NCBI GenBank assembly: GCA_027064425.1
Contig: JAMOPO010000027.1
Location: 160,001-224,000, forward strand
Origin: Methanobacteriota archaeon
GTDB taxonomy: Archaea; JAADCQ01; Methanopyri; Methanopyrales; Methanopyraceae
Length of the DNA: 64,000 bases
Direction of reading: 5' to 3'
Part shown: piece by piece, positions 1 through 64,000 of the stretch
Layout of the letters: every line of letters starts with the position of its first letter
Position numbering within the stretch: the stretch's first letter is position 1
Notes under the pieces: model-generated
Told to the model about the DNA's origin: nothing
What the model saw: only the letters and a program-made list of their open reading frames with translations
The model's database searches: none
Program-made: the position numbers and the translations under genes

Positions 1-1001
1 ACGAGGCGTTCGCGCTCAAGACGGAGACGGGCAAGATCGTGACCGCCCTGCAGGTGGCGCGGGAGGGCTCGATCCCGCGCGACGTGATCGTCAAGATGCG
101 GAAGGGGTACCGGCCGCCGGGCAACGTGATCCCGGACCTGATGGTCCAGCACCACGACGCGCTGGAGTTCCCGCGGATGAAGGGGTACCGGATAGTCCGG
201 ATCGCGACCCACCCGGACGTCATGCGGCACGGCCTGGGCTCGAAGGCGCTCGAGGAGCTGGCCAAGGTGTGCGAGGAGAAGGACTTCGACTGGATCGGCA
301 CGGGCTTCGGCGCGAACGAGGAGCTGACGAAGTTTTGGATCAAGAACGACTTCGTGCCCGTCCACATCAGCCCGAACCGGAACCCGGTGAGCGGCGAGTA
401 CTCCGTGGCCGTCATCCGGCCCATCTCGGACGAGGCGAAGGAGATCATCCAGCGGGCTAACTTCGAGTTCCGGCTCAAGCTGGTCGACTGGCTCGGTGAG
501 ACGCACCGCGATCTGGAGCCCGAGGTGGCCCGGCTCCTGCTGACCCCGATGTCGCCCAGCCGGTACCAGCCCAGCATGACGGACGGCCAACTTCGCCGAC
601 TCAAGAAGTACGTGGACATGGTGCACACGTACGAGATCGCCGCCGACGCCGTCCGGGAGCTCGTCAAGACGTACTTCCTGGACACCGAGGACCGGCTGGA
701 GCTGTCGAAGAAGGAGGAGCTCCTGCTGGTCACCAAGTGCCTGCAGCGCTGGGAGTGGGAAAAGGTCGCCGACTTCCTGGGCGAGGAGGTGCCCGACCTC
801 ATGCGGACGCTGCGCGACCTGGTCGGGCTGCTGTACGAGGAGTACGAGGAGGACATCAAGCGCCGCTCCGCGCTGGAGAGCGTTAACAAGGCCGTGGAGG
901 GGCTCGCGGAGAAGGGGCACTCCGGCGAGGTCATCGTGAGGGTGGACGAGGGCGAGCCGAAGGAGGTCGTGGTCAGACGGGAGGAGCGCTTCGAGCTCTA
1001 A
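1..1001 (+). CDS. tmcA: tRNA(Met) cytidine acetyltransferase TmcA/NAT10 (5'-truncated by window edge)
   Basis: GNAT motifs RIVRIATHPD...GLGSKAL, GTGFG, FWIKNDFVPVHISP..NPVSGEYS; frame is open from the window start. Confidence 0.88.
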   Translation, partial: EAFALKTETGKIVTALQVAREGSIPRDVIVKMRKGYRPPGNVIPDLMVQHHDALEFPRMKGYRIVRIATHPDVMRHGLGSKALEELAKVCEEKDFDWIGTGFGANEELTKFWIKNDFVPVHISPNRNPVSGEYSVAVIRPISDEAKEIIQRANFEFRLKLVDWLGETHRDLEPEVARLLLTPMSPSRYQPSMTDGQLRRLKKYVDMVHTYEIAADAVRELVKTYFLDTEDRLELSKKEELLLVTKCLQRWEWEKVADFLGEEVPDLMRTLRDLVGLLYEEYEEDIKRRSALESVNKAVEGLAEKGHSGEVIVRVDEGEPKEVVVRREERFEL

Positions 1002-1491
1002 CGCGCAGCGTCCCCCGGCGGACCGGCAGGGCGGCCCTCGGCTCGCGCCCGAACGTCTCCGCCCACCCCTCCACGATCGCGACCCCGACCCCGCAGCACA
1101 GCGCCGCGTCCCGGGCGTGCTCGTCCGGCGCCTCACCCCGCAGGGAGAGCAGCCGCTCGGCCGCTCGGGGGAACGTCTCGTAGACCCTCACGCCGCGCTC
1201 CAACAGCTCCTCGGCCAGCCTCCTGCCCCGCTCGAGGAGCCTTCGCATCCCGGGCAGCGTCAGGGGCAGGACGGGCGCGAGCTCCCGAAACCGCTCGTCC
1301 CGGCGCCTGAAGGGACCATCCGCCGGCGTCAGCGGGGCATCGATCACGACCACCCGGGCCCGGGAGGCGAGGCTGAGGACGCGCCGGTCATCCGCGGGCT
1401 CGGACCAGCACTCGATCGCCCCGCCCGACCACGCCGCGAAGCCGGTGGGGTTGTCCGGGCTTGCCGCGAGGTCGATCCCGAGGACGTGCAT
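973..1491 (-). CDS. DUF429 family RNase H-like fold protein
   Basis: VLGIDLA N-terminus, VVIDAPL, VYETFP and DAALC motifs. Confidence 0.7.
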   Translation of the reverse strand: MHVLGIDLAASPDNPTGFAAWSGGAIECWSEPADDRRVLSLASRARVVVIDAPLTPADGPFRRRDERFRELAPVLPLTLPGMRRLLERGRRLAEELLERGVRVYETFPRAAERLLSLRGEAPDEHARDAALCCGVGVAIVEGWAETFGREPRAALPVRRGTLRVRARSAPPV

Positions 1492-2225
1492 CGGAGGACC
1501 CCGAGTCGGTGGTGAGGCGGAAGGTTCGGGAGTGCCTGGAGCGGTCGGGGCACCCGAGGCCCGGCTCCCGCATTCTCGTGGCCATGTCCGGAGGTAAGGA
1601 CAGTTTCGCGACGGCGTACGGGCTCGCGGAGCTGTCCGACGAGTTCGACTGGGAGGTGGTGGGCGCTCACGTCGTGGTCCGGGTGGACGGGCGCGAGATC
1701 GGGGCGTGGGACGTCGTCCGGGAGCAGGCCGAGCGGCTGGGGATCGAGGTGAAGCGGCTGGAGCCGGAGAAGGATGTGATGGAGGCCAAGGAGGAGATGC
1801 GGGCGCGGAAGGTCTGCTACGCGTGCCGGACGCTGAGGCGGATCGAGCTCGGCAGGCTGGCGGAGGAGCAGGGGTTCGACTACATCGCGCTCGGGCACAC
1901 GCTGGACGACGCGGCGGCCACGGTCCTGCTCTCCCTGCTCTCCGGGTACAAGCGGATCAAGCTCCTCGGCTACGTGGGCTCGTGGCGAGAGGGTCCTAGG
2001 CTGCTCCGGCCGCTCGTCCGCTGCCCGGAGGAGGTTACTAGGTCACTCTACGAGCGGCTCGGCGTCCGGGTGGTGGAGACCGAGAAGGTCTGCCCGTTCG
2101 CCGGGGAGGGGTTGAGGCGAGAGGTCGAGGAGTTCCTCGACGAGGTTGAGCGGCGGATCCCGAACGTGAAGGGGAACGTGGTTGGGACGGCCCTCAGGAC
2201 TCTCTCGGCGGGCGGGAGGCGATAA
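1461..2225 (+). CDS. PP-loop ATPase, TtcA/TtuA-like tRNA thiolation protein
   Basis: SGGKDS PP-loop, CxxC (CYAC), GHTLDD, RPL and CPFA; start uncertain. Confidence 0.75.
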   Translation: MPRGRSRGRASEDPESVVRRKVRECLERSGHPRPGSRILVAMSGGKDSFATAYGLAELSDEFDWEVVGAHVVVRVDGREIGAWDVVREQAERLGIEVKRLEPEKDVMEAKEEMRARKVCYACRTLRRIELGRLAEEQGFDYIALGHTLDDAAATVLLSLLSGYKRIKLLGYVGSWREGPRLLRPLVRCPEEVTRSLYERLGVRVVETEKVCPFAGEGLRREVEEFLDEVERRIPNVKGNVVGTALRTLSAGGRR

Positions 2226-2302
2226 CCCAATAAAGGGGCCTCCTAGCGCCGCGCGCCGGTGTAAATTCGTGTCGTACAGTGCCCAGGGGTCCGACCGTCC
2301 GG

Positions 2303-3061
2303 ATGATAGGGGATCTCGCGACCCTGACGTACCTCGGGATCGGGAGCCTGGTCGGACTGGTCTCAGGGCTCTTCGGCGTCGGAGGTGGCTTCCTGCTGGT
2401 CCCGCTGCTCAACGCGGTCGGGATGCCGATGCACGTCGCGCTCGGGACCACCCTGCTCGCGGTGAGCCTCGGCGGGTTCACCGGGGCCTACCGGCACTTC
2501 CAGGAGGGCAACGTCCACGTGAGCACGGCGCCGGCGTTCGGGATCAGCGCGGTCCTCGGGGCGCAGGTGGGAGGTTACCTCGCCTGTCAGGCGCCGGAGC
2601 ACGTGCTGAAGCTCGCCCTGGGTGGCGCGTGCATGGCGATGGCGGGGAGGATCGTAACGGACGGTCGGAGGTCGGGCGGCGGGGAGGTCCGAGACAGCCT
2701 GCCGATCGCCTCGCTGGCAGGGTTCGGGGTGGGAGCCTTCAGCGGGTTCACGGGCTCCGGCGGCGGCACCCTGTTCGTGCCCGTCATGACCTCGTTCCTC
2801 AACTTCCCCACGATGATGGCCGTGGGTACCTCCTCAGCGATCGTCCCGATCAGCGCGCTGGCCGGCGCCGCCCAGTACTGGTCGAAGGGGTACGTGGACC
2901 CGTGGGCCGCGGCGACCATCGTGGCGGGAATGCTGGTCTCCTCCTACATCGGCGCCGAGCTGTCCAACCGGCTCGGAGGGCGGAGGGTTAAGCGGGCGTT
3001 CTCGGTGGTGCTAGGGGCCGTCGGGGTCAAGATGCTGCTCAGCGGGCTCAGCGCCGCCTGA
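2303..3061 (+). CDS. TauE/SafE (TSUP) family sulfite exporter-like membrane protein
   Basis: Two GLFGVGGG / GFTGSGGG repeats, AVGTS motif, multiple TM helices; ATG at 2303 chosen. Confidence 0.85.
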   Translation: MIGDLATLTYLGIGSLVGLVSGLFGVGGGFLLVPLLNAVGMPMHVALGTTLLAVSLGGFTGAYRHFQEGNVHVSTAPAFGISAVLGAQVGGYLACQAPEHVLKLALGGACMAMAGRIVTDGRRSGGGEVRDSLPIASLAGFGVGAFSGFTGSGGGTLFVPVMTSFLNFPTMMAVGTSSAIVPISALAGAAQYWSKGYVDPWAAATIVAGMLVSSYIGAELSNRLGGRRVKRAFSVVLGAVGVKMLLSGLSAA

Positions 3062-3536
3062 CGGGAGCCTTTTCAACGCTCTCCTCGATCCTCTCCTCCG
3101 ACCTCACGATCAGCACGTTGACGGGACTGTGCCTGACCACGTTCTCGGCCACGCTGCCCAGCACGGCATGCTCCAGCCCGGTACGCCCGTGAGAGCCCAT
3201 CACGATGAGGTTCACCTCCTCGTCGCTCTCCGCCTCCTTCACGATTTCTCTCCAGGGAACGCCCACGCGGATCTTCTTTTCCAGCTCGACGTCCACGCCC
3301 ATCTCCTCGGCGATTCGCTCGGCCTCCTCCAGCACCTTTTCGCCCTCTCGTCGCAGCTCCTCGACGACCTTCTCCCTCTGAGAGGCGAAACCGGACAGCA
3401 TGTCCACGGAACGCTGGTCCACCACGTAGAGCAGTTTCACGGGGAACCCATGGTCGTGCGCGTCCAGAAGCGCCCATTTCAGGGCGAGCTTGGAGGGGTC
3501 GGACCCGTCGTAGGGCACCAGGATCTTCCTGGACAA
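3048..3536 (-). CDS. Universal stress protein (UspA family)
   Basis: KILVPYDGS...LIVMGSHGRTGL...LGSVAENVVRHS. Confidence 0.92.
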   Translation of the reverse strand: MSRKILVPYDGSDPSKLALKWALLDAHDHGFPVKLLYVVDQRSVDMLSGFASQREKVVEELRREGEKVLEEAERIAEEMGVDVELEKKIRVGVPWREIVKEAESDEEVNLIVMGSHGRTGLEHAVLGSVAENVVRHSPVNVLIVRSEERIEESVEKAPVRRR

Positions 3537-3571
3537 CCCGGGTCCCCGAATCCTTCAAGTAATCTCGAAAC

Positions 3572-3585
3572 ATTAAAAAGCTTTT
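3572..3585. promoter_or_regulatory. AT-rich TATA-like element between divergent usp and tauE genes
   Basis: ATTAAAAAGCTTTT in an otherwise GC-rich context, about 25-35 nt from both starts. Confidence 0.5.
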
Positions 3586-3607
3586 GAAGTCGCCGCGGAT
3601 AGGGGGG

Positions 3608-4405
3608 ATGTGGTTGCCCGCGGTGACGGCGATCAAGGCGGCCGAGCTGCTGGGGACCGGGTTCATCGCCGGGTACCTCGGAGGCATTATCGGGACGGGC
3701 GGCTGCGTGCTGATGCTCCCCATGCTCGTGTTCCTGATGAGTTACCCGGTGCCTCAGGCCATCGGCACGACCGTGCTGGCGGTCGTGTGGACGGCCACGT
3801 TCGGAGCGCTCTCGCACGCTAAGCTGGGCAACGTGGACTACGAGACGTCGGCCGTGGTGCTGGCCGCGGGCGCCATCGGCTCGCTGGTAGGGTCCATGAT
3901 CTTCGCGGCGATCATGCGGTACACCAGCGTGCTGGAGGTGATTCTGGGGGCGGCCTTCCTGTACGCGGCGGTGCGGATGATCTACGAGTGGATAAAGAAG
4001 ATCCCCGGGGCGGAGGCCGACGAGATCCCGGGCAGTCCGTCGGCCAAGGCCGCCATCGGGTTCTTCATTGGCATCCTTACGGGTATCCTGGGACTGGGAG
4101 GAGGGTACGCGCTGGTGCCATCGTTCATTTACCTGCTGAACGCGCCGGTGCACCTCGCCGTGGGCACCTCCATGATCAGCATGATCCCGATGGCGACCGT
4201 GTCGGCCGCTTACAAGATGGCGCAGGGAGTCACGGACGTTCTCGGTGGCACGATCCTGGGCATCGGCACGATCGCCGGGGTCAAGCTGGGTGCCAAGACC
4301 ACGGAGAAGATCGAGCCGTGGACGATCAAGGGGATCTTCGGGGTCGTGTTCCTGTACGTGTCGCTGAAGTTCGTCCTGAAGGGACTGGGGCTTAAGGTCC
4401 TGTAG
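3608..4405 (+). CDS. TauE/SafE (TSUP) family membrane protein (second paralog)
   Basis: GIIGTGG / GILGLGGG repeats, AIGT/AVGTS motifs; GGGGGG RBS before ATG 3608. Confidence 0.87.
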   Translation: MWLPAVTAIKAAELLGTGFIAGYLGGIIGTGGCVLMLPMLVFLMSYPVPQAIGTTVLAVVWTATFGALSHAKLGNVDYETSAVVLAAGAIGSLVGSMIFAAIMRYTSVLEVILGAAFLYAAVRMIYEWIKKIPGAEADEIPGSPSAKAAIGFFIGILTGILGLGGGYALVPSFIYLLNAPVHLAVGTSMISMIPMATVSAAYKMAQGVTDVLGGTILGIGTIAGVKLGAKTTEKIEPWTIKGIFGVVFLYVSLKFVLKGLGLKVL

Positions 4406-4410
4406 CCTCG

Positions 4411-5085
4411 TCACAGCGGCGGCTGGAGGTCGTCCAGCTCGACGTCCAGCTCGATTCCCAGTGCATCGGCCAGGGCCTTCCCGTGGTAGTAAGCGGAGAC
4501 GTCCTTGGTCTCGTACTTGCCGATCCTGGGAGCGACGCAGTGGTGGCAGGCGGCCAGCGCGAAGGCGTTGACGGCCTTCCGCCCCGCCTCCATCCCCTCG
4601 ACCCGCTCGGCCGCCACCCAGGTGGCGCCGCACGGGGCGCCCCGGACGACCTCTACGGACTCGATAGTGCCGGAGGAGGCCTCCACCTCAACCTTGGGTC
4701 GACCGAAGCGCTCGGCGAACTCGTCGATCTCGGGCACTCCGGTGTCCGGTTTCAGCGCGCACGGGGTCGGCTCGGCGAAGACGACGGCGTCGTGGCGATC
4801 CTCGATCTGGCGGCGTACGGCGAGCTCCGGCAGCAGAGCGTACAGGATGGGGGCGTCGCACTGCTCGGCCAGGGTCAGCTGAAGGTCAGGGTGCTGTAGG
4901 TAGGAGATCACCAGGTCGAACTCGGAGGGGATGGACGGGAGGAGGCTCTCGGCCGTTTCCTCGTCGAGGAGCACGTTCTCGGGCGGCTCCTTGACGCGCA
5001 GGAACTCGGACTCGTGCTCGGATCGCCCCCGAATGGTCTCCGCGGCACGCTCTCCGTACTTGGAGCCGAGGACCAGGATCTTCAA
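4411..5085 (-). CDS. DUF166 family protein
   Basis: HPDL, PCAL, FGRPKVEV, VVRGAPCGAT and C-terminal HHCVA motif. Confidence 0.75.
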   Translation of the reverse strand: MKILVLGSKYGERAAETIRGRSEHESEFLRVKEPPENVLLDEETAESLLPSIPSEFDLVISYLQHPDLQLTLAEQCDAPILYALLPELAVRRQIEDRHDAVVFAEPTPCALKPDTGVPEIDEFAERFGRPKVEVEASSGTIESVEVVRGAPCGATWVAAERVEGMEAGRKAVNAFALAACHHCVAPRIGKYETKDVSAYYHGKALADALGIELDVELDDLQPPL

Positions 5086-5103
5086 CGACGGCCCCGGGAC
5101 CTC

Positions 5104-5847
5104 TCAGTCCGCGGTCTCCTCTTCATCCTTTCCGCTCGCCGTGTCCTCATCATCGAGCTCACGCTCCGCCTCGCGGAGGATGTCCAGGACGCCGTAGTGG
5201 GCCGCACCGATCACGAGCACGGCCCGGGACACGTCGGACCGGTGGAGGTACTCGATCGTGTTCTCCGCGATCACGGTGTTCCTCTCGTCGATCAGGACCC
5301 GGGTCACGTTGGGGAACTTACGCCGCATCCACTCGATCATCTCCCGGACGGCGCGCTCGTCCGTGACCGAGTCGGTCAGCATCTCCCGGGTCTTGGAGGG
5401 GCGGAAGACCGAGCAGAGGGCGTCGAGGAGCGTCAGGACCTGGAACTTGAGCCGCTCGGTGAGGGGGGCCTTGATTCGAATTCGGCGGAGGATGCCGTCG
5501 AGGTCCATGTCAACGGGCACGAGCTCCGCCTCGAGCTCTTCGGCGGCCTCGATCGCCCCGAGCATGTCCTCCCCGAGCTCGCCCCCCACCACGCGGCTGA
5601 CCACGCGCTCCGCCAGCGAGATGATCCGGCCGCTGAGGCGCTGGGGCCCTCTCCCTCCCTCGTCGCTTCCGTGCAGCTCGGCGAGCAGCGTCAGGAGCCG
5701 GCCCTCGCACAGCTCCAGCAGGACGGCCTCGGGCTCCAGCTCGAGGACCTTGTCCCGGACGAGCTCCCGGTCCACGCCCGCGTGGGCCGTTCTGAGCACG
5801 TGGAGCTCGGTGCCCAGGATGTGGAAGGTGTCAACGTGCAGCCGCAA
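5104..5847 (-). CDS. TraB/PrgY family protein
   Basis: LRTAH, VLLELC..R, LIDERN, VIGAAH motifs. Confidence 0.8.
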   Translation of the reverse strand: MRLHVDTFHILGTELHVLRTAHAGVDRELVRDKVLELEPEAVLLELCEGRLLTLLAELHGSDEGGRGPQRLSGRIISLAERVVSRVVGGELGEDMLGAIEAAEELEAELVPVDMDLDGILRRIRIKAPLTERLKFQVLTLLDALCSVFRPSKTREMLTDSVTDERAVREMIEWMRRKFPNVTRVLIDERNTVIAENTIEYLHRSDVSRAVLVIGAAHYGVLDILREAERELDDEDTASGKDEEETAD

Positions 5848-6510
5848 CTACCTCGGCACCACCATTCCGTCCTCGAAGGCCGGGACGACGTCGAACTCGT
5901 CCACCCTTGCGCAGAACTCCACGTCCTCGGACTTGCCGTGCAGCTCCAGCACGTGGCCGGTGCGGGAGCTGCGGAACACGTCGTGCGGGTCGAACGTCCT
6001 GGACATCTCGATCAGGACGCGGGTCCTGCGGTCGGCGGGCTCGCCCCCCGCGAGCCGGGCGATGTACCCGGCCGTGAACGCGTCCTCGATGGCCATGGAG
6101 CCCCGGTGTCCCGCCTCGACGATGCACGCGTCGCGGTTCAGCTCGTCGGCGACGGCGCTGGCGTTGAGGAGGGCGCCGATGAGGACCTCCTCGCAGACCT
6201 CGGCGGTGCGGAGGATGGCCTCGGTGCCGTTGGTCGTGACCATGTACACGGTCTCGCCCTCGATGCCGTCCGGATTCTTCATTAGCTCGGTGGGCGAGTT
6301 CCCGTAGTCCGCGATGTCGAGCTTCCGGCCGTGCCGCTCGCCGATCGTGGGGCCGTCCGCATCCTTGAGCTCCGACGGGTCGGCCAGGGGGACGATGGCC
6401 TCCGCTCCCAGGGCTAGGGCGGTGACGATCGTGGAGCTGGCCCGCAGCGCGTCCACGACGACGCCCGTGTGGTACTCCCCGCTGGGATCCATCGTCGCGA
6501 GGACCCGCAC
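5848..6510 (-). CDS. comB: 2-phosphosulfolactate phosphatase (coenzyme M biosynthesis)
   Basis: VVDALRASSTI, GER, GNSP, TTNGT, IEDA motifs. Confidence 0.88.
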   Translation of the reverse strand: MRVLATMDPSGEYHTGVVVDALRASSTIVTALALGAEAIVPLADPSELKDADGPTIGERHGRKLDIADYGNSPTELMKNPDGIEGETVYMVTTNGTEAILRTAEVCEEVLIGALLNASAVADELNRDACIVEAGHRGSMAIEDAFTAGYIARLAGGEPADRRTRVLIEMSRTFDPHDVFRSSRTGHVLELHGKSEDVEFCARVDEFDVVPAFEDGMVVPR

Positions 6511-6537
6511 GCCGGGAACCCCCGGGGGACGCGCGCC

Positions 6538-7305
6538 GTGGTGGCCGTGGCCTTTCCTTGGAGCCTGTTCTCGGAGGAGAACGACCCGAAAATCTACGCG
6601 TATCGGGTCGGCATTCTGGGCCGGGCCCTGGCGATCTACCGGGTGGAGGAGGTGCTGCTGTACGGGGACGGGATCGGGTCACGGCGCAACGCTGAGCGGT
6701 TGAAAAAGCTCTTGGAGTACCTGGAGTGCCCTCAGTACCTCAGGAAGCGGGTGTTCCGGCTGGATAGGGACCTCAGGTACGCGGGAGTGATGCCGCCGCT
6801 GCGCGCTCCGCACCACAAGCGCAACCCACCGCGTGAGGGTGAGGTGCGGGAGGGGTACGTGGTCAGGAGGAGTAAGGAAGGCTGCCTCGTCGACGTGGGT
6901 GCCGAGGAGCTGGCGGTCTCGTACGAGCGGATGAAGCCGCGGCAGCGGGTGACGGTCAGGGTCGTTTCCGAGGATCCGCTGGTGGTGGAGCCCGCCGAGC
7001 CGGAGGACTACTGGGGGTTTGAGGTGCGGATCGTCGACTCGCTGGACGACGTGTTGGAGGAGTTCGGGAAAGGCACCGTCATTGCGTCCAGGTACGGGGA
7101 GGATGTTAGGGAGGTGGAGTTCGGGGAACCGCCGGAGTGCCTGGTGTTTGGGTCGGGCCGGGCCGGCGTGCTGGAGATCAAGCCCGGGCTGGAGGAGGAG
7201 TTCCTTACGGTCAACTTCATCCCGGGCCAAGGCGTGGAGGTCGTGAGGACTGAAGAGGCTGTGCACGCGACGTTGGCCGTGCTGAACTACTTGGGCCTGC
7301 TGTAG
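6538..7305 (+). CDS. SPOUT-class RNA methyltransferase (DUF171/C9orf114-like)
   Basis: YLECPQYLRK, PPLRAPHH, NFIPGQG..VRTEEA; start uncertain. Confidence 0.85.
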   Translation: MVAVAFPWSLFSEENDPKIYAYRVGILGRALAIYRVEEVLLYGDGIGSRRNAERLKKLLEYLECPQYLRKRVFRLDRDLRYAGVMPPLRAPHHKRNPPREGEVREGYVVRRSKEGCLVDVGAEELAVSYERMKPRQRVTVRVVSEDPLVVEPAEPEDYWGFEVRIVDSLDDVLEEFGKGTVIASRYGEDVREVEFGEPPECLVFGSGRAGVLEIKPGLEEEFLTVNFIPGQGVEVVRTEEAVHATLAVLNYLGLL

Positions 7306-7308
7306 GCC

Positions 7309-7363
7309 TCCGCCGGCTCTCCCACATCATGTCCCCGGCATCAGCCGGGGATTACCTCGTCAT
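7309..7363 (-). ncRNA. Candidate box C/D guide sRNA
   Basis: Minus strand ATGACGA-12nt-CTGA-10nt-ATGATGT-11nt-CGGA in an intergenic gap. Confidence 0.5.
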
Positions 7364-7458
7364 CGGCCAGGATTTCAGTACCCCAACGTCTCCCTTACGG
7401 CAACATATTTATTGCTCGTCTCTCGGGCTCAGCGGGGAGCAGACGGAGGGGGAACCCG

Positions 7459-7839
7459 GTGATGGTGGAGGTGTCTGAGGAGTTTGAAAGGGATATCGAG
7501 GAGGTCAAGAGAAGGCTCCGGGAAGGGAAATTAACCAACTTGGGGGCGGCGCTCGCGGTCGTGCTGCTGGCCAGTCTTAAGGGTCAGTGGATCAACGTGG
7601 ACGAGATCGTCAGGGTGCTTAAGGAGCTGGGGTACGATGTTAAGACGAACAGTATCAGGAGCGCCCTGTACAAGGTGCGTCAGGAGGGCCTGCTGAAGTC
7701 CAAGCGGTTGGGTCGGAAGACCGCGTACTTCATCCCGGTCGAGGAAGAGGAGGTCCTGGGCGCGATCCTGAGGAGGATTACCGGGGAGGAGATCCGGGAG
7801 AAGATCGTGGAGGAGCTGCTTAAGGAGATCAAGGAGTAA
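7459..7839 (+). CDS. Winged helix-turn-helix DNA-binding protein
   Basis: VDEIVRVL...NSIRSALYKVRQEGLLKSKRLGRKTAYF wHTH pattern; GGAGGGGG RBS. Confidence 0.7.
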   Translation: MMVEVSEEFERDIEEVKRRLREGKLTNLGAALAVVLLASLKGQWINVDEIVRVLKELGYDVKTNSIRSALYKVRQEGLLKSKRLGRKTAYFIPVEEEEVLGAILRRITGEEIREKIVEELLKEIKE

Positions 7840-7860
7840 CCTCCCCCGCCTCGCCCGCCG

Positions 7861-7887
7861 GAATAGTTTCGATGACCGAAACGATTC
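7861..7887. repeat. 27-bp palindromic motif, copy 1
   Basis: GAATAGTTT-CGATGACCG-AAACGATTC; matches copies at 40404, 54247, 57016. Confidence 0.6.
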
Positions 7888-7893
7888 GGGGGG

Positions 7894-8916
7894 TTGGGCG
7901 TGACGGGAGGGGAGGAGAAGGACAAGGAGAAGGAGCGTCGGCTCCCCTTCGAGCGCGAGCGGGAGATGGTGACCAAGGCCGAGGCCGAAACGGACCCGCG
8001 CTACGGCTGCCCGCCCGAGGAGCGCCCGATGGAAGAGTACATCATGAAGGGGGTCATCAACCTCGACAAGCCCGCGGGACCGACCTCGCACGAGGTGGTC
8101 GCGTGGGTCAAGGAGATCCTGGGGCTGTCCAAGGCGGGTCACGGCGGCACGCTGGACCCGAAGGTCACCGGAGTGCTGCCCATTGCCCTGGAAAAGGCCA
8201 CGAAGATCATCCAGACGCTCCTGCCCGCAGGCAAGGAGTACGTTTGCATCATGCACCTACACGGGGACGTGGACGACGACGAGTTGGAGCGGGTCATCCG
8301 CGAGTTCGAGGGCACGATCCTGCAGCGCCCGCCCCTTCGATCCGCGGTCAAGCGCCGCGTGCGGCCGAAAAAGGTGTACTACATCGATATCATCGAGCGG
8401 GACGGTCGGGACGTCCTCCTGCGGGTCGGCTGCCAGGCGGGCACCTACATCCGGAAGCTCTGCCACGACATCGGCGAGGCGCTGGGCGTCGGCGCGCACA
8501 TGGCGGAGCTGAGGCGGACCAAGACGGGGCCGTTCTCCGAGGAGAACGCCGTGACGCTCCACGACCTGAAGGACGCCTTCGAGTTCTGGAAGGAGGAGGG
8601 CTGGGAGGAGCCGCTAAGGCACGTGATCCGACCGATGGAGGAGGGGCTGAGCCACCTACCCAGGATCGAGATCCGAGACACGGCCGTGGACGCAATCTGC
8701 CACGGCGCCGACCTGGCGGCGCCCGGCATCGTGAGGGTGGAGAAGGGGATCCAGCCGGGCGACCTGGTGGCTATCTTCACGCTGAAGGGCGAGGCGGTGG
8801 CGCTGGGCGTGGCCAAGGCCTCCTGGAAGGAGATGCTCCACGCGGACCGCGGCATCATGGTGGACACGAAGCGGGTGCTGATGGAGCCGGGAACGTACCC
8901 GAAGGCCTGGGGTTAG
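7894..8916 (+). CDS. cbf5: Cbf5 RNA-guided pseudouridine synthase (TruB family, PUA domain)
   Basis: LDKPAGPTSHEV, GHGGTLDP, QRPPLRSAVKR, GTYIRKLCHDIG, C-terminal PUA; start may be GTG 7900. Confidence 0.96.
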   Translation: MGVTGGEEKDKEKERRLPFEREREMVTKAEAETDPRYGCPPEERPMEEYIMKGVINLDKPAGPTSHEVVAWVKEILGLSKAGHGGTLDPKVTGVLPIALEKATKIIQTLLPAGKEYVCIMHLHGDVDDDELERVIREFEGTILQRPPLRSAVKRRVRPKKVYYIDIIERDGRDVLLRVGCQAGTYIRKLCHDIGEALGVGAHMAELRRTKTGPFSEENAVTLHDLKDAFEFWKEEGWEEPLRHVIRPMEEGLSHLPRIEIRDTAVDAICHGADLAAPGIVRVEKGIQPGDLVAIFTLKGEAVALGVAKASWKEMLHADRGIMVDTKRVLMEPGTYPKAWG

Positions 8917-10382
8917 AGGGAGCGAGCCAGCAGCACGGTGAGGTTCAGCACCTCGGCGTCCACCTCACACCGCTCCAGCCCCTCCCTCAGGTTGTACTCG
9001 CAGAACGGGCAGACCGTGGTCAGTAAGTCGGCGCCGACCTCCTCGACCATCCGCGCCTTCACGTCCGCCATCAACCTCGCCAGCTCCGGCAAGCCGGCGC
9101 GAACGCCTCCCCCGGCTCCGCAGCATCGGTCCGGCTCGCGCATCTCCCGGAACTCGATCCCGTCAACCGCCTTCAGCAGGCGGCGGGGCTCACGGTGTAC
9201 CCCCTGACCGCGCCTGAGGTGACACGGATCGTGGTACGTGACCACGACCTCCTCGGAGTGCTTGAACCCCCGCTCGTGCGCCCTGACCTCCCGAACGAGG
9301 AACTCCGTGACGTCCATGACCTCCCACTCGAACCGCTCGCCCAGCAGCTCCGGGTAATCGTTCTTCAGCGTCGCACCGCAGCCCGCGCACACCGTCACGA
9401 TCACGTCCGGGTCAACCCGCTGGAAGGCTTCCAGGTTCCTGAAGGCCAGCCGATCCGCCCGGTCCCGCTGCCCGGTCCTCAACAGGGGTGACCCGCAGCA
9501 GACCTGATCCTCGGGCACCACTAGCCGGAACCCTAGCTCCTCCGCCAAGCTGATCAGGGCCCTCCCGGTCTCGGGCAGCCTGTAGTCGACGAGGCAGCCG
9601 GTGAAGAAGAGCGCCTTGACGTCTCCCGACCCGTACTCGCCCGCGTGCTCCTCTAGGAAGGACGCCTCCTTCTTCTCCACCGAGCGTCCCGTGCGGACGG
9701 CCCGCCTACCCACCTCGCGGTGCTCTTTGAGGGGGCCGAGACCGCGCTCCCGCAGCCTCGCCCGCAGCGTCTCCACGGCCTTCTTCGGGATGTCAATGTC
9801 CCTCGGGCAAACCTCCGCGCAGCGGTGGCACGTCGTGCACGCGTAGACGTCCTCGAGCTCGGGCACTCGGTCCCACTTCTCGGCCTCCTCTGCGGCCTTC
9901 CGGAGCACGGTGGGGCCCGGGTTCCGGGTCGATCCCGCCCGGATCACTGGGCACTCCGCGACGCAGCACAGGCACTCGATGCACGACCGGAGCTCGTGCA
10001 GCCGCTCGCTCTCCTCCCTGTCGAGCCGCCGGAACCAGTCCAGGTTGGACCGCGGGGAGAGGGGCCTCAGTCGCTCCGTCACCTCACGCCAGTCCACGAC
10101 CAGATCCCGGAGGACGGGGAGGTGCCGCAGCGGCTCGACGGTGACCTCCTCCCCCGGCTCGAGCCGGTACTCGCAGGCCAGGCCCGCTCGCCCGTTGATC
10201 AGCACGGCGCAGGTCCCGCACTGCGCGTTCCTGCACGAGTACTGGAACTCCAGGTCGGGCGCCTCGTGCTCCTTGATCCACAGCAGCGCGTCCAGGAGCG
10301 TCATCCCCTCCCGGTAGGGCACCTCGGCCTCAAGCTCCCTGTCCGGGGTCCGGATGCGGACCAGCACGGACTCCTCCGCCAA
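8913..10382 (-). CDS. tfrB: Thiol:fumarate reductase subunit B (SdhB-like Fe-S domain plus two CCG domains)
   Basis: SCRNAQCGTC 2Fe-2S motif, two CxxCxxCxxxCP motifs, two CCG motifs, YHDPCHL. Confidence 0.85.
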   Translation of the reverse strand: MAEESVLVRIRTPDRELEAEVPYREGMTLLDALLWIKEHEAPDLEFQYSCRNAQCGTCAVLINGRAGLACEYRLEPGEEVTVEPLRHLPVLRDLVVDWREVTERLRPLSPRSNLDWFRRLDREESERLHELRSCIECLCCVAECPVIRAGSTRNPGPTVLRKAAEEAEKWDRVPELEDVYACTTCHRCAEVCPRDIDIPKKAVETLRARLRERGLGPLKEHREVGRRAVRTGRSVEKKEASFLEEHAGEYGSGDVKALFFTGCLVDYRLPETGRALISLAEELGFRLVVPEDQVCCGSPLLRTGQRDRADRLAFRNLEAFQRVDPDVIVTVCAGCGATLKNDYPELLGERFEWEVMDVTEFLVREVRAHERGFKHSEEVVVTYHDPCHLRRGQGVHREPRRLLKAVDGIEFREMREPDRCCGAGGGVRAGLPELARLMADVKARMVEEVGADLLTTVCPFCEYNLREGLERCEVDAEVLNLTVLLARSL

Positions 10383-10388
10383 GCCCTC

Positions 10389-10913
10389 TCACCACCTCAT
10401 CTTGGTCAAATCGAGCTCGACGTCGTCCACCTCGCGGGCGAAGGAGGCCGCGATGTCGTACCCCAGCTCCAGCGGGTCGCCATCCCAGCCGAGATCCCGG
10501 AGGGAGGTGGCGGGGACCGGCACGCCCTCGGTGCTCACGTTGATGCCCAGGTGCGCCAGGGCGCCCGGTCCGGCCGGCTTGAACACTGAGACCGTGAGCT
10601 TACGGTCGTCGTGGAGCAGGTCGTCCCCGTCCCGGTCCAGCCTCACGGACAGCCGCTCTTCCAGCACCTCCCGGGCCCTGACGACGAGGAGCCGCTGGAG
10701 CAGGCCGGCCGCTGCGGGCTCGCACCTGGTGGGGTCGTCGAGGATGAGGTGCAGCACGTCGCCGCCGCGGATGGGCTCGTCCAGGTCCTCCGTGTCCACC
10801 GTGCGCTCGCGGGGAACGTCCATCGGGCCTCGGAAGACGAGGATCGCGCGCCCACGCACCCCGTACCGCTCGTGGATGAAGGCGCGGCGGAGCTGGGAGC
10901 CGTCGTACTTCAT
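10389..10913 (-). CDS. DUF366 family protein (BPL/LplA-like fold)
   Basis: YDGSQL, DGDDL...KLTVSV, HLGINV; ATG at 10913 overlaps the ogt stop (ATGA). Confidence 0.8.
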   Translation of the reverse strand: MKYDGSQLRRAFIHERYGVRGRAILVFRGPMDVPRERTVDTEDLDEPIRGGDVLHLILDDPTRCEPAAAGLLQRLLVVRAREVLEERLSVRLDRDGDDLLHDDRKLTVSVFKPAGPGALAHLGINVSTEGVPVPATSLRDLGWDGDPLELGYDIAASFAREVDDVELDLTKMRW

Positions 10914-11413
10914 CCGCTCCCGCTCGACGACGATCGTCCAGGTCCCGACCCGGTGCGCGCGAGCGCTCCCTCGAGCCTCAGTAGCCTCCTCTTCCATCGC
11001 AACCCCCACCTGAACCCGCCGAGTCCTCGTGCTCCGACGACGCGGTGGCAGGGCACGATGATGGGAGTCTCGTTGCGGGCCAGCGCCTGCCCGACGACGC
11101 GCGGGTGCGTGCCGACGCGCTCGGCCAGCTCCCCGTACGTTTTAACCTCGCCGTACCCCACCCTCCTGACCTCGGAGAGCACGGCCCGGTGGATCGGCGC
11201 GTCCGGGAGCCTGACGGGCACGTCACTGAAGTCCTCGCGCTCGCCCCGGAAGTAGCGCTCCAGCCGCTCTCTCAGCCTTCGGAAATCCTTTTCCGGCAGT
11301 GGAGGAGGTTCGGTCCCGGGCGGGGCGACCCGGAGGACGCGCCGCCCGTCGTGGACCACGTGCCCGCGCCCGTACGGAGTCTCGTAAGTCAGGACGTACC
11401 GGGGTGAGGTCAT
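10910..11413 (-). CDS. ogt: Methylated-DNA--protein-cysteine methyltransferase
   Basis: YGEVKTYGELA, RVVGQAL..N, PCHRVV active-site motif. Confidence 0.92.
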   Translation of the reverse strand: MTSPRYVLTYETPYGRGHVVHDGRRVLRVAPPGTEPPPLPEKDFRRLRERLERYFRGEREDFSDVPVRLPDAPIHRAVLSEVRRVGYGEVKTYGELAERVGTHPRVVGQALARNETPIIVPCHRVVGARGLGGFRWGLRWKRRLLRLEGALARTGSGPGRSSSSGSG

Positions 11414-11414
11414 C

Positions 11415-13349
11415 GTGGTGGAACCCCTGACTGCGGACGAGCTGGACTGGGACGAGCTCGGGCTGAAGGTGGGTCTGGAGATCCACCGTCAGCTGGACAC
11501 GCCCAGGAAGCTGTTCTGCCGGTGTGAGCCGGAGCTCGTGGAGGAGGTGCCGGAGGAGCCCCGGGTGCGCCGTAAGCTGAGGCCGGTGCAGAGTGAGATG
11601 GGCGAGTTCGATCCGGCGGCGCTGGAGGAGTTCAAGCGGGATCGGACGTTCCACTACCTGTCCGACGGGTCGTTCTCCTGCCTGGTTGAGCTGGACGAGG
11701 AGCCCCCGCACGAGCCGTGTGAGGAGGCCCTGGACATCGCGATCAAGGTCACGCTCCTGCTCGGTGGCGAGGTGGTCGACGAGGTCCACGTCATGCGCAA
11801 GATGGTCATCGACGGCTCGAACACGACCGGCTTCCAGCGGACGATGCTGGTGGGGATCGGTGGGGAGGTCCCCACGTCCGAGGGCACCGTTCGGATCAGC
11901 ACGATCTGCCTGGAGGAGGACGCCGCGCGGAAGGTGAAGGGCTGGGACCAGGAGCTGCAGGTCGAGTACTGCCTGGACCGGCTGGGCATTCCACTGATCG
12001 AGGTGTCCACGGAGCCGGACATTCGGACGCCCGAGCAGGCGCGGGAGGCGGCGGAGAACATCGGCGAGGCGATCAAGGCGGTGGGCGGGGTCAAGTCCGG
12101 CATCGGCACGGTGCGGCAGGACGTGAACATCTCGATCGAGGGCGGCGCGGTGCAGGAGATCAAGGGCGTGCAGGACCTGAACCTGATCCCGAAGGTGGTG
12201 AGGTTCGAGGCGCTGCGCCAGGCCAACCTGCTGCGGTTGAGGGACGAGCTGCGGGAGCGGGGCGTGAAGGAGACGGACGTGGTGGAGTGTCGGCCGGTGG
12301 ACGTGACCGAGGTGTTCGAGGGGACGGAGTCGGAGGTGATTCGGCGCGAGCTCGAGCGGGGCGGCGTCGTCTACGCGCTGAAGCTGCCCGGGTTCGACGG
12401 GCTGCTGGGCTTTGAGCTCTGCCCGGGTCGCCGGTTCGGCACGGAGCTGGCCGACTACGCGAAGCGCCGGGGTGTTTCGGGGCTCTTCCACTCGGACGAG
12501 CTGCCCGGGTACGGGATCTCGGAGCGGGAGGTGGAGGAGGTCGAGCGGCGGCTTAAGGTGGGGGATGAGGACGCGTTCGTGCTCATTGCGGGCCCGGAGG
12601 ACCGGGTCAAGTCGGCGATGGAGGCGGTGAAGGACCGGGCGGTGATGGCGTTGGACGGCGTTCCGGCCGAGACGCGGCGGGCGCTGAAGGACGGTACGAC
12701 GGAGTACATGCGGCCGCGACCGGGCGCCGCGCGGATGTACCCGGAGACGGACATCCCGCCGGTCGTGATCAGCCGGAAGCGGGTGGAGCGACTGCGACGC
12801 GAGCTGCCGGAGCGGCCGTGGGAGCGGCGTGAGAAGCTGCTGAAGGAGTACGGGCTGAACGAGGAGCTGGTGGAGCAGCTGTTCGAGCACGGGCGGGTGG
12901 AGGAGTTCGAGCGCCTGGTGGAGCGCACGGGCGCGGACCCGAAGGTGGTGGCCACGACCCTGGTGAACGTGCTGCCCAGGCTGAAGAAGGACGGTTACCC
13001 GGTGGAGGAGCTCAAGGAGTCGCACCTGGAGGAGGTGCTGCGGCTGCACGCGGAGGGTAAGATCGCGAAGTCGGCGATCGAGGAGCTGCTGGGGGCGCTC
13101 GCGGCGGACCCGGACGCGGACGCGGAGGAGCTGGCGGAGGAGCTTGGCCTGATCATGGCGTCACGGGAGGAGATCGAGCGCGTGGTGAGGAAGGTGGTGG
13201 AGCGGCACAGGGATGAGATCGAGGAGCGCGGGATGCGGGCGATGGGCAAGGTGATGGGTGAGGTGATGGAGGTGCTTCGAGGGCGCGCGGACGGCAAGCT
13301 GGTCAGCGAGATCGTGCGGGAACACATCAAGAGGATCGCCGGAGAGTGA
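11415..13349 (+). CDS. gatE: Glu-tRNA(Gln) amidotransferase subunit E
   Basis: KVGLEIHRQL..KLFC, DGSNTTGFQRT, RQDVNISI, RPGAARMYPETD, Yqey-like tail. Confidence 0.97.
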   Translation: MVEPLTADELDWDELGLKVGLEIHRQLDTPRKLFCRCEPELVEEVPEEPRVRRKLRPVQSEMGEFDPAALEEFKRDRTFHYLSDGSFSCLVELDEEPPHEPCEEALDIAIKVTLLLGGEVVDEVHVMRKMVIDGSNTTGFQRTMLVGIGGEVPTSEGTVRISTICLEEDAARKVKGWDQELQVEYCLDRLGIPLIEVSTEPDIRTPEQAREAAENIGEAIKAVGGVKSGIGTVRQDVNISIEGGAVQEIKGVQDLNLIPKVVRFEALRQANLLRLRDELRERGVKETDVVECRPVDVTEVFEGTESEVIRRELERGGVVYALKLPGFDGLLGFELCPGRRFGTELADYAKRRGVSGLFHSDELPGYGISEREVEEVERRLKVGDEDAFVLIAGPEDRVKSAMEAVKDRAVMALDGVPAETRRALKDGTTEYMRPRPGAARMYPETDIPPVVISRKRVERLRRELPERPWERREKLLKEYGLNEELVEQLFEHGRVEEFERLVERTGADPKVVATTLVNVLPRLKKDGYPVEELKESHLEEVLRLHAEGKIAKSAIEELLGALAADPDADAEELAEELGLIMASREEIERVVRKVVERHRDEIEERGMRAMGKVMGEVMEVLRGRADGKLVSEIVREHIKRIAGE

Positions 13350-14407
13350 TCGAGTTGAACGTGGAGCGGCGGGTGGTGCGGCTACTCAAGGAGTACATCT
13401 CCATCCCGAGCGTCAGCGGTGAGGAGCGGGAGTTCGCGGAGCGGTACGCCTCGGACCTGGAACGGGCCGGGCTGGAGGTGGAGGTGGACGAGCTGGGGAA
13501 CGTGATCGCTCGCCGCGGTGACCCCCGGGTGTGCCTGACCTCTCACCTGGACACGGTGCCGCCGGACGGGATGGAGGACCCGTTCGAGCCTCGGGTCAGG
13601 GACGGTAGGATCTACGGCCGGGGCGCGTGCGACGCGAAGGCCAACCTTGCCGTCTACGTGGTCGTGGCCGAGCTGTGGGACGGGCCGCTGGAGATCATCG
13701 GCGTGGTCCGCGAGGAGACGGACTCCGCGGGCGTCAAGCGGGTGCTGGAGGAGGGCAAGATGGTCTCCGACAACGTCATCAACGGCGAGCCGACGGGACT
13801 GCGCCCCGTCATCGGGCACAAGTCGCGGGCGGAGGTCCGGCTCCGAATCCGGGGGAAACCGCGGCACGCGAGCTCGGACCATCCGGACAACCCGATCGTG
13901 CGGTTCTGTCGCGTGCTGGAGCGGTTGAGGGAGCGCGCTCGGCAGTACGAGGACGAGCTCGGCCGCCCGACCGTGGTTCCCACCCGGGTCGTGTCCGAGT
14001 CTCGGGCGACGAACGTGACCCCGGGGGAGCTGGAGGCGGTGCTGGACGTCCGCCTGAACACGGAGCTGTCCCTGGACGAGCTGCGGGAGATGCTGGAGGA
14101 GGAGTGCGAGCGGGTGGAGGTGAGGGCGGGCGCCCCACCGTTCAAGCTCCGGGGGGACGAGGCCGTTGTCCGCGCGCTGGAGCGGGCTCTGGACAAGTTC
14201 GGCCTGCCCACGGAGCCGGTCGTCTGGCCGGCGAGCACCGACGCCGGGTACATCCGGCACCTCGGCGGGAAGGACGTCGTCGTGTTCGGGCCGGGATCCA
14301 TAAAATACGCTCACACGCCGAAAGAGCACGTACCGATCCCCGAGCTCGTCACGGCCGTGCACGTGCTGCGAGAGGTCGTGAACGAGCTGTCCCAAGGGTG
14401 TGCTTAA
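13346..14407 (+). CDS. M20 family metallopeptidase/deacylase (ArgE/DapE/LysK-like)
   Basis: [25 protein letters not shown]...AHTPKE. Confidence 0.85.
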
Positions 14408-14408
14408 C

Positions 14409-16253
14409 GTGTGCGGGATCGTCGGATACGTGGGTGAGCGAGACGCCGCCCCGATCATCGTGGAGTCGTTGGTGAGGTTGGAGTACCGGGGGTACGACTC
14501 GGCCGGCGTCGCGACCATTCATGACGGTAAGCTCCACGTGGAGAAGGACGCCGGAAAGCTGACGGAGGGTGGGGAGCCCACGGAGCTCCAGCGCCGCCTG
14601 AAGTCCCTGCCCGGTAAGATCGGAGTGGGTCACACTCGGTGGGCCACGCACGGTGACCCGACGCGGGAGAACGCTCACCCGCACACGGACTGCGAGGGTC
14701 GGATCGCGGTCGTCCACAACGGCATCATCGAGAACTTCAGCGAGCTGCGCAAGGAGCTCGAGGAGCGCGGTCACAAGTTCGACTCGGAGACGGACACGGA
14801 GGTCGTCCCGCACCTGATCGAGGAGTTCATGGAGGAGGGCAAGTCGTTCTTCGACGCGTTCGTCGAGGCGGTCAGGCGGCTGGAGGGATCGTACGCGATC
14901 GCCGCGATCTGCGTGGACGAGCCGGGCGTGATCCTCGCGGCCCGGAAGGAGAGCCCCCTGGTCGTGGGGTTGGGCGACGACGGGAACTTCCTGGCCTCGG
15001 ACATCCCGGCGATCCTCCCGGAGACGAACGAGGTGATTCCCATCGACGACGGCGAGATCGTGGCGGTGAAGCGGGACGAGGTGAAGATCCTGGACGCGGA
15101 GACGCTGGAGGACGTGACGGACGAGAAGGAGGTGCAGGTCGTCGAGGAGGACCCGCACAAGCTGGAGCGGCACGGTTACCCGCACTTCATGCTGAAGGAG
15201 ATCCACGAGCAGCCGGAGGCCGTGCGCAACACGCTGACCATCGAGCGCGACCGGCTGGTGGAGATGGCCGAGAGGCTGGCGCGGGGCGACTACCGGAAGC
15301 TGTACATCGTCGCGTGCGGCACCTCGTACCACGCTGGGCTGGGCGCCAAGTACGCGATGGAGATGCTGGCCAAGTTCCCCGTGGACGTGGTCATCGCGTC
15401 CGAGTTCCGGTACGTGACGAAGGAGCTGGTGGACGAGGAGACGCTGGTGCTGGCGATCTCGCAGTCGGGTGAGACGGCGGACACGCTCGCGGCCGTGCGG
15501 GAGGCGAACGAGCGGGGCGCGACGACGATCGCGCTCACGAACGTCGTTGGGAGCACCATCACCCGCGAGGTCGACCACGTGATGTACACGCACGCGGGCT
15601 TCGAGAAGGCGGTGGCGGCGACGAAGACGTACACCGCTCAGCTGGCGGCGATGTACACGCTCGCCGTGGAGCTGGCCCGGCGGCTGGGTGAGATCACGGA
15701 CAAGGAGGCGAAGGAGTACCACGAGGAGCTGAGCCGGGTGCCGGAGATGCTGGAGGAGATCCTGAGCTGGGAGCGCGAGCGCGAGATCGCCGTGCTGGGC
15801 GGGCGGTACAAGGAGAAGCCGAACTGGTTCTTCATCGGTCGGGGTCCGGGCTACCCGACGGCGATGGAGGGCGCGCTGAAGCTGAAGGAGATCACGTACC
15901 AGCACGCGGAGGCGTACCCGGCGGGTGAGCTGAAGCACGGTCCGCTGGCGCTGATCGAGGAGGGCGTGCCGGTGGTCGCGGTGGCGCAGCCGGGCGGCGT
16001 GTACGAGAAGATGCTGGCCAACATCGAGGAGGTGAAGGCGCGCGGCGCGACGGTGATCACGGTCGCGGAGGAGGGTGACGAGAACGTGGAGGAGCACTCT
16101 GACCACGTGATCCGGGTGCCGAAGATCAGCGAGGTGTTCTCGCCGATCGTGTACACGGTCCCGCTGCAGCTGCTGGCGTACTACATGAGCGTGGCCCGAG
16201 GCATCGACCCGGACTACCCGCGGAACCTGGCGAAGAGCGTCACGGTGGAGTAG
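14409..16253 (+). CDS. glmS: Glutamine--fructose-6-phosphate aminotransferase
   Basis: MCGIVG Ntn start (GTG 14409), [29 protein letters not shown]. Confidence 0.98.
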
Positions 16254-16259
16254 GCCGGC

Positions 16260-17717
16260 TCAGTCCCCCTCCTCCTCTTCCTCGATCCCTATCACCTCGA
16301 AGATGCGCTTCCGGACCGCCTCCTCCACGAGCTCCAGCACCTCATCCTTCTGCACGTCCTTGAAGATCCCCAGCGGGATCTCGGCCGCGGCCGCCTTCGA
16401 GTGACCTCCCGCGGAACCGACGTCCCCGAACGCCTCCTTCATCACCTCGCCGAGGTTCAGGCGGATGTCGTCCGTCCTGGCGGAGATCTTGATCTTCCCG
16501 TCCACCACCCCGAAGACGATCACCGTGTGAACGCCCTCCAGGTTCAGCAGGTAGTCCGCGGCCTGAGGCAGCGCGTCCTCGTTCTTGACGAAGCCCACGT
16601 TGGAGAACAGGTAGCTCCGGACCACGGTGCGGTTCCGGATGGCCTCCCCCAGCACGTCCAGCGTCTCCGGGGAGATGTCGGGGGACTCGATCTTCGCGAG
16701 CACCTCGTGATCGGCCCGCGGGTACAGGTAGGCGGCCGCCTTCAAATCCTCCGGGGACACGTTGCGGGTGAAGTTGAGGGTGTCCGTCCGGATGCCGTAG
16801 AGCAGCGCCGTGGCGATGCGCTTGTCCACGTCCCGCCCCAGCGTCTTCAGGTACTGGGTCAGGATGGTCGAGGTGGCGCCCACCTCGGGGCGGTGGTCCG
16901 TGAACTCGGCCAGCTCGAGCGCGTTGAGGGAGGAGCCCTCGCTGACGCTCATCATGCCGCCGTTGGACGAGTCGTGGTGGTCAATGACCGCGAGGATGCG
17001 GCCGTCCAGGTCGTCTCCGAGCTCCTCCTCCAGCACCTTGGGCACGACCGGCGTGTCGACGATGGCGAAGGCATCGTACTCGTCCAGGTCCACCTCGGAC
17101 GCGCGGATCATCTCGATGTCGAGCATGTTGACCAGGGCCTTGTTCTCCTGGTGACCGATCTCGCCCCCGTACACGATGTCAACGTGCACGTCCTTCATGG
17201 AGGCGAGCTCCTGCAGGGCGACCGCGCTCGCGATGGAGTCCGGGTCAGGGTTGTTGTGGGGGACGATCGCGACGGAGTCGACGCGCTCGAACCCGGCCAG
17301 GAGCTCCTGAGCCTTCTGTCGGTTGCGCACGTTGTCGATGTTGTAGAGGAGCTTCTCCACCAGAAGCTGGTTGGGGGATAGGACCTCGTCGGCGCCCAGC
17401 TCCTTGAACTCCTCCACCCGCTCCTCATCCGCCACGCGGACGACCACGTACGCGCCCTCGTTCAGCTCGCGAATCAGCTCGACGGCCCGCGCGTTCACGT
17501 CGTCGTCCGGGGTGAGGACGTAAACGGTTACGGCCTCCTCAACGCCCGCCTCCTTCAGGACCCGCTGCTCCGTCACGTCCCCTATGACGACGTCAAAACC
17601 CTGCTCCTTCAGCACCTCCGCCCGGTTCTCGTCGCAGTCAACGATCACGACATCCTCGCCGCGGTCCCGGAGAGCGTCCGCGACCACGTGACCCACGGAT
17701 CCAGCACCCAGTATCAC
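16260..17717 (-). CDS. TrkA-N (RCK) domain plus DHH/DHHA1 phosphoesterase
   Basis: GAGSVG Rossmann motif, HNNPDPDSIAS, IDHH, GIRTDT, SAGGH. Confidence 0.85.
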   Translation of the reverse strand: MILGAGSVGHVVADALRDRGEDVVIVDCDENRAEVLKEQGFDVVIGDVTEQRVLKEAGVEEAVTVYVLTPDDDVNARAVELIRELNEGAYVVVRVADEERVEEFKELGADEVLSPNQLLVEKLLYNIDNVRNRQKAQELLAGFERVDSVAIVPHNNPDPDSIASAVALQELASMKDVHVDIVYGGEIGHQENKALVNMLDIEMIRASEVDLDEYDAFAIVDTPVVPKVLEEELGDDLDGRILAVIDHHDSSNGGMMSVSEGSSLNALELAEFTDHRPEVGATSTILTQYLKTLGRDVDKRIATALLYGIRTDTLNFTRNVSPEDLKAAAYLYPRADHEVLAKIESPDISPETLDVLGEAIRNRTVVRSYLFSNVGFVKNEDALPQAADYLLNLEGVHTVIVFGVVDGKIKISARTDDIRLNLGEVMKEAFGDVGSAGGHSKAAAAEIPLGIFKDVQKDEVLELVEEAVRKRIFEVIGIEEEEEGD

Positions 17718-17856
17718 GTGCAGGGGAATCTTCGATGCCCCCGGTTAAGATGAGATAAGCCTCTAACTCGTGCACCGCTGGCGGACGCGCCTTATACCCC
17801 TGGCATATAAGCATGTCTAGGCGCGAGCCGAACTCGGTTTCAGAAGTAGCCGAAAT

Positions 17857-17874
17857 GGGGAGGGAAAAAGAAGA
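17857..17874 (-). terminator. Oligo-U terminator after the eS26-like gene
   Basis: Minus strand TCTTCTTTTTCCCTCCCC directly after the stop codon. Confidence 0.5.
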
Positions 17875-18141
17875 CTAACCGCGGCGCTTAGGCTTGCGGA
17901 TGCCCAGGAACCGGGCGCACTTGGGGCAGTAGTAGACCTTCCTGGAGAACGTGTGCACGTACCGGTCGTCGACAGCCTGCTTGACGACGGGGTCCGTGAT
18001 CCGGAAACCCTGCGTGGCCGGGATGGCCTTGTGCCGCGGAACCTTGCCGCCGCAGCACTCACACGTCACGAACGAGGGTTTTCCTCGGGACTTCGACTGC
18101 TTCCAACCATCCCGGCCCTTTCTCCTTGGATTCCGCGCCAT
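17875..18141 (-). CDS. rps26e: 30S ribosomal protein eS26 (S26e) homolog
   Basis: 88 aa, very basic, CECCGGKVPRHKAI...YCPKCARFLGI fits the S26e Zn-finger pattern CxxC.G..VP.DKA...YCxxCA..LGI. Confidence 0.75.
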   Translation of the reverse strand: MARNPRRKGRDGWKQSKSRGKPSFVTCECCGGKVPRHKAIPATQGFRITDPVVKQAVDDRYVHTFSRKVYYCPKCARFLGIRKPKRRG

Positions 18142-18158
18142 CGGTCGCTCCCTCCCGG

Positions 18159-18692
18159 CTACTCGCCCCTGTCGAAGTATATATTCTTCCCGGTTGCGGA
18201 TAGTGGAATACCGATCACGACGTCCGCGTCCACCAGTCCCAGGGCTCGGACGGCGACGCCGACGGTGTACATCAGCCGGTTGTCGACGACCAGGTCGTTA
18301 GCGATCTTGGCGGCCGAGCCCAGCGCGATTCCCAGGTCGATCAGCTTGAAGCCGCAGATCGGGCCGGCGAACTCCCGGTCCACCTCCCGCTCCTCGAGCT
18401 CGTCGCAGGTCGAGCCGCACATTCCGCAGTTGAGGCCGCAGGGACCGCTGGACTTGACGCCGATCACCACGAGGCACTCGGACTTCCGCAGGCACTCCGC
18501 GTCTCGGCGGAAGAAGTCGGCGCCCTTCTCCTCGGCGATCTCCTCCATCTTGTCCGCGATCTCGTTCAGCCGCTCCTCGTCCTCGATGATCTTCACCACG
18601 ATGTCGTCGATTCCGCGCGTCTTGGGCGCCGTCCGGGCGGCGACGGCCATCAACCGGGCGGCCTGACGGACGCCCTCCGCCTCGGGCTTCAC
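18159..18692 (-). CDS. DUF2148 family ferredoxin-domain protein (nitroreductase-like)
   Basis: AARTAPK..GID, NCGMCG..C, CGFKLIDLGIALGSA, DNRLMY, GKNIYFDR; GTG 18692 overlaps the upstream stop. Confidence 0.82.
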   Translation of the reverse strand: MKPEAEGVRQAARLMAVAARTAPKTRGIDDIVVKIIEDEERLNEIADKMEEIAEEKGADFFRRDAECLRKSECLVVIGVKSSGPCGLNCGMCGSTCDELEEREVDREFAGPICGFKLIDLGIALGSAAKIANDLVVDNRLMYTVGVAVRALGLVDADVVIGIPLSATGKNIYFDRGE

Positions 18693-19249
18693 CGGGGTCC
18701 ACCCCCGACCGTGGGTGGGCGCTCCGCGAGGAGCATGTCGACCAGGCTGTCGCACAGGGCCGCGGCCATTCGAGCGTCCTTGTCCGCGGCGGCCGGGGGA
18801 GCCATCCCCTCGGGGTCGTCCGTGATCGCGCAGATCATGCCGTCCTTGGTGCGGCACATCATCCCGGGGCGGGCCGGGATCCACTCCTTGTCGCGCGGGT
18901 CGTAGACCTTCTTCACGGGCTTCCCCTCGAACGCCTCGGCGGAGGTGATCGGGAGCCGGGGTAAGGCCTTGTTGACGGCCTCGGTCCCCCGGCCCGGGAA
19001 GAAGGCGTCCATCAGCGCCTTGCCGAGCGCGGTGAACGTTCCGGTGGCGAGATACTTTTTACTCTGGAGATCCGGAGCCGTGCGCGCGTTGTAGATCCGG
19101 ACCTTGACGCGGTACATCCCGGTCACGGGCTTGACGAGGCGCTCCACGATCTCCTCCACCCTCTCGCTCCCGGGCACCTCAACCTCGGTCTTCAGCCCGG
19201 AGCCGGGGCGGACGGTGACGCGCACGTGCGTGATGACACCCTTTGTCAC
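18689..19249 (-). CDS. Hypothetical protein (possible beta-grasp-like N-terminus)
   Basis: Protein-like C-terminal part of ORF 18689..20071 fills the gap before glyA; GGGGAG RBS before GTG 19249; GTGA overlap with the downstream gene. Confidence 0.65.
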   Translation of the reverse strand: MTKGVITHVRVTVRPGSGLKTEVEVPGSERVEEIVERLVKPVTGMYRVKVRIYNARTAPDLQSKKYLATGTFTALGKALMDAFFPGRGTEAVNKALPRLPITSAEAFEGKPVKKVYDPRDKEWIPARPGMMCRTKDGMICAITDDPEGMAPPAAADKDARMAAALCDSLVDMLLAERPPTVGGGPR

Positions 19250-19303
19250 CGCCTCCCCCAGGGCTCGCCCGGTCACGCGCACCCTCCCCTTGGGGGGCTT
19301 CCG

Positions 19304-20578
19304 TTGGACGAGGTGCGGGAGATCGTGGAGGCGGTGGAGCGACACCACCGGTGGCTCAGCGAGTGCCTTCCCATGATCGCGAGCGAGAACGTCACAAGCC
19401 CCGCGGTCCGTGAGATGCTGGTCACGGACTTCGGTCACCGGTACGCGGAGGGGCAGCCCGGGGAGCGGCTGTACGAGGGGTGCGAGTACATCGACGAGGT
19501 CGAGCTCAAGTGCGTGGAGCTGGCCAAAGATCTCTTCGGGGCGGAGCACGCGAACGTTCAGCCGGTGTCCGGCGTGGTGGCCAACCTGGCCGCGCTGACG
19601 GCCCTGACCGAGCCGGGAGACGTGGTGATGGGACTCCGGATCTCGCACGGCGGACACATCAGCCACCACGAGATCAGCGCGCCGGGCGTTCGCGGGCTCA
19701 AGGTCGAGTTCCTGCCCTTCGACGAGGAGGACATGAACGTGGACGTGGACGCGGCGGTGAGGCGGATCGAGGAGGTCGAGCCTCGGGTGGTCATGCTCGG
19801 GGCGAGCCTGTTCCTCTTCCCCCACCCCGTGGAGGAGCTCGTAGACGCGGTGGAGGCGGTCGGCGGGTACCTGGTGTACGACGGTGCGCACGTGCTGGGG
19901 CTGATCGCGGGCGGGGAGTTCCAGGACCCGATCGAGGAGGGCGCGCACGTGGTGACGGGCAGCACGCACAAGACCCTGCCGGGCCCGCAGGGCGGGATCA
20001 TCCTCTGCGAGCGCGAGCTGAGTGACGCGATCGACGAGGCCGTGTTCCCCGGACTGGTTAGCAACCACCATCTACACCACGTGGCGGCCCTCGCGGTCGC
20101 GCTGGCCGAGTTCAAGAAGTACGGTCGGAAGTACGCGCGGGCGACGGTGAGGAACGCCCAGGTGCTCGCCGAATCCCTGCACTCCGAGGGCCTGAACGTC
20201 CTGTGCGAGCACCTGGGCTTCACGCGATCTCATCAGGTCGCGGTGGACGTGAGCGAGCACGGGGGCGGGGCCGAGGTCGCCCGGCGGCTGGAGGCGGCGA
20301 ACATCCTGTGCAACAAGAACCTGCTGCCGTGGGACGACGAGTCCGAGGCGGATGATCCCAGCGGGATCCGGCTCGGGGTGCAGGAGCTGACGAGGCTGGG
20401 CATGGGTCCCTCGGAGATGGAGTACGTGGCGGAGCTGATCGCGGACGTGGTGCTGAGGCGGCGGAGCGTGGACGAGGTGCGGGAGGACGTGGTCGAGCTC
20501 CGTCGGGAGTTCCAGGAGGTTAAGTACGGTTTTGGGGACGGTGTGGGTGCGCACGAATGGCCTCGGTTCGCGGACTAG
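19304..20578 (+). CDS. glyA: Serine hydroxymethyltransferase (H4MPT-dependent type)
   Basis: MIASEN, YAEG, GGHISH, YDGAHVLGLIAG, GSTHKTLPGPQGG PLP lysine; TTG 19304. Confidence 0.96.
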   Translation: MDEVREIVEAVERHHRWLSECLPMIASENVTSPAVREMLVTDFGHRYAEGQPGERLYEGCEYIDEVELKCVELAKDLFGAEHANVQPVSGVVANLAALTALTEPGDVVMGLRISHGGHISHHEISAPGVRGLKVEFLPFDEEDMNVDVDAAVRRIEEVEPRVVMLGASLFLFPHPVEELVDAVEAVGGYLVYDGAHVLGLIAGGEFQDPIEEGAHVVTGSTHKTLPGPQGGIILCERELSDAIDEAVFPGLVSNHHLHHVAALAVALAEFKKYGRKYARATVRNAQVLAESLHSEGLNVLCEHLGFTRSHQVAVDVSEHGGGAEVARRLEAANILCNKNLLPWDDESEADDPSGIRLGVQELTRLGMGPSEMEYVAELIADVVLRRRSVDEVREDVVELRREFQEVKYGFGDGVGAHEWPRFAD

Positions 20579-21207
20579 TCGTGATGGACTTCGACGGGAC
20601 GCTGGTCGACGGTGAGACGATCGACGTGATGGCCGAGCTGGCGGGCGTGGGCCGGGAGGTCGAGGAGATCACGCGCCGCGCCATGGAGGGGGAGCTCGAG
20701 TTCGGGGAGGCGCTGCGCGAGCGGGTGCGGCTGCTCGCGGGCGCCCCCGCCTCGATCCTGGACGAGGCCGCCTCGCGCCTGAGGCTTAACCCGGGCGTCC
20801 GGGAGTTCGTGGCCGCGGTCCGCCGGGCGGGCGCGGCGGTGGCGGTCATCAGCGGCGGGTTCACGGAGGTGGTGCGCCGATTCGCCCGTGAGCTGGGGCT
20901 GGACGCGGTCGTCGCGAACGAGCTGGAGGTCCGCAACGGGGTCCTCACCGGCCGAGTCTACGGGCCGGTGATGAGCGGGAAGGCGAAGGGTCGGATACTG
21001 CTCCAGCTGTGCAGAAGGTTCGGGGTGAGCCCCGAGGAAACGGTGGCGGTGGGTGACGGTGCCAACGACGCATCAATGTTAAATCGCGTCGGACTCCCGC
21101 TGGGCTTCCGGCCCAAGGGGGTCATCCGGGACCTCGTGCGCAGCTCCCTGTCCGACTTCCGCGAGGCTATCCCGCTGGTAATGCGGTTCTGGGGCGTCCG
21201 TGCCTGA
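20557..21207 (+). CDS. serB: Phosphoserine phosphatase (HAD family)
   Basis: DFDGTL, ISGGF, GDGAND. Confidence 0.92.
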   Translation: MASVRGLVVMDFDGTLVDGETIDVMAELAGVGREVEEITRRAMEGELEFGEALRERVRLLAGAPASILDEAASRLRLNPGVREFVAAVRRAGAAVAVISGGFTEVVRRFARELGLDAVVANELEVRNGVLTGRVYGPVMSGKAKGRILLQLCRRFGVSPEETVAVGDGANDASMLNRVGLPLGFRPKGVIRDLVRSSLSDFREAIPLVMRFWGVRA

Positions 21208-22157
21208 TGGTTTTCTCCGAAAAAAAGCTGCAGGAGCTCAAGCGTCTCGAGAAGGAACTGTCCGAGGTGCGGCGCGAGATCGACGAGTTGGAGGAGGAGC
21301 GGGACCGGGTGGAGCGCGAGATCGAGGAGCTTGAGCGGAAGATCGACAGGCTGAGGGAGAAGGCCGAGCGCTACCGCGAGAAGCGGGACCGACTGAACGA
21401 GCGGGTGCGCGAGCTGCGCGAGCTGGCGGAGGAGCATCGCGAGCGCCGGGACGAGCTCAACGAGGAGGTTCAAACGTACAAGAAAAAGCGCGATAGGCTG
21501 AACGAGGAGGCCACCCAGATCGCTCGGAAGGCGAAGGAGCACGTGGAGAAGGCGAAGGCTCTCCGGGCCAAGGTTGAGCGTCCCATCGGGGAGATCCGCC
21601 GCGAGATCGAGCGGCTGGAGCGCGAGATCGAGACCCGCTCCCTCTCCCCCGAGCGCGAGGAGCGGATCGCGGAGCGGCTTGAGAAGCTCCGAGAGCAGCT
21701 CGAGTACTGGAAGCGCGCCGAGAAGCATTCCCGGGAGGCGGACCGCCTCTTCTCCCGCGCGGACGAGCTGCGGGAGCAGGCGAACAAGTACCACGAGCTG
21801 GTGCTGAAGACCGCGGAGAAGGCGAACAAGCACCACGAGAAGATGCTGGAGTACTACGAGCAGGCGGACAAGATCAGGGAGAAGGCGGATGGGTATCACC
21901 GGAAGTACGAGGAGCTACGGTTCAAGATCCGCAGTCTGCAGGACAGGGTCCGCAAGCTTCGGTCCAAGGCCGAGGAGCTCGAGCAGAAGATCATGGAGAA
22001 GCGGGCGGAGGAGAAGGCGCTGGAGGTTCGTATTAGGGACCTGGAGAAGGCGGCCGTCGATCGGGAGAAGATCGAGGAGATCAAGGAGAAGCTGGAGCGC
22101 GGGGAGAAGGTCAGCTGGGAGGAGCTTCAGCTGCTGCAGCAGTACGGCGAGATGTAG
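21207..22157 (+). CDS. Archaeal coiled-coil protein (COG1340-like)
   Basis: Continuous E/R/K heptads, LSPEREE and GEKVSWEEL motifs; adjacent to serB. Confidence 0.8.
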   Translation: MVFSEKKLQELKRLEKELSEVRREIDELEEERDRVEREIEELERKIDRLREKAERYREKRDRLNERVRELRELAEEHRERRDELNEEVQTYKKKRDRLNEEATQIARKAKEHVEKAKALRAKVERPIGEIRREIERLEREIETRSLSPEREERIAERLEKLREQLEYWKRAEKHSREADRLFSRADELREQANKYHELVLKTAEKANKHHEKMLEYYEQADKIREKADGYHRKYEELRFKIRSLQDRVRKLRSKAEELEQKIMEKRAEEKALEVRIRDLEKAAVDREKIEEIKEKLERGEKVSWEELQLLQQYGEM

Positions 22158-22169
22158 AGGTGTCCGGGC

Positions 22170-22661
22170 ATGCGGGTCCCGCTCCTCGAGGTCATCTTAC
22201 ACACGGACGGCTCCGTCACCCGCATCCTGCGTCGCTTCTTCGAGCGCGTGGAGATCCGACCCCTCGAGACCAAGAAGGTGCACGTGCGCGGTCGGGAGGC
22301 CGAGCTACTGGGCCTGCCGGACGGGGACGTGGCCTACCTGAGGCGCGTCGTGATCGAACTCGACGGTCGACCGGGCATCCTGGCCACGTCCTACGCCCGC
22401 CCGGACAACCTTCCCGGGCGCATGAGGCGGCTGGTCCTCCAGTCTCGTAAGCCTCTCGGCGCGATGATCGAGGAGCTGGAGCTCGAGACCCGGCGGGAGA
22501 TCGTGAGAGTGGGCACGACCAGGCTGTCGGGTGAGGAGCGCCGACTGCTCGAGACCGAGGCCCGGGAGGTTCCCTGGCGGGAGTACGTGGTTTACCACAA
22601 CAGGACGCCGATGCTGCTGATTCGAGAGAAGTTCAGCGCGGAGGTGTTTCGGAGGGATTAG
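22170..22661 (+). CDS. Chorismate pyruvate-lyase-like protein (DUF98/UbiC-like)
   Basis: TDGSVT..L, PLG..I, LETRREI, R.Y...IREKF. Confidence 0.75.
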   Translation: MRVPLLEVILHTDGSVTRILRRFFERVEIRPLETKKVHVRGREAELLGLPDGDVAYLRRVVIELDGRPGILATSYARPDNLPGRMRRLVLQSRKPLGAMIEELELETRREIVRVGTTRLSGEERRLLETEAREVPWREYVVYHNRTPMLLIREKFSAEVFRRD

Positions 22662-22662
22662 G

Positions 22663-23514
22663 GTGGTTCAGAGGACGCTGGACGAGGTGCTGGAGGGGCG
22701 CCACGAGCTCAGCGCCGAGAGGATCCTGGTCGCCTCCGACGTGCACGTGGGTGACCGGTACCAGGGTCACGAGCCCGAGCTTCTGGAGCTGGCCCTGGAG
22801 CTCGCCCGGGATCAGGACCTCGTGGTCCTCGACGGGGACCTGGCGGACCCCAGGGCCGGGGATGAGGAGGTGAAGGGGTTCGTCGAGGAGCTCCGAGACC
22901 TGGCCTCGGAGGTCGAGGTGGTGGTCGTCCCCGGGAACCACGACACGGTCCGGCTGGTGAGACGGCTCGAGCGGGCTGGGGTCACCGTGCTGGCCCGGAA
23001 GTACGAGGAGCGTCGGGGCCGCGGTTGTCCGCCGGGGCACGAGGGCCCCTCGCTCGGTGGCCCGAAGCGGCTGGAGGTGGAGGGTCTGAAGTTCCTGATC
23101 GCGCACGGGCACGAGCCGTGCGGGGAGCTGGGGCTGGAGCCGCAGGAGCCGGGGAATCCGGTCGCCGAGGAGTCCCCGATGCCGAAGCGCGACCAGCTGC
23201 TGGACAACTACACGTGCCGGGAGCACGAGATGCCGGCCCGGCTGGAGGAGATCGCCCGGGCGAGCGACGCGGACGTCGTGATCACGGGCCACACGCACTG
23301 CAGGTTCCTGGGCAGCTTCGGCTCGACGCTGGTCGTCAACGTTGGAACCACGGCGTGCCCGGCCACGTGCGCCACGTGTCGGGACCCTCTTAACGTCGGT
23401 AACGTGTGCCTGATCCGGCTGTCCGGGTCGAGGGTCCGAGCCAAGCTGTTCAACCTCCGGGAGGCGCGGGTGGTGGAACGTGAGCGTGTCCGTGTCGATC
23501 GACGCGGAGACTAA
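22663..23514 (+). CDS. Calcineurin-like metallophosphoesterase
   Basis: SDVH, GDLAD, GNHD, HGH, GHTH. Confidence 0.85.
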   Translation: MVQRTLDEVLEGRHELSAERILVASDVHVGDRYQGHEPELLELALELARDQDLVVLDGDLADPRAGDEEVKGFVEELRDLASEVEVVVVPGNHDTVRLVRRLERAGVTVLARKYEERRGRGCPPGHEGPSLGGPKRLEVEGLKFLIAHGHEPCGELGLEPQEPGNPVAEESPMPKRDQLLDNYTCREHEMPARLEEIARASDADVVITGHTHCRFLGSFGSTLVVNVGTTACPATCATCRDPLNVGNVCLIRLSGSRVRAKLFNLREARVVERERVRVDRRGD

Positions 23515-24349
23515 GCTCGTGGGCCTCATCGGTCACCCGGTGGAGCACTCCCTGTCGCCGCCCATGCACAACGCGGCGTTCCGGGAGCTGGGGCTGAACT
23601 ACGTCTACGTGGCGTTCGACGTGCCGGAGGAGGAGCTGGAGGACGCCATCCGGGGCGCGTTGGGGCTCGGGATCGTCGGGCTGAACGTGACCATCCCTCA
23701 CAAGGAGCGGGCGCTGGAGCTCTGCGACACCGTCGATAAGGACGCAGAGCTGATCGGTGCGGTGAACACGCTGCGGTTCAGGAAGGGCGAGGTCGAGGGG
23801 TACAACACGGACGGTGAGGGGTTCCTGCGGGCGCTGAGGGAGGAGGTCGACTTCGATCCCAAGGGCGTGAAGGCGGTGATCCTGGGCGCCGGTGGGGCGG
23901 CGCGGGCGGTCACGTTCAAGCTGGCCACGGAGGGTGCGGACGAGCTGGTGATCGCGAACCGGACGTACGAGCGCGGGGAGCGGCTGGCGAGGGAGCTGGA
24001 GGAGAAGACGGGCGTGAGAGCCCGGGCGGTGGAGCTCGACCGGGAGGTGCTGCGGGAGGAGCTCCGGGACGCGGAGCTGCTCGTGGACGCTACCCCGGTG
24101 GGCATGCACCCCAACGAGGACGAGCCGCCGCTGGTCACGGCCCGGGAGATGCACGAGGACCTCATCGTGAACGACCTGGTGTACAACCCACCGAAGACCC
24201 GGCTGCTCGAGGAGGCGGAGCGGGCGGGGGCGACCCCGGTCGACGGCGTGGGGATGCTCGTGCACCAGGGTGCGCTGGCCTTCGAGCTCTGGACGGGTGA
24301 GAAGGCGCCGGTGGACGTCATGCGTGAGGCTGTGCTGGAACACCTCTGA
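23480..24349 (+). CDS. aroE: Shikimate dehydrogenase
   Basis: HSLSPPMHN, NVTIPHK, GAVNT, NTD, GAGGAARA, MLVHQG. Confidence 0.97.
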   Translation: MSVSVSIDAETKLVGLIGHPVEHSLSPPMHNAAFRELGLNYVYVAFDVPEEELEDAIRGALGLGIVGLNVTIPHKERALELCDTVDKDAELIGAVNTLRFRKGEVEGYNTDGEGFLRALREEVDFDPKGVKAVILGAGGAARAVTFKLATEGADELVIANRTYERGERLARELEEKTGVRARAVELDREVLREELRDAELLVDATPVGMHPNEDEPPLVTAREMHEDLIVNDLVYNPPKTRLLEEAERAGATPVDGVGMLVHQGALAFELWTGEKAPVDVMREAVLEHL

Positions 24350-24403
24350 GGAATCGTTGCGGATTTAAGGTGAGCAGGCCGGCGTCCGCCGGGGGTGCCG
24401 GGG

Positions 24404-25294
24404 ATGAAGATCAACGGGGTCGAGATCGAGGACACGTTCGCCGAGGCGTTCGAGGCCAAGATGGCTCGAATTCTGATCACCGCCGCGACCCACCGGTGGG
24501 CCAAGATCACGGCGCGGGAGACCGTGGGCTTCGGAACCTCCGTGATCATGTGCCCGGCGGAGGCGGGCGTCGACGTGGGGTACGTGAGGCCCGAAGAGAC
24601 CCCGGACGGGCGCCCCGGAGTCATCGTGATGATCGGCCACAACGATGAGGACGAGCTGAAGGAGCAGCTGCTGGACCGGATCGGTCAGTGCGTCATGACC
24701 GCCCCGACCGCGTCCGCCTTCGACGCGATGCCGGAGGACGAGAAGGAGGACGAGGATCGGGTAGGTTACAAGCTGAGCTTCTTCGGGGACGGTCACCAGG
24801 AGGAGGACGAGGTGGACGGTCGGAAGGTCTGGAGGGTGCCCATCGTGGAGGGTGAGTTCATCGTCGAGGACACGTTCGGCATCACGACGGGCGTCGCCGG
24901 CGGGAACTTCTACATCATGGCGGAGAGCCAGGCGGCCGGCCTGCAGGCGGCCGAGGCGGCCGTCGACGCGATCAAGCGCGTAGAGGGCGTGTACACGCCC
25001 TTCCCGGGCGGGATCGTAGCGTCCGCGTCCAAACCGGGGGCCAAGGAGTACGACTTCCTGCCGGCGTCCACGAACGACGCCTACTGCCCAACGGTGGAGG
25101 ACAACGAGCTGCCGGAGGGCGTCAAGTGCGTGTACGAGATAGTCATCAACGGGCTCAACGAGGAGGCCGTGAAGGAGGCGATGCGGGTGGGCATCGAGGC
25201 CGCCTGCCAGCAGCCGGGCGTCGTGAAGATCAGCGCCGGTAACTTCGGCGGGGAGCTGGGGCAGTACGAGCTACACCTGCACGACCTGTTCTAG
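24404..25294 (+). CDS. ftr: Formylmethanofuran:tetrahydromethanopterin formyltransferase
   Basis: INGVEIEDTFAEAF, TSVIMCPAEAG, TPDGRPG, GVAGGNF, ISAGNFGG; closely resembles the recalled Methanopyrus enzyme. Confidence 0.98.
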   Translation: MKINGVEIEDTFAEAFEAKMARILITAATHRWAKITARETVGFGTSVIMCPAEAGVDVGYVRPEETPDGRPGVIVMIGHNDEDELKEQLLDRIGQCVMTAPTASAFDAMPEDEKEDEDRVGYKLSFFGDGHQEEDEVDGRKVWRVPIVEGEFIVEDTFGITTGVAGGNFYIMAESQAAGLQAAEAAVDAIKRVEGVYTPFPGGIVASASKPGAKEYDFLPASTNDAYCPTVEDNELPEGVKCVYEIVINGLNEEAVKEAMRVGIEAACQQPGVVKISAGNFGGELGQYELHLHDLF

Positions 25295-25354
25295 GGTCAG
25301 CGAGGGTGACAGTCATCACCGGCAGGCCTCGGCACGGGCCTCTCTCTTCATCCC
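25294..25354 (-). ncRNA. Box C/D guide sRNA
   Basis: Minus strand GGG-ATGAAGA-12nt-CCGA-9nt-GTGATGA-12nt-CTGA-CCC, with a terminal GGG/CCC stem. Confidence 0.8.
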
Positions 25355-26478
25355 ACCGCATCCACCCTCGGTGGTTCCTCAGGTATATTACCCACCCGGC
25401 GCTCGTCCACCGCCAGCTCCGCGGCCCCGGTCACGCGCACCCGAACCACCGGGACCCCCAGGTCATCCCGCGTCAGGTCGGCCGCGATCACCCGACCCAA
25501 ACCGCTCTCCCGGACCCGGTCCACCAGCTCCTTGAGGAGTTTATCCAGCGAGCGCGTCGCGAGCTCGTTCTCCAGGTCGTCCAGCTCGACCTCACCCCCG
25601 CTCCGGAACCAGTGGCGGTTGATCCGCTTCAGCCGCTTCGGGGTCAGCTTACCACCCATCGGGCCAACGCGCCGCGCGCCCTCAAACCCCTCCCGGGCCA
25701 TGAACACCCCCTGCGCCACCTCAAGCAGGGCTCGCAGCGCCGCCATCTCCGGGTTCGGGCTGCACCCGAACCCGAGCACCATTTCTCGAACGGAGGGGGC
25801 CTCCGCCACCGCACCCACCGCGTAAACTCCCGGGACGCGGGACGGCAGCAACCGCAGGTGGATCTCGCCGCCCACGTCCTCACCGATCGCCAGTCGGAGC
25901 CGCTCCAACCGGCCGTGCAATCGCAGCTCGGGCGCGGGCTCCCGGTGGTACTCGAACACGCTCCAGGCGTCCCGCTCCAGGACCTCCAGCAGCCCCTGAA
26001 CGATCGCCTCCTCCCGCGTGCGGCCCGCGGCCAGCCCGTTCGTGTGCGAGGGCAGCTCATCCTCGGGCCAGGGATGCAGCACCTCGTTCGCCGGGATGTG
26101 CACCGTGCCCCCTTCCGTTAGGTCCTCCGCAGGCATCCAACCGCGCGGCTCGGTCCGGTACCACGGGGGAACCCAGACGTTTCCGGGCCCGGGGTCACGC
26201 AGGGCGTCGTGATGGTCGGGCTCCGCGGAGGCTCTCTCCACGGACTCCATGATCCCGGAGACGGCCGACTGTTCCTCCGTCGTGCCCTTCCCAGCGTGCA
26301 CCTGCCGGCCGGCGGAGGCGGGGCGGAGGTAGACCCGAACCGGCACTCCTCCCACCTCACCGCTCGCCGCCCGTTTCAGACCGAGCCGGTCGGGGATGGA
26401 GCGCTCCCGCAGCCATTCCAGCGTGGCCGCGGGCTCCTTGGTCCGGAACCCCTCCACCTCGTAGACTATTTCTCCCAT
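25348..26478 (-). CDS. ycaO: YcaO-family McrA glycine thioamidation protein (methanogenesis marker 1)
   Basis: GKG...SGIMESVER, TNGLAAG...EAIVQGLLEVLERDA, RALLEVAQ, PVVRV. Confidence 0.88.
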   Translation of the reverse strand: MGEIVYEVEGFRTKEPAATLEWLRERSIPDRLGLKRAASGEVGGVPVRVYLRPASAGRQVHAGKGTTEEQSAVSGIMESVERASAEPDHHDALRDPGPGNVWVPPWYRTEPRGWMPAEDLTEGGTVHIPANEVLHPWPEDELPSHTNGLAAGRTREEAIVQGLLEVLERDAWSVFEYHREPAPELRLHGRLERLRLAIGEDVGGEIHLRLLPSRVPGVYAVGAVAEAPSVREMVLGFGCSPNPEMAALRALLEVAQGVFMAREGFEGARRVGPMGGKLTPKRLKRINRHWFRSGGEVELDDLENELATRSLDKLLKELVDRVRESGLGRVIAADLTRDDLGVPVVRVRVTGAAELAVDERRVGNIPEEPPRVDAVG

Positions 26479-26497
26479 CCCTCGTCACCCCCCGGGG

Positions 26498-27433
26498 ATG
26501 CGCATGCCGGACCGGGTGCTGGTATACGAGTACGCGGTGGCGGAGGGCGTGCGCGACCTGGTGGGCGAGGGAAAGGCGATGTTGGAGGCGCTACTGCTGG
26601 CGCTCCGGGAGGCAGGCGTCGAGACGGTCGCGGTCGCCGGCGAGGACGTGGGCGTGCGCTGGGCCGATCTAGTGGTGCGCCGGGAGTCGGAGGCGCTGGA
26701 GCTCGCGGACGCGGCGGTGGTGATAGCACCAGAGTCGGGCGGGGTGCTCCGAGATAAAATAAGGGACTTTAAACGCCGGCTCCGCGTGCTCGGTCCCTCT
26801 CCGGAGGCCGTGGAGGTGGCGGGGGACAAGCTCCAGACCCTGGAGGCGTTGGAGGGGGCCTCGTCGTTCCGGGTCCCCGCGCGGGGCGGCGAGGTCACCG
26901 TGGGGAAGCCCGCGGACGGGGTGGGCGCTGAGGGCGTGCGCGTCGGTGAAGGGGAGCTGGAGGTGGAGTTCGTACCGGGGTCGCACCACAGCCTCCTCTG
27001 CGTGACCGACGGGGAGTCGGTCGAGGTCGTGGGGGTCAACGACCAGTTCATCGCCCTCGCCGGAGAGGAGTTTGTGTACCTGGGGGGTAGGACGCCTTCG
27101 AGGTCGAGGAAGGTGCGAGAGGTTGCCCTGGACGTGGCCGAGGAGGTGGTGGAGCGCATCAGCGGCCTGTCGGGCATGTTCGGGGTTGACCTCGTCCTGA
27201 GCGGGGACGTGCCTTACGTCATCGAGGTGAACCCTCGGCCGACGACCCCCGTGGTCGGCGCCGCCATGGAGGATCCGGAGAGGCTGGCGGAGGCGCTGCT
27301 GGAGGGCCCGTCCCACGGGACCTGGTCTTACTCGAACGAGTACGTGTTCGTGAAAGTAGGTGCGGAGGCTCTGGTGCCGAACGGGTTCAGTAGGGTGGAA
27401 AGGCTGGGTGACATTCTAGTCTACCGGGGGTAG
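26498..27433 (+). CDS. ATP-grasp ligase, MfnD-like (tyramine--glutamate ligase family)
   Basis: VYEYA..EGKAML, IAPE, KPADGVG, GVDL, IEVNPRPTT. Confidence 0.75.
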   Translation: MRMPDRVLVYEYAVAEGVRDLVGEGKAMLEALLLALREAGVETVAVAGEDVGVRWADLVVRRESEALELADAAVVIAPESGGVLRDKIRDFKRRLRVLGPSPEAVEVAGDKLQTLEALEGASSFRVPARGGEVTVGKPADGVGAEGVRVGEGELEVEFVPGSHHSLLCVTDGESVEVVGVNDQFIALAGEEFVYLGGRTPSRSRKVREVALDVAEEVVERISGLSGMFGVDLVLSGDVPYVIEVNPRPTTPVVGAAMEDPERLAEALLEGPSHGTWSYSNEYVFVKVGAEALVPNGFSRVERLGDILVYRG

Positions 27434-27444
27434 GCGTCCTGCGC

Positions 27445-28449
27445 GTGCTCGGGCTGGACGTCGGTGGTGCTCACACCGACGTGGCGCTGGTGAGGGTGGA
27501 GGGGAGCGAGCTGGAGGTGGTGATGACCAAGCGGAAGTACATCCCGCTGTGGAAGCGTCGGGGCAGGAGGCGCCTGCAGCGGTTCGTGAGGCGTGTGCTC
27601 TTCCGGTCCCGCCCGGAGCTTGTCGGGCTCACGATGTCCGGAGAGCTGGCGGACGCCTTTGAGACGCGGCGGGAGGGCGTGGAGTACATCGTGAGGACCG
27701 TGACGTCCGCCTCCCGCGCGCCGGTGCGCGTGGTGACGGCGTCGGGGGACACGATCGAGCCTGGGGAGTGCTCGGAGGCCTGGCGGGAGGTGGCCTCGGC
27801 CAACTGGCGGGCCACGGCGGAGCTGCTGGCCGAGCTGTACCCGGGCTCCTATCTGTTCTCGGACCTGGGTTCGACCACGCTTGACCTGATCCCGATCGTG
27901 GACGGGGAGGTGCGGGCCAAGGGCCGGACGGACCTGGAGCGGTTGAAGTCGGGCGAGCTCGTGTACCTCGGGGCCCTGCGGACGCCGATCGGGTTCCTGC
28001 TGAGGGAGGTCGAGATCAACGGGACCCTGGTGCCGGTGTCCTACGAGAACTTCTCGATCATCGCGGACGCGCTGGTGCTGCTGGAGCAGATCTCCGAGGA
28101 GGACTACACGCCGGAGACTCCGGACGGTCGGGGTAAGTCGCCCGAGGACTGCGCCCGGAGGCTGGCGCGGGTCGTCTGCTCGGACCCGGAGGAGCTGGGG
28201 TGGGAGGGCGTGCTGGAGGTGGCCCGGGCGGCCTACAGGGTGCTGATGGGGAGGCTGCTCAAGCACCTCAAGCTCAAGCTCCGGGAGTACGATCTGAAGA
28301 AGGTCGTGGCGGCGGGGGCCGGGGAGTTCCTGCTGGAGTCGGCCTGCGACCGGCTGGGCGTGGAGTTCGAGTCCTTCGACGACGTGTTCGGGAGCGGATC
28401 CGAGGTGGCACCGGCCGTGGGGGCCGCGTACCTGGCCTACCGATCCTGA
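27445..28449 (+). CDS. Hydantoinase/oxoprolinase-like H4MPT-linked C1 pathway protein (MfnF-like)
   Basis: GLDVGGAH, TMSGELADAF, ASANW, DLGSTTLDLIP, LVYLGALRTP. Confidence 0.8.
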   Translation: MLGLDVGGAHTDVALVRVEGSELEVVMTKRKYIPLWKRRGRRRLQRFVRRVLFRSRPELVGLTMSGELADAFETRREGVEYIVRTVTSASRAPVRVVTASGDTIEPGECSEAWREVASANWRATAELLAELYPGSYLFSDLGSTTLDLIPIVDGEVRAKGRTDLERLKSGELVYLGALRTPIGFLLREVEINGTLVPVSYENFSIIADALVLLEQISEEDYTPETPDGRGKSPEDCARRLARVVCSDPEELGWEGVLEVARAAYRVLMGRLLKHLKLKLREYDLKKVVAAGAGEFLLESACDRLGVEFESFDDVFGSGSEVAPAVGAAYLAYRS

Positions 28450-28946
28450 CCCGGGCTCCAGGTGGGGAGCTCCTTCCGCGCGAGCTTCAGGTACCGCCGG
28501 GCGTTGTCCCGGATCTCCTCCAACCGGTCCTCGTCGACCTCGCCGATCTTCTTGGCGGGGACGCCGGCCCAGATCTCGCGCGGGCCCACCTCGGTCCCCT
28601 CGGTGACGACGGCACCGGCGCCCACGATGGAGCCCTCCCGGACGACCGCGCCGTTCATTACCGTGGCGTTCATGCCGATGAGGCAGTCGTCCTCGATCCG
28701 GGCCCCGTGGATGACGGCCCCGTGCCCGATGCTCACCCGGCGCCCGATCTCCACCGGGTGCCCTCGCGAGACGTGGATCACGACGTTGTCCTGCACGTTC
28801 GACTCGTCCCCGATCGTCACGGGCTCGAGGTCCCCGCGCACGACCGCGCCCGGCCAGACGCTGACATCGCGCCCCAGCTCGACCTCACCGAGGATCGTGG
28901 CGGTGGGGTGCACGTAGGCGCGCCCCACGATCTTAACGCCCCTCAA
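28437..28946 (-). CDS. Gamma-class carbonic anhydrase/hexapeptide-repeat protein
   Basis: RGD...SNVQDN..IH, IGH...HG metal ligands, WAGVPAK. Confidence 0.9.
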   Translation of the reverse strand: MRGVKIVGRAYVHPTATILGEVELGRDVSVWPGAVVRGDLEPVTIGDESNVQDNVVIHVSRGHPVEIGRRVSIGHGAVIHGARIEDDCLIGMNATVMNGAVVREGSIVGAGAVVTEGTEVGPREIWAGVPAKKIGEVDEDRLEEIRDNARRYLKLARKELPTWSPGQDR

Positions 28947-28974
28947 TCACGGTCCCCCACAGGGTGCGTGCGCC

Positions 28975-31080
28975 TTGGAGCTGCCTGAGCACGTGGGACG
29001 GTACCTAGAGTGGCGCGGGATCAAGGAGCTCTTCCCACCCCAGCGGGAGGCGATCGAGCGGGGGCTCTTCGAGGGTAAGAACCTGGTGGTCGCCGCGCCC
29101 ACGGCCAGCGGGAAGACGCTCATCGCCGAGATGAGAGTCCTGCACGAGCTGGCCTCCCACGGCTGGCGGCGGCGCGTGGTTTACGTCGTGCCCTATCGCG
29201 CGCTGGCCCGGGAGAAGTACCGGGACTTCGAGCGGGTGGCCCAGTTCTGCGAGGAGGAGCTCGGGGAGGAGGTGAACGTCGAGCTCCGGACGGGTGACGT
29301 GAGGCGACCGATCCGGGAGCTGGAGCCGGGCGTGGTGGTGACCACGGCCGAGAAGCTGGACGCGAGCCTGCGGTCCCGGCCGGACCTCGTCGACGCCATC
29401 GACCTGCTGGTGATGGACGAGGTGCACATGGTGGGAGAGGGGGAGCGCGGGCCCACGTACGAGGGGCTCATCGCCCTGGTGCGCACGTTCCGACCGGACG
29501 CGTCCGTGCTGGCGCTCTCGGCCACGGTGGGTAACGCCCGCGAGCTGGGGCGGTGGCTGGACGCAGAGGTGGTGGAGAGCGATTGGAGGCCGGTGGAGCT
29601 GAGGTACAGGGTGGAGGAGGTGGACCAGTCGGAGGCGGACATCAGGGTGGAGGAGGTGGTCAGGAAGTGCCTGGAGGAGGACGGTCAGGCGCTGGTGTTC
29701 CTGTACTCGCGCCGGCGGGCGATGACCGAGGCCCAGCGGCTGGCCGGGATCGTGCGAGAACATCTGTCCAGGGAGGAGCGAGAGGAGCTGCAGGAGCTGG
29801 CTGAGCGGGTGGAAGAGGAGGGCGAGGGTGACGAGACGAAGGTCCTCGCCTGGGCCGTGCGGCGCGGGGCGGCGTTCCACCACGCCGGGTTGGCCCCGGG
29901 CCAGCGGGAGCTCGTGGAGGACGCGTTCCGGGAGGGGTTGATCAAGGTCGTGACCTGCACGCCGACGCTGGCGGCGGGGGTCAACCTCCCGGCCCGCTAC
30001 GTCCTGATCCGAGACTTCGGGACCCGGATCGGGGGCGAGTTCAAGCCCTCTAAGAACGAGTTCAAGCAGATGGCGGGCAGGGCCGGTCGACCGGACTACG
30101 ACGAGATCGGATACGTGTACGTTTTCGTGAACCCGAGGCTGCGGGACGTGGTGGAGGAGTACATCCAGTCCGAGGCCGAGCCGGTGCGGAGCAAGATTTG
30201 GTCCACGGGCCCGCGGCTCCGGCGCTTCCTCCTGGGACTGGTGGCGGCCGGATTCTGCGAGGACCTTTCGAGCGTGCTGGAGGTGGCGCTCAACACGTTC
30301 GTGGAGTCCGTGGAGGGAATCAGGCCGGAGGAACGCGTGGCGGAGTCGCTGGAAATGCTGCAGGACTGGGACTTCCTGAAGGAGCTCAGCGGCCGACTGC
30401 GGGTGACGACGGTGGGCAAGGCGGTGGCCGAGACCTACCTGACCCCGGACTCGGCCCGGTTCCTGCTGGAGGCGATGGAGGAGGTGGGGACGGAGGAGTC
30501 CGTCGTGCTGCCCATGATCACGCTGTCTCTGGACTTCACTCCAAGCTCGATCTCTCGGCGGGAGAGGTCGGGCACGCTCGACGAGTTCATGGGAACGTCG
30601 GGGCCGGAGCTGTCCTACGACGAGGTCGTGGAGCTGGCGGTGGACTGGTTCGGCTACGATGACTGGGAGGTGGAGCGTCGGCTGGCGTGGGCGGAGGTGC
30701 TCCGGGACTGGATCTCCGGGGTCCCCGAGCGGGCGATCCTGCGTCGATACGACATCTACCCGGGTGACCTTTACCGGGCGCGGGAGGACGCCGCGTGGAT
30801 CGCCTGGGGAATGTCCCGGCTGGCATCGGCGGCCGGAATCCGATGGCGGTCCCCGCTGCTCAGCCGGCGGATCGAGGTGGGCGTGCCCGAGGAGGTGGTG
30901 GAGCTGACGGAGGTCGAGGGGGTGGGTCGGACGCTGGCGATGCGGCTCTACGAGGCCGGGTTCAGGTCCGTGGAGGACCTGGCGAACGCGAGCCCCTCGG
31001 AGCTCATGCGGGTGCGAGGCATCGGCGAGAAGCTCGCCCGGAAAATCCGGGAGAGTGCCCGGGAGCTTATAGGAACCTGA
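28975..31080 (+). CDS. hel308: Ski2-like DNA helicase Hel308
   Basis: APTASGKT, DEVH, LSAT, FHHAGL, TLAAGVNLPA, QMAGRAGRP, C-terminal HhH motifs. Confidence 0.9.
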   Translation: MELPEHVGRYLEWRGIKELFPPQREAIERGLFEGKNLVVAAPTASGKTLIAEMRVLHELASHGWRRRVVYVVPYRALAREKYRDFERVAQFCEEELGEEVNVELRTGDVRRPIRELEPGVVVTTAEKLDASLRSRPDLVDAIDLLVMDEVHMVGEGERGPTYEGLIALVRTFRPDASVLALSATVGNARELGRWLDAEVVESDWRPVELRYRVEEVDQSEADIRVEEVVRKCLEEDGQALVFLYSRRRAMTEAQRLAGIVREHLSREEREELQELAERVEEEGEGDETKVLAWAVRRGAAFHHAGLAPGQRELVEDAFREGLIKVVTCTPTLAAGVNLPARYVLIRDFGTRIGGEFKPSKNEFKQMAGRAGRPDYDEIGYVYVFVNPRLRDVVEEYIQSEAEPVRSKIWSTGPRLRRFLLGLVAAGFCEDLSSVLEVALNTFVESVEGIRPEERVAESLEMLQDWDFLKELSGRLRVTTVGKAVAETYLTPDSARFLLEAMEEVGTEESVVLPMITLSLDFTPSSISRRERSGTLDEFMGTSGPELSYDEVVELAVDWFGYDDWEVERRLAWAEVLRDWISGVPERAILRRYDIYPGDLYRAREDAAWIAWGMSRLASAAGIRWRSPLLSRRIEVGVPEEVVELTEVEGVGRTLAMRLYEAGFRSVEDLANASPSELMRVRGIGEKLARKIRESARELIGT

Positions 31081-31795
31081 ACTCTCGGCCCCACTCCCGG
31101 CTGATCTTCCGCTCCCACCGGGCGACGTCCACGGACGTTATCGGGAACACGCTGTCTCCCCGCCTGGGCATCTCCATCAGCTCCTGAGCCAGTGACTTGG
31201 AGATCGGCCGGCGCCGGCCGCGCACGGTGATTTGGCATCGGACCGGGTCGACGTGGTCCCAGCGCAGCTCCAGCACGTCGATGTAGTCGGAAAGAGTCTC
31301 GAAGCAGGTTACCACGAACGGTTTGAGGTACCTCTCATCGTACTTCCTGCTTAAGTCTTCGAGAAGTAGGAACAGCTCTGTTAAGCGTAGGTCCAGCTCG
31401 AGCGACGCCTCATTGGTCCCGTCGATCTCGAACGGGAGGCTGACGTCCTGCAGGACCTGGAGGAGGCCTTCCCCGCGCGCCATCAGCTCCGCCTCGACCT
31501 CGACCTCCGGGATCACGTCCTTCACGGGTGCATCCGCGGGCAGGCGCTCGGTGAGGTATTGGACGATCTCTTCGAGCAGCGCCCGCCCAACGCGCTCTCT
31601 GGCGCGGACGTGGGTGATGGACTCGACCACCCAGAGCGGGTCCGGACTGATCTCTCTGATGTGGTCGTTCGCGAACTTGCTGGAGATGACTTTCAGGCTG
31701 AGCAGGGTGGCGTACGTTAAGGTGGATGTCGGTTTTAGGACGAGCCGTTTCCGGGTCAGGTAGCGGACGTAGCCGTCGACGAGGGAGGCGATCAT
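31067..31795 (-). CDS. Hypothetical protein with a degenerate tyrosine-recombinase-like C-terminal region
   Basis: ATGA overlap with the lysC stop; LELRWDHVD...ITVRG...PIS..L...VFP pattern. Confidence 0.6.
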   Translation of the reverse strand: MIASLVDGYVRYLTRKRLVLKPTSTLTYATLLSLKVISSKFANDHIREISPDPLWVVESITHVRARERVGRALLEEIVQYLTERLPADAPVKDVIPEVEVEAELMARGEGLLQVLQDVSLPFEIDGTNEASLELDLRLTELFLLLEDLSRKYDERYLKPFVVTCFETLSDYIDVLELRWDHVDPVRCQITVRGRRRPISKSLAQELMEMPRRGDSVFPITSVDVARWERKISREWGREFRFL

Positions 31796-33195
31796 GACCC
31801 TTCACCGAGGTTGAACTCCGAGTGGATGGCGTTGACGGCCTTCGCCTCGTCCTCCTCGGAGACCACGAACGAGATGTTCACCTCGGAGGCTCCCTGCGAG
31901 ATCGTTCTCACGTTCACGCCCTCCCGGGCCACGGCGCTGAACACGCGGGAGGCGACGCCGGGCGTGCCGCGCATGCCCTCCCCCACCACGGCCACGACGG
32001 CAACGTCCTCGTACGCCTTCACGCGGTCGACCAGGCGCTCACCCACGAACTCGCGCTCGATGATCCGCGCGGCCTCCTGAACGTCCTCCTCCGACACGAT
32101 GATCGAGATGTTCGACTCCGAGGCGGACTGGGAGATCATCACCACGTTGATGCCGGCCTCCCCGAGCTTCGTGAAGATGCGGCCAGCGACGCCGGGTCGT
32201 CCGATCATGGTCGTGCCGCGCACGTCGACCATGCCCACGTCGGAGGAGGACGCGACGGCCTTGACGACGTCGTCGGCGGGCTGGGCCTCGGCGGTGATCA
32301 GCGTGCCCTCCGCCTCGGGGTTGAACGTGTTCTTGACGCGGATCGGTATCCCCTCGGCCTGCGCGGGGATCACGGTCTTGGGGTGCAGCACCTCCGCGCC
32401 GAAGCTGGCCAGCTCCAGGGCCTCCTCGTAGGACAGTCTGGGCACCGTCCTGGCGTCGGGAACCAGGCTGGGATCGGCCGTCATGACCCCGTCCACGTCC
32501 GTCCAGATCTGGATCTCATCCGCCTCCACCGCCGCGCCCAGGATAGCGGCCGAGTAGTCGGAACCGCCGCGGCCCAGGGTGGTGACCTCTCCCTCCACGG
32601 TTTCACCTATGAAGCCCGTGACGACGGGGATCTTGCCGGAGCGGAGCATCGGGATCAGGGTGCGTTGCGCCTTCCTGCGGCAGGCGGGGAGGATGGGTTC
32701 CGCCTCCCCGAACCGCTCGTCCGTGATCACGCCCGCCTCGCCGGCCTCCAGGTGCTCGGCCTCGAGACCTCGATCGCGGAGGGCGCCGGCCAGGATCGGG
32801 GCGGCGAGCCGCTCGCCGAAGGAGAGGACGAGGTCCATGGAGCGCCGGGTGACCTCGCCGACGTAACTTAACCCCAAAAGCACTTTCTCAAGCTCGTCAA
32901 GGAGGGAGTCGATGTAGCCGAGGACCTCCCGGCGAATCAGGTTGGAGGAGATGACCTCGTTGACGGTTTCCACGTGTCGCCTGCGGAGCTTGCCCACGAA
33001 GTTCTTCACTTCCTCCTCCGTCCAGTTAGGGACCCGTCGAGCCGCCCGCTCCAGCTCGTCGGTGACACCGGCCATCGCGGACGTGACGACGATCACCTCG
33101 TGCTCACGGTGCGCCTCCTCCACGATCTCGGTGACCCTCTTTATGGCGTCGCTCGAGCCGACCGAGGTGCCGCCGAACTTCATGACGACCCTCAA
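31792..33195 (-). CDS. lysC: Aspartate kinase (two ACT domains)
   Basis: VMKFGGTSV, TTLGRGGSDYSA, WTDVDG, FGAEVLHP, ACT repeats. Confidence 0.96.
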   Translation of the reverse strand: MRVVMKFGGTSVGSSDAIKRVTEIVEEAHREHEVIVVTSAMAGVTDELERAARRVPNWTEEEVKNFVGKLRRRHVETVNEVISSNLIRREVLGYIDSLLDELEKVLLGLSYVGEVTRRSMDLVLSFGERLAAPILAGALRDRGLEAEHLEAGEAGVITDERFGEAEPILPACRRKAQRTLIPMLRSGKIPVVTGFIGETVEGEVTTLGRGGSDYSAAILGAAVEADEIQIWTDVDGVMTADPSLVPDARTVPRLSYEEALELASFGAEVLHPKTVIPAQAEGIPIRVKNTFNPEAEGTLITAEAQPADDVVKAVASSSDVGMVDVRGTTMIGRPGVAGRIFTKLGEAGINVVMISQSASESNISIIVSEEDVQEAARIIEREFVGERLVDRVKAYEDVAVVAVVGEGMRGTPGVASRVFSAVAREGVNVRTISQGASEVNISFVVSEEDEAKAVNAIHSEFNLGEGS

Positions 33196-33237
33196 GCTCC
33201 TCCTCCCTTGCCGCGCCCGCGGTTGGGGGTGCGCCCG

Positions 33238-33936
33238 GTGGGTAAGGGAGAGTGTGATATCTGGCTCCCTGACGAGGAGGCCAGGTCGATCGGGGCCGAG
33301 GTGAGCCGGAAAGCGCTGGAGGTGATCGCCGACGCCGGGCGGCCCGTTTACGATCTAAAAAAGCACCGGGGGGTGGACGTCAAGTCGGTGGCGCGGGAGA
33401 TCGTGCGAGAGATCGGAACCATTGTCGGGCTGGAGTTCTCTCTTAAGGGGGTGGATAAGCTCTTCGACAAGGTAATGAAACGGGTGCCGCTGATCCGCAC
33501 CGTGCTCTCCGAGGAGGAGCTGGAGTCGCTGGAGGAGGACAAATACATCTGCTTCGTGGCCGTGCATCCGAAAAATTACCGTAAAATCAGCGAGCGGGCC
33601 GGAGCCATCGCGGTCACCGCCCGGGAGGAGCTCGAGCTGGACCACACCCCGCTGGTCCTGGTCAGGAACGACCTGTGCTTGGATGAGAACGAGTTCGGCG
33701 TGCTGGTCCTGCACTCGTCCGAGGTGGTCCAGAGCCGGCCCGAGTTCGACGTGGAGGTGCTCGTTGGTGAGGACATGAAGCCGACGATGATCAAGCTCGC
33801 TCGGTTCATCGCGAGCACGGTGGCCACGCGGACGGGCCACCTGAAGTTTCCCTACGTGATGGTGAAGGAGAGCCTGCTGGTGGAGGAGGGGGAGTTTCGC
33901 GTCCGGGTTAAGTTTACGGATAGCGGGGCCGAGTAG
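33238..33936 (+). CDS. Hypothetical protein with an internal tandem duplication
   Basis: GGGGGTG RBS before GTG 33238; stop abuts the next gene; two similar ~55-aa alpha/beta units. Confidence 0.7.
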   Translation: MGKGECDIWLPDEEARSIGAEVSRKALEVIADAGRPVYDLKKHRGVDVKSVAREIVREIGTIVGLEFSLKGVDKLFDKVMKRVPLIRTVLSEEELESLEEDKYICFVAVHPKNYRKISERAGAIAVTAREELELDHTPLVLVRNDLCLDENEFGVLVLHSSEVVQSRPEFDVEVLVGEDMKPTMIKLARFIASTVATRTGHLKFPYVMVKESLLVEEGEFRVRVKFTDSGAE

Positions 33937-35334
33937 TTGACGGAAGAGCGACCCTCGCGGCTCAGCTTCGCCCTAGTTCGGCTCTCCGCGAGGCCGAGGA
34001 TCAAGGGGCGTGTGATCGCCTGCGGGACCCGATACGACCCGATCACGGAGGAAGAGGAGGAGCTAGTTAACATCCTGAACTCCAACGCGCTGCTGCTCGT
34101 GTGCTTCGAGGAGTATCCGCTCCCCACCCCTCAAATCATCTCTAACGAGCTTGGAGACATGTCCAGGAAGCTCCGCCAGGAGGGCTTCCGCCTGTCCCGC
34201 ATTGAGGAGTTCAAGTACGACGACCCGGAGGTGGCGCTGGTTTCCAAGATGGTCCTGGACGAGACCCGGTACGTGTACTGCCGGGTCCCCGGGAAGCCCC
34301 GGGACCGGCTCGAGTCGCTCGCTCACGAGCACGAGTGCACCGTGGTGAGCTGGGAGCGGGAGGGTGCCGTCATCGAGGCCCCATCCAAGTACCACGCCCT
34401 GCGGCTGGCGGTCTCCATACCGCTGGAGCTGGACGGCAGCGCCGCGGTGGGGCTCACGCAGGCGGCGGCGGTCGAGCGGCACGCGAAGGCCGAGCGCTAC
34501 GTCAAGGGACCGTTCGCGGCGTTCTCCAAGGCGGGCGGTGAGTGGGTCCTGCACGAGGATGGCGACCAGGAGCTGCCCGAGCCGCAGGGGACTGACGCCG
34601 GGCCGGACCGCGTGATGTACCTCGACATCGTGGAGTCGTCGAAGCTGGTCGAAGAGCGCGGGAGGCCCTACCTGGAGAACCTGATGAAAGAGCTGATGGA
34701 CCTCATCGCCGATGAGGAAGGCGTCGTTATCGACCATAAGCTGGGTGGAGACGACGTACTCGCGAAGTTCCCCACGAAGGGGAGGGCGCTCCGGGCCGCG
34801 ATCCGGATCCTCGACGAGGCGCGTCGCCGAGGGATCAAGATTAAAATAGGGATCGGGGACTCCGGCGGTCGGGCGGCGGAGAACGCCGTCGCGGTGATGG
34901 ACAGGATCGGCTACTCGGCCTCCTTCGTCGCGTTCCGCTTCGGCCCGTTCCTGGCCGCGTACGTTGAACCTCCGACGATCTCTGAGGTGTTCTTCCGGCG
35001 CATCCCGTCGGAGCTGGGGCGGATGGTCGGGGCGTCGATGACCACGGCCTCGCTCGCGACCATTCATCCGTACCTGGGCGCGCTGCCGCTGCTCTACTTC
35101 CCGACCGCCGCGATCAAGAGGAACAGGGACGAGGTCTCCGCCGCGTGCGTTTGGGGGACGCTCTGGCTCCTGGCCATGGTGGCCGCGGTCCTGGTCGGGG
35201 TGCACGTCCGGTCCAAGTACCTGCCCAAGCCCCTGGTCACGCTGACCGACGTCGTCGTGTCCCAGGCGATCGCATTCGCGAAATCCCGTCTCAGCTCCCT
35301 CCTAGTAAAGGGATTAGGGGCAGGACTACCGTGA
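33937..35334 (+). CDS. Membrane protein with a GGDD palm domain (nucleotidyl cyclase/GTP cyclohydrolase III-like)
   Basis: YLDIVESS...GGDDVL...IKIGIG...A..A followed by hydrophobic C-terminal helices. Confidence 0.65.
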   Translation: MTEERPSRLSFALVRLSARPRIKGRVIACGTRYDPITEEEEELVNILNSNALLLVCFEEYPLPTPQIISNELGDMSRKLRQEGFRLSRIEEFKYDDPEVALVSKMVLDETRYVYCRVPGKPRDRLESLAHEHECTVVSWEREGAVIEAPSKYHALRLAVSIPLELDGSAAVGLTQAAAVERHAKAERYVKGPFAAFSKAGGEWVLHEDGDQELPEPQGTDAGPDRVMYLDIVESSKLVEERGRPYLENLMKELMDLIADEEGVVIDHKLGGDDVLAKFPTKGRALRAAIRILDEARRRGIKIKIGIGDSGGRAAENAVAVMDRIGYSASFVAFRFGPFLAAYVEPPTISEVFFRRIPSELGRMVGASMTTASLATIHPYLGALPLLYFPTAAIKRNRDEVSAACVWGTLWLLAMVAAVLVGVHVRSKYLPKPLVTLTDVVVSQAIAFAKSRLSSLLVKGLGAGLP

Positions 35335-36629
35335 CCGTGATGGAAGAGTGTCGGCACGAGGTGCCCGAGATCGTGGAGCGTATCGCCGAGAAGGAGGGAG
35401 TTAGGCCCGAGAAGATCGCGCGTCGAGTGGCCGAGGGCCGCGTGGTCGTCCCGGCTCACGCGGACCGGCGGGACGAGGTCGAGCCCGTGGGGATAGGCGA
35501 GGGCCTCCGAGTCAAGGTGAACGCGAACGTGGGCACCTCACCCGAGGTTTGCGACCCGGACCTAGAGGTGGAGAAGGCCAAGGCGGCCGTCGAGTACGGC
35601 GCGGATACCGTTATGGACCTCAGCACTGGGGGAGACCTCCGGAAGATCCGGCGCCGCATCATGAAGGCCGTGAACGTGCCCGTGGGCACCGTCCCCGTGT
35701 ACGAGGCGGCCGTGGAGGCCACGTCCAAGGGCAAGGCCGTGGTGGACATGGACGAGGACGACATGCTCCGGGTCATCGAGCGGCACATGCGCGATGGTGT
35801 CGATTTCATGACCATCCACTGCGCGGTCACCTGGGACGCCCTGGAGGACCTGCTCCGCCGCGGCCGGCTGTTGGGCGTGGTCTCCCGGGGCGGTGCGATC
35901 GTCGCCGCCTGGATGATTCACCACGAGGAGGAGAACCCGCTGTACGAGAACTTCGACTACATCCTGGAGCTGGCGCGCGAGCACGACGTGACCCTCTCCC
36001 TCGGCGACGCCATGAGGCCGGGCTCGGTCCTTGACGCGAACGACCCCGCCCAGCACCGAGAGCTCCTCGTTCAGGGCGAGCTGGTTGACCGGTGCCGGGA
36101 GCACGGCGTGCAGGCGATGGTGGAGGGACCGGGCCACGTACCCTTGGATCAGATCCCGGCGGTGGTCAAGCTGCAGAAGCGGGTGTGCGACGGCGCCCCC
36201 TTCTACGTGCTCGGGCCCGTGCCCACGGACGTGGCCCCGGGGTACGATCACATCGCGGCCGCCATCGGTGGGGCGATCGCCGCCTACCACGGCGCGGACT
36301 TCCTGTGCTACGTGACGCCGGCCGAGCACCTGGCCCTGCCCGACGTGGAGGACGTGATCGAGGGGGTGATCGCCGCACGGATCGCGGCGCACGTGGCCGA
36401 TACGGCCCGAGGCCGGGAGTACGCGGTTAAGGAGAACGAGGAGATGGGTAAAGCCCGGTGGGAGCTGGACTGGGAGCGGCAGTTCGAGCTGGCGCTGGAC
36501 CCGGAGCGGGCGCGCAGGTACCGGGAGGAGCGGCCTCCGCAGGCGCGCGAGCAGTGCTCCATGTGCGGTGAGTACTGCGCGATCAAAATCCTGAAGGAGG
36601 CGCTCGGGCGGCAGCGGGAGGAGTCATGA
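35331..36629 (+). CDS. thiC: Phosphomethylpyrimidine synthase
   Basis: KVNANVGTS, MDLSTGG, SRGG, EGPGH, CYVTPAEHL, CSMCGEYC. Confidence 0.95.
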   Translation: MTVMEECRHEVPEIVERIAEKEGVRPEKIARRVAEGRVVVPAHADRRDEVEPVGIGEGLRVKVNANVGTSPEVCDPDLEVEKAKAAVEYGADTVMDLSTGGDLRKIRRRIMKAVNVPVGTVPVYEAAVEATSKGKAVVDMDEDDMLRVIERHMRDGVDFMTIHCAVTWDALEDLLRRGRLLGVVSRGGAIVAAWMIHHEEENPLYENFDYILELAREHDVTLSLGDAMRPGSVLDANDPAQHRELLVQGELVDRCREHGVQAMVEGPGHVPLDQIPAVVKLQKRVCDGAPFYVLGPVPTDVAPGYDHIAAAIGGAIAAYHGADFLCYVTPAEHLALPDVEDVIEGVIAARIAAHVADTARGREYAVKENEEMGKARWELDWERQFELALDPERARRYREERPPQAREQCSMCGEYCAIKILKEALGRQREES

Positions 36630-37693
36630 TCGAGGAGCCGGAGAAAATCCCGGAGCACCTCCGGATCACCGCCACCCGTACCATGGTCGCGGCCCGTCCC
36701 GAGGAGCCCGAGCCGACGCTCCGCCTCTTCCGGGCGTTCAACGACGATCGGGACGTGGTGCTGGAAGAGAAGCTGGATGGAACGAACGTTCGCGTCTACG
36801 TCGAGGGTGATCGGATCGTCGCGCACACGCGCGGTTGGGTGGACGTGAACGCGTACCTGGAGGAGCTAGGGCTGGAACCGCCCTGGGAGGACCTCCGCGG
36901 CGAGTTCGACGCGCTCACGATCCTGGAGGGGGAACTCCTTCCCTACGACCTGTTCTCCCAGGAGTCGCCCCGCCTGCACGAGCTGGCCGGACGGTTGGAG
37001 ACCGAGGTGCTGTTCGAGGGGGAGCCCTCCGACGTAACGGCCCGGCTGGTTTACTACGAGGGTAAGCGGTACGAGTGCCGGCCCGAGCCGCTGTTCAGCC
37101 GGGCCTGCGAGCTGGACCCCGACCACGAGCTCATCCAGCGCTTCCTGAGCGAGAACCAGCGCAAGCCCGACCTGGAGGAGGCGATCGAGGAGGGCAAGCT
37201 GGAGGTCCGGGTCTGCTTCTACGAGGTGGACATGCTGGAGGGCGAGCGGTGGATCACCCGGCCCCGGACCGAGCAGCTGCGCGTCTGCGAGCGGCTCTCC
37301 ACCGAGCCCCCGGAGTGGGAGGTGGTGCGCGATCCAGCGCCGGAGGACCTCGAGCGCTGGCTCGACCGGCTGGAGCGTCGGTGGCGGGAGGGGATCTGCG
37401 TCAAGCCGATGGAGGAGGACCCGGACAAGCTGCACGCCGTGAAGCTACGGTGCCCGTGGTTCGTGTACCGGGAGTTCGACGGGCGGCCGCCGGGCAAGGG
37501 CTCGCACAAGGTCGCCGGCCGAGTGACGGCGCAGATGGTGCAGACGAAGGTCCTGCACCGGAACCTGAAGGAGCTCGAGGGAGAGCGGAACGTGCTCGGC
37601 AGGAAGTGGCGCAAGCTGTCGGAGCGCGTTCAGCGGGCGTTGGACCTGCAGGAGCGCCTCATGAGCCTTGGTATCGACAGCCCCAAGATTTAG
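36626..37693 (+). CDS. ATP-dependent RNA ligase-like nucleotidyltransferase (Pnkp ligase-domain-like)
   Basis: Motif I EEKLDG, III LEGELLP, IIIa FYEVD, IV EGICVKP, V AVKLR. Confidence 0.72.
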   Translation: MIEEPEKIPEHLRITATRTMVAARPEEPEPTLRLFRAFNDDRDVVLEEKLDGTNVRVYVEGDRIVAHTRGWVDVNAYLEELGLEPPWEDLRGEFDALTILEGELLPYDLFSQESPRLHELAGRLETEVLFEGEPSDVTARLVYYEGKRYECRPEPLFSRACELDPDHELIQRFLSENQRKPDLEEAIEEGKLEVRVCFYEVDMLEGERWITRPRTEQLRVCERLSTEPPEWEVVRDPAPEDLERWLDRLERRWREGICVKPMEEDPDKLHAVKLRCPWFVYREFDGRPPGKGSHKVAGRVTAQMVQTKVLHRNLKELEGERNVLGRKWRKLSERVQRALDLQERLMSLGIDSPKI

Positions 37694-37706
37694 GGGGGTG
37701 GTCGCC

Positions 37707-39275
37707 GTGTGCGGGATCGTGTGCCTGGCCGGGAGAAGGGGGGAGGAGGTCGAGCGGGCGCTGGAGGTCATCCGGCACCGCGGCCCGGACGGGCGCGGGT
37801 TCGCCGTGGTCAGGGAGGGTGAGGTGGAGTTCTCGGAGGAGGCGCCGGACGAGGGCGAGGTTCTCCTCGGGCACGTGCGACTGCGGGTTCGAGGTGAGGA
37901 GGAGGTCCAGCCCATCACCGACGAAGACCGGGCCGTCGCAGTTGACGGGGAGCTTTACAACTACCGGCGGTTCGTGGAGGACGCTCCCTCGGACTCGTGG
38001 GCCGTGTTCGGGATGGTTAAGTCCGAGTCCGACGCCGCCGCGGCCCTGAGGCTACTGCGCGGTGAGTACGCGTTCGTGGCCGCGCTGGAGGACGGCACGG
38101 TGCTGGCCGCCCGGGACCCGATCGGTGTGCGCCCGCTCTACTTTTCCCTCGATGGAGACGGGCTCGCGATCGCCTCGGAGCGTAAGGCGCTGTGGGCGCT
38201 GGGCCTCGAAGACGCACGACGCCTGCCGCCCGGGTCGCTGCTGGTGTACCGGGATGGTGAGCTCAGGGTCCGGAACGTGGTGGACGTGCCCCGTCCGCGT
38301 CCGGGATCTTACGGGCCTGAGGACCTGCGGCGCGCGCTGGAGCGGTCGGTCCGTGACCGGGTCCGGGAGACGGAGCGAGTCGGGATCGTCCTGTCGGGCG
38401 GCGTGGACAGCTCGACGATCGCCCTGCTCGCGTCCGAGCACGCGGAAATCCGGTGCTACGCGGCGGGGTTCGAGGGTTCCGACGACGTCGAGTTCGCTGA
38501 TCGGCTGTGCGACGCGATGGGGTGGGACTTCCGCCGGATCGACCTCGGCGAGTCGTTCGAGGAGCTGGTGGCCCTGACGGTGCTGGCGGTCGAGTCGTAC
38601 AACCCTATGAAGGTGGAGGTGGGCGTTCCGATCCTGGCCTGCGCGGGGGCGATGTCCGAGGACGGGCTCAGGGTGATGCTCTCCGGGCAGGGTGCGGACG
38701 AGCTGCTGGGCGGGTATCAGCGCCACCTGCGGAACTACGGGGACTGGGAGCGGTTCGCGCTCGAGCTGTGGCGGGACGTGGCGTCGATCCACGAGGTGAA
38801 CCTGGAGCGGGACGACAAGGCCGGGATGATCCACTCGGTGGAGCTTCGGGTCCCCTACCTCGACCTGGACGTGGTCCGCGTGGGACTGGGCATTCACCCG
38901 GAGGAGAACGTCAGCGGCCCGGAGGACCGGCTGCGGAAGCGGGCGCTGCGCAAGGTGGCGGAGGAGCTGGGCCTGCCGGACTTCGTGGTGGAGCGGCGGA
39001 AGCGCGCGACCCAGTACGGGTCTCTCACCTCTAAGATGCTGGACAAGCTCGTGCGGGAGCTGGGTGTCAAGCGGGCCGTCGCCAAGCAGCTCGGGTACCG
39101 GAGTCACAAGGAGCTGTTCCTGCGCGTGGTGGGCCGGCACCTCGGCTTCCCGTGGGAGGCGCCCGACGTGCGGGAGATCGAGCGCGAGTGCTCCCGGCTG
39201 AACGTGGAGTGCGAGCTGGAGGACTTCCTGGAAGAATACGTGCGACCGCTCAGTACTCGCCGAGTGAGCGGGTGA
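37707..39275 (+). CDS. asnB: Asparagine synthetase (glutamine-hydrolysing)
   Basis: MCGI Ntn start (GTG 37707), HRGPD, RDPIGVRPLY, LSGGVDSS, SGQGADEL, ELRVPYLD. Confidence 0.92.
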   Translation: MCGIVCLAGRRGEEVERALEVIRHRGPDGRGFAVVREGEVEFSEEAPDEGEVLLGHVRLRVRGEEEVQPITDEDRAVAVDGELYNYRRFVEDAPSDSWAVFGMVKSESDAAAALRLLRGEYAFVAALEDGTVLAARDPIGVRPLYFSLDGDGLAIASERKALWALGLEDARRLPPGSLLVYRDGELRVRNVVDVPRPRPGSYGPEDLRRALERSVRDRVRETERVGIVLSGGVDSSTIALLASEHAEIRCYAAGFEGSDDVEFADRLCDAMGWDFRRIDLGESFEELVALTVLAVESYNPMKVEVGVPILACAGAMSEDGLRVMLSGQGADELLGGYQRHLRNYGDWERFALELWRDVASIHEVNLERDDKAGMIHSVELRVPYLDLDVVRVGLGIHPEENVSGPEDRLRKRALRKVAEELGLPDFVVERRKRATQYGSLTSKMLDKLVRELGVKRAVAKQLGYRSHKELFLRVVGRHLGFPWEAPDVREIERECSRLNVECELEDFLEEYVRPLSTRRVSG

Positions 39276-39660
39276 ACAGCCGGCGCGGGTCGAGCCCGGT
39301 CCGACGGGCCGTCTCGTAGTCCACGACGTACGACTTCTCCCGCTCCTCCAGGTCCTCCGGGCGGAGAAGGATCGCGTTCAGCGCGAACCCGGTCCTGCGG
39401 TGGGGCGGCTTCCACGCGATCATCGGCTCGGCGCGGAACCGCTCGGCGAACTCGACCAGCCCTTCCACCTCCTCCTTGCGCACGTAGAGCCGGTCCTCTC
39501 GACGGACCTTGCACTCCACCGCGAGGTGGCCCCGCCCCGGCACGTAGGCCACAACGTCCACGGGCCCTCCCGACCCGGCCGCTCGGATGGCCTCGCCTCC
39601 GTGCCGGCGGACGTACCTGACGAGCTGCCGCTCGAAGTCGGCCCCCTTGCGGTAGGACAC
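39250..39660 (-). CDS. hjc: Holliday junction resolvase Hjc
   Basis: YRKGADFER, RAAGSG, VDVVA, VECK. Confidence 0.9.
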   Translation of the reverse strand: MSYRKGADFERQLVRYVRRHGGEAIRAAGSGGPVDVVAYVPGRGHLAVECKVRREDRLYVRKEEVEGLVEFAERFRAEPMIAWKPPHRRTGFALNAILLRPEDLEEREKSYVVDYETARRTGLDPRRLFTRSLGEY

Positions 39661-39664
39661 CGGC

Positions 39665-40249
39665 CTACCCCTCCACGACGTCGTCCGGCACGTCCAGCGA
39701 GTCTCCCACGCGCTTCAGCACCTGCCGCACGATGATCTCGGCGATCTCCTCCTTCTCCATTCCCTCAGCGTCCAGCCAGCGAACCTCCACCCCGAACTCC
39801 CTCTCGGCGCGCCGGGCCGCCCGGCGGTACTCCTTCCTGACCTTCTCGAGGAACTCTGGGTCGAACTCCTCGTCGCGCACCAGGGGCTCCCGGTCGATCA
39901 CGTAGATAAGGTCCGGCTTGGGGACGGGGCGCTGGAGCTCCAGCAGCCAGGAGAGGTCGGCTCCCAGGGCGGACTGGTAGGCGAGGGTGCTCAGGAACGT
40001 CCGGTCGGAGAGGACCACGTCCGACCCCTCGAAGTCAACGCGCTCGAGCGTGAGCAGCCGGTCGAGGGTGAAGGCGAGGGCCTGGGCGTGGGGGTTATCC
40101 CACTTCAGGGCCTTCCTGCCCAGCTCCGTGCCGGGCTCTCGCACGATGGTCACCTCGAGCCCGTGGATCTCGAGGAGCTCGGAGGCGATGTTCACGACGG
40201 AGGACTTACCGACGCCGTCCACGCCCTCGACGCCCACGTACAGGGACAA
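39665..40249 (-). CDS. tmk: Thymidylate kinase
   Basis: EGVDGVGKSS P-loop, REP, DR, SDRTFLSTLAYQ, PKPD; TTG 40249 with GGGAGGG RBS. Confidence 0.9.
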   Translation of the reverse strand: MSLYVGVEGVDGVGKSSVVNIASELLEIHGLEVTIVREPGTELGRKALKWDNPHAQALAFTLDRLLTLERVDFEGSDVVLSDRTFLSTLAYQSALGADLSWLLELQRPVPKPDLIYVIDREPLVRDEEFDPEFLEKVRKEYRRAARRAEREFGVEVRWLDAEGMEKEEIAEIIVRQVLKRVGDSLDVPDDVVEG

Positions 40250-40272
40250 GGTCGGCCCTCCCGAGATCGGAC

Positions 40273-40290
40273 CGCGAAAATTTAATGTAT
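40273..40290 (+). promoter_or_regulatory. BRE/TATA promoter of tRNA-iMet
   Basis: CGCGAAAA-TTTAAT about 35 nt upstream of the tRNA 5' end. Confidence 0.65.
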
Positions 40291-40319
40291 TGGATGGGGA
40301 CCGGGCGCGCATGGAGGGC

Positions 40320-40398
40320 AGCGGGGCGGGGTAGCCAGGTCCATCCCGCCGGGCTCATAACCCGGAGGTCCCGGGTTCAAATCCCGGCCCCGCTACCA
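40320..40398 (+). tRNA. tRNA-Met initiator (CAT), CCA encoded, C at position 8
   Basis: AGCGGGG/CCCCGCT acceptor stem with A1-U72, anticodon stem CCGGG/CCCGG with loop CTCATAA, TTCAAAT T-loop, ends ACCA. Confidence 0.97.
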
Positions 40399-40403
40399 GT
40401 CCG

Positions 40404-40430
40404 GAATCGTTATGAGGTTCGTAACGATTC
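40404..40430. repeat. 27-bp palindromic motif, copy 2
   Basis: GAATCGTTA-TGAGGTTCG-TAACGATTC right after the tRNA. Confidence 0.75.
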
Positions 40431-40453
40431 GGGCCCGGGAGGAGGATGGAGGG

Positions 40454-41632
40454 TCAGGCTGCGGCCGGTGCCGGCGTCAGCAGCCACTGGACCAGCGTCT
40501 CCAGCAGGTAGGTGACCGTCGTCAGCAGCGAGCCTAGGAACAGGTCCTCGGGAGGTATGTCGACGCCCGTCGCGCTCTTGATGGCGGCCGCGAGCTCCCG
40601 GAATGCCTCCTGAACCTCCGGGGACAGGCCCTGGAACGCCTGGTGCTTGATGTCCTCCGGGAGCAGCATGGTCAGCACCGTGGACACCAGCGCCGCCAGG
40701 ATCGACTTCTCCAGGAAGTTCACCGTCAGCATCTCGGTGAACGTCGGCTGAGATTCCTGCCTGAGCTTACCGCCGGCCGCCCAGACGATTGCCTTCGCCA
40801 GGAGCGCGTGGGCGCCGGTTCTGTTCGTCAGCTCCGGGTGCGGTCCGAAGAGCACGAATCTGCCCCGGGGCACCCACTCGTCGCCCTCGCGGACGAAGTA
40901 CTGGCCCGCGACGATCGCCCAGCCGCGGCAGGTGTCCACGTACTCGCCCACCGGCCAGATCTTGATCATGACGTCCTTGCCTTCGATCTTGGTGTACTTG
41001 ATCCAGCACTTCTGACTCGGGTCGTACCGGAGACCCTCCTCCGGGCCGAACCCCGGGCCGTTCCAGTACTTGTACGTGAAGACGTTGTTCCACGTCCAGT
41101 CCGGCGTCAGCGGGTTGTTCGGCAGGATGAGCACGCGGCAGATCCGGTTGGGCCCGTTCATCCCGTCCACGACGGTGACGCCGTCCTGAATGAGGTCCTG
41201 GTGGCCCGGCCCGCTGGAGCTGTACTCGATGTTGCCCGCGTGCAGGTAGGCGCCCGCGCAAACGCCCACGTAGCCGATGCCCAGGTCGATCTGCGCGTGG
41301 TACAGGAGCTCCACGAAGTCGAAGTGCCAGTACCGCTCCGGGTGCCAGCCACCGGGGACGTAGATCACGTTGATCTTAGCGCCGGTGAGTGGGTCGATGC
41401 CCGTCTCCAGCACGGTCCGCCAGCGGTCCTCCCTGGTCGTGTAGTGCCACACTATCGTGTCCTGGGGACCGGTGGCCCGGTAAGTGTTCCACCAGTCCAC
41501 GATCCTCTTCGTCCGCGCCACGCAGGTATCGTCCGCACCGCCTCCCGCCCAGGTGAGGATATGAATCTCCGCGGTGGCGGGCGATGCGACGAGCGTCACG
41601 GTCGCCAGGAGCACCAGGAGGGAGGGTCTCAC
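40454..41632 (-). CDS. Secreted, C-terminally anchored class I glutamine amidotransferase-like (BPL-N-like) protein
   Basis: Signal peptide (LLVLLATVTLVASPATA), YVPGG, YVGVCAGAY, YWNGP, FGPHPE, hydrophobic C-terminal helices. Confidence 0.75.
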   Translation of the reverse strand: MRPSLLVLLATVTLVASPATAEIHILTWAGGGADDTCVARTKRIVDWWNTYRATGPQDTIVWHYTTREDRWRTVLETGIDPLTGAKINVIYVPGGWHPERYWHFDFVELLYHAQIDLGIGYVGVCAGAYLHAGNIEYSSSGPGHQDLIQDGVTVVDGMNGPNRICRVLILPNNPLTPDWTWNNVFTYKYWNGPGFGPEEGLRYDPSQKCWIKYTKIEGKDVMIKIWPVGEYVDTCRGWAIVAGQYFVREGDEWVPRGRFVLFGPHPELTNRTGAHALLAKAIVWAAGGKLRQESQPTFTEMLTVNFLEKSILAALVSTVLTMLLPEDIKHQAFQGLSPEVQEAFRELAAAIKSATGVDIPPEDLFLGSLLTTVTYLLETLVQWLLTPAPAAA

Positions 41633-41786
41633 CCGGTCACCCCCGCCCGGCCCCGGCGGGAGGCCCTTTTATCGTTGGTAGGCAAGCGGTACACCGGGCG
41701 CCGTGATGTGGATGGGATCTCCGGTGGGGATCGGGGAGGCCTCGCGGCCGATGACCGGACCGGCGGGAGCCGAAACCCGCGGGAAT

Positions 41787-42146
41787 TCACTCCAGCACCT
41801 TGATGTTCTCGACGACCTGCGGGTACAGCGTGATCTCGAAGTCGTCCTCCTCCCGCTTGATCACGATGTTACCTCGGTTGTCGATCCGCTCGACCTTACC
41901 CCGGATCTTCCTCCGACGGTACCCTTCGGGCGAGCGGTAGCGGATCACGACGACGACCTCCTTGCCCACGATGTCCTCGTCCCAGTCCGGCCTGGGGAGG
42001 TCCAGGAACTCGCCGGTCTCCACGCCGAACTCCCGGTACGACGGGATCCGCTTGATCTCCTTCCCGCACTCCGGGCACTTTAACACCTCTACGCCGTCCT
42101 CCCGGAGCTCCGGGTTCATCTCGGTCCCGCACTCCGGGCACTTCAA
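41787..42146 (-). CDS. Zn-ribbon plus Sm/Hfq-like domain protein
   Basis: Two KCPECG motifs; C-terminal GKEVVVV...RGKVERIDNRGNIVI Sm1-like pattern. Confidence 0.6.
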   Translation of the reverse strand: MKCPECGTEMNPELREDGVEVLKCPECGKEIKRIPSYREFGVETGEFLDLPRPDWDEDIVGKEVVVVIRYRSPEGYRRRKIRGKVERIDNRGNIVIKREEDDFEITLYPQVVENIKVLE

Positions 42147-42838
42147 TCCGGCTCACCCCGGGCCCGTTCGTGCTCTTCCGCGAGCTCCCGCGCGGAGCCG
42201 ACGACCTCGTACCACAGGACCACGTCCCGACCGAGCCGCTCCACGCGCTTGAGCTTTAGTCCCACGCCCTCCGCCACCGTCGGGAACCCCTTCCCCTCCA
42301 CCGGCGTGAGCGCCTCCGAGCCGCCGATCATCACGGGCGCCACCGCGACCCTGAACTCGTCGATCAGCCCATGCTTCAGGAAGCTCCAGGCGAGCGTGGG
42401 GCCACCCTCCAGCAGCAGGGACCTGACCCCGCGCTCGTACAGGACCCGCAGCCCCTCTCGCACGTCCGCGAACTCCCCTTCCCACCCGACCTCCTCCACC
42501 TCCACTCCACGCCGCTCGAGCCTGCGGCGGTGCTCCGGCTCCGCCTCGGCGCAGAGGATCAGCGTGGGGATCTCGCGGGCGGTTCGGACGAGCCGGCAGT
42601 TCAGGGGTATCCCGGTGCAGTCCGAGGAGAACACGACCCGGAGCGGGTCCTCACCCTCAACCAGCCGGACGTTGAGCATCGGGTCGTCCCTGCGCACGGT
42701 GTTCGCGCCCACGGCGACCGCGTCGTGCTCGGCCCGAAGCCGGTGCACCTCCCTCAGGTCCTCCTCGCCGGAGATCCGGGCGTCTCCCTCCACGCTCACC
42801 ACCTTGCCGTCGGCCGTCATCCCTACGTTGTACAGCAC
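42143..42838 (-). CDS. 2,5-diamino-6-(ribosylamino)-4(3H)-pyrimidinone 5'-phosphate reductase (RibD C-terminal type)
   Basis: MTADGK, HRLRA..DAVAVGANTV..DDP, LLEGG, APVMIGG. Confidence 0.9.
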   Translation of the reverse strand: MLYNVGMTADGKVVSVEGDARISGEEDLREVHRLRAEHDAVAVGANTVRRDDPMLNVRLVEGEDPLRVVFSSDCTGIPLNCRLVRTAREIPTLILCAEAEPEHRRRLERRGVEVEEVGWEGEFADVREGLRVLYERGVRSLLLEGGPTLAWSFLKHGLIDEFRVAVAPVMIGGSEALTPVEGKGFPTVAEGVGLKLKRVERLGRDVVLWYEVVGSARELAEEHERARGEPD

Positions 42839-42874
42839 CCGGGGCCGCTTCAGCGCGCGACGCCCCCTGGGACC

Positions 42875-44422
42875 TCAGTCGCGCTCCACGAGGTACCCCT
42901 CGATCCACAGGACGTCCGCGGTCCCTTTCAGGAAGGACCTGACGGCGTCCTCGGGCGAGCAGACGATCGGCTCCCCGTGAAGGTTGAAGCTGGTGTTCAG
43001 GACGGCGCCCACGCCCGTCTCCCCCTCGAAGGCCTCCAGGATCTCTCGGTAGAAGGGCAGCTCGTTTCCGAGCGTCTGGGGCCGGGTCGTCCCGTCCACG
43101 TGCACGACCGCGGGCGCCTCGCGCCTGAACTCATCCGTGGCGCGGAAGGCGAGGGTCATGAACGGGGCCCGACAGGGGTTGTGCAGGTACTCCTCGGCCC
43201 GCTCCTCGAGGATGGTCGGTGCGAAGGGCTGGTACTCGTCCCGGCCCAGGTCGCGGTTCAGCTTGTCCACGATCGCCCGGTCCCGTGGGTCCGCGAGGAT
43301 GCTCCGGGCTCCGAGCGCCCTCGGACCGTACTCCATCCTCCCCTGGAAGACGGCGACCGTCTTACCCTCCAGCAGTCGGGAGACGATGGCCTCCGGGTCC
43401 CGGCCCACCAGCTCGGCCCGGTCGAGCAGCCCGTGCTCCTTGAGCGCCCGCTCCACCTCGCTCCGGTCGTACTCGGGGCCCAGGTACACGTGCTCCAGCC
43501 GCCGCGGTCGTGGGGTTCGACCCCGGGCCAGCTCCTCCTGCGCCCAGGCCCAGAGGGCGGCCCCCGCGGCCAGCCCGCCGTCTCCCATGTTCGGGTGGAC
43601 GAAGAGGTCGAGGTCGAGCTCCTCCCGGAGGCGCATGTTGGCGATGACGTTCGCGGCGACGCCTCCGGCGTAGGCGACCCTCCGCTCCCCGTGCTCCTCG
43701 ACGTGGTGCTCGAAGTACCGGAGGAGGAGGCGCTCGAGGGCCCGCTGGGCGGTGGCCGCGAGGCGCTCCCGGTCGAGCTCGGCGAGAGGTGAGCGCTTGA
43801 GCCGGCGCACGGCCTCGCCGGAGACGGCCCCCAGGAGGTTTCGGATCCGGCCCTCCTCGACGGTGATAACCTCGCTCTCGATCCACTCGAGGGCGCGCTG
43901 GTCGGGCTCGGCGTACGCGGCCAGGCACATGACCTTGCCCTCGTCCTTCATCGGCTCGAGGCCCAGGAGCTCGGTCACGTTCGCGTAGAAGTCGCCCAGG
44001 GAGTCGTAGTAAGAGTCCGTGGCGACGCGGTGCATGCGCCCGCGCTCGCACACCCAGACGGTCGCGGAGAGGCCGTCGCCCGCCGCATCCACGGTGACCG
44101 TGAGGCAGCGGTCGAAGCCGGAGGTGTAGTAAGCCGAGGCGGCGTGGGCGACGTGGTGCTCGACGAAGTAGAGGGGGGCCTCGAGCTCCTCGGCCAGCTC
44201 GCGCAGTCGGTCGAGGAGGCGCTTGCGGCGGTAGAGACCGGCGACGGCGATCGCGTCCGGGGCCTCCGCGCGCTCGAGGACGAACCGGAGCGACCGCTCG
44301 GGGAAGCCTCGGTGGAGTTTTTTACGCGAGAACCGCTCCTCGTTGGCGGCGGCGACGAGCTCTCCGTCGCGTACGAGCGCCGCCCCGGCGTCGTGGCCGT
44401 GGTGGATTCCGACGATCTCCAC
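42875..44422 (-). CDS. O-carbamoyltransferase, NodU/CmcH family
   Basis: HDAGAAL, EERFSR.K, EHHVAHA, EGKVMCLA, GGVAAN, EYGPRALG.RS, LNTSFN. Confidence 0.92.
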   Translation of the reverse strand: MEIVGIHHGHDAGAALVRDGELVAAANEERFSRKKLHRGFPERSLRFVLERAEAPDAIAVAGLYRRKRLLDRLRELAEELEAPLYFVEHHVAHAASAYYTSGFDRCLTVTVDAAGDGLSATVWVCERGRMHRVATDSYYDSLGDFYANVTELLGLEPMKDEGKVMCLAAYAEPDQRALEWIESEVITVEEGRIRNLLGAVSGEAVRRLKRSPLAELDRERLAATAQRALERLLLRYFEHHVEEHGERRVAYAGGVAANVIANMRLREELDLDLFVHPNMGDGGLAAGAALWAWAQEELARGRTPRPRRLEHVYLGPEYDRSEVERALKEHGLLDRAELVGRDPEAIVSRLLEGKTVAVFQGRMEYGPRALGARSILADPRDRAIVDKLNRDLGRDEYQPFAPTILEERAEEYLHNPCRAPFMTLAFRATDEFRREAPAVVHVDGTTRPQTLGNELPFYREILEAFEGETGVGAVLNTSFNLHGEPIVCSPEDAVRSFLKGTADVLWIEGYLVERD

Positions 44423-44437
44423 GGGGGTGCTCCCCTG

Positions 44438-44752
44438 TTGGCGGAACGTCGTCGTCGGTACGTCCGGTTTCAGCAGCTCGTGGGGATGGAGGTTTACACG
44501 GAGGAGGGGAACAAGGTCGGCACGGTCCGAGACGTTACCTTCGACCCGGAGACGGGCGACCTGAAGAGGTTAATCGTTGTGGTGACGGAGGAGTCGCCGG
44601 GCGGGCTGATTCCGATCCCGGGCGTCGAGGAGAAGCGGGTGGAGAACCTTAACGCGGCCGCCGTCAAGGCGGTGGGCGATATCGTCATCGTGGAGGCCCG
44701 AGGACGCTCGGAGGAGGAGAAGAAGCGGTCCAAGGAGGAGGGAGAGGAGTAG
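44438..44752 (+). CDS. PRC-barrel domain protein (CdpB-like)
   Basis: LVGMEVYTEEGNKVGTVRDV...VKAVGDIVIV; TTG 44438 with GGGGGTG RBS. Confidence 0.8.
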   Translation: MAERRRRYVRFQQLVGMEVYTEEGNKVGTVRDVTFDPETGDLKRLIVVVTEESPGGLIPIPGVEEKRVENLNAAAVKAVGDIVIVEARGRSEEEKKRSKEEGEE

Positions 44753-45382
44753 TTGCCGGTGGTGTTCGTCGAGCACGCGGACCGGTGGTCCCCGTGGCTG
44801 GACCTGGAGTACACCGAGTCCTTCAGGGTGGCCCGGGGGTACGGCTGGGAGTTCACGGTCACGGGCGCCGACCCGGAGGTGTTGGCCAAGGCCCGGTACC
44901 CGGCCCTGCCGTACTCGGGCTCGGAGCTCCCGTTAAAGGGCGAGCGGGTGGTCGTGCTGGACCCGGACGCGGAGGAGCCGCTGACGCCGGACGAGGAGCC
45001 GGACGTGATCGTGGTGGGTGGGATCCTGGGGGACCATCCCCGGCGGCACCGGACCCGGAAGCTCATCACGCCCCGGTTCGAGGGGGCGGAGGTGAGGCAC
45101 CTGGGTGATTACCACTTCAGCATCGACGGCGCGGTCCGGGTCGCCCTGATAATCCTGGAGGAAGGGCTGGAGATTGAGGAGCTCGAGGTGGTGGAGCGGC
45201 CGGAGGTGGAGCTGGAGGACGGCCACTCGGTGCGGCTCCACTGCGATTACCCGGCGGAGGACGGGCGCCCGATCCTGCCGGAGGGGTTGCTGGAGTACCT
45301 CCGGGAGGGGATCATCGAGTATGAGGAAGCTGAGCTTAGGGCTCGTGGGCGTGGGAGGGATCGGGTCAACGGTGCTGACTGA
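44753..45382 (+). CDS. Sfm1-like SPOUT methyltransferase (DUF431)
   Basis: EH...WLDLEY, VLDP.A..PL, VGGILGDHP..RT, SIDGAV. Confidence 0.82.
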   Translation: MPVVFVEHADRWSPWLDLEYTESFRVARGYGWEFTVTGADPEVLAKARYPALPYSGSELPLKGERVVVLDPDAEEPLTPDEEPDVIVVGGILGDHPRRHRTRKLITPRFEGAEVRHLGDYHFSIDGAVRVALIILEEGLEIEELEVVERPEVELEDGHSVRLHCDYPAEDGRPILPEGLLEYLREGIIEYEEAELRARGRGRDRVNGAD

Positions 45383-46109
45383 GGCGGCGGAGGGCCGGCT
45401 CCGGGGCCGCGTGGAGCCGGTGGCCGCGTGCGACAGGAACCGGGAGCGGCTGGAGTGGGTGCGGGAGCTTTTCCCGGAGTGCGAGACCACGACGGAGCTG
45501 GAGGAGGCGCTGGAGTGGGACTGCGACGTGATCGTGGAGGCGGCGTCCGTGGAGGCCGCCGCGGAGCTGCTGCCGGAGGCCCTGGAGCGCGCGGACGTCG
45601 TCATCCTTAGCGTGGGAGCCCTGGTGCTGGAGGACGGGCTGCTGGAGGAGTGCCTGGAGGTTGCGGAGCGGACGGGCCACCGGCTGTTCGTTCCCTCCGG
45701 GGCCGTGGGCGGTCTGGACGTGCTCCGGGCCGTGAGCGGGGCGGTCGAGGAGGTGGTGCTGACGACGATCAAGCCGCCGGAGTCCCTGGGCCGGGATGCG
45801 GAGGAGCGCGAGGTGGTCTTCGAGGGGTCCGTGCGGGAGGCGGTGAAGCGGTTCCCGAGGAACGTCAACGTGGCGGCCGCCATCTCGCTGGCGGTGGGCG
45901 ACCCGTCCCGGGTCCGGGTCAGAGTGGTGTGCGACCCGGAGGTCGATCGTAACACGCACATCATCGAGGTCCGGTCGGAGGTGGGCGACTACCGGTTCGA
46001 GCTGCGGAACGCGGCCCTGCCGGAGAACCCGAAGACGAGCGCCCTGGCGGCGTACTCGACCGTCGCGCTCCTGGAGCGGCTGACCGAGGGGCTCCGGGTG
46101 GGGACTTGA
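45321..46109 (+). CDS. nadX: L-aspartate dehydrogenase
   Basis: GLVGVGGIG, VEAAS, SVGAL, PSGAVGGLD, FPRNVNVAA, NPKTS.LA. Confidence 0.92.
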   Translation: MRKLSLGLVGVGGIGSTVLTEAAEGRLRGRVEPVAACDRNRERLEWVRELFPECETTTELEEALEWDCDVIVEAASVEAAAELLPEALERADVVILSVGALVLEDGLLEECLEVAERTGHRLFVPSGAVGGLDVLRAVSGAVEEVVLTTIKPPESLGRDAEEREVVFEGSVREAVKRFPRNVNVAAAISLAVGDPSRVRVRVVCDPEVDRNTHIIEVRSEVGDYRFELRNAALPENPKTSALAAYSTVALLERLTEGLRVGT

Positions 46110-46900
46110 AGCCGCCCGAGCCCCGGGAGCTGGAGGTGTACTCCAACCTGCGCACGCCGCCCAACGCGCACCTGGTCCTGCGCGTGGACGGACGGGCGTT
46201 TACGAACCTGACGCGCCGGCTGGGGATGAAGAAGCCCTACGATCGGCGGTTCGCGGAGGCGATGGCCGAGACGGCCGTGCGCCTGATCCGGGACTCCGGC
46301 CTCGGCGTCACGCTCGTGTACGGGTTCTCCGACGAGCTCAACCTGCTGATCCCGCGCGACCGGATCCCGTTCTCCGGCCGGGTGGAGAAGCTCACCTCCG
46401 TCTCCGCTTCCTGCGCGGCCAGCTACCTGCAGGGCGCGCTGAGGGAGCACTTCGGGGATAGGGTGTTCGAGGAGACGATCTCCTTCGACTCCCGGTGCGT
46501 GGTCCTCACGGAGGACGACGTGATCCGGTACTTCAAGTGGCGGCAGGATGAGGCCTGGCGGAACCACCTGAACTCGTACGCGTACTGGGCGCTCAGGAAG
46601 AAGGGCCTCTCGCCGAGGGAGGCCGCCGAGCGACTCCGCGGGATGAAGGCGCACGACGTGCACGAGCTCCTCTTCCACGAGTTCGGGATCAACCTGGGCC
46701 GCACGCCGGTGTGGCAGCGCCGCGGCTTCCTGGCGTACCGGGTGAAGGTGCGGGAGGGCGGGGTCGAGCGGTACCGGGTGACCCGGGACTGGGCCCCGCC
46801 GATGTTCGACGAGGGACCGGGGCGACGAATTTTACGATCGTGTCTCCGGGACGGGTACGTGGAGCTGGACTCGGTGCCTGGGGGTGAGGAGGAGTCATGA
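46106..46900 (+). CDS. thg1: tRNA(His) guanylyltransferase Thg1-like protein
   Basis: RVDGRAF, KPYD..F, FSDELNL, FSGRVEKL, FDSR, YFKWRQ, WQRRG. Confidence 0.92.
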   Translation: MKPPEPRELEVYSNLRTPPNAHLVLRVDGRAFTNLTRRLGMKKPYDRRFAEAMAETAVRLIRDSGLGVTLVYGFSDELNLLIPRDRIPFSGRVEKLTSVSASCAASYLQGALREHFGDRVFEETISFDSRCVVLTEDDVIRYFKWRQDEAWRNHLNSYAYWALRKKGLSPREAAERLRGMKAHDVHELLFHEFGINLGRTPVWQRRGFLAYRVKVREGGVERYRVTRDWAPPMFDEGPGRRILRSCLRDGYVELDSVPGGEEES

Positions 46901-47448
46901 TCAACCTGTTGGTCATGGGCGACGCGCACATCCCGGAGCGCGCGCAGGAGGTGCCGCAGCCGCTGAAGGAGAAGATCGAGCAGCTGGCCCCGGTGGACGT
47001 GGTCATCTCGCCGGGGGATTACACGTCGGAGGACGTAGTCGAGTGGATGTCCTCGCTGGGAGAGAAGGCACTCATGGTGACCGGCAACTGCGACTTCGGG
47101 CTGCCGCTACCGAACCGGGTGACGGAGGAGCTGGAGGACCTGAAGGTCGTGGTGGACCACGGGAGCGGGGTGCACCCGCGCGGAGACCCGGATCAGCTGG
47201 CCTCGATCGCGGAGGAGGAGGGCGCCGACGTGATCTTCACGGGCCACACGCATCGACCCGAGTTCAAGGAGCACCGTGAGAAGCTGATCGTGAACCCGGG
47301 CAGCCTCACGGGCGTGCCCTCGGGCGGTGGGACGAGCCCGGGCCCGTCGTTCATGTACGGGACGATCGACGGGCGGGAGGTTTGGATCAAGCTGTACCTG
47401 CTCGAGGGGGACGAGCTGAAAACGGAGGAGTTCGAGGCGGAGCTGTAG
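46897..47448 (+). CDS. YfcE/Vps29-like metallophosphoesterase
   Basis: GDAHIP, GD, GNCD, HG, GHTH, NPGS. Confidence 0.88.
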   Translation: MINLLVMGDAHIPERAQEVPQPLKEKIEQLAPVDVVISPGDYTSEDVVEWMSSLGEKALMVTGNCDFGLPLPNRVTEELEDLKVVVDHGSGVHPRGDPDQLASIAEEEGADVIFTGHTHRPEFKEHREKLIVNPGSLTGVPSGGGTSPGPSFMYGTIDGREVWIKLYLLEGDELKTEEFEAEL

Positions 47449-47458
47449 GGGAGGCTCC

Positions 47459-47920
47459 GTGACTCGGACCTACCTGGTCTTCGACGTCAATCGGTACCGG
47501 AGGCTGGCCGAGGAGGTCGTCCGGGACGGGGACGTGGTCGTCGAGGTGGGCGCGGCGGCGGGAGACACCACCGTTCGGCTCGCGGAGCGGGCCGAGCTGG
47601 TGATCGCGTTCGAGAAATCGGACGAGATGTACCGGAAGCTGCTCGACCGGGTGGAGAACCTGGACAACGTCGTCCCGCTCCACGAGGACGGGTTCCGGCT
47701 TGGGGAGGTGCTGGAGCGGACGGACCGGGTCGACGCCGTGTTCATCGACGTGGGTGGGGGCGCCCAGCCCCGCCTCGCGCTCGCGCTATGGGAGGCTTAC
47801 TACGTCCGGTTCCGGCCCCGAGTCATGGTCGTCCGTAACCGGCGCCTCTGCCGGCTGGTTCGGACCGTGGAGGAAGTGGAGGACGTCGAGGCGGACGCCG
47901 AGGGCGATGAGGAGGTATAG
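47459..47920 (+). CDS. Class I SAM-dependent methyltransferase
   Basis: VVEVGAAAGDTT motif I, AFEK, VFIDVGG. Confidence 0.75.
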   Translation: MTRTYLVFDVNRYRRLAEEVVRDGDVVVEVGAAAGDTTVRLAERAELVIAFEKSDEMYRKLLDRVENLDNVVPLHEDGFRLGEVLERTDRVDAVFIDVGGGAQPRLALALWEAYYVRFRPRVMVVRNRRLCRLVRTVEEVEDVEADAEGDEEV

Positions 47921-47959
47921 CCGCCCCCGACGCGTGATGGGGAGGGCACTCGGGACCGA
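47907..47959 (+). ncRNA. Candidate box C/D guide sRNA (first of a tandem pair)
   Basis: ATGAGGA-13nt-CCGA-6nt-ATGGGGA-12nt-CCGA. Confidence 0.55.
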
Positions 47960-47973
47960 GCCGCGGGAAGACG

Positions 47974-48023
47974 ATGGGGAGGTAGGACCCCGCTGAGGGG
48001 ATGATGAGGACCGTTCCGCCCGA
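47974..48023 (+). ncRNA. Box C/D guide sRNA (second of a tandem pair)
   Basis: ATGGGGA-12nt-CTGA-4nt-ATGATGA-12nt-CCGA. Confidence 0.68.
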
Positions 48024-48911
48024 CTACAGCTCCTCCTTGACTCGCTCCGCCAGCTCCTGGAAGGCCTCAGCCGCCCGCGAGTCCGGGGCCGCGAGCACCA
48101 TCGGCTTGCCCTCCTCCTCGGACCTCAGCTTCGCCTCCGGGTCCAGCGGGATCCTGGCCAGCACCTCCACGCCCAGGCGCTCCGCCAGCTCCTCCGAGTG
48201 ATCCTCCGTGAAGTACTCGATCAGCGAGTCGCACTCCGGGCAGATGATGCCGTGCATGTTGCTGACGACGCCCAGCAGGTTCCCGTCCATTCGCTTCACC
48301 GCCTCGCCCGCCTTAACCACGTCCGAGTGCGCCATGGACTCGGGGCTCGTTACCAGCAGCACGTTCCGAGCCCGCTCCGGCAGCATCTCCAGGCCCGTCA
48401 TGATCTCGTCACCGGTCCCCGGCGGCATGTCGACGATCAGGTAGTCCAGGTCACCCCACTGCGTTTTCACCAGCACCTCCCGGATGAACCCGGACTTCCG
48501 GGGCCCTCGCCAGAGCACCGGTAGGTTCCTGTCCTCAAGCATCGTCCCGATCGAGACCACCTTTACGTCCCGGTAACCCTTCACCGGGAACAGCCCCGCG
48601 GGCGACGCCTGCGGGGGCCTGTCCACCCCCAGCTGCTCCGGCACGTTCGGGCCGTGGATGTCCAGGTCCAGCACACCCACGTCCGCATCCTCAGCCAGGC
48701 AGAGCGCGAGGTTCACCGTCACCGTCGTCTTGCCGACGCCGCCCTTACCGCTCATCACGACCAGCACGTGCTCCACGTTCTCGAGCCGCTTCTCGATCTC
48801 CTCCTTCTCCCGCTCGATCTGCTTCCGGATCTCCTCACGGCTCGGGTGATGATGCGGGTGAGGAGGCTTCGCCTCCTCAGCCTTCTCCTCGGCCTCGGAC
48901 TCCTCCGCCAA
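48024..48911 (-). CDS. Mrp/NBP35 Fe-S cluster carrier ATPase
   Basis: SGKGGVGKTT, DLDIHGPN, WRGP, DMPPGTGD, NM...CPEC; start uncertain (TTG 48911). Confidence 0.9.
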   Translation of the reverse strand: MAEESEAEEKAEEAKPPHPHHHPSREEIRKQIEREKEEIEKRLENVEHVLVVMSGKGGVGKTTVTVNLALCLAEDADVGVLDLDIHGPNVPEQLGVDRPPQASPAGLFPVKGYRDVKVVSIGTMLEDRNLPVLWRGPRKSGFIREVLVKTQWGDLDYLIVDMPPGTGDEIMTGLEMLPERARNVLLVTSPESMAHSDVVKAGEAVKRMDGNLLGVVSNMHGIICPECDSLIEYFTEDHSEELAERLGVEVLARIPLDPEAKLRSEEEGKPMVLAAPDSRAAEAFQELAERVKEEL

Positions 48912-48960
48912 GACCACACCCCCGTTAGGGTCGCCTAAGTCCGGCCCTCGGGCCCCGGAT

Positions 48961-49842
48961 TTAACCCCCACGGAGGCGCTCGCCCACCGTCGATCGGCCG
49001 ATAAGGACCAATCGCCGGTACCCCAGCCGGCGCGCCCACTCGCCGCACTCCGGCACCTCCGCGCGGCCGAAGGTCAGCGACTTGACCAGGTCACCCAGCG
49101 CTCCACCCGTCAGCACGTCCCACACCGCGTCCATGAGCGTGGGTTCCTCGATGCCCAGCTCACGCTCCAGGTACTCCCGGAGCCGCGGCTCCACCCGGAA
49201 CCGGTACCACGCCCCGGCGAGCGTGAACGCGGTCAGGAAGACGAGCGCCCCCACCGGGTCGCCCCGCGTCGCCGCCAGCAGCCCCGCCACCGCCAGCGAC
49301 GAGTTCCCACCGTCCCCCAGCATCGCCCGGCCGCGCAGGTCCAGCGCCACGTACGGGGCAAGTGCGGCCCACAGGACCAGCGCGGAGGTGGGGTCAAGGG
49401 TTCCCAGCGGGAGGCACGCCAGCGTCGCCACCGCGAGCGCGAAGGTGAACGCACGGGGCTGCGTGTCCACGATGTTGGCCGGCTGAGGCAGGAACCCGGC
49501 CACCAGCCCCGTGACCGGCCCGTGGTGGTACCAGCACCACGCCAGGACCAGCAGCATGGCCAGCCCGCGCGCGAGGTGCCCCACCTCCACGCCCAGCCGG
49601 GTGAACCGGCGGCCGAGGGCGTCGTCGACGAACCCCAGGGCGGCGAGAATCGCCACCGGAACGCCACCCTCCGGGACCAGGCCGGCGTAGACCAGCGCGG
49701 GGACGATCCCCACGCCCCTCGGGGTCCCGCCGCGCACGGGCTCGTACAGGGGCCCGTCCACCAGGCGGAAGAGGCGAGCGGTGGTCAGCGTGCCGGCGGC
49801 GGAGGCTCCCAGGGCTAGGAGGGCTGGGTGCACCCCACCCAC
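48961..49842 (-). CDS. MraY-like (glycosyltransferase family 4) membrane protein, pseudomurein-type
   Basis: GGTPRGVG, GFVDD, NIVD, MLGDGG motifs in a multi-TM protein. Confidence 0.72.
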   Translation of the reverse strand: MGGVHPALLALGASAAGTLTTARLFRLVDGPLYEPVRGGTPRGVGIVPALVYAGLVPEGGVPVAILAALGFVDDALGRRFTRLGVEVGHLARGLAMLLVLAWCWYHHGPVTGLVAGFLPQPANIVDTQPRAFTFALAVATLACLPLGTLDPTSALVLWAALAPYVALDLRGRAMLGDGGNSSLAVAGLLAATRGDPVGALVFLTAFTLAGAWYRFRVEPRLREYLERELGIEEPTLMDAVWDVLTGGALGDLVKSLTFGRAEVPECGEWARRLGYRRLVLIGRSTVGERLRGG

Positions 49843-50966
49843 CCCGAGGCGATCCGGGAGAGGGTCTCAGGCAGCTCCTCCAGCCGCTCCGGACCCACGA
49901 CCACCTCGCAGTCGGCTCGAGCCGCCACCTCCCACGTGGTCACACCGTCGATGAACGAGCCCAGCTCGACGGAGATCCGGGGCACGATCGCGACGTCCAC
50001 GTCGCTCCCCTTCAGCTCCCGGATGACGTCACGGCCCGTGAGCAGCCCCGCGCAGCGGATGTTCCCGCCGAAGTACCGGTTCCGAACGATCACGGGCTCG
50101 AGCACCCGATCCTCCAGCTCGGCGTTGACCCGCTCGCAGAGCTCCCGGATCACGGGTCCGAAGGCCTCGCCCGTGACGAGGCCCACGCGCAGCTCCAGCC
50201 CCTCTACCGCCCGCGCGCACTCCCGGGCCACCCGCTCGAGCTCGGGCCGGAACCGCTCCTCCGGGAGCAGGCTGTCGCAGGGGACCACGTCGAGGTCGAG
50301 CTCCTCGTCGAGCCGCCGGCAGACCTCCCACACCCACCGCTCCTCCTCGCGGGTGAGCGGCCTCAGCCCGCCCCGGTGGTACCTGGTCAGACCGACGGGA
50401 ATGACCACGCACTTGCGGAGCCCCCAGTCGTCCAGGTCCCGGAGGGTCCGGGGCAGGCTGCGCAGGTTGTGACCGGGCACGAGCACGACGTTGGCGACGG
50501 TGTCGATCTCCTCGGCCGACCGGCGGACGAGCGCCAGCACCCGCTCCGCCCGGTCGACGGACTCTCGGGTCAGGGAGGCCCGCTCGCGCGGGTCGGTGGA
50601 CATCAGGTGGAAGTCCAGCTGGTCCAGGTGCCTCAAGAGCACCTCCAGCCGGCGCTCGGTGAGTCCCTTCCCGGAGGTGATCAGCTTGAGCGGCAGCGGC
50701 CTCCGGGACTCCACGAGCTCCCTCGCCCGGCGGAGCACGTCCTCCAGCCGCGGGTGGTTCACGAGGTCGGAGGGGTACAGGGAGAGCTCGCTCACCACGA
50801 GCCGCTCACGCGCGTCGGGTGGCAGCTGGGTCGCGTAGCAGTGGCGGCAGGTGGGCCGGCAGGGGGGCGTGGGATCGTCGGGCGGGCCGTGGGACTCGAC
50901 CAGCCAGGTGACCTCTCCGTCGTAGTCGAGGTGCTTGGTCACCCACTCGGTCTTGCGCCCGCTCAC
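49815..50966 (-). CDS. DUF512 family putative radical SAM Fe-S protein
   Basis: CRPTCRHC, VLVPGHN, IPVGLTRY, NRYFGGNI..AGLLTGRD; GTG 50966 overlaps the upstream stop. Confidence 0.78.
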   Translation of the reverse strand: MSGRKTEWVTKHLDYDGEVTWLVESHGPPDDPTPPCRPTCRHCYATQLPPDARERLVVSELSLYPSDLVNHPRLEDVLRRARELVESRRPLPLKLITSGKGLTERRLEVLLRHLDQLDFHLMSTDPRERASLTRESVDRAERVLALVRRSAEEIDTVANVVLVPGHNLRSLPRTLRDLDDWGLRKCVVIPVGLTRYHRGGLRPLTREEERWVWEVCRRLDEELDLDVVPCDSLLPEERFRPELERVARECARAVEGLELRVGLVTGEAFGPVIRELCERVNAELEDRVLEPVIVRNRYFGGNIRCAGLLTGRDVIRELKGSDVDVAIVPRISVELGSFIDGVTTWEVAARADCEVVVGPERLEELPETLSRIASGWVGCTQPS

Positions 50967-52957
50967 GCCTCCCCCTCCCGCCGCACGCGCTCTCGCAGCT
51001 TCTTGATCAGGTCGTAGACGACCGCCAGGTAGTGCTCGGCCAGCCGCGTCGACGGCTCGGGGGCGCCGGATGGCCACGAGCAGTGCGGGAGCCGCAGGTT
51101 CGAGGGCTCCTCGCGCTCGAGCAGTCGCCGAGCCTCCCGGACGACGTCGTCCCACTCGAGCAGGGGCATGACGGCGGGCGGCGACTCGTACAGGAGCAGG
51201 TAAGGGGGCCGCTCGGCGTCCTCCTCCGGGAGCTCCGCGTACACGGGCGCGTGCACGTAGTGGCCCACGAGCGTTAGCGGGGCGCCGGCCACCATCTTCA
51301 GCGCGTAGGTCAGGGCGTGCAGGGCGAGCTCCGCGGAGCTGACCCGCTTGGACGAGCCGAGGCCGGGATCGGTGAGCCGGACGTAGAAGGCCCGGACGCG
51401 GACGGACAGCTCGCCGGTCTCCAGGATGATGGGGCGCTCGCGCTGATCGGGCGGGGGGACGAGCGCCGTAGCCGTCCAGCGGAGGCGGATGTGGCCCAGT
51501 CCGCAGTCCTCCGGCCCCTCCTCCGCCGTGATCTCGATGCGCGGGTAGGGCCACCATCCCTCCTCGATGAGCTGCCGCACGGAGGGGTCGTACTCGTCCA
51601 CCGGCAGGGCGGGGATCGACCGGCTCTCCTCGTCGGGCGGGCCCGTCACGATCCAGATGTCACCCCGGTACCGGAACGCGCAGCCGGGTGCCCAGGACCG
51701 GGGCACGTCCTCCGGGTCCAGCTGGTCCCGTAGAACCCTCCGAGGGTCGTCCTCCCGGACCACCCGGTACGTCTCACGCTCCCCGTAGAACGACTGCGCC
51801 GGGTTCTCCGCGGGCGGCGCGGAAACGGGGGATCGGTGGTCGGCCAGGATCCGCTCCACCTGACCCTCCAGGTACGCCCGCCGGAACCGGGATCTTGAGG
51901 ATAGGACGAACCTAGTCCAGGGATCGGCCGGGAAGATGATGGACTCGGCCGGCTGACCGCGCCGCCCGGCCCGCCCCTCGCGCTGCCAGAAGTCGGAGAC
52001 CTTCTCCGGGAGGCCGTAGTGGATGATCCGGGAGACGGAGCCGATGTCGATGCCCACCTCCAGCGTCTTCACCGTGAGCATGACCGGGACCCGGGTCTTG
52101 AACTCCCGCTCCGCCCGCCACCGCTCCTCGCGGGGCAGGGCGCCGTGGTGGATCGTGATCCGGTCCTCCAGCCCGAAGCGCCGGCGGAGGATCTGGTACG
52201 CGTGCTCCACCTGGGCGCGGGAGCGCAGAAAGACGAGCGTCTTCACGCCCTCCTCGGCGCACTCGGCGATCTCGCGCAGCAGGTCCCGGAAGGAGCCCGA
52301 CTCGCGGGCCCGAAAGGTTCGAGGGGCCATCCTCCCGCGCCCTCTCACGTGCACGCAGCGCTCCCCGGTCGCCCGCTCCACCTCGCGGCAGAAGCGGCGC
52401 GGGCGTCCCACGGTGCCGGACATGAAGAGGTGGCGCCGGTCGGAGAGCGCGCGGACGATGCCCAGGAGCAGGTTGGCCTGCCGTGGGTCGTAGAAGTGCA
52501 CCTCGTCCCAGACCAGGCAGGCGGCGCGCTCCCGGAGGAACCTCCAGAACGGTAGGTTGTTCCGGGCGTGGATCCAGATCATCTGGGGGTTGGTGAGCAC
52601 GAGCTCGGCGTCGTCGATGCGCGACCGCCAGCCCGGGTGGTCGCCGTCGGCGATCACGACGTCGAACCCGTAGTCCATCATGCGCTCCGCCTGATCCCGG
52701 GCGAGGGCCTTGGTCGGGTACACGAAGACGGCCGGCTTGAGCTCCAGGTGCTCGACCGCGGCCAGGGCCGCCTCGGTCTTGCCCGCTCCCATCCCCGCGG
52801 TCAGGAGCACGTTGGCGTCCCGCAGCCGCTCGACCGTCTCGACCTGATGGGTGTACGCGGGCTCGGGCGGTAGCCGGGACGAAAAGTCCGAGAGCCTGGC
52901 GTCGGACTCCTCCGGGTGCTCACCCTCCCACTCCAGCGTCCAGAGCTCCCCGCTCAT
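50963..52957 (-). CDS. SF2 DEAD/DEAH-box helicase (Hrq1/YprA-like)
   Basis: YTHQ, GMGAGKT, YPTKALARDQ, DEVH, TLEVGIDIG, QREGRAGRR. Confidence 0.85.
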   Translation of the reverse strand: MSGELWTLEWEGEHPEESDARLSDFSSRLPPEPAYTHQVETVERLRDANVLLTAGMGAGKTEAALAAVEHLELKPAVFVYPTKALARDQAERMMDYGFDVVIADGDHPGWRSRIDDAELVLTNPQMIWIHARNNLPFWRFLRERAACLVWDEVHFYDPRQANLLLGIVRALSDRRHLFMSGTVGRPRRFCREVERATGERCVHVRGRGRMAPRTFRARESGSFRDLLREIAECAEEGVKTLVFLRSRAQVEHAYQILRRRFGLEDRITIHHGALPREERWRAEREFKTRVPVMLTVKTLEVGIDIGSVSRIIHYGLPEKVSDFWQREGRAGRRGQPAESIIFPADPWTRFVLSSRSRFRRAYLEGQVERILADHRSPVSAPPAENPAQSFYGERETYRVVREDDPRRVLRDQLDPEDVPRSWAPGCAFRYRGDIWIVTGPPDEESRSIPALPVDEYDPSVRQLIEEGWWPYPRIEITAEEGPEDCGLGHIRLRWTATALVPPPDQRERPIILETGELSVRVRAFYVRLTDPGLGSSKRVSSAELALHALTYALKMVAGAPLTLVGHYVHAPVYAELPEEDAERPPYLLLYESPPAVMPLLEWDDVVREARRLLEREEPSNLRLPHCSWPSGAPEPSTRLAEHYLAVVYDLIKKLRERVRREGEA

Positions 52958-52980
52958 GCGAGCACCCCGGGGGGTCGGGG

Positions 52981-54267
52981 TTGCGGAAGCAGCTGCACGT
53001 GGTCGTGCGGGCCAGGAAGGACGCGTCGGCCGTGGAGGCGGCGCTGGAGCGGTACTACCCGGACTGGGAGTGGGAGGTGGACACGGTGCGCGGGGAACGC
53101 GACTTTTCCTGGATCATCGGGATGTGCCGCGAGCTTTTCGAGGATTCAAATGCGTTGTGGAAGGTGCTGCTGCTGGGTCGGAGGACGTACCCGCGCCGGG
53201 CCAGGTCCAGGGCGATGGTGGTGGAGGACTGGGCGGTCGTGAACGTGGGTAAGGCGGAGGTCAGGAACGCCCGGCTGGCCGAGATCGTGGACGCGATCGA
53301 GCTGGGCCGGGCGGCCCCGCGGCTCAGCGTGGCCTTCCGGGGCGTGCCGGAGCTTCGATCGGGGGACGTCGTGGTGGAGGATCAGGACGCGGACGTGTTC
53401 TTACGTTGGGGTCGGTTCGCCGAGTCGGTCGAGGAGGTGACGGGGGTCGAGCTGGAGCCGGGCGCGTACCTTTCGGTTAGGAAGCCCGGGAACCCGCCCG
53501 AGGAGGTGCTCTACGACGGCTCGGGGCGGCCGGTGCTGCGGCTCGTGACGCCGGACGAGGGGGAGCCGGAGGCGGGCCGGCTGGGCGAGGGTGAGCCGTT
53601 CGAGCTCGAGGAGTTCGTCAAGGCCAATGAGGAGGTGTTGGAGGAGCGGTTCGAGGAGTCGCGGGAGTTCCTGCGGGAGCACGTGGAGGAGTACTCGGAG
53701 GTGGTCGTGCCGGTCAGCGGCGGGAAGGACAGCGCGTGCTGTCTGGCGCTGGGTCGCGAGGTTGCGGACGAGCTGGGGCTGGACCTGGTGGCGGTGTACG
53801 TGGACACCGGGTTCGACCTGGGTCGTGAGGTGGTCGATGAGCTGGAGGAGACGCTGGGCGTCGACATCGAGCGGGTGGACGTGTCGGAGGCGTTTCGCCG
53901 GGGGTTGAAGGAGAAGGAGCCGACGCCGGAGGATCGGTGGTGCACGGGGGTGAAGGTGGCCGGGATCCGGAAGGTGGTGAGCAGGCTGGAGGACCCGGTG
54001 CTGGTGGTGGGTGACCGGGACGCGGAGAGCAGGAGGCGCCGGCTGCGGCCGCCGGTGCACGAGAACAGGATGCTGGAGGTGCCGGAGGTGAACCCGCTGA
54101 AGTGGTGGAGCGGCGCCGAGGTGTTGGGGACGCTGTTCAGGCTGGACCTGCCGGTGAGCGAGTTCTACGAGCGGGGGTTCTACCGGCTGGGCTGCTCGGT
54201 GTGTCCGTCGCTGACGTCCTGGGAGCGGGCGCTGCTCGGGGAGGAGGAAACGTTACAAGGTGGTTAA
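52981..54267 (+). CDS. PAPS reductase family protein
   Basis: VSGGKDS, RWCT..K, GDRDAES..R, YERGFYRLGC..CP. Confidence 0.85.
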   Translation: MRKQLHVVVRARKDASAVEAALERYYPDWEWEVDTVRGERDFSWIIGMCRELFEDSNALWKVLLLGRRTYPRRARSRAMVVEDWAVVNVGKAEVRNARLAEIVDAIELGRAAPRLSVAFRGVPELRSGDVVVEDQDADVFLRWGRFAESVEEVTGVELEPGAYLSVRKPGNPPEEVLYDGSGRPVLRLVTPDEGEPEAGRLGEGEPFELEEFVKANEEVLEERFEESREFLREHVEEYSEVVVPVSGGKDSACCLALGREVADELGLDLVAVYVDTGFDLGREVVDELEETLGVDIERVDVSEAFRRGLKEKEPTPEDRWCTGVKVAGIRKVVSRLEDPVLVVGDRDAESRRRRLRPPVHENRMLEVPEVNPLKWWSGAEVLGTLFRLDLPVSEFYERGFYRLGCSVCPSLTSWERALLGEEETLQGG

Positions 54268-54273
54268 CGATTG
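54247..54273. repeat. 27-bp palindromic motif, copy 3
   Basis: GAAACGTTA-CAAGGTGGT-TAACGATTG at the convergent junction with rps10. Confidence 0.6.
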
Positions 54274-54306
54274 CGGGAAGGGCGTTACGCGTCGCCCCGT
54301 GACGGT

Positions 54307-54615
54307 TTACTTCATGATGATCTCGACGTGGACCTCCTCCGGGATGTGAATGCGCATCAGCCGCCGGATGGTCCGCTCGTCACCCTTAATGTCGATCAGC
54401 CGCTTGTGGATGCGCATCTCCCACTTGTCCCAGGTGGCCTTGCCCTCACCGTCCGGGGAGCGCCGCGTGGGCACGATCAGCCGCTTGGTCGGCAGCGGGA
54501 TGGGGCCGGACATCTGGGCTCCGGTCTCCTCGACCACTTTCTTGATACGCTCGCACACCTCCTCGAGCTTCCGGTGGTCGGTGCTGGAGAGCTTGAGCCT
54601 GACCTCCTGGGCCAT
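54307..54615 (-). CDS. rps10: 30S ribosomal protein uS10
   Basis: SGPIPLPT, RSPDGEG..TWDKWEMRIHKRLID. Confidence 0.98.
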   Translation of the reverse strand: MAQEVRLKLSSTDHRKLEEVCERIKKVVEETGAQMSGPIPLPTKRLIVPTRRSPDGEGKATWDKWEMRIHKRLIDIKGDERTIRRLMRIHIPEEVHVEIIMK

Positions 54616-54657
54616 GGGGGACTCACCCGGGAAGAAGTGGTGAGGGGCGTGGAGGGA

Positions 54658-55929
54658 TTACTCCTCCTTCTCGATCTTGACGCACATTCCTGCCGCCACG
54701 GTCTGACCCATGTCTCGGATCGCGAACCGGCCCAGCTGCGGGATGTCCTTGACCTCCTCGATGACCATCGGCTTGGTGGGCTGCACGCGGACCCGCGCGG
54801 CCTCGCCGGTCTTCAGGAAGTCCGGGTTCTCCTCGATGACCTCACCGGTGGCTGGGTCGATCTTCTCGATCAGCTCCACGAACTTGCAGGCCACCTGCGC
54901 GGTGTGGCAGTGGAACACCGGCGTGTAGCCCGCCGAGATGGCGCTCGGGTGCTGCAGCACGACGATCTGGGCGATGAACGTGTCGTCCGGCGTGACCACG
55001 GTCGCCGGCTCGTCCGGGTGGCAGGCGACGTCACCTCGGCTGATGTCGTTCTTGCCGACGCCCTTCACGTTGAATCCGATGTTGTCACCCGGCTCGGCGC
55101 GCTCGATCTCCTCGTGGTGCATCTCGATGCTTCGGACCTCGCCCTCACCCTTGCGCCCGCCAGTGGCCGTGTACACCGGCTCGAACCGGACGGTGTCACC
55201 CACCTCTAGGACGCCGGTCTCGACTCGGCCGACGGGCACGGTACCGACACCGGTGATCGAGTACACGTCCTGCACCGGGATCCGCAGCGGCTTGTCGATC
55301 GGCTTCTCCGGCGGCTCCAGCTCGTCCAGGGCCTCGAGGATCGTCGGGCCGTCGTACCACGGCATGTTGTCGCTCCTCTCGACGACGTTGTCGCCCTCGA
55401 ACGCGCTGATCGGGATGAACGGGATCTTGTCCACGTCGTAGCCGATGGTCTTCAGCAGCTCGGCGACCTCCTCCTTAACCTCCTCGTACCGGTCCTTGTC
55501 GTAGTCCACGAGGTCCATCTTGTTGATCGCGACGATCAGCTGGTCGATACCCATCGTCTTGGCCAGGAAGGCGTGCTCCTTCGTCTGCGGCATCACTCCG
55601 TCGTCGGCGGCGACCACCAGGATGGCGGCGTCGGCCTGGCTGGCGCCGGTGATCATGTTCTTGACGAAGTCTCGGTGACCCGGGCAGTCCACGATCGTGA
55701 ACTCGTAGTTGTCGGTCTCGAACTTGGTGTGCGCCAGGTCGATGGTTACTCCTCGCTCTCGCTCCTCCTCCAGCGTGTCCATGACCACCCTGAACTTGTC
55801 CTCACCTTCACCCAGGTCCTTGTCGTCGATCACGCCCGTGTCGTACAGCAGTCGACCGACCAGGGTGGACTTACCGTGGTCTACGTGCCCGATAAACGCG
55901 AGGTTGATGTGCTCCTTCTCCTCTGCCAT
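54658..55929 (-). CDS. tuf: Translation elongation factor EF-1alpha
   Basis: [41 protein letters not shown]. Confidence 0.98.
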
Positions 55930-55976
55930 AGGGAAACATCCCCCACTCCAGCCTCTTCGGGCGGGCCGGAGTCACC

Positions 55977-55990
55977 TATTTTATAATGTT
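55977..55990 (-). promoter_or_regulatory. TATA box of the tuf-rps10 unit
   Basis: Minus strand AACATTATAAAATA about 50 nt upstream of the ATG. Confidence 0.65.
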
Positions 55991-56006
55991 GTCGGTGCGG
56001 AGTGAG

Positions 56007-56954
56007 TCAGTCCTCGAGGGATACGGGCTCGTTCCTCTCGACCGACTCGAGCGCGGCGATCGCCGTCTTGAGCACCTTGAGACCGGTCGCCCCGTCCACC
56101 CCGGGCTCCCGGTCCTCCATGATCGCCTCCGCGAAGTCCTTCAGCTCGAGCTTCAGGGGCTCCTCCCGCTCGATGTTGAACACCTTGACCCCTTCCTCGT
56201 CCATCATCCGGAGCTCCTGGTCGATGTACTGCACCTCCAGGATCGCCTCGCGCCCCGTGACCTCGAGCCGCCGCTCCTTGTACGGGGTCAGCCAGTTCAC
56301 CTCGATGAGGCCCGTCGGGTCGCCGTCGAACTTGAGCATGATCTCCGCGTAGTCCTCCCGAGTGCGGACGATCGCCGAGCCGGCCGCCGCGTACACCTCG
56401 ACCACGTCGGACTCGGTGAGGTACATCATGACGTCGATGTCGTGCACGGCGAGGTCCACGATCACGCCCACGTCCCGGATCCTCGGCGGGTAGGGGCCCA
56501 CCCGCTTGGCCGACATCACGACGATGTCGCCGACGTCCCCGCGAGAGATCACCTCCTTCGCCTTGATCACGCTGGGGTTGTACCGCTCGATGTGGCCAAC
56601 GGCGAGCTTCAGTCCGTGGTCCTCGGCGGCCTCGATGATGCGGAGGGCGTTCTCGACCGTGTCGGCGATGGGCTTCTCCACGAGGACGTGGACGCCGGCC
56701 TCGAGCGCGTCGACGGCGACGTCCGCGTGGTACTTCGTGGGGACGCAGACGCTCACACCGTCCAGGTCCTCCTCCCGCAGCATCTTCGTGTGGTCCGTGT
56801 ACCAGTTGGCCCCGTACCGCTTGGCGACCTTCCGGGCGCGGGACTCATCCACGTCGCAGACCGCCACGAGCTCCGTCTCCTCCAGCTCGTGGTAGACTCG
56901 GGCGTGGTTGCTGCCCATCATTCCCACTCCGATCACGCCCATCCGGACGGGCAA
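56007..56954 (-). CDS. Gfo/Idh/MocA oxidoreductase (UDP-GlcNAc 3-dehydrogenase-like)
   Basis: GVIGVGMMG..H, VEKPIA, GHIERYNP, RIRDVGVIVDLAVHDID, NWLTP; TTG 56954. Confidence 0.88.
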   Translation of the reverse strand: MPVRMGVIGVGMMGSNHARVYHELEETELVAVCDVDESRARKVAKRYGANWYTDHTKMLREEDLDGVSVCVPTKYHADVAVDALEAGVHVLVEKPIADTVENALRIIEAAEDHGLKLAVGHIERYNPSVIKAKEVISRGDVGDIVVMSAKRVGPYPPRIRDVGVIVDLAVHDIDVMMYLTESDVVEVYAAAGSAIVRTREDYAEIMLKFDGDPTGLIEVNWLTPYKERRLEVTGREAILEVQYIDQELRMMDEEGVKVFNIEREEPLKLELKDFAEAIMEDREPGVDGATGLKVLKTAIAALESVERNEPVSLED

Positions 56955-57015
56955 ATGAGGACCCCCAGAAGAGGGGACGCTCGGTCGCGTGAAGGGTGTG
57001 AAGATGGTGTCGGTC

Positions 57016-57042
57016 AAATCGTTATGAAGATCGTAACGATCC
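57016..57042. repeat. 27-bp palindromic motif, copy 4
   Basis: AAATCGTTA-TGAAGATCG-TAACGATCC. Confidence 0.72.
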
Positions 57043-57058
57043 GCGGGGCTGGCGTGAG

Positions 57059-57113
57059 CCCCCATCCCCCGCCCCCTGGGCGTTTCGCCCTTCGGGGGCG
57101 GGTTCATCGGGGG
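57059..57113 (-). promoter_or_regulatory. SECIS element in the hdrA 3' UTR
   Basis: Minus strand CCCGCCCCC-GAA-GGGCG-AAA-CGCCC-A-GGGGGCGGG (archaeal GAA/A bulge) starting within 30 nt of the stop. Confidence 0.88.
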
Positions 57114-57129
57114 AGGGTGACCGTGAGCC

Positions 57130-59142
57130 TTACTCCTCCTCTTCCTCCTCGCTGGTCGCCTCCTCGAGCAGTGCCTCGAGCTGCGGCATCAGCTGCTCGT
57201 CCCGGTAGTACCGCAGCTGCATGGCGCCGCTCGGACACGCCGCGGCGCACTGGCCGCAGCCCTCGCAGGCGACCTCCTCGACCTCGGCGACCTTCTTGCC
57301 GTCCTTCTCGACGATCTCGATGGCGTCGAACGGGCACACCTGCGCGCACGCGCCGCAGCCGCCGCAGACGTCCTCGTCGACGGTGGCCGTGATCAGCTCG
57401 ATCTCGACCTTGCCCTGCGACATCGGGATGCTGGCCTCGCTGGCCGCACCCTTCGCCTGGGCCACCGTGTCCGGGATGTCCTTCGGACCCTGCGCTACGC
57501 CGGCGATCTGCACGCCGCGGACCTTCGTGCTGACCGGCTCCAGCTTCGGGTGCAGCTCCTTGAAGAACCCGTCCGGCGACCGGTCGATGCCCAGCATGTC
57601 GGCGAGCTTGCTGTAGGTCTCCTCCGGTGCGACCAGCGCGCAGCCGAGGACGACCAGGTCCGCCTCGATCTCCAGCGGCTCGCCGGTGAGCGTGTCCTCG
57701 ACGCGCACGATGAGGTTCTTGGTCTCCGGGTCCTCGATGATCTCCGCCGGCCGGCCGCGGATGAACCGCACGCCGAACTGCTTCTGCGCGCGCTCGTAGT
57801 ACTCCTCGTAGCCCTTACCGAACGCTCGCACGTCCATGTAGCAGCAGTAGACCTCCGCCTCCGGGTTGTGCTGCTTGATCAGCTGCGCGTTCTTGAGGAT
57901 GAACATGCAGCAGATCCTGCTGCAGTACGCGTTACCCTTCTCCTCCTTGCCCGGGCACCGCGAGCCCACGCAGTGGATGAACACGATCCGCTCCGGCTCC
58001 TTGCCGTCGCTCGGCCGGATCACGTGGCCCTCCGTCGGACCCGCCGGGTTCAGCATCCGCTCGAGCTCCAGCGTGGTGATCACGTTGTCGTACTTGCCGT
58101 AGCCGTACTCCTCGAGCTGGCTCGGATCGAACTCCTCGTAGCCGGTGGCGACGATGATCGTGCCCACCTTGAGCCGGATCTCCTCCGGCTCCTGGTCGAA
58201 GTCGATCGCCGGCGGGTCCTGCGGGCACGCCTCCTCGCACAGCCGGCACTCGATGCAGTGCTCGCGGTCGATCGTGTAGACCAGCGGCATCGCCTGCGGG
58301 AACGGCACGTAGATCGCCTTCCTGGTGCCGATTCCGAGGTCGAACTCGTTGGGCACCTCGATCGGGCAGACCTCGGCGCAGACGCCGCAGCCCGTGCACG
58401 CCTCCTCGTCCACGTACCGCGGCTTCTTCTCGATGGTGACCTCGAAGTTGCCGATGTAACCGTCGATCTCCTTGACCTCGGCGTAGGTGATCAGCTCGAT
58501 GTTCGGGTGGTTACCGACCTGCACCATCTTCGGCGCTAGGATTCACATGGCGCAGTCGTCCGTCGGGAACGTCTTCGCCAGCCGCGCCATGTTGCCGCCG
58601 ATCGTCGGCTCCTTCTCGACCAGGTACACCTTGAAGCCCTGGTCCGCCAGGTCCAGCGCCGCCTGGATGCCCGCGATACCGCCACCGATGATGAGCACGC
58701 TGTCCTCGACCTCGACCTCCTTGGTGGGCACGTCCTCGAGCTTGCGCGCCCGCTCGACCGCCGCGCGGACCAGGGTCTTGGCCTTCTCCGTGGCCTTCTC
58801 CGGCTCGTCCAGGTGCACGAACGAGCAGTGCTCCCGGATGTTGACCATCTCCATGTAGTACGGTGACAGCCCTGCCTCCTTGACGCAGTTCCTGAACGTG
58901 TTCTCGTGGATCTTCGGCGTGCAGGCGACGACCACGACGCGGTCCAGGTCGTGCTCCTTGATCGCCTCCTGGATCTTCTCCTGCCCTGGATCCGAGCAGA
59001 AGAACGGGTAGTCCGTCGCGTACACGACGCCCGGCAGCTGCTTAGCGTACTCCACGACCTCCTCGACGTCTACCACTGCCTTGATGTTGACGCCTCAGTG
59101 GCACACGAACACTCCGACCCTGACGTCGTCACTCTCGCTCAC
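57130..59142 (-). CDS. hdrA: Heterodisulfide reductase subunit A, selenoprotein (UGA at codons 16 and 200)
   Basis: One frame from GTG 59142; in-frame TGA at 59095-59097 (VCH*GVNI) and 58543-58545 (DDCAM*ILAPKM), both at conserved Cys positions; GGGIAG FAD motif, ferredoxin motifs, CSRICC; SECIS downstream. Confidence 0.95.
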
Positions 59143-59255
59143 TCGTTCTCACCCCCTTCCCGTTGTGAGAGACCCTCCCACCTCCACGCCCGCTCCCCAG
59201 CCGCGGAAACTTAAGCAGGGGTCATTGAGGAAGTTGAGAGGGGGAGCGAAAGTCC

Positions 59256-60002
59256 CTACAGGCCCGGGAGCGACAGGGGCTTCGACAGCAGCACGTAGAG
59301 CCACATTGACAGGTAATTAGCCAGGTGATCCAGCGCGCTGTTCAGCGCGCTCTCGGCGTCCCTGAAGGCGCTCTCCTCCAGCTCGTTGTTGGCCTGCTTC
59401 AGGTAGCTCTCGATCGTGTCCTTGAAGTCCTTGACCACGCTCAGCTCCTGCAGGTAGGCCTTGACGTACTCCTTAGCGGCGGCCGCGGCCACCTGCATGA
59501 GGTTGATGAGGTTGGTGTTCGGCTGCAGCGAGGCGAGGATCCCCAGGTGAATCTGCGTGAGCGCCTTCCCGAGCTCCTGCAGCTTCTGCTGGATCACGGC
59601 CTTGAGGGCGGGCAGCGTGATCGCCACCATCAGGTCCTCCGGCCGGACCGGCTCGTGCAGCGCCCTACCGCGGAGGTAGTCCAGCACGGCCCCCACCGCG
59701 CTGGACACTGCCTGAACCAGCTCGGTGGACATGCTCTGAGCGAGGCTCAGGTACTGACTCGGGGCGCTCGGGGCGGTCTGCCCGGTCTGCTGACCCTGCT
59801 GCGCCTGGGTCTGGGACTGCCCCTGCTGACTCTGGGCCTGGTCGGCGGTCGCCGTGTCGCCCGCACCGGCGGCCGGGGCGACCGCGGGCGCCTGGCCGAC
59901 GGCGGGCTGGGCCGAGCACTGCAGCTGGGGTGCCTCGGTGGCGGCCGCGCCCGTCACCACGACCGGGATGAGCGCGAGCAGGGCGAGGATCACCGAGCGC
60001 AT
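59256..60002 (-). CDS. Secreted/surface hypothetical protein with a Gln/Ala-rich linker
   Basis: MRSVILALLALIPVVVTGAAA signal-like peptide, low-complexity Q/A segment, helical C-terminus. Confidence 0.7.
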   Translation of the reverse strand: MRSVILALLALIPVVVTGAAATEAPQLQCSAQPAVGQAPAVAPAAGAGDTATADQAQSQQGQSQTQAQQGQQTGQTAPSAPSQYLSLAQSMSTELVQAVSSAVGAVLDYLRGRALHEPVRPEDLMVAITLPALKAVIQQKLQELGKALTQIHLGILASLQPNTNLINLMQVAAAAAKEYVKAYLQELSVVKDFKDTIESYLKQANNELEESAFRDAESALNSALDHLANYLSMWLYVLLSKPLSLPGL

Positions 60003-60035
60003 ACCGCGGCCCCGGCGCGTAGCATCCACGATACT

Positions 60036-60046
60036 GTTTTAAAATT
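60036..60046. promoter_or_regulatory. Bidirectional TATA element
   Basis: GTTTTAAAATT midway between divergent starts 60002 and 60079. Confidence 0.6.
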
Positions 60047-60078
60047 CTCTCCGCGGAGGGCGCAGGGGGTGGCTGAAC

Positions 60079-60600
60079 GTGGTGAACAGACCGGCCAGGA
60101 TCTACCGGGAGTGGAAGGGCCCGGCGTACACTCGGAAGGAGTACATCAAGGGTGTGCCCGACCCGAAGATCCAGCAGTTTGACATGGGTAACCCGTCGAA
60201 GGACTTCGACGTGGAGCTGTCGCTGGTCGCGAAGGAGCGGGCGCAGGTGACGCACAACGCGCTGGAGGCGGCGCGCGTCGCGGCGAACCGGTACCTCGCG
60301 AAGACGGTCGGTCGAGACAATTACCACCTGGAGATCCGGGTGTACCCGCACCACGTGCTGCGCGAGAACCCGCTGGCAACGGGCGCCGGTGCGGACCGAG
60401 TGCAGGAGGGCATGCGCCTGGCCTTCGGTAAGCCGATCGGCACGGCGGCCCGGGTGCGCGAGGGGCAGCGGGTCATCACCGTGCGGCTGGACCCGGAGAA
60501 CTACGAGCACGGTAAGGAGGCCCTCCGGCGGGCCGGCATGAAGTTCCCGTTCCCGTTCACGATCGTGATCGACAAGGGCGAAGAGCTCGTGCAGGACTGA
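60079..60600 (+). CDS. rpl10e: 50S ribosomal protein uL16 (L10e)
   Basis: [37 protein letters not shown]. Confidence 0.97.
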
Positions 60601-60606
60601 CGGGGC

Positions 60607-62928
60607 GTGCCGACCGTGGAGTACGTCAAGTGGTTTGAGGAGATCTCCAAGGACGACGTTGACGTCGCCGGCGGCAAGGGCGCCAACCTGGGCGAGATGA
60701 CGCAGGCCGGCCTCCCCGTCCCGCCCGGCTTCGTCGTGACCGCGGACGCGTACGAGAAGTTCCTGGAGGAGACCGGCCTGCGCGAGAAGATCCGCGAGAT
60801 CCTAGAGTCGCACGACCTCTCCGACGACAAGGAGCTCCGGGAGGCGGCGGAGGAGGTTCAGCGGCTGATCGTGGAGGCGGAGATGCCGGAGGAGATCCGG
60901 GAGGAGATCGTCCGGGCTTACCGGGAGCTGTGCGAGAAGGTGGGCAAGGACGAGGAGTTCGTGGCCGTGCGCTCCTCGGCCACCGCGGAGGACCTGCCCG
61001 AGGCCTCGTTCGCGGGTCAGCAGGACACGTACCTGAACGTGAAGGGCGAGGAAGAGGTCGTTAAGCACGTGCAGAAGTGCTGGGCCTCGCTGTTCAACCC
61101 GCGGGCGATCGCGTACCGGGAGGAGCAGGGCTTCGACCACTTCGACGTCTCGATCGCGGTCGTGGTGCAGAAGATGGTCGACGCGGACAAGGCGGGCGTG
61201 ATGTTCACCGTCAACCCGCACACGGGCGACCGTGATAAGCTGGTCATCGAGGCGGCCTGGGGCCTGGGAGAGGCCGTCGTGAGCGGCGAGGTCACCCCGG
61301 ACACGTACATCGTCGACAAGAGCTCGTTCGAGGTGATCGAGGAGCAGGTCTCGGAGCAGGAGTGGATGTACACGCGGGACCCGGAGACGGGGGAGACGAA
61401 GAAGGTCGAGGTGCCGGAGGACAAGCGGTCGGAGCGGAAGCTCACGGACGAGGAGATCAAGGAGCTGGCGAAGACGGGCGTGGCGATCGAGGAGCACTAC
61501 GGCTTCCCGCAGGACATCGAGTGGGCGATCGAGGACGGGGAGGTGTACATCCTGCAGTCGCGGCCGGTGACCACGCTCCGAGAGGAGGAAGAGGAGGAGA
61601 AGGAGGAGGTTGAGGCCGAGGCGGAGGGTGAGGTGCTCGTTCGCGGGCTGGGTGCGAGCCCGGGCGTGGGCGTCGGTCGGGTCAAGGTCGTCATGGACGT
61701 GGACGAGATCGACAAGGTGGAGGAGGGTGACGTCCTCGTCACGAAGATGACCACGCCGGACATGGTCCCGGCGATGCGCAAGGCGGCCGCGATCGTGACG
61801 GACGAGGGTGGCATCACCTGCCACGCGGCGATCGTGTCGCGGGAGCTCGGCATCCCGTGCGTGGTCGGCACCGGGAACGCGACGGAGGTGCTGGAGGACG
61901 GGCAGCTGGTCACGGTGGACGGGGAGAAGGGCGTCGTCTACGAGGGCGACGTGAGCGCGGAGCTGGGTGAGGAGGAGGCCGAGGCGGAGGAAGAGGAGAA
62001 GGAGGTCGTGGTCGAGCGGGCCGCGTACGAGCCCGTGACGGCCACGGAGATCAAGGTGAACGTGAGCATGCCGGAGGCGGCGGAGCGGGCGGCCGAGACC
62101 GGCGCGGACGGCGTGGGCCTGCTCCGGATCGAGCACATGATCCTGGGCATCGGCGTGCACCCGCGCAAGCTCATCGAGGAGGGTGAGCGGGAGCGGCTGG
62201 TCGAGTCCCTGGTGGACGGCATCCGGAAGGTGGCGGACGCGTTCTACCCGAAGCCGGTCTGGGTCCGGACGCTGGACGCGCCGACCGACGAGTTCCGCGA
62301 GCTGGAGGGCGGCGAGCGGGAGCCGGAGGAGGCGAACCCGATGCTCGGCTGGCGCGGCATCCGGCGGGACCTGGAGGAGCGCGAGATGCTGGAGTGCCAG
62401 TTCGAGGCGATCCGGCGGCTGTACGAGGAGGGCTACGACAATCTAGGCGTGATGATCCCGCTCGTTCAGCACCCGGAGGAGCTGCGGCGCGCCAAGAGGA
62501 TCGCCCGGGACGTCGGGCTCAAGCCGCACCGGCACGTCGAGTTCGGCATGATGGTCGAGACGCCGGCCGCCGCCGTGCTCATCGACGAGTTCATCAAGGA
62601 GAAGCTGGACTTCGTCAGCCTGGGCACGAACGACCTGACCCAGTACACGCTCGCCGTGGACCGGAACAACGACAAGGTCGCGCACCTGTACGACGAGAAG
62701 CACCCGGCCGTCCTCAGGCTGATCAAGCGCGTGATTCGGGAGTGCAAGGAGGCGGGCGTGCAGACCAGCATCTGCGGGCAGGCGGGCAGCGACCCGCGCA
62801 TGGCCGAGATCCTCGTGCGCGCGGGCATCGACAGCATCTCGGCCAACATCGATGCGGTGCCGAAGATCCGGCGGATCGTGGCGCGCGTGGAGCGCAAGAT
62901 CCTGCTGGACCAGATCCGGGGCTCCTGA
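60607..62928 (+). CDS. ppsA: Phosphoenolpyruvate synthase
   Basis: GGKGANLGEM, VRSSATAEDL, GGITCHAAIVSRE phospho-His, NPMLGWRG, GTNDLTQ. Confidence 0.97.
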   Translation: MPTVEYVKWFEEISKDDVDVAGGKGANLGEMTQAGLPVPPGFVVTADAYEKFLEETGLREKIREILESHDLSDDKELREAAEEVQRLIVEAEMPEEIREEIVRAYRELCEKVGKDEEFVAVRSSATAEDLPEASFAGQQDTYLNVKGEEEVVKHVQKCWASLFNPRAIAYREEQGFDHFDVSIAVVVQKMVDADKAGVMFTVNPHTGDRDKLVIEAAWGLGEAVVSGEVTPDTYIVDKSSFEVIEEQVSEQEWMYTRDPETGETKKVEVPEDKRSERKLTDEEIKELAKTGVAIEEHYGFPQDIEWAIEDGEVYILQSRPVTTLREEEEEEKEEVEAEAEGEVLVRGLGASPGVGVGRVKVVMDVDEIDKVEEGDVLVTKMTTPDMVPAMRKAAAIVTDEGGITCHAAIVSRELGIPCVVGTGNATEVLEDGQLVTVDGEKGVVYEGDVSAELGEEEAEAEEEEKEVVVERAAYEPVTATEIKVNVSMPEAAERAAETGADGVGLLRIEHMILGIGVHPRKLIEEGERERLVESLVDGIRKVADAFYPKPVWVRTLDAPTDEFRELEGGEREPEEANPMLGWRGIRRDLEEREMLECQFEAIRRLYEEGYDNLGVMIPLVQHPEELRRAKRIARDVGLKPHRHVEFGMMVETPAAAVLIDEFIKEKLDFVSLGTNDLTQYTLAVDRNNDKVAHLYDEKHPAVLRLIKRVIRECKEAGVQTSICGQAGSDPRMAEILVRAGIDSISANIDAVPKIRRIVARVERKILLDQIRGS

Positions 62929-62934
62929 CGCCCC

Positions 62935-63648
62935 TTGTCCTCCCATCTTTTGGACTCCCTCTCCCGCCTCGGCCTCTCCGAGCGGGAGGCCCGCGCCTAC
63001 TTATTTCTGCTGAAAAACGGCGAGTCGACCGCGCGCGAGGTCAGCGAGGGCACCGGCATCCCGATCTCGAAGGTCTACTCCGTGCTGAAATCCCTGGAGA
63101 AGAAAGGCTGGGTGACCGTGAAGCGCTCCTCCAGACCGGCCCGTTACGCCCCCGTCAACCCGGAGGTCGCCGTCGAGCGGGCCGTCGAGCGGGAGCTGGA
63201 GCGCAAGCGAGAGGAGCTCGAGGAGCAGGCCAGGCGCGCGCTGAGGGAGCTCGCCGAGTCCTACGCCTCGCACCGGAAAACGGTGGCGCAGGTGTACGAG
63301 GGGGAGCCCGCCAAAGACACGCTCAGAAGGACGCTCCGGCTGGCGCGCGAGGTCTGCGGGATCGTTCACGTCGGGAAAACCCTCCCGGACTGGCTGGTCC
63401 GAGACCTCTCGCGGGTCTCGGGACCACTGATCGTGCGCTGCGAGTCCGACCCCCCGCTCGAGCACCCGAGGATGGTCGTGAGGAGGCCGGGGCTGGAGGT
63501 CGACACCACGGTCCTCACGCTGGCGGTCGACCGAGGTGAGCTCATGCTGGCCCGGCTGGGCGAGCCGAACTACCTCCTGCTGGTTCGGGAGCCGATCGCC
63601 GCGGAGGGGCTCCGGAGCGTGGTGATCAAGACCTTAGAAGAGTCCTGA
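62935..63648 (+). CDS. TrmB family transcriptional regulator
   Basis: LGLSEREARAY..LL..GESTAREVS...SKVYSVLKSL..KGWV. Confidence 0.88.
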   Translation: MSSHLLDSLSRLGLSEREARAYLFLLKNGESTAREVSEGTGIPISKVYSVLKSLEKKGWVTVKRSSRPARYAPVNPEVAVERAVERELERKREELEEQARRALRELAESYASHRKTVAQVYEGEPAKDTLRRTLRLAREVCGIVHVGKTLPDWLVRDLSRVSGPLIVRCESDPPLEHPRMVVRRPGLEVDTTVLTLAVDRGELMLARLGEPNYLLLVREPIAAEGLRSVVIKTLEES

Positions 63649-64000
63649 CGGCCTCGGACAGCACGCTCCGAGGCAGGACCTCCCGGCCCACCGCCGTGAG
63701 GAGGACCTCCAGCTTGTCCGCCCACCACACGCACCAGTCGAGCCGGGTTCTCGGCGGCGGGCTGAACGGGAACATGTGCCGCCGCACCGCCGCGACGATG
63801 GCCCTCCCCTCACCCTCCCGGGCCAGCAGGTCCGCTCCGGTCTTCCAGTGGCAGACCCCGCAGTGACCGCCGGGATCCAGCCGGCAGAGCGGGCATCCTC
63901 GGATCCCGTAGCCGACGTCGTGAAGGAGTCCCGCCCGGACCGCCGTGAGCTCGTCCACGCCCAGCACCCGGGCCAGCCGCCAGCACAGGTACGCGGTCTT
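63626..64000 (-). CDS. HD-domain phosphohydrolase (5'-truncated by window edge)
   Basis: AGLLHDVG, H..GA, HMFP, WADK. Confidence 0.78.
   Translation of the reverse strand, partial: KTAYLCWRLARVLGVDELTAVRAGLLHDVGYGIRGCPLCRLDPGGHCGVCHWKTGADLLAREGEGRAIVAAVRRHMFPFSPPPRTRLDWCVWWADKLEVLLTAVGREVLPRSVLSEAVRTLLRS

Follow-up and report, generated by a model that had tools for sequence, protein, structure and literature searches.

Analysis of the window, by which we mean the whole 64,000-nt stretch of DNA (C27:160001-224000 of an assembly of 1.54 Mb, 57 contigs and 67.8% G+C), revealed, within the 3' UTR of hdrA in this Methanopyrus-type methanogen, a SECIS element in which a methanogen-type GAA/A hairpin stands on an AUGA/GA(U) core with a helix below it. 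This composition, proposed in the first-pass annotation, was supported by the sequence, the position and the folds. The best overall explanation, to which we give a probability of about 65%, is that the base of the hdrA SECIS is a selected kink-turn-like (K-turn-like) module that assists the GAA/A SECIS.

The hdrA SECIS element and its gene

The element spans 55 nt on the minus strand (57113..57059), and its sequence, which had been recorded exactly, reads CCCCC-G-AUGA-A-CCCGCCCCC-GAA-GGGCG-AAA-CGCCC-A-GGGGGCGGG-G-GAU-GGGGG (Table 1). A direct count also confirmed the layout AUGA-N11-AA-N24-GA. The 5' end of the element is separated by 16 nt from the stop codon of a gene with a TGA at the canonical HdrA Sec site, and on the strength of this position and of the GAA/A architecture we regard the identification of 57113..57059 as the hdrA SECIS as close to certain.

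Table 1. Parts of the hdrA SECIS element, its gene and the SECIS elements of the genome; positions are those of the window
Feature	Position	Strand	Basis or remark
hdrA (heterodisulfide reductase subunit A), ~670 codons	57130..59142	-	Translation with TGA as Sec; stop TAA 57132-57130
Helix I 5' strand CCCCC, putative K-turn C-stem	57109..57113	-	Pairs with 57059-57063 in the 91-nt fold and the RNAalifold consensus
G-AUGA-A	57103..57108	-	Direct sequence; GAUGA invariant in 6/6 hdrA orthologues
Helix II 5' strand CCCGCCCCC	57094..57102	-	RNAfold and pattern scan
GAA of the GAA/A bulge	57091..57093	-	Its AA lies 11 nt past AUGA
Apical stem GGGCG/CGCCC, loop AAA	57078..57090	-	RNAfold
Lone A facing GAA	57077..57077	-	Direct sequence and pattern scan
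Helix II 3' strand GGGGGCGGG	57068..57076	-	RNAfold and pattern scan
G-GA-U	57064..57067	-	Direct sequence; GAU invariant in 6/6 hdrA orthologues
Helix I 3' strand GGGGG	57059..57063	-	91-nt fold, RNAalifold; bases alternatively in side hairpin 57062-57045
Alternative 3' side hairpin GGGGCU-CACGCC-AGCCCC, competitor of helix I	57045..57062	-	MFE of 83-nt stretch
HdrA SECIS			Core present
FruA SECIS			Core present
SelD SECIS			Core present
VhuD SECIS			Core present; VhuD has two Sec
VhuU SECIS			Core present
FwuB SECIS			Core absent
fdhA SECIS			Core absent; 5' UTR element, reads GAUGU...CGAA

Helix II (9 bp), the GAA/A bulge and the 5-bp apical stem were formed in every RNAfold prediction. Helix I (CCCCC/GGGGG) was formed in a 91-nt context and was displaced in an 83-nt context by the 3' hairpin GGGGCU/AGCCCC. 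The fold energy z-scores of -1.4 and -2.25 were unremarkable, as the region has a G+C content of ~76%. The asymmetric GAA/A bulge between two stems that marks methanogen SECIS elements is present, and it is flanked by GC clamps, CCC/GGG below and GGGCG/CGCCC above; such consecutive G-C/C-G pairs beside the bulge are described as a methanogen SECIS trait (PMC13188914, section 5; PMC11881835). The bulge has been named a 'kink-turn-like motif' by Peiter et al. 2025 (PMC11881835).

We also observed an A+T-rich hairpin, AUCGUUACGA-UCU-UCAUAACGAU (57018-57040, minus strand), between the SECIS and the next gene (ATG 56943). It is odd within 68% G+C DNA, is kept in 6/6 genomes of the genus and may be a promoter, terminator or regulatory element of the downstream dehydrogenase-like gene.

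The hdrA gene probably starts at GTG 59142-59140, with the ribosome-binding site GGGGGUGA in front of it. Two in-frame TGA codons lie ~2.0 and ~1.45 kb upstream of the SECIS: one at residue 16 (59097-59095, motif VCH-U-G), which is an extra one, and one at residue 200 (58545-58543, motif DDCAM-U-ILAPK), which is the canonical Sec site. With the congener frames picked by motif anchoring, the residue-16 TGA was found in this genome only, and the four congeners compared all had TGC. A similar situation was observed in fwuB (L167, G000:C15), where residue 14 is TGA (motif CPF-U-G) and four congeners have TGT or TGC. Both extra TGAs fall in N-terminal Cys motifs of proteins that are already selenoproteins. 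They are either lineage-specific Cys-to-Sec conversions riding on the existing SECIS, or errors or nonsense mutations in a strain-mixture MAG. One contig of metagenome run X1, a possible source, matched 58834-59200 with 0 differences, and contigs of runs X2-X4 matched this region with 3-4 differences at unlisted places.

Conservation and spacing of the AUGA/GA frame

The whole genome was scanned with the GAA/A hairpin rule alone, AUGA being left unused, and the genes were identified by translation of the flanks. GAA/A hairpins were found at seven selenoprotein genes, and five of the seven carried G-AUGA(N0-1)...(N0-1)GA, with G-AUGA 0-1 nt before helix II and GA 0-1 nt after it (Table 1). As a control set, we used every hairpin of the genome in which 14-26 nt are closed by a 9-10 bp stem, 4145 in total; 87 had a 5' RTGA, 1115 had a 3' RA and 34 had both. 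Since five of these 34 are SECIS elements, the background frequency of the flank pair is 29/4140 (0.7%), compared with 5/5 among the SECIS elements with 9-10 bp helices.

Several side observations concern these loci. The fdhA GAA/A SECIS (L002, G000:C5 10394-10434) lies between a polyferredoxin gene and fdhA, ~95 nt upstream of the latter, and at least four members of the genus conserve this 5'-UTR element with its GAUGU...CGAA frame. The UGA within the AUGA core is the stop codon of both fruA (...LLRG-stop; L001, G000:C3 33768-33820) and selD (...DYPR-stop; L004, G000:C15 274864-274930), an arrangement that reportedly also occurs in some Loki genes. A tRNA gene with a long variable arm (L005 51-137, G000:C26) lies on the strand opposite to the vhuD SECIS, some 50 nt downstream of it, and scored 43 bits for tRNA; tRNA-Sec scored just 25 bits, on the other strand. 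Several SECIS elements (L001-L004, and the window at 57045-57062) are followed immediately by a small hairpin with (C)ACGC or CACG in its loop, possibly forming a third arm or signalling the 3' end.

Within the genus, this genome (G000) was compared with five congeners (G001-G005), the phylum-level search having reached only these six. The first-pass annotation had named loss of the AUGA/GA bases from orthologous hdrA UTRs as the outcome that would speak against it; the 3' UTRs of hdrA in 6/6 genomes keep (C)CCCC-G-AUGA...GAU-GGGG(G). Only the base after AUGA (57103) was different, as it is an A facing G in this genome and a C paired with that G in the other five, so that an A.G lies beside the tandem pairs here and a C-G in the congeners. 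The C was also found in the dominant strain of metagenome runs X1 and X2, and for the window-like contigs of runs X3 and X4 no difference is listed at 57103.

The comparison was then extended to the other families with a covariance model (R1) built from the five core-bearing elements; elements were collected from the six genomes, and two VhuD elements were added. In 29/29 elements (HdrA 6, SelD 6, VhuU 6, FruA 6, VhuD 5), RUGA was present at offset 0-1, as was GA/AA at offset 0-2, a result towards which the search leans, the G001-G005 elements having been found by an AUGA-containing model. No VhuD element was recovered from the 89%-complete genome G003. All 29 elements have 11 nt between RUGA and the AA of GAA. 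RUGA was missing from the FwuB elements (0/4) and from the fdhA 5'-UTR element (0/3 scored).

In an alignment of 32 elements, which was fitted to a covariance model and therefore favours the pairing figures of the helices, 99.6% of the helix II cells were paired, and all nine pairs change on both sides across families. Helix I was paired in 70.9% of cells; all five of its pairs change on both sides, the innermost being CG in 16 and GC in 9, and C-G to G-C swaps occur between families as well as between VhuU orthologues. When the partners were slid by one column, pairing fell from 91.8% to 58-66%. RNAalifold on the six hdrA orthologues alone also predicted helix I, without covariation, as nothing varies there.

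We consider it very probable that the AUGA/GA module is under selection. GAUGA...GAU is invariant in hdrA, the frame and its fixed spacing recur in all 29 elements while the helix II sequences differ and covary, and the background of such flanks is 0.7%.

A GAA/A hairpin framed by GUGA...GAG was also seen behind an unannotated ORF of a congener (L177, G004:C49 ~683-748, minus strand). This ORF has two in-frame TGAs one codon apart (...SSV-U-G-U-NG...), its stop is the UGA of GUGA, and it may encode a selenoprotein of that congener that has yet to be described; G000 showed no counterpart.

Outside the genus, a search of five arbitrary archaeal genomes with model R1 gave nothing, and a search of 151 relatives gave matches in just two genomes. 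Centred on one of these two, HdrA with one internal TGA was found in 36 of 40 genomes of the order, which is presumably Methanococcales; the window hdrA shows 69-75% identity to these 36 genes. A homology search with HdrA returned mostly Cys-type HdrA of Methanomicrobiales and none from Methanococcales, and a scan of seven of the returned loci with R1 gave a single match with E=0.5.

We examined 30 loci of this second order, in which vhuD follows hdrA. The vhuD SECIS has AUGA in 30/30, together with GA (16) or AA (14), and its spacing is 11 nt in 28, 10 nt in one and 12 nt in one; overall, 41 of 43 second-order elements have the 11-nt spacing. After hdrA, AUGA or GUGA...GAU is kept in 26 of the 30 loci. 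Fifteen loci have a strict GAA/A SECIS, which is framed by AUGA...GAU in 13 and not in L150 and L151, and seven have variants that the filter missed, with AUGA or GUGA...GAU flanks. Six loci (L144, L146, L148, L152, L153 and L156) have only a short hairpin without GAA/A, and nothing was visible in two (L162 and L165). RNAalifold on the full-length second-order hdrA elements revealed helix II and the apical stem, as well as a hairpin that covaries and directly follows GAU, at the place of the side hairpin of the window; helix I was not found in them.

The short hairpins read UAG-AUGA-[5-7 bp stem, 4-6 nt loop]-(C)UGAU or AGAU and fold as stem-loops. In particular, a 7-bp lower stem is predicted for the L156 hairpin along with a 6/3 asymmetric loop, as in a textbook K-turn. 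No hdrA SECIS of their own was found within 300 nt in these six genomes; their only GAA/A element is the vhuD SECIS, located 500-600 nt downstream, which presumably acts for hdrA as well. Judging by these sequences, the canonical SECIS apex was lost in the six genomes and the K-turn frame stayed, and this retention without GAA/A speaks most strongly for selection on the frame itself.

Relation to described SECIS elements and to flpD RNA

The hybrid feature of the hdrA SECIS has already been published, and the object is identical to the described [A/G]UGA_[G/A]A SECIS elements, which are likewise GAA_A SECIS elements with AUGA before, GA after and a short extra stem. Mariotti 2016 (PMC4989117) called VhuD SECIS elements hybrids of archaeal and Loki/eukaryotic features. 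Huang 2024 (PMC11227280) described [A/G]UGA_[G/A]A in every hdrA and frhD element from Methanococcales and Methanopyrus and AUGA_GA in all Methanopyrus frhA elements, a family that includes VhuU, and considered that the motif 'might become nonessential' in methanogens. For Methanopyrus selD, the same paper gives GUGA_[G/A]A, with which GUGA in G001 and G002 agrees, whereas the selD core of this genome, as well as those of G003, G004 and G005, is AUGA. The reading of the element as an intermediate SECIS in the first-pass annotation is not new, as this intermediate or archetype view is contained in both papers (PMC4989117, PMC11227280).

The value of the present analysis, the motif itself being published, lies in its confirmation and in modest additions, which are the fixed 11-nt spacing, the six genomes with a kink-turn hairpin but no GAA/A, the two Cys-to-Sec codon changes restricted to this genome and the identity with flpD RNA of Rfam. 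The 11-nt spacing and the apex-less K-turn hairpins are unmentioned in main-text parts of Mariotti 2016 and Huang 2024, and Table S6 and Fig. S12 of Huang 2024 may cover part of them.

The Rfam family RF01737, 'flpD RNA', originates from Weinberg 2010, where it is a candidate cis-regulatory RNA of Euryarchaeota to which the main text gives one table row. Its consensus, CAG-AUGA-helix-GAA-GGC...GCC-A-helix-CUGAUG, is the same hybrid, and its architecture (lower stem, AUGA, helix, GAA, GC stem-loop, A, helix and (C)UGAU) is present in the hdrA element, which differs in its longer apical stem and uninterrupted helix II. RF01737 matched the hdrA-vhuD spacer in 5 of 10 second-order loci with 44.8-68.3 bits. 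In this genome, the VhuU SECIS scored 42.0 bits (threshold 40) and VhuD 26.6 bits; the window hdrA element gave no match either at gathering (40 bits) or at E<=10. The family carries no SECIS label in Rfam, and a literature search with flpD and SECIS found no paper linking the flpD RNA motif to SECIS.

Eukaryotic SECIS elements have an unpaired AA(R) ~10-13 nt after AUGA. The type-II-like layout suggested for the hdrA element was borne out, with 11 nt from AUGA to AA and then a mini-stem. We found that it resembles the lokiSECIS (Asgard eSECIS-like) and eukaryotic type II elements in its AUGA...GA core, a U opposite U, a helix of ~10 pairs, an unpaired 5'-strand AA 11 nt past AUGA and a mini-stem; the AUGA...GA core of these elements is kept in 6/6 hdrA orthologues. 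Unlike them, it has the methanogen-defining GAA/A bulge and the GC clamps. The proposed scan with eukaryotic SECIS models gave no match to any Rfam SECIS family at E<=10 over the hdrA region and the six other SECIS loci. Weak matches of sR43, HgcF and others on the hdrA region (E 0.24-7.6, far below gathering) were rejected as chance. Additionally, the first-pass annotation had treated binding of Asgard eukaryote-like cores by L7Ae-family/SBP2 proteins as established, which was overstated, as the cited parts of two papers record no SBP2 in Asgard archaea (PMC4989117, PMC11227280), and SBP2 is described as not known in archaea (PMC4989117, PMC11227280, PMC11881835).

The kink-turn reading of the base and its alternatives

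The hdrA sequence fits a K-turn consisting of a C-stem, a 3-nt bulge, tandem G.A/A.G pairs and an NC-stem, with one extra U and with a predicted helix I that competes with the side hairpin. In G-AUGA-A, G-A-U would be the bulge, the following G-A would supply the 5' side of the tandem sheared pairs, and the final A would lie opposite G57067; in G-GA-U, GA would be the 3' half of the tandem G.A/A.G, and the extra U would lie opposite U57106, comparable with the eukaryotic U.U. As far as the sequence can tell, the likeness to box C/D and Kt-7 K-turns includes the C-stem, the G-A-U bulge, the tandem G.A/A.G and then a non-canonical pair and a Watson-Crick helix, and the second-order 3' strand reads CUGA as box D does. 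The differences are the extra U between GA and the C-stem and the absence of guide sequences and of boxes C'/D' in hdrA. Owing to this extra U on the non-bulged strand, the hdrA core is not a standard K-turn. The selD, vhuD and remaining VhuU elements share the U after GA (GAU), which matches the eukaryotic SECIS U.U, whereas FruA and three VhuU elements have the standard layout of C-stem, GAU bulge, GA...GA and C-stem with no extra base (GA-CCGG, GA-CGGCGG). The C-stem is the weakest part of the K-turn reading for hdrA, because the second-order RNAalifold consensus has a 3' hairpin and no helix I.

The SECIS would direct aSelB and Sec-tRNA to read the upstream hdrA UGA(s) as selenocysteine. 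Its upper two thirds, comprising the 9-10 bp GC helix, GAA/A and the GC mini-stem, form a canonical euryarchaeal SECIS and are probably the functional part, the one that others have found to be essential. We propose that its base is a separate selected module, in which G-AUGA and GA(U) can form tandem sheared G.A/A.G pairs beside a short lower helix. Such a module would be a kink-turn comparable with those of box C/D RNAs or eukaryotic SECIS elements, placed 10 pair positions below the GAA bulge. Most likely, a protein would bind the kink, which would hold the SECIS in a set geometry or bring a factor to it, helping the SECIS and not being strictly required.

L7Ae is a general archaeal K-turn binder, and it would be the most obvious candidate to bind the module. 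One gene of the L7Ae family (PF01248) was found in the genome, and archaeal L7Ae bound a eukaryotic SECIS (SelN) in vitro with a Kd of 35 nM, as described by Clery 2007 (PMC1874613). Binding of L7Ae to the hdrA SECIS core, for which this is the sole precedent, is plausible. That the base forms a K-turn, that an L7Ae-type protein occupies it and that the complex takes part in Sec decoding is a tentative proposal, which we consider rather unlikely. We judge it unlikely, on the sequences at hand, that the AUGA/GAU base is a true kink-turn recruiting L7Ae or another L7Ae-fold protein to selenoprotein mRNAs. If this were true, L7Ae would be part of the long-sought archaeal SECIS-binding activity, and the methanogen SECIS and the type II eukaryotic SECIS would be structural homologues, sharing the K-turn, the 10-pair helix, the AA bulge and the mini-stem. 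GAA/A would then be the counterpart of the eukaryotic AAR site and not of the eukaryotic K-turn, contrary to the name 'kink-turn-like motif'. How an archaeal SECIS in the 3' UTR communicates with the ribosome is unsolved, since no archaeal SECIS-binding protein is known (PMC11881835). A conserved and precisely spaced putative K-turn module under GAA/A turns this into a concrete, testable question, which bears on the origin of the eukaryotic SECIS.

Several findings speak against the explanation that a selected K-turn-like module assists the GAA/A SECIS. In M. maripaludis the base proved dispensable and a lokiarchaeal AUGA/GA SECIS inactive (PMC11881835), and Huang 2024 regarded the motif as possibly nonessential (PMC11227280). 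The FwuB and fdhA SECIS families of the same genomes have no core, helix I of hdrA shows no covariation and is rivalled by the 3' hairpin, which alone was found after second-order hdrA, and the extra U departs from a standard K-turn.

The K-turn might instead have a job other than Sec decoding, such as L7Ae-dependent control of the next gene, 3'-end formation or mRNA stability. The spacer between hdrA and vhuD, where the second-order element sits, forms the 5' UTR of vhuD, Rfam classes the element as the cis-regulatory 'flpD RNA', and the mini hairpins without GAA/A persist in that order; Peiter 2025 also kept the SECIS >60 nt from the ribosome-binding site so as to prevent an effect of this sort, citing L7Ae-mediated regulation (PMC11881835). 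In Methanopyrus, however, vhuD does not follow hdrA, and the motif stands behind five unlinked selenoprotein genes, whereas non-SECIS hairpins with both flanks are rare (~0.7% of 9-10 bp stems). With five unlinked genes and such rarity elsewhere, the motif is tied to selenoprotein mRNAs and to a fixed distance from GAA/A, and we consider a separate job quite unlikely.

Alternatively, AUGA/GA could be a functionless relic of an ancestral or Asgard-derived eukaryote-like SECIS, only GAA/A being of importance, as proposed by Huang 2024 (PMC11227280). In M. maripaludis, Peiter 2025 described GAA/A as the only indispensable part, a minimal, shortened fruA SECIS without the base as functional as long as GAA/A was intact, and a lokiarchaeal AUGA/GA SECIS as inactive (PMC11881835). 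It follows that the fruA element, at any rate, does not strictly need the base, and the FwuB and fdhA elements presumably work without the frame. A neutral remnant should decay, yet the unpaired bases are invariant over six genomes and five families while the adjoining helices change, the spacing is fixed at 11 nt in 29/29 elements of the genus and 41/43 of the second order, and the frame was retained in six genomes after the loss of GAA/A. We therefore regard a functionless relic as decidedly improbable.

The first-pass annotation had also suggested that the core lets one SECIS serve two distant UGAs of hdrA. The hdrA of this genome does have two TGAs, and VhuD, with two Sec, likewise has the core. 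The comparative data contradict this reading: four congeners with TGC at the first site keep an identical core, and 36/36 Sec-hdrA genes of the second order have one TGA and most keep the core. Furthermore, the single-Sec genes fruA, vhuU and selD have the core, and FwuB, with two UGAs here, does not. Since one-UGA hdrA genes keep the core and two-UGA FwuB does without it, an adaptation to multiple or distant UGAs is very hard to maintain. The idea that AUGA and GA are chance flanks of a GC-rich hairpin, with which the unexceptional fold energies would agree, has next to nothing left in its favour against 5/5 SECIS elements over a 0.7% background and flanks that are conserved across genomes and orders.
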